DNA of 16,237 bases from Gemmatimonadales bacterium (GCA_038321865.1 JBBQFH010000044.1:1-16237); one strand, 5' to 3'; positions 1-16,237 are shown, numbered from the stretch's first letter. Numbers and translations are program-made. The notes: a model not told the origin generated them from the sequence alone.

Positions 1-1
1 C

Positions 2-2035
2 GCGCCGCAGCCCGGCGCGGCCGCGCAGCAGGGCAGTCCGCCGGCTCCGCAGCAGACCAAGGGCGAGAAGAAGAGCAAGACGCCCGCGCTCGATCACTTC
101 TGCCGCGACCTCACGCAGCTCGCGGCCGAGGGACAGCTTGATCCGACGATCGGCCGCGCCAAGGAAATCCAGCGCGTGATGGAAGTGCTCACGCGCCGCA
201 AGAAGAACAATCCTGTGCTCATCGGCGAGCCCGGCGTCGGCAAGACGGCGATCGTCGAAGGGCTGGCGCAGCTCATCGCCAACGGCGAGTGCCCCGAGTC
301 GCTGCGCGAGCATCGCGTGCTGGCGCTGGACATGGCGGCCGTCATCGCCGGAACGAAGTACCGCGGCCAGTTCGAGGAACGGCTCAAGGCCGTCATGAAC
401 GAGATCGCCCAGAACAAGAACATCATCCTGTTCATCGACGAGTTGCATACGCTGGTCGGAGCAGGTGCCGCGGAAGGCGCGATCGACGCGTCCAACATGC
501 TCAAGCCCGCGCTGGCCCGCGGCGAGCTGCAATGCGTCGGCGCGTCGACGCTCAATGAATACCGGAAGTACATCGAGAAGGACGGCGCACTCGAGCGGCG
601 CTTCCAGACCGTGGTGGTCGAGCCGCCGACGGTGCCCGAGACCTTCGAGATCCTCAAGGGGCTGCGGAAGAAATACGAAGACCACCACCGCATCAGCATT
701 CCCGACGAGACCCTCAAGGCCGCCGCTGAGCTGTCGGAGCGTTACATCACCGACCGGTTCCTGCCGGACAAGGCCATTGACGTGATCGACGAGGCAGGCG
801 CACGCGCCCGGTTGGCCTCTCAGGTGCCCCCGGCCGAGGTATCGGAGCTCAAGGCCGCGCTGGAAAAGGTCAATCTGCAGAAGGAGGATGCGGTCCGCGA
901 TCAGAACTTCGAGCGCGCCGCCGCATTGCGTGACCAGGAGCGGGAGCTGCAGAACCAGATCCGGCAGAAGAACGAAGAGTGGGAGAAGGATCGCCAGACG
1001 CGGCGCCCCGTGATCGACGAGGAGGCCATCGCGTTCATCGTGTCTCGCTGGACCGGGATTCCGGTCACGCGGCTGCAGGAAGCCGAAGCGTCGCGCCTGA
1101 TGCGGATGGAGGACGAGCTCCACGATTCGGTGGTGGGCCAGGACGAGGCCATCCGTGCCGTGTCCCGCGCGATCCGCCGCTCCCGGGCGGGGCTGAAGGA
1201 TCCGAACCGCCCGATCGGCTCGTTCATCTTCTCCGGCCCGACCGGTGTCGGCAAGACGGAACTGGCACGCTCGCTGGCGAAGTTTCTCTTCGCCGATGCG
1301 TCGGCGCTGATTCGCGTCGACATGTCGGAATACATGGAGAAGTTTTCCGTCTCCCGCCTGATCGGCGCGCCACCGGGCTATGTCGGCTATGAAGACTCCG
1401 GCACGCTGACCAAGGCGGTACGGCGGAAGCCGTATTCGGTCGTGCTGCTGGACGAGATCGAGAAAGCGCACCCGGATGTCTTCAATATCCTGCTGCAGGT
1501 GCTCGACGAAGGACACCTGACGGACAATTATGGCCGCGTGATCGACTTCAAGAACACGGTCGTGATCATGACGTCCAACGTTGGCGCCCGCGATATCATG
1601 CAGGGCAAGACCCTGGGCTTTCATGGATCGGAAGCGAAGCACGACTTCGAGCGGATGCAGGAGCGGGTCAAGGACGAGATGAACAAGGTGTTCAATCCCG
1701 AGTTCCTCAACCGTCTGGACGATGTGATCGTGTTCCACCCCCTGGACAAGGAGCACATCTCCAAGATCGTCTCCATCCTGCTGAAGGAAGTCCAGCGTCG
1801 CCTGGGCGACGAAGTGCGGCTCACGCCGGCCGCGGTCGACTTTCTCGTGGACCACGGGTATGACCAGAACTTCGGCGCCCGGCCGCTCAAGCGCTCGATT
1901 CAGCGCTACATCGAAGACCCGCTCAGCGAACGCATCCTGATGGGGGAGTTTGGCCGGGGGGACGAGATCGAGGTTGATGTCTCCGAGGATCGCGAGCGCC
2001 TGGTATTCCGCGCAATGTCCGGCCAGCAGGCCTGA
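2..2035 (+). CDS. clpC: ATP-dependent Clp protease ATP-binding subunit, ClpC type (5' end lies outside the window)
   Basis: The frame is open from base 2 ([10 protein letters not shown]...[15 protein letters not shown]...LDPTIGR), so the ORF-track start at 176 is internal. It has two AAA+ modules ([13 protein letters not shown] and [17 protein letters not shown]), a short UVR-type middle domain ([20 protein letters not shown]), a ClpP-docking LGF loop and GARPLKR. Confidence 0.95.
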
Positions 2036-2044
2036 GCCGGTTGG

Positions 2045-2076
2045 GCGGCGCCTTCGGACGGCGCCCGCATCTTTTT
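2045..2076 (+). terminator. Possible weak intrinsic terminator or structured spacer between clpC and bamA
   Basis: GGCGCC (2047-2052) can pair with GGCGCC (2060-2065) around a TTCGGAC loop, followed by TCTTTTT at 2070-2076. The stem is short and imperfect. Confidence 0.35.
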
Positions 2077-2085
2077 CCAGACCCC

Positions 2086-4497
2086 ATGCCAAAACGTCTC
2101 GCTGGACTGCTTCTCGTCGTCGTTGCCCTCGCCACGGCTCGTCTCGCCCGTGCGCAGGAACCCGCCGCCAGTCCGGCTCCGCCGATCGACAGCATCACCG
2201 TCGAGGGCAACAAGCGGCTGACGTCAAGCCAGGTTCTGTCCACTGCCGCACTGGTTCCACACTCGGTCATCAACTACCGTGACGTGCAGCGCGCCATCAC
2301 CGCGCTGTTCCGCACCGGCCAGTTCGATGACGTGGCGGTCGATCAGCGAATCGTGGGTGGACGGGCCATCCTCGCGATCACGGTCAAGGAGCGTCCCCTC
2401 CTGGAGAAATGGCTGGTGCAGGGGGTTCAGCGCCTTCCCGAGGCCGACGTGCGCGAGCGGGTGAAGCTGATCGACGGTCGGCCGCTCGACCGGGCGGCGG
2501 TCGAGCACGGGCGCGCCAGCATCGACTCGGTGTACAAGCGGCAGGGCTACTACACTGCATCCGTCAAGGTCACTCAGCTGCTCCAGCCGGACGGCAAGGT
2601 TCGCGTCATCTACGATGTGACCGAGGGCAATCGGGTCGCCATCAGCCAGGTGGTCGTGGACAGCAACACGCATTTCACCGATGCCGAAATCGTGAAGCAC
2701 ATGGGGAGCCGCCCGGAGGGATTCTGGTGGTATCGCAAGGGCGAATATGACGAGCGGAGAGTCGAGGAAGATGTGCGGGACCGGCTGCCGGCTTTTTACG
2801 CCGATCGGGGCTACGTCGACTTTCACGTCACGCGCGACACCCTCGTTGCCGACAGCGCGGGCGGAAAGGCCGTGTTGCACCTGACCGTCGACGAAGGGCC
2901 CGTCTACCGTGTGGGCACCTTCGATGTCAGCGGCAACCGCCGGTTTTCGACGGAAGAGTTGCTGCAGCTCTATCCCTTTGCGACGGCTCAGGCGCGAACG
3001 GCGGCCGACAGCGCGGCCGGCCCCGTCTCCTCAGGCCGCCCCTTCAGCCAGGCCGATTGGGACGCCGCCACGTCGAAGGTGCAGGATGCGTATTCCAACA
3101 ACGGCTACATCTACGCCCGCGTGGAACCAACCGAGCGCCGCCGGACCGGCCCCGATGGCCAGCCGATCGTCGACCTCGCGTGGACGATCCAGGAAGGCCA
3201 GATCGCGACGATCAACAAGATCAACATCGTTGGCAACGATGTGACGCACGAGCGCGTCATTCGCGAAGCCATTGTCCTGCTCCCCGGCGCCGTCTTCAGC
3301 CGTGACCTCCTCATTCGCTCGTATCAGAACGTGGGCAACCTCGGCTTCTTTCAGCAGCCCATGGCGACCCCGTCGGTGGACCCGGTGCCGGGCAGCCCTG
3401 ACGTCGACATCACCTTTCGAGTCGAGGAGAAGCGCACCGGCAACATCAACTTCGGCGCCTCGCTCGGCCAGGGCACCGGCGTGGGCGGATTTCTCGGCCT
3501 GGAGGAGCCCAATCTCTTCGGCCGGGGCAAGCGTGGCCGTCTGCAGTGGCAGTTCGGCACCAACATCAACGATTTCACGCTGAGTTACAGCGACCCGGCA
3601 ATTCGGGAGAGCCGGATCTCCGGCACGGTCGCCGTGTACGATTCGCGCCAGCGATACACGATCAAGGACCTCGGGCAGCGCCGGCAGATCGGCGGGAACC
3701 TCCAGCTCGGGCTCCCGTTCTTCGGGTCGCGGTACACCCGGATTTTCGGAAGCTACGGACTACAGCGCATTCGTTACTCCGACGGCTCGGAGGACATTCA
3801 GAAGAATTTCGTCTGCAACAACTGCACGCGGTCGACGCTGGGAGCGTCGCTGCTTCGCGATACGAGAGTGGGACTGCCCTTCGCGACCGGAGGGTCCCAG
3901 ACCACCGTGAGCGGTGAGCTGAACGGCGGCTTTCTCGGTGGAACGGGCCACTATCAGAAAGTGGACGTGGAGGGCCGCTGGTATGCCCCACTGGGGACGC
4001 TGGGCGGCTCCGGCACCCAGTTCGGCGGCGGCGTGCAGTTCGTCCTGGGGCTGACCGCCAAGTCCGGCTTCGTGTTCGGTGATGCACACAACTTTTTCAC
4101 GGAGCTGTATACCCTTGGTGGCGTGCAGTTTGGCGCCCCCCTCCGTGGCTACACCGAATGCTCGATCACGCCGAACGGTTACGACGCCTCCGCGGGAGGC
4201 TCGAGCTGCAGTCCCGCGGCCTTTGGCAAGGCTTATGCATCCTTCACGGTGGAAGCCGGCGCCCGGATGAGCCAGGCGCTCTACTTCAGCACCTTCTTCG
4301 ATGCGGGCAACGTCTATCGGACGGCCCGCCAGTACGATCCCACCCGGCTGTTTCGCGGAGCCGGCTTCGGGGTGGCGCTGGTATCGCCACTGGGCCCGAT
4401 CGGCGTGGACGTCGGGTATGGCTTCGACCGCGTCGACCTCCAGGGCAATCCGAATCCGGGGTGGCAGCTTCATTTCAAGATCGGCAACTTCTTCTAG
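2086..4497 (+). CDS. bamA: Outer membrane protein assembly factor BamA (Omp85 family), 803 aa
   Basis: ATG at 2086 gives a Sec signal peptide (MPKRLAGLLLVVVALATARLARA-QE). It has repeated POTRA motifs (ITVEGNKR, LFRTGQF, YKRQGY, YADRGY, YSNNGY, INIVGN), a barrel start (VEEKRTGNINFGAS...EPNLFGRG), the loop-6 LRGY motif and a C-terminal SPLGPI...HFKIGNFF ending in Phe. Confidence 0.95.
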   Translation: MPKRLAGLLLVVVALATARLARAQEPAASPAPPIDSITVEGNKRLTSSQVLSTAALVPHSVINYRDVQRAITALFRTGQFDDVAVDQRIVGGRAILAITVKERPLLEKWLVQGVQRLPEADVRERVKLIDGRPLDRAAVEHGRASIDSVYKRQGYYTASVKVTQLLQPDGKVRVIYDVTEGNRVAISQVVVDSNTHFTDAEIVKHMGSRPEGFWWYRKGEYDERRVEEDVRDRLPAFYADRGYVDFHVTRDTLVADSAGGKAVLHLTVDEGPVYRVGTFDVSGNRRFSTEELLQLYPFATAQARTAADSAAGPVSSGRPFSQADWDAATSKVQDAYSNNGYIYARVEPTERRRTGPDGQPIVDLAWTIQEGQIATINKINIVGNDVTHERVIREAIVLLPGAVFSRDLLIRSYQNVGNLGFFQQPMATPSVDPVPGSPDVDITFRVEEKRTGNINFGASLGQGTGVGGFLGLEEPNLFGRGKRGRLQWQFGTNINDFTLSYSDPAIRESRISGTVAVYDSRQRYTIKDLGQRRQIGGNLQLGLPFFGSRYTRIFGSYGLQRIRYSDGSEDIQKNFVCNNCTRSTLGASLLRDTRVGLPFATGGSQTTVSGELNGGFLGGTGHYQKVDVEGRWYAPLGTLGGSGTQFGGGVQFVLGLTAKSGFVFGDAHNFFTELYTLGGVQFGAPLRGYTECSITPNGYDASAGGSSCSPAAFGKAYASFTVEAGARMSQALYFSTFFDAGNVYRTARQYDPTRLFRGAGFGVALVSPLGPIGVDVGYGFDRVDLQGNPNPGWQLHFKIGNFF

Positions 4498-4530
4498 CAG
4501 CATGCGGATCGACCTCAACGGGAGTACAGC

Positions 4531-5073
4531 ATGAAGTTCGTCGTGACAGGGACCCTCGCCGTTCTCGCTGCCCTCACCCTCGGCGGCAGCACGCCGGTGA
4601 CGGCACAGGCTACGGCCGCGGGAACGAAGATCGCCTTCGTCAACTCGCAGAAGATTCTCAAGGAAACGCCGGGCTACGCGCAGGCGGAGACGACGTTCAC
4701 CCGGGAACTCGCCACCTTTCGAACCGAAGTCGAGCAGCTTCAGGCAAAGCTCGATTCATCCGCGGCGGATTTTCAGCAGCAGGGCACACTGTTGAGCCCG
4801 AGCGCGCGGGAGGCGAAGCGGAAACTGCTCGAGACCCAGCAGTCGCAGCTGGAGCAGCGCACCCAGGATCTCCAGCAGCGGGCCGCCACGCGTGAGCGCG
4901 AGCTGCTGGACCCAATTCAGAACCGGGTGTCAGCCGTCGTGGAGCAGATTCGCGCCGCCGGGGGCTACGCCATGGTGTTCGATGTGGGAACGCCGGGGAC
5001 GTCGGTCGTGGCGGCGGACAAATCGCTCGACCTGAGCGACCGGGTCATCGCCCAGCTGAAGAGGGGCATGTAG
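4531..5073 (+). CDS. skp: Skp/OmpH periplasmic chaperone
   Basis: GGGAG RBS, signal peptide, KIAFVNSQKIL N-terminal strand, long Gln/Glu-rich coiled coil, GYAMVFD and DLSDRVI C-terminal motifs. Lies directly after bamA. Confidence 0.92.
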   Translation: MKFVVTGTLAVLAALTLGGSTPVTAQATAAGTKIAFVNSQKILKETPGYAQAETTFTRELATFRTEVEQLQAKLDSSAADFQQQGTLLSPSAREAKRKLLETQQSQLEQRTQDLQQRAATRERELLDPIQNRVSAVVEQIRAAGGYAMVFDVGTPGTSVVAADKSLDLSDRVIAQLKRGM

Positions 5074-5101
5074 GCGCGGGCCCGCGCGCTGTTCCACCGC
5101 T

Positions 5102-5136
5102 CAGGCGGCCGCCGACGATGTCGGCGGCCGCCTGTT
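5102..5136 (+). terminator. Perfect 15-bp stem-loop between skp and fabZ (terminator, stabiliser or REP-like element)
   Basis: CAGGCGGCCGCCGAC (5102-5116), GAT loop, GTCGGCGGCCGCCTG (5120-5134). Only TT follows, so the U-tract is weak. Confidence 0.5.
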
Positions 5137-5175
5137 GCTGAGGACACCCTGAGTTCGCCCGCATCCGGGAGCCCC

Positions 5176-5613
5176 ATGAGCGCCATCGACATTCAGCGCA
5201 TCCTTGAACTCCTGCCGCACCGCTACCCGTTCCTCCTGGTCGACCGTATCCTCGAGGTCGAGGGCACCACGCGCATCGTCGGCCTCAAGAACGTCTCGAT
5301 CAACGAGCCGTTCTTCCAGGGACATTTCCCCGGGCACCCGATCATGCCGGGCGTCCTGATCGTCGAGGCCATGGCGCAGGTGGGCGGAGTGCTCGCCATG
5401 GCAGCGATCGATCGCCCGGAAGACAAGGTGGTCTATTTCATGTCGCTCGATAACGTCAAGTTCCGGCGGCCCGTCGTGCCCGGCGACCAGCTTCGCATGG
5501 AGGTCGAGATGCTGCAGAATCGCGGCCGGACCTGCCGCCTCAGAGGGATGGCATATGTCGATGGAGTGCTGGTCGCCGAGGCGGAAATGATGGCCCGTGT
5601 CGTCGATCGCTGA
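5176..5613 (+). CDS. fabZ: 3-hydroxyacyl-ACP dehydratase FabZ (stand-alone, 145 aa)
   Basis: [35 protein letters not shown] (catalytic His and Glu present) and [20 protein letters not shown] at 5167-5171. Confidence 0.96.
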
Positions 5614-5672
5614 GCCGGTTAGATTCCGTTCGCCGCTCGGGCGGCGCATCCCGTGCGTGCGGAGCTGAGGCG

Positions 5673-6716
5673 ATGCCACGGCGGCGTGGGGATAGTCACC
5701 GGCTGATACGCTGGCTGTGGACCAGCTCGCGAGCCGACGCGCGGGCCGCCCGCATGGTGCTGCTGCCGGCCTCGGGAGTCTGGCAGTCGGTCATGGCGGC
5801 TCGGGAGCGGGCCTACAGCCGCGGCTGGCTGCCGACCGTTCGCCTGCCGCTGCCGACCGTTGGGATCGGAAACCTGACCGTGGGGGGCTCCGGCCGCTCC
5901 GCCGTGACGGCCTGGGCGGCACGGCATTTCGCCGCGTCGGGAGTGCGCGCCGGTCTGCTGCTGCACGAATCGCCGGGAATCGCCGAGGCGATCGCGCGGT
6001 CGATTCCCGCGGCGGTCGTCGTCAATCGCAGCGATCGTGGGGCAGCGGCCCAGGCCGCAGCGGCCGAAGGCGCCGCGGTTCTCATTCTGGACGACGCGTT
6101 CCAGCGGCTCGGCATCGGCCGCGACCTCAACATCGCGGTGGTGAGCGCGGAAACGACGCGCGCCGTGGCGTGGGCACTGCCGGCGGGTCCATGGCGAGAG
6201 GGCCGGCGACTGGGCCTGCGCCGGGCGGATGCAGTCGTCATCACGCGGCGCCGGGCGGATCCGGAAGCAGCGTCCGCCCTCGCGGCGGAGCTGGCCGGTA
6301 TCGTGCGAGGACCGGTCGCCATCGCGCAGCTGGGGCTGCTGCAGCTGCGGGGACTCGTCAGCGGGACGGTGTATCCCGCCTCACTGCTCAAGGGCAAGCG
6401 GGTGGTGGCTGCCACTGGCCTCGCCGATCCCGACGCCTTCGTCGCGCACGTCAAGTCGGCTGGAGGGGCGGTGCAGGTCGCGACCTGGAAGGATCAGGCT
6501 GAGCTGCGCGACGAGGACGTGGCCTGGCTGGCGCATGCCGCCCGTCGCGCCGACCACGTCGTCGTCACCGAACGAGATGCCGTCCGGCTCCGCGACCGAT
6601 GGGCCGCTACGGTGCCTGAGCCGCTCGTCGCCGTCATGGAGCTCACGTGGGAACACAACGGCGGTGCGATCGCCGAGGCGCTGGACCGCCTCGCGGGCCG
6701 TGCCGCCCATTCGTAA
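5673..6716 (+). CDS. lpxK: Tetraacyldisaccharide 4'-kinase (LpxK)-like protein with degenerate catalytic motifs
   Basis: LpxK scaffold motifs occur in order: N-terminal helix (LLPASGVWQSVMAARERAYSRG), PTVGIGNLTVGGSG, LILDDAFQ, RDLNI, LPAGPWRE, TGLADPDAF and VTERDAVRL. Walker A reads GSGRSA rather than GxGKTP, and the RGYG/DE and DHH motifs are replaced. Confidence 0.8.
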   Translation: MPRRRGDSHRLIRWLWTSSRADARAARMVLLPASGVWQSVMAARERAYSRGWLPTVRLPLPTVGIGNLTVGGSGRSAVTAWAARHFAASGVRAGLLLHESPGIAEAIARSIPAAVVVNRSDRGAAAQAAAAEGAAVLILDDAFQRLGIGRDLNIAVVSAETTRAVAWALPAGPWREGRRLGLRRADAVVITRRRADPEAASALAAELAGIVRGPVAIAQLGLLQLRGLVSGTVYPASLLKGKRVVAATGLADPDAFVAHVKSAGGAVQVATWKDQAELRDEDVAWLAHAARRADHVVVTERDAVRLRDRWAATVPEPLVAVMELTWEHNGGAIAEALDRLAGRAAHS

Positions 6717-6752
6717 GTTACCTCTCGCTGGCCGGCGGGGACCGGAGAAATC

Positions 6753-8057
6753 ATGACCACTGCAATGCCGAAGGACAGCCCGCTGATTCGCCCCGACAAG
6801 GAGACGTTCCTCTCGGAAGAGAACCCGTTCGAATCGATGATGTCGCGATTCGATGACGCGGCGAAACGCCTCAATCTCGACCCAGGCCTCTACAAGATCC
6901 TGCGCAATCCGGAGAAACAGATCATCGTGTCGGTGCCGGTTCCGCGCGACAACGGCGAGATCGACGTGTACACCGGGTACCGGGTGCTCTACAACACGTC
7001 GCGCGGCCCAGCCAAGGGCGGGATCCGGTTCGACATGAACGTGACGCTGGACGAGGTGAAGGCCCTGGCGGCATGGATGACGTGGAAGTGTGCGGTGGTC
7101 AACATCCCGTTCGGCGGCGCCAAGGGCGGCGTCATCTGCGACCCAGGCACCATGTCGAACGGTGAGCTGGAGCGGCTCACGCGACGCTACACCTCGGCCA
7201 TCATCGACACCCTCGGCCCTGACTCGGACGTGCCGGCGCCGGACGTGAATACGAATGAACGGGTCATGGCGTGGATCATGGATACCTACTCCATGCACAA
7301 GCGCCACACGGTGACCGCTGTCGTCACCGGCAAGCCGGTCGAGATGGGCGGCTCGCTTGGCCGCCGCGAGGCCACCGGCCGCGGCTGCATGATCGTCACG
7401 CGCGAGGCGCTGAAGAAGCTGGGCATGCCGATCAAGGGCGCACGCGTCGTCGTGCAGGGTTTCGGCAACGTCGGATCGATCGCCGCGCAGCTCCTGGAAG
7501 CCGAGGGCGCCAGGATCGTGGCGGTCAGTGACAAATCGGGCGGCCTGCATAATCAGGCTGGCCTCGACGTGAATGACGTGCTCGCGTGGGTCCGGGAGAA
7601 GAAGCTGCTTCGGGGATATCCGAAGGCGGAGGCAGTCAGCAACGAGGAGCTGCTGACGATCCCGTGTGAGGTCCTGCTGCCGGCAGCGCTGGAAAACGTC
7701 ATCACCAGCAAGAACGCCAAGGATATTCACGCCAAGATCATCTGCGAGGGCGCCAACGGCCCGACAACGGCCGGGGCGGACAAGATCCTCGAGGACAAGG
7801 GCGTGTTCGTGATCCCGGACATTCTGGCGAACGCCGGCGGGGTTACGGTAAGCTATTTCGAGTGGGTCCAGGACCGCGGCGGGTATTTCTGGGAAGAAGA
7901 GGTCGTGAACCAGCGCCTCGAGCGCATCATGGTCCGGTCGTTCGACGAGGTCGCCGCCATGGCGGGCAAGCACTCCGTGAGCATGCGGGTCGGCGCCTAC
8001 ATGCTCTCGATCGAACGGGTGGCGGCCGTGCACCGCCTGCGCGGGCTGTATGCCTGA
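6753..8057 (+). CDS. gdhA: Glu/Leu/Phe/Val dehydrogenase, most likely NAD(P)-dependent glutamate dehydrogenase
   Basis: [48 protein letters not shown] nucleotide loop, EGANGPT and [20 protein letters not shown] upstream. Confidence 0.93.
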
Positions 8058-8521
8058 TGGACCTCGCGCTCCTGGCGGTCGGCCGGCTGCGGCCGTGCTA
8101 CCGCGAGGCGTGTGACGACTACCTTCGCCGGCTCACCCGCTACGTCCGCCTCGCCGAGCACGAGGTGCGGGAGGCGACCCGCGCGCCCACCCAGCGCGCG
8201 CAGCGAGCCGACGAAGCGGCGGCACTGGGCCAGCGGCTGGCGCCCGGAGCAACGCTCGTTGCTCTCGCGCGGGAGGGGCGTCCATGGACCAGCGTGGAGC
8301 TTGCGCAGCAGCTCGAGCGCTGGCTGATAGACGCGCACCCGCTCGCATTCGTCATTGGCGGGTCGAACGGGCTCGACCCCGAATTCATCAGCCGCGCGCG
8401 GGTTGCCTGGAGCCTGGGCCCACTGACCCTGCCGCACGAGCTTGCGCGCGTAGTCGTCACGGAGCAGCTGTACCGCGCGTTCACCATTCTCCGCGGCGAA
8501 CCCTACCACAAGGGGCGCTGA
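8057..8521 (+). CDS. rlmH: 23S rRNA pseudouridine-1915 N3-methyltransferase (SPOUT)
   Basis: The start overlaps the gdh stop (TGATG). Motifs LLAVGR, FVIGGSNGL, SLGPLTLPHELARVVVTEQLYRA and GEPYHK are characteristic of RlmH. Confidence 0.95.
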   Translation: MDLALLAVGRLRPCYREACDDYLRRLTRYVRLAEHEVREATRAPTQRAQRADEAAALGQRLAPGATLVALAREGRPWTSVELAQQLERWLIDAHPLAFVIGGSNGLDPEFISRARVAWSLGPLTLPHELARVVVTEQLYRAFTILRGEPYHKGR

Positions 8522-8550
8522 GCGCCCGTCCACCCTCGATCCGGCGGCCG

Positions 8551-9267
8551 ATGACGGAATGGTTTGAGGAGTGGTTTGGCGAGGAGTACCTCGCGCTGTA
8601 TCCGCATCGCGATGAGGCGGATGCCATTCGGCTGATCTCCCTCATCCGCCGGGTGCTGCCGTGGGAGCCGGGCTGGCAGGTGCTCGACGTTGCCTGCGGA
8701 GCGGGGCGTCACGCGCGGGCCCTCGTCGACGCGGGAGCGACGTGCTTCGGCCTGGACCTGTCCGCGACACTCCTCCGCCGGGCGCGGGAGTTCGCCGGTG
8801 TCCCGCTCATCCGCGCCGACATGCGGCAACTCCCGGTCCGGCCCCGATCGATGCACCTCACCGTGAATCTGTTCACCAGCTTCGGCTACTTCGAATCGGA
8901 CGACGAGCACCGGGGCGCGCTCGCGGAGATGGCGGACACGCTACGTCCCGAAGGCTGGCTCGTGCTGGACTTTCTCAATGCGGACATGGTTCGGACCCGG
9001 CTCGTGCCCGAGGAGCAGGGGTCGCTCGGCGGCAAGCCGGTCCGCATCACACGAGAGCTGGCGGACGGTGGTCGCTTCGTGGTCAAGACGATCGCGACTG
9101 CCGACGGCCGGACCTACCGGGAACGGGTCCGACTGCTGTCGCGCGAGTCGCTCCGGGAGATGTTCCGCTGCGCGGGAGTGACCGTCGTCCACGAGTTCGG
9201 TGACTACGCGGGGGGGCCGGTCGGCACGGACGCGCCCCGCGTGCTCCTCATGGGACAGCTCGCGTGA
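8551..9267 (+). CDS. Class I SAM-dependent methyltransferase (candidate bacillithiol N-methyltransferase)
   Basis: VLDVACGAGRH (motif I), GLDLS, RADMR, NLFTSFGYF and LRPEGWLVLD, with an N-terminal WFEEWF..EYLALYPHRD. The stop overlaps the bshC start (GTGA). Confidence 0.88.
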   Translation: MTEWFEEWFGEEYLALYPHRDEADAIRLISLIRRVLPWEPGWQVLDVACGAGRHARALVDAGATCFGLDLSATLLRRAREFAGVPLIRADMRQLPVRPRSMHLTVNLFTSFGYFESDDEHRGALAEMADTLRPEGWLVLDFLNADMVRTRLVPEEQGSLGGKPVRITRELADGGRFVVKTIATADGRTYRERVRLLSRESLREMFRCAGVTVVHEFGDYAGGPVGTDAPRVLLMGQLA

Positions 9268-10793
9268 CCTTCCGCGTCATCACGAACGCTCCGTGCCCGC
9301 CGATCGACGGCCTTGCGCCGCGGACGGGCGGCCTGGATGCGTCACTATTGCCGGCGTTCCTCGCACCGCCGGGGCGGCCGGACCTCCTCGAGCAACTGCG
9401 TTCGCCCGGAATCCTCGCCGTCACCACCGGCCAGCAGCCTGCGCTGTTTACCGGACCGATGTACACGGTGCACAAGGCCCTGTCGGCCGGAGCGCTCGCC
9501 GAAGCTCTCGAGCGGCGATGGCAGCGACGGGTCGTGCCGATCTTCTGGGTGGCCGGGGACGACCACGATTTCGCCGAGGCGAATCATGCGGCATGGCTGG
9601 GGTCGAACGGTGAGATTCGCCGGGCCGCGTTGCCGGACCGTCCCGCCGATGCGCCAATGCTGCCGCTCTACCGCGAGCCACTCGGTGCGGAGGTGACCGA
9701 GGCGCTCGACGATTTCGCCGCCACCGTCCCGCCATCGGAATACCGGTCGTGGACGCTGGAATGGCTGCAGCGGCACTTTCGGCCCGAGGCGACGATCGCT
9801 GGCAGTACCGGCAACGCACTGGCCGAGCTCCTCGCACCCTTCGGCATCGCGTGCCTCGACAGCACCAATCCGGCATTCAAGCGGGCGGCCGGCCCCTTCC
9901 TCTTGCGGGCACTGCGTGACGCCGATGAGCTGGAATCGGCCCTGGTGGCTCGAGCCGCGGAGCTGGCAAGCGCCGGCGCCGATGGCGGGGTCGCTGTGGG
10001 AGACGGGGCTACGCTCGTGATGCTCGAAGGGGTGGCCGGCCGTGACCGGCTGGTGCGCGACGGCCAGGGATATGTGACACGGCGGGGGCGCGAGCGATTC
10101 AGCTTCGCTGATCTCGAACGCCTCGCCGACCAGCAGCCGGAACGGCTGTCGCCCAACGTGCTGCTGCGCCCGGTCATCGAGAGCGCGCTGCTGCCGACGG
10201 CAGCGTACGCCGCGGGGCCCGGCGAGCTGCGTTACCTCGCGCTGACGGAGCCGATCTACCGCCATCTGGGCGTCACGCGCCAGGTCGCCGTTCCGCGCTG
10301 GTCAGGGACGGTGGTGGATGCCAGGGTCGACCGGATCCTGGCCAAGTTCGGCCTGTCGGCGGATGACCTCGCCCAGCCGCTGTCCGCGCTCGAAACTGCT
10401 GTCGTCCGCCGTCGCCTTCCGGCCGAGGCGGAGGCCGAGTTGTCGGCCCTCCGGAGCGTCCTGACCGGGGAGTTCAGCAAGATCCGGCTTACGGCGGAGC
10501 GGATAGATCCGACGCTGGTGCGATCGGTGGACGGCCGACGCGACCGTGCGCTGGCGGATGCCGACCGGATCGAGCGGAAGCTCGTTGCGCACCTCAAGCG
10601 GCGGCTCGCCACCGAATTGCGCCAGCTGGGCGCGGCGCGCGACGCGATCCGCCCCGACGGGAGCCCGCAAGAACGCGTGCTCTGCGCGCCCTCGTTTCTG
10701 GTACGCCACGGCCCTCGGGTAGTGGAGGCAGTGGCGGAACGGGCGCGGGCCTGGTATGCCGACGCCCTTGAGCACAGTCCGGTCCCCGTCTAG
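9264..10793 (+). CDS. bshC: Bacillithiol biosynthesis cysteine-adding enzyme BshC
   Basis: VTTGQQPALFTGPMYTVHKA, VPIFWVAGDDHDFAE, RLSPNVLLRPVIES, YAAGPGELRY, PR, a C-terminal coiled coil and PQERV. Confidence 0.92.
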   Translation: MTFRVITNAPCPPIDGLAPRTGGLDASLLPAFLAPPGRPDLLEQLRSPGILAVTTGQQPALFTGPMYTVHKALSAGALAEALERRWQRRVVPIFWVAGDDHDFAEANHAAWLGSNGEIRRAALPDRPADAPMLPLYREPLGAEVTEALDDFAATVPPSEYRSWTLEWLQRHFRPEATIAGSTGNALAELLAPFGIACLDSTNPAFKRAAGPFLLRALRDADELESALVARAAELASAGADGGVAVGDGATLVMLEGVAGRDRLVRDGQGYVTRRGRERFSFADLERLADQQPERLSPNVLLRPVIESALLPTAAYAAGPGELRYLALTEPIYRHLGVTRQVAVPRWSGTVVDARVDRILAKFGLSADDLAQPLSALETAVVRRRLPAEAEAELSALRSVLTGEFSKIRLTAERIDPTLVRSVDGRRDRALADADRIERKLVAHLKRRLATELRQLGAARDAIRPDGSPQERVLCAPSFLVRHGPRVVEAVAERARAWYADALEHSPVPV

Positions 10794-10801
10794 ACTGGCA
10801 T

Positions 10802-11083
10802 ATGGGCATCGTCGCCGTCATTCTCGTGGTAGCGCTCTTCATCCCTGTGCTGGCCATTCTCCTGGACTCGCCGATGGGGCGGGCACTCGGCCGCCGACTC
10901 GAGGGACCGCAAGTGGCGGAGCCAACGGTTCGCGAGCTTTCCCGCAAGGTCGAGCTGCTCGAGTCCGAGGTGGACGACCTTGCCCGGGGGATGCAGACGC
11001 TGCGCGACGAGACGGCGTTCCTGCAGCGCCTGCTCGAGGAGGGGTCCCCCCGGCGCGGGCTGCCGCCGCCCGACACAACCTGA
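10802..11083 (+). CDS. Small membrane-anchored coiled-coil protein of unknown function (93 aa)
   Basis: Hydrophobic N-terminus (MGIVAVILVVALFIPVLAILL) followed by a heptad region (VRELSRKVELLESEVDDLARGMQTLRDETAFLQRLL). It exactly fills the bshC-murJ gap on the operon strand. Confidence 0.8.
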   Translation: MGIVAVILVVALFIPVLAILLDSPMGRALGRRLEGPQVAEPTVRELSRKVELLESEVDDLARGMQTLRDETAFLQRLLEEGSPRRGLPPPDTT

Positions 11084-11112
11084 CCACATCGCGTCCGCAG
11101 CGCCCCGCGGTC

Positions 11113-12642
11113 ATGGTCGCGGCCGGCATCCTGACCAGCCGCGTCATCGGGCTCGTGCGCGGACTCGTCTTCGCGCGCTACTTCGCGACGTCGGCGGCGG
11201 CGGATGCATTTACGGCGGCACTCCGCATCCCCAACCTGCTGCAGAATCTCTTCGGCGAAGGCGTGCTGTCGGCGTCGTTCATCCCGGTGTACGCCGGACT
11301 GCTGGCGCAGCGCGATCGCGAGCGCGCGAACCATGTCGCGGGCGCCGTACTCGCGCTGTTGGGGCTGGTGGTGTCGGCCCTGGTGCTCGCTGGCGTACTG
11401 GCGACGCCCTGGCTGATCGAGCTCATCGCGCCGGGGTTCACCGGCCCCACCCGCGACCTCACCATCCGCCTGGTCAGAATCCTGTTTCCAGGCGCGGGCC
11501 TGCTGGTGCTCTCCGCATGGTGCCTGGGCATTCTCAACAGCCATCGCCGGTTTTTCCTTTCGTACGTTTCCCCCGTCATCTGGAATGTCTGCATCATCGC
11601 CGCGCTGCTGGCGTACGGCCCGCGCGAACAGCTGGACCGGCTGGCCGTCATCGCGGCGTGGGGCTCGGTCATCGGGTGCGCACTCCAGTTCCTGGTGCAG
11701 GTGCCGACCGTCCTTCGGCTGACGGGGGGCGTGCGACCGGCGATCGACACGACGTCGGAGCAGGTTCGAACGGTGGTGCGGTCATTCTTTCCGGCATTCA
11801 TCGGACGGGGAGCCTACCAGCTGAGCGCGTACGCCGACATGTGGCTGGCCTCGAAGGTGACCGTTGGGGCGGTCGCGGCGCTCGGGTACGCCCAGAATAT
11901 CTACATGCTGCCCGTGAGCCTCTTCGGGATGGCGGTATCCGCGGCCGAGCTTCCGGCGATGTCGAGTGCGACCGGTAATGCGGCGGAGATCAGCGAGTAT
12001 CTCCGGCGCCGGCTCGACGCCGGCTTGCGCCAGATCGCTTTCTTCGTGGTGCCGTCCGCCATGGCATTCGCGGCCCTCGGTCAGGTGGTCGCCGGCGTGC
12101 TCTATCATGGGGGACGCTTTGGAGACGGCCAGACACGCTACGTCTGGGGAATACTGGCCGGGTCGGCCGTCGGCCTCCTCGCTTCGACGCTGGGGCGGCT
12201 GTATTCGTCGACATACTACGCGCTCAAGGACACCCGCACCCCGCTCCGTTTCGCGCTGATCCGCGTCGGCCTCACGATCGCGCTCGGCTATCTCGCCGCG
12301 CTCGTGCTCCCGGAGGCGCTGGGCATCGAACGCCGCTGGGGCGCCGCCGGGCTGACGGCGTCGGCCGGAGTGGCGGGATGGGTGGAGTTCGTGCTGCTCA
12401 GGAGCCGGCTCAACCGCCGCATCGGTGCGACCGGCATTCCACTCCGCGTGCTGGCGAGCCTGTGGACGGCGGCCAGTTTCGCGGCAGCGGCAGGGTGGGG
12501 GATCCGTTTGCTGACGGCGGGGCTGGGCGTGCGCGCCGGCGGCCTGCTGGTGCTGGGAACCTATGCGCTGGTGTATGTGTTTCTCGCGTACGCCCTTGGC
12601 GTGCCCCAGGCAAAGACGTTTCTCGGCCGACTGGTGAGATGA
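11113..12642 (+). CDS. murJ: Lipid II flippase MurJ (MviN); the start may instead be CTG at 11080
   Basis: SRVIGLVR, ADAFTAALRIPNLLQNLFGEGVLSASFIP, LNSHRRF, QFLVQVP, LGYAQNIYMLPVSLFG, YYALKDTRTP and many TM helices. The ORF-track extension back to 10756 overlaps another gene. Confidence 0.95.
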   Translation: MVAAGILTSRVIGLVRGLVFARYFATSAAADAFTAALRIPNLLQNLFGEGVLSASFIPVYAGLLAQRDRERANHVAGAVLALLGLVVSALVLAGVLATPWLIELIAPGFTGPTRDLTIRLVRILFPGAGLLVLSAWCLGILNSHRRFFLSYVSPVIWNVCIIAALLAYGPREQLDRLAVIAAWGSVIGCALQFLVQVPTVLRLTGGVRPAIDTTSEQVRTVVRSFFPAFIGRGAYQLSAYADMWLASKVTVGAVAALGYAQNIYMLPVSLFGMAVSAAELPAMSSATGNAAEISEYLRRRLDAGLRQIAFFVVPSAMAFAALGQVVAGVLYHGGRFGDGQTRYVWGILAGSAVGLLASTLGRLYSSTYYALKDTRTPLRFALIRVGLTIALGYLAALVLPEALGIERRWGAAGLTASAGVAGWVEFVLLRSRLNRRIGATGIPLRVLASLWTAASFAAAAGWGIRLLTAGLGVRAGGLLVLGTYALVYVFLAYALGVPQAKTFLGRLVR

Positions 12643-14456
12643 CCGCCGTTCCCTCCGAATCGCTCCAACGCAAGCTCGACACACTGCCCGACGGGCCCGG
12701 GGTCTACCTGTGGCGCGATCGGGGCGGCGACGTCCTGTACGTGGGCAAGGCGAAGCGGCTGAACGGCCGGGTGCGCAGCTATTTCAGCAACGATTTCGCC
12801 GACAGCCCCAAGAATCGCCTGCTGATGCGGCTGGTGGCCGACGTCGAGACGATCGTCGTGCCCAACGAGGCGCAGTCGCTCCTCCTCGAGAACAATCTCA
12901 TCAAGGAGTACCGTCCGCGCTTCAACGTCCGCCTCAAGGACGACAAGAGCTACCCATCGATCGCCGTCACCCTGGGGGAGTCCTTTCCCCGCGTCCTCGT
13001 CACCCGCCAGCGCGATATACCCGGCGCCAGGTACTTCGGGCCCTACACCGACGTCGGCCAGCTCCGGCGCACGCTCGGCGTGATCCGGCGCCTGTACACG
13101 GTACGCAGCTGTGCCGACGACCTGCCGCACGAGCGGAGAGAGCGGCCGTGCCTCGACTATCACATCGGCCGCTGTCTCGCGCCGTGCGTCGGGTGGCAGT
13201 CGGTGGACGGGTACCGACGGATGGTCGCCGACGTCGTGGCCTTCCTCGAAGGCCGCACGCAGGATGTCCGGGTCCGCGTCCGTGACGCCATGTTCGCCGC
13301 CAGCGAGCGGGAGGACTTCGAGCGCGCCCGGGAGCTCCGGGACGCTCTCAAGTGGCTGGAGAAACTGGAGGAACCGTCGGCCGTGGAGATCATCGGCACC
13401 GGCGATGCCGATATCATCGGCTATGCCCGCGACGGTGACGATGCCGCCTGCGTGCTCGTCCGGGTGCGCGGCGGCCGCGTGATCGGCCGCGAACACCGAT
13501 TCTTCGAAGGGGTCGAAGAAGCGGAGGACGAGATCATCCTGGGAAACTTCCTGGTGCAGTTCTACAGCGCCACCGAGGGCCGCGCTCGTCGCCTGGTCGT
13601 TCCGCTCCCGCCCGCCGACTGGGAGGCGCTGCGGGAGCTGATGCCCGGAACCGACTGGAGCATCCCGCAGCGGGGAATCGCCCATCGATGGCTGGAGCTC
13701 GCCGACCATAATGCGCGGCACCTGCTCGAAAGCCTCCGCATCGAGTCGTTCGAGACCGAGGAACGGGCGGAGGATCCGGTCTACGCGCTCGGGCGTGATC
13801 TCGGGCTCGCGGTCGTGCCGCGGAGCTTCATCTGCGTGGACATCTCCCACAATCAGGGGCGCGACATCGTCGGCTCGCTGGTGTGGTTCGAGGCCGGCCG
13901 GCCCAAGAAGAGCGAATATCGGAAGTTCAGGATCAAGGGACTGGCGCAGCAAGACGACTTCGCGGCGATCGCCGAAGTGCTGACGCGCTACCTGATGCGC
14001 CGCGTCGCCGAAGCGCTCCACCTGCCCGACCTGATGGTGATCGACGGGGGCAAGGGGCAGCTCAGCGCCGCCGTGGCGGCTGCGGAGGCCGTGGGCGTGA
14101 CCACCATCCCGATCATCAGCCTGGCCAAGCGGGAAGAGGAAATCTTTTTCCCGGGACGAAGCGAGGTCCTGCGGCTGCCGCGGCGCAGCCCGTCGCTTCG
14201 CCTGTTGCAGCGGGCGCGCGACGAGGCGCATCGCTTCGGGCTGGCATACAACCGGAAGCGGCAGACCAAGCGCGTCATCACCTCCGAGCTGCTCGACATT
14301 CCCGGCGTCGGCGCAGCCAAGCGACGGCTGCTGCTGGAGCGGTTCGGGAGCCTCGCCGGGGTGCGGACCGCGACCCCGCCGGAGGTGGCGGCGCTGCCCG
14401 GCTTTTCCCGCATGCTGGCGGAGCGGATCCTTTCGCATCTCAAGGAGTCGACGTGA
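12639..14456 (+). CDS. uvrC: Excinuclease ABC subunit C
   Basis: ATGA overlap with murJ. GIY-YIG domain (PGVYLW, VLYVGKAKRL, RVRSYF), Cys-rich RPCLDYHIGRCLAPC, UVR domain (EDFERARELRD), RNase H-like DISH/IDGGKGQ/RDEAHRF and HhH (IPGVG). Confidence 0.97.
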   Translation: MTAVPSESLQRKLDTLPDGPGVYLWRDRGGDVLYVGKAKRLNGRVRSYFSNDFADSPKNRLLMRLVADVETIVVPNEAQSLLLENNLIKEYRPRFNVRLKDDKSYPSIAVTLGESFPRVLVTRQRDIPGARYFGPYTDVGQLRRTLGVIRRLYTVRSCADDLPHERRERPCLDYHIGRCLAPCVGWQSVDGYRRMVADVVAFLEGRTQDVRVRVRDAMFAASEREDFERARELRDALKWLEKLEEPSAVEIIGTGDADIIGYARDGDDAACVLVRVRGGRVIGREHRFFEGVEEAEDEIILGNFLVQFYSATEGRARRLVVPLPPADWEALRELMPGTDWSIPQRGIAHRWLELADHNARHLLESLRIESFETEERAEDPVYALGRDLGLAVVPRSFICVDISHNQGRDIVGSLVWFEAGRPKKSEYRKFRIKGLAQQDDFAAIAEVLTRYLMRRVAEALHLPDLMVIDGGKGQLSAAVAAAEAVGVTTIPIISLAKREEEIFFPGRSEVLRLPRRSPSLRLLQRARDEAHRFGLAYNRKRQTKRVITSELLDIPGVGAAKRRLLLERFGSLAGVRTATPPEVAALPGFSRMLAERILSHLKEST

Positions 14457-15637
14457 CCGACGTCGCGGATTCGGCCGAGGCCGACTGGATACTCGAATGC
14501 TCATCCTGCGGCCAGACTCGCCAGCCGGAGGGGCTCCCGACCGTCTGCGAATGTGGCCAGCCGTGGCTGGTCCGCTACCCGACCCGCACGCACGCGCTGG
14601 TGCACCGCGCCGAACTGCGCCGGGGCCATGGCATGTGGCGTTTTCGCGCCTTCCTGCCGCTGCTTCCCGGCGAACAGCCGGTCAGCCTCGGCGAAGGAGA
14701 TACGCCGCTGTTGTCGGTGCCGCGGACTGGCCAGACGCTCGACCTGAAGGATTTGTGGATCAAGGATGAGGGAGTCAATCCAACCGGTTCGTTCAAGGCC
14801 CGAGGGATTTCGGCGGCGGTGACACGGGCGGTCGCGGCGGGGGCCGGGCGCTTCGTGCTGCCGACGGCCGGCAACGCCGGGGTGGCTGCTGCCGCCTACG
14901 GGGCACGGGCAGGGAAAGCGGTGCGAGTCTATGCGCCCCGCACCACGCCACCGACAATCCTGTCCCAGATCGTCCGATTCGGCGGTGAGCTCATCCTGCT
15001 CGACGGGCACATCGGCGACTGCGGCAAGGCGGCGCGCGAATTCGCGGCGGAAACGGGGGCGGTCGACCTGTCGACGCTGCGCGAGCCGTATCGCATCGAA
15101 GGCAAGAAGACCCTCGGGCTGGAGCTGGCGCTGCAGTTCGGGTGGCGCCTGCCGACGGCGATCATCTATCCGACCGGCGGCGGTACCGGTCTGATCGGCA
15201 TGTGGAAGGCGTTCGCGGAGCTGGCCGCCGCGGGCTGGGTCAGCGGGACGCTGCCCCGGATGTACACCGTGCAGTCGAGCGGGTGCGCCCCGGTGGTGCG
15301 TGCGTTCGAGACCGGCGCGCTCCGCTGCGAGGCCTGGGCGGATCCGTGGACCATCGCGAGCGGGCTCCGGGTCCCGGCCCCGCTGGGCGACCAGCTGATG
15401 CTCCGCGCCCTCCGAGAGAGCGAGGGCGGTGCGGTCGCAATCGACGATGCTGAGCTGGAACGCACCGCCGCGGCAACGACGGGCCGGGAGGGAATTGACC
15501 TGTCGCCGGAGGGCGGAGCCGCGCTGGCGGCGGCGCGGCTCCTGCGCGAGCGTGGGGATCTCGCCCCGGATGACCGTGTCGTCGCCTTCAACACCGGCGC
15601 CGGATGGCTCTACCGCACCCCTGAAGCATTTGCCTGA
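14453..15637 (+). CDS. thrC: Threonine synthase family PLP enzyme (fold type II) with N-terminal Zn-ribbon
   Basis: The GTG start overlaps the uvrC stop, with AAGGAG at 14442-14447. Motifs: CSSC...CECG, SLGEGDTPL, KDEGVNPTGSFKARG (PLP lysine), PTAGNAG, EPYRIEGKKT, YPTGGGTG, SPEG and FNTG. Confidence 0.82.
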   Translation: MTDVADSAEADWILECSSCGQTRQPEGLPTVCECGQPWLVRYPTRTHALVHRAELRRGHGMWRFRAFLPLLPGEQPVSLGEGDTPLLSVPRTGQTLDLKDLWIKDEGVNPTGSFKARGISAAVTRAVAAGAGRFVLPTAGNAGVAAAAYGARAGKAVRVYAPRTTPPTILSQIVRFGGELILLDGHIGDCGKAAREFAAETGAVDLSTLREPYRIEGKKTLGLELALQFGWRLPTAIIYPTGGGTGLIGMWKAFAELAAAGWVSGTLPRMYTVQSSGCAPVVRAFETGALRCEAWADPWTIASGLRVPAPLGDQLMLRALRESEGGAVAIDDAELERTAAATTGREGIDLSPEGGAALAAARLLRERGDLAPDDRVVAFNTGAGWLYRTPEAFA

Positions 15638-15728
15638 GCGGCCGGGCGCCGTCATATTCTCATCAAATCGTCGTCGGCCGGCACGTTCGTTCCCAGGCCA
15701 ACGCGTGTGCAGGTCGGCCCGGGCGCGG

Positions 15729-15744
15729 CGTTCTCTGGAGAACG
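15729..15744. promoter_or_regulatory. Perfect palindrome, candidate enhancer-binding-protein site
   Basis: CGTTCTC-TG-GAGAACG, ending about 110 bp upstream of the -24 element. Confidence 0.35.
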
Positions 15745-15854
15745 GGGGCGACGTGGGGACTGTCCCAGGTGAGCCCCCGAGGTCGCCGGACGGTGCGATC
15801 GGGGAATTCGGGCCCAACCAGGGCTCCGGAACCCCCGCAATCAGGGCTCGAGTC

Positions 15855-15870
15855 TGGCAAGCTAGTTGCA
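15855..15870 (+). promoter_or_regulatory. Sigma-54 (RpoN) -24/-12 promoter
   Basis: TGGCAAGCTAGTTGCA matches TGGCACG-N4-TTGCW with one mismatch and exact GG-N10-GC spacing. It is intergenic and ends about 80 nt upstream of the next start codon. Confidence 0.75.
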
Positions 15871-15948
15871 TTCCAGGGGGCGCCCGCGCTCGGCGGCAGG
15901 TCCGCCGGCAGGCCTGCGGCCCCGAACCAGAAGTCACAAGGAGTAATG

Positions 15949-16237
15949 ATGCGAGCTCTCTCGGCAGTCACCCTGCTCATTCTGGGCGCCGGCACGCTGT
16001 CAGCCCAGCAGCCCGGCCGCGACTCGGCGGTCGCCAAGGCAATCGCCGCCTATACCGTGCGCTATACCGAGCCCGACTGCAAGCTCCCGAAAGGTCACTT
16101 TCTGGTCAGCAGTGGCGCCACCTACCTGCAGCAGTCGATTGAGAAGGGCGCGGTTGCCGCCAACCGGGAGCGCCTGCTCAACGATGGTCACCGGGTGCTG
16201 ATTCAGGCGATCCAGCAAGCCGGACAGGACAAGAATC
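15949..16237 (+). CDS. Secreted/periplasmic protein of unknown function, 3'-truncated (absent from the ORF track)
   Basis: AAGGAG RBS (15938-15943), then ATG ATG (15946/15949). The frame is open to the window end: MRALSAVTLLILGAGTLSA-QQPGRDSAVAKAIAAYTVRYTEPDCKLPKGHFLVSSGATYLQQSIEKGAVAANRERLLNDGHRVLIQAIQQAGQDKN. It carries a Sec-type signal peptide. Confidence 0.8.
   Translation, partial: MRALSAVTLLILGAGTLSAQQPGRDSAVAKAIAAYTVRYTEPDCKLPKGHFLVSSGATYLQQSIEKGAVAANRERLLNDGHRVLIQAIQQAGQDKN

Follow-up and report, generated by a model that had tools for sequence, protein, structure and literature searches.

Several Gemmatimonadales lineages that have lost the genes for LPS synthesis keep one of them, lpxK, in a form stripped of catalytic residues and held under purifying selection. 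The case analysed here lies in a 16,237-nt stretch of DNA (the window) from Gemmatimonadales bacterium GCA_038321865.1 (JBBQFH010000044.1:1-16237). The gene at 5,673-6,716 encodes a 347-residue protein that, judged by its sequence, is an LpxK by descent and does not qualify as an active one. LpxK, an antibiotic target, is a textbook case of an enzyme with a single function. Selection that still maintains an LpxK form once the whole pathway has disappeared is direct genetic evidence that the protein has a second function. This protein is probably a membrane-bound pseudokinase with a non-catalytic role in an envelope function other than LPS. We infer three components of that role: absence of kinase activity, membrane anchoring, and binding in envelope lipid traffic. 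The window holds these features:

2,086-5,073, plus strand: bamA and ompH/skp, retained outer-membrane machinery, upstream (Pfam)
5,074-5,175: deletion junction, where relatives have lpxD and the lpxC half of a fusion (gene-order comparison)
5,176-5,613, plus strand: stand-alone fabZ, the remnant half of an ancestral lpxC-fabZ fusion (Pfam, gene-order maps)
5,614-5,672: deletion junction, where relatives have lpxA, a gnnA-like oxidoreductase, lpxB, and DUF374 (gene-order maps)
5,619-5,625, plus strand: TTAGATT in the fabZ-lpxK spacer, a -10-like hexamer and candidate promoter (motif count)
5,673-6,716, plus strand: LpxK-family putative pseudokinase, 347 aa, open frame without a stop (PF02606, fold match)
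5,682-5,771, plus strand: patch 1 (aa 4-33), N-terminal amphipathic helices, basic and rich in Trp, predicted membrane anchor (conservation, model)
5,883-5,903, plus strand: Walker A altered to GGSGRSA (K75R, equivalent to Aquifex K51; T76S; P77A), Arg codon CGC at 5,895-5,897
5,964-5,984, plus strand: HESPGIA in place of RGYGGDE, with the R72, D99, and E100 equivalents gone (motif reading, alignment)
6,090-6,095, plus strand: Walker B DD (Aquifex D138/D139), retained (motif reading)
6,147-6,200, plus strand: conserved loop aa 159-176, with the LpxK PAGxxRE motif at its end (R175, equivalent to Aquifex R171; identity 0.82 vs 0.85)
6,438-6,554, plus strand: patch 2 (aa 256-294), C-terminal domain, helix 280-292 (conservation, model)
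6,486-6,500, plus strand: WKDQA, the catalytic His (Aquifex H261) replaced by Gln275 (alignment numbering)
6,567-6,587, plus strand: TERDAVR, K301R (Aquifex K280 by motif; motif reading)
6,753-8,057, plus strand: gdh (Glu/Leu/Phe/Val dehydrogenase), conserved downstream neighbour (Pfam, gene-order maps)
9,264-10,793: bshC (bacillithiol biosynthesis), a constant neighbour across the order (gene-order maps)

The frame begins with an ATG that has GGAG 9-12 nt upstream. Its product scores 163.6 bits against PF02606 (Pfam cut-off, 27), its predicted structure has a pLDDT of 94 (alignment of 107 rows), and Aquifex LpxK supplies the top six fold matches of the model (Foldseek E 1e-17, TM about 0.7). 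The original prediction, a full-length LpxK scaffold in an open 347-residue frame, is confirmed, as are all the motifs and coordinates that it named. The TIGR00682 equivalog cut-off is not reached (86 vs 91.95 bits; an intact relative, G023, scores 140.6), and the protein is the sole LpxK match in its own genome. An atlas search without PF02606 returned only scores below 0.8 (2,3-diphosphoglycerate synthetase-like) and no new family; homodimer prediction gave a score of 0.01, which is evidence neither way.

Residue numbering was fixed by profile alignment to the Aquifex LpxK chain, and the last of the following equivalences was assigned by motif: K51=R75, T52=S76, R72=H98, D99/E100=G102/I103, R119=R122, D138/D139=D140/D141, R171=R175, H261=Q275, and K280=R301. 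Five of the eight catalytic positions are changed. Alignment around G102 and I103 is loose, yet there is no DE anywhere in the segment. The eroded motifs originally described stand in part: K75R, P77A, R98H, D102G, E103I, H275Q, and K301R are true changes relative to intact relatives, whereas the short RGY-DE loop and the WK of WKD were rejected as signs of decay. Both are family norms, as pathway-bearing relatives read LLRGY-GGDE with equally short spacing and mostly TW(K/R)DHH, not FPDHH.

According to a review of the enzyme, the LpxK His is the proton acceptor and the Asp raises the pKa of that His (PMC6286764), which corrects the earlier assignment of Asp as general base. The same source reports that Aquifex K51A, T52A, H261A, and D138/D139 mutations lower kcat 850- to 8100-fold. 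Among the lipid IVA contacts, R72 is lost (H98), and R119 and R171 are kept (R122, R175); the position of a further contact, H143, is Arg both here and in most intact family members. The loop at aa 159-176 with its PAGxxRE motif is retained in LPS-free genomes. Walker B DD, correctly read as retained, is present in the protein's own genus and absent in two other LPS-free genera.

The genes around lpxK record how the pathway was lost. Gene order in the window is clpC-bamA-ompH-fabZ-lpxK-gdh-rlmH-methyltransferase-bshC. Pathway-bearing relatives have clpC-bamA-ompH-lpxD-lpxC/fabZ fusion-lpxA-(gnnA-like)-lpxB-(DUF374)-lpxK-gdh, in which the gnnA-like label and the identity of DUF374 as LpxJ are presumptive; of this lpx stretch the window retains only the FabZ half and lpxK. 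Searches of the window's own genome found no lpxC or lpxB and no orthologues of lpxA, lpxD, or DUF374, the locus being joined across the gap. Nor did they find kdsA/B/C/D, kdtA, a GT9 heptosyltransferase, a PF03279 acyltransferase, or the MsbA-type exporter that follows a response-regulator gene. The genome keeps BamA, Skp, LptB, LptC, a gene at the LptA position, LptF, LptG, and LptD. The LptE model PF04390 had no match in any of 5 genomes, an LPS-making control included. In loci of family f3 (L045, L036, and others) no DUF374 match lies between lpxB and lpxK, and the pathway is intact.

Collapsed junctions are of three types: a spacer with TA[ACG]ATT (13 genomes), abutting genes (genus g89), and a stop/start overlap (G027); fabZ and lpxK are translationally coupled in the latter two. 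The hexamer pattern follows the fabZ stop in 13 of the 17 collapsed junctions read and in 0 of 88 intact loci, against a genome rate of 0.033 per kb. A sigma-70 scan of the fabZ-lpxK spacer found no full promoter, so the hexamer is put forward as a candidate promoter, presumably gained after the deletion. This -10-like sequence may also be a general promoter signature of the phylum.

The named relatives of the window are Gemmatimonadales or Gemmatimonadota MAGs. In the family sample (tallies that include the unpublished genomes G019, G096, G161, G213, and G223), an lpxK-like match occurs in 196/201 genomes and lpxC in 176/201. The 25 lpxC-less genomes comprise 18 with an eroded lpxK, 5 with contig breaks, and 2 without both matches but with kdtA. 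Directly upstream of the eroded gene lies fabZ in 17/18; in G174 the contig begins inside the gene. The contig-break genomes carry lpxB or DUF374 plus an intact lpxK.

Motifs were read in 118 genomes (119 rows), about half of those with an lpxK match. These comprise nearly all of an initial set, all matched genomes that lack lpxC, and another 45 that bear the pathway, selected mostly from the closest hits. None of 100 pathway-bearing rows is changed at any of the eight catalytic positions (with Ser accepted in place of Thr; all eight are covered in 98 rows). The LPS-free genomes carry 3-8 catalytic changes in 18/18, and the His is missing in 18/18. Two genomes chosen later solely for lacking lpxC, one of them the unpublished G485, have an eroded lpxK in 2/2, again with the His absent in 2/2; G438 and G485 (genus g89) show the collapsed locus, the eroded gene, and retention of both patches. 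Thus all 20 LPS-gene-free genomes with lpxK have three to eight catalytic positions changed.

Co-occurrence of the substitutions with pathway absence, and their absence from pathway-bearing genomes, had been proposed as tests, and both are borne out. The 19-genome LPS-free group consists of the 18 plus G002 (66% complete; neither lpxK nor gdh found). There, lpxB is present in 0/19 vs 27/27 control genomes, kdtA in 0/19 vs 26/27, and kdsA in 0/19 vs 21/22. LptF/G occur in 46/46 genomes overall (19/19 LPS-free) and LptD in 17/19 LPS-free genomes. One GT9 (heptosyltransferase-family) gene is left in an LPS-free g89 genome (G104:C12:18036-18755).

Across the order, lpxC is found in 382/401 genomes (unpublished G096, G213, G248, G365, and G435 included), and in two sister families in 193/194 and 12/12. 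Six new lpxC-less genomes came from the order-wide count: four have kdtA, and three of those tested are without an lpxK match (locus unassembled); the remaining two are G438 and G485. Among the 120 best database proteins, 14 have the five changes of the window's own genus, 105 have none, and one has a single change; GGSGR, DD, and TERD are invariant in the 14/14 homologues of that genus. One of 80 named loci is collapsed and eroded; it is a possible duplicate of a counted genome and was left uncounted. Database annotation calls these proteins active kinases and so masks that the genomes are LPS-free.

Could the pathway genes be unassembled, or replaced by unrecognised homologues, with LpxK still working in lipid A synthesis? 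The window's own genome is a MAG (89.85% complete), as are all the compared genomes. MAGs are incomplete, 5 of the 25 lpxC-negative genomes are indeed contig breaks with an intact lpxK, and 6 other lpxC-less genomes have kdtA. However, at four unlinked places in the own genome a single contig runs from one flanking gene to the next, an argument against assembly gaps, and genomes 97-100% complete show the same absence (G027, G029, G088, G104, G149, and G159). Hidden synthesis is the least probable of the readings weighed here.

Gene trees point to three or more lineages that lost the LPS genes separately. In a tree built from eight neighbouring proteins, LPS-free genomes sit at 3-4 separate positions, and an AU test on the neighbour-gene tree (20 rows) gives a single origin a borderline p=0.051, not a formal rejection. 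An unlinked tree (RpoB, RpoC, EF-Tu-like, and ribosomal proteins; 39 genomes) forces three changes, rejects one clade (AU p=4e-64; 8 vs 12 rows), and places every loss within one supported subclade. G000, which lacks these genes, was left out of the unlinked tree, and three genus mates stand in. The lpxK gene tree is compatible with one origin, with G027 on a long branch. G010 (L072, L288) has the junction spacer and neighbour-tree placement of the window's own genus but groups with LPS makers on the RpoB tree; this could reflect transfer of a collapsed locus or a fourth loss. Because kin are not independent, the evidence amounts to three or four events, not 20.

Selection on the eroded gene is, by its substitution pattern, relaxed, not neutral. 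Values of dN/dS were obtained by Nei-Gojobori simple counting, which is crude for GC-rich DNA at dS near 1. Twelve non-independent LPS-free pairs give 0.04-0.29, like neighbouring genes; the closest LPS-free pairs give 0.04-0.09, and genus g73 gives 0.07-0.09. Pooled dN/dS is 0.16 in five disjoint LPS-free pairs vs 0.12 in seven intact pairs, and in the catalytic stretch (residues 93-153) it is 0.31 vs 0.075. Relative to four neighbours (gdh, rlmH, methyltransferase, and bshC), lpxK dN has a median of 1.04 in LPS-free genomes vs 0.64 in 18 intact pairs. The 56 intact rows of the subclade have 127 columns with conservation of 95% or more; in the LPS-free rows 74 of these persist, 24 are weakened, and 29 disappear. 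The lost columns include the catalytic set.

These values bear on the possibility that LpxK is drifting as the last Raetz gene to go, late steps not being lost before early ones. Depletion of LpxK in Acinetobacter is toxic unless LpxA/LpxC is blocked, according to PMC12444477, and PMC3087551 interprets the lone lpxK of Nitrosomonas europaea as genome reduction; the rise in relative rate from 0.64 to 1.04 also fits drift. Against this, no stop occurs inside the lpxK match in any of the 20 LPS-free genomes, across lineages with dS near 1, the closest pairs are strongly constrained, and erosion is limited to catalytic segments. Moreover, kdtA, which acts downstream of LpxK and is unlinked, is lost everywhere tested. 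Plain decay is rejected by dN/dS far below 1; slow decay is largely refuted already and very improbable. Of the two outcomes originally offered, decay or a retained non-catalytic or new role, the second is supported at sequence level by that constraint, by the co-occurrence of erosion with pathway absence, and by the single LpxK.

Selection might instead act on the DNA: an internal promoter, an overlapping gene, or coupling for gdh-rlmH-bshC. Although lpxK heads a conserved downstream gene run, synonymous sites are free (dS 0.5-1.6 among pairs) and replacements are constrained, and the -10-like motif sits upstream of lpxK. Each of the five other frames is closed in at least one of the 16 genomes checked (antisense frame -1 is stop-free in 7), so an overlapping gene within lpxK was rejected. 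A DNA-level explanation is very improbable.

A different prospect is that the protein still binds ATP, as a nucleotide sensor, or slowly phosphorylates a new lipid such as ceramide or a glycolipid. Walker A Lys-to-Arg variants often bind ATP without turnover. Both lysines have become Arg with DD kept in the window's own genus, and the invariance of GGSGR, DD, and TERD in 14/14 homologues leaves room for nucleotide binding; g89 and G074 mostly retain K and DD. LpxK is also loose about acyl chains (PMC6286764). However, all 20 genomes have lost the catalytic His and most the D/E pair, and g73 and g25 have lost DD and one P-loop glycine as well yet keep the patches, with low dN/dS in g73. Nor is any new active-site residue common to the lineages. 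Retained function had been expected to bring shared substitutions; instead the replacements differ by lineage, which indicates that constraint on catalysis was lost, not that a common new active site emerged. Continued ATP binding or a new kinase activity is thus unlikely, and a non-catalytic role is preferred.

Such a role would reside in two conserved patches outside the active site, both of them amphipathic helices rich in Arg and Trp. In the model, patch 1 forms helices 7-17 (hydrophobic moment 0.61) and 21-49; the part ahead of about residue 25 is without equivalent in Aquifex LpxK. In LpxK, membrane binding is mediated by the N-terminal helix (PMC6286764). For pairs matched in divergence, identity over residues 7-35 is 0.75 in LPS-free and LPS-making members of the subclade alike, and 0.35-0.43 in outer groups. 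In patch 2, residues 280-294 are 0.85 identical in LPS-free genomes, 0.82 in LPS-making subclade genomes, and 0.40 and 0.25 in outer groups. Identity over the C-terminal domain is 0.72 in LPS-free and 0.80 in LPS-making subclade genomes vs 0.49-0.57 in outer groups; over residues 93-153 it drops from 0.73 to 0.29. In the comparison that covers residues 7-35, the C-terminal domain, and residues 93-153, the family f3 figure comes from 6 pairs only. A patch-only dN/dS of 0.056 is circular, the patches having been picked on the same sequences.

Shared ancestry inflates such contrasts, and neighbour genes were therefore used as a control. The largest conservation gains in LpxK are 0.42 (residues 280-294) and 0.41 (4-18); the maximum window gain in eight neighbour genes is 0.20. 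The patches are equally conserved in LPS-making sisters and not in distant kin, which suggests that the second function arose before catalysis eroded. By these identities, constraint on the two surfaces is shown to predate the LPS losses. The patches also mark two LpxK surfaces to mutate.

Conservation gains bear equally on a role for LpxK as scaffold or regulator of its neighbour FabZ, or of fatty-acid synthesis, which would explain why fabZ and lpxK are the operon survivors. The two genes are adjacent in 19/20 LPS-free genomes and translationally coupled in g89 and G027, and modelling ties LpxK to E. coli fatty-acid flux (PMC12444477). Yet adjacency results from deletion of the intervening genes, FabZ is needed anyway, and 13 junctions place a -10-like spacer between the two. 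FabZ has no subclade-specific conserved surface (maximum gain 0.02), and it was rejected as the LpxK partner; the regulatory reading is distinctly improbable.

A pseudokinase in a non-LPS envelope raises the matter of what lipid replaces lipid A. The window's own genome and the four others tested carry an Spt-like gene, then a GNAT protein gene, then an NAD epimerase-type gene; one such row lies at G000:C27:3-3264 (L329, L354). Spt is both the best PDB match of the first product (E 9e-123) and its best NCBIfam model, below cut-off (536 vs 640); the second is a 376-aa GNAT protein and the third an NAD epimerase-type protein. Calling genes 2 and 3 bCerS and CerR is presumptive, from fold class and gene order. 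PMC11087976 and PMC11334938 describe the three-gene ceramide pathway and its clustering, and PMC9393093 and PMC13721041 the replacement of lipid A by sphingolipids in Sphingomonas and Caulobacter mutants. The cluster is a plausible substitute lipid source, and by gene content Gemmatimonadales are likely sphingolipid producers; Gemmatimonadota may already be named as such in supplementary data to the ceramide-pathway papers.

The GNAT gene occurs in 192/201 family genomes, unpublished ones included, and in 17/18 LPS-free ones; because the cluster is family-wide, co-occurrence does not discriminate for an LpxK-sphingolipid link. Subclade conservation gains are at most 0.18 for Spt, 0.27 for GNAT, and 0.20 for the epimerase, vs 0.42 for LpxK (10 LPS-free, 17 subclade, and 10 basal rows; G213 and five near-duplicates excluded). 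With such weak gains, all three were rejected as LpxK partners. Also rejected, as a universal replacement flippase, was an MsbA-like exporter near lptF/G: it has a strong match in 15/19 LPS-free genomes and occurs in LPS makers too, and it was not seen in the G001, G004, G027, G029, and G174-type lists.

These observations suggest a model for the history of the gene. In the ancestor of one subclade, still making LPS, LpxK would have gained two constrained surfaces outside the active site, a step for which conservation is observed and function proposed. At least three lineages within the subclade then deleted the Raetz genes, the Kdo genes, and one MsbA-type gene, keeping BamA and the Lpt genes, and they probably live on sphingolipids from the family-wide spt-GNAT-epimerase cluster. 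Deprived of substrate, the active site drifted lineage by lineage, with fold and patches held by the purifying selection described above. The Arg/Trp helices presumably act as membrane anchor, and lipid binding or partner docking at the patches may serve an envelope-lipid route, not that of LPS, which continues to supply the Lpt bridge.

The link of this putative pseudokinase to sphingolipids and the Lpt machinery is tentative, and on present sequence comparisons doubtful. More doubtful still is a larger conjecture: that LpxK gained a role in handling or exporting sphingolipids, for example by presenting them at the inner membrane toward the Lpt bridge, and that this innovation let the subclade discard LPS repeatedly. 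If true, a lone lpxK gene in another LPS-free bacterium, Nitrosomonas for instance, might likewise be explained by this hidden function.

Aquifex aeolicus LpxK (tetraacyldisaccharide-1-phosphate 4'-kinase; PDB 4ehx/4ehy/4lkv) shares with the Gemmatimonadales protein its two-domain fold, N-terminal amphipathic helix, Walker B DD, PAGxxRE loop, and orthologous lpx-operon position. The equivalents of K51, D99, E100, H261, K280, and R72 are changed in the latter, which, compared with active LpxK, also falls below the TIGR00682 cut-off, is accompanied by no substrate-making genes, and has two extra conserved surfaces. Pseudokinases, and pseudoenzymes in general, keep a fold, lose catalytic residues, and have surfaces under purifying selection. 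The 347-residue protein likewise combines an intact frame and fold with lost catalytic residues and subsequent purifying selection. It differs from that class as a P-loop lipid kinase, not a protein-kinase fold, that arose without gene duplication, after loss of a whole pathway.

Nitrosomonas europaea is the nearest precedent for a lone lpxK after pathway loss: it has only lpxK of the nine Kdo2-lipid A genes, and the report, as far as accessible, gives a genome-reduction reading and no active-site or selection analysis (PMC3087551). Sphingomonas spp. are naturally LPS-free with a glycosphingolipid outer leaflet (PMC9393093), and lipid A-less Caulobacter mutants need the products of Spt/bCerS/CerR (PMC9393093 and PMC11087976). 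The present genomes resemble these in retained diderm machinery, absent Raetz genes, and an spt-like gene beside GNAT and NAD epimerase-type reductase genes. Unlike them, they belong to another phylum, have undergone at least three parallel losses, and retain an eroded lpxK.

The literature searched, with subscription papers outside its scope, held no description of LPS loss in Gemmatimonadota or of an inactive LpxK, and the accessible text of PMC12444477 mentions no non-catalytic LpxK role. With these genomes, the few diderms known to be naturally LPS-free gain a further phylum, and at least three parallel losses with close LPS-making sisters provide a natural experiment on the outer-membrane lipid switch and on Lpt-bridge cargo.

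Three further observations concern the envelope of these genomes. At L189:5422-16278 (G000:C1), pyrG-lptC-lptA-like-lptB-rpoN is followed by GT2, GT4, a lysylphosphatidylglycerol-synthase-type membrane protein, a YfhO-family protein, and GT2; this glycosyltransferase run persists after excision of kdsA/B/C/D and may serve to glycosylate proteins or to build a non-LPS glycolipid. As a second survivor besides lpxK, a PF13524 glycosyltransferase-like gene remains at L190:1916-2929 (G000:C24) beside the deleted MsbA-type exporter and LPS-core cluster. Finally, TatC is fused in frame to LptD at L192:7537-11028 (G000:C14; 1164 aa) and L196:9240-12755 (G120; 1172 aa), with Pfam TatC at 12-225 plus LptD_2, joining an inner-membrane translocase subunit to an outer-membrane barrel. 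The LptD match lies within frames of ~1170-1240 aa in most family genomes and in shorter ones in g89 and the sister families; LptD of G104 has no TatC domain.
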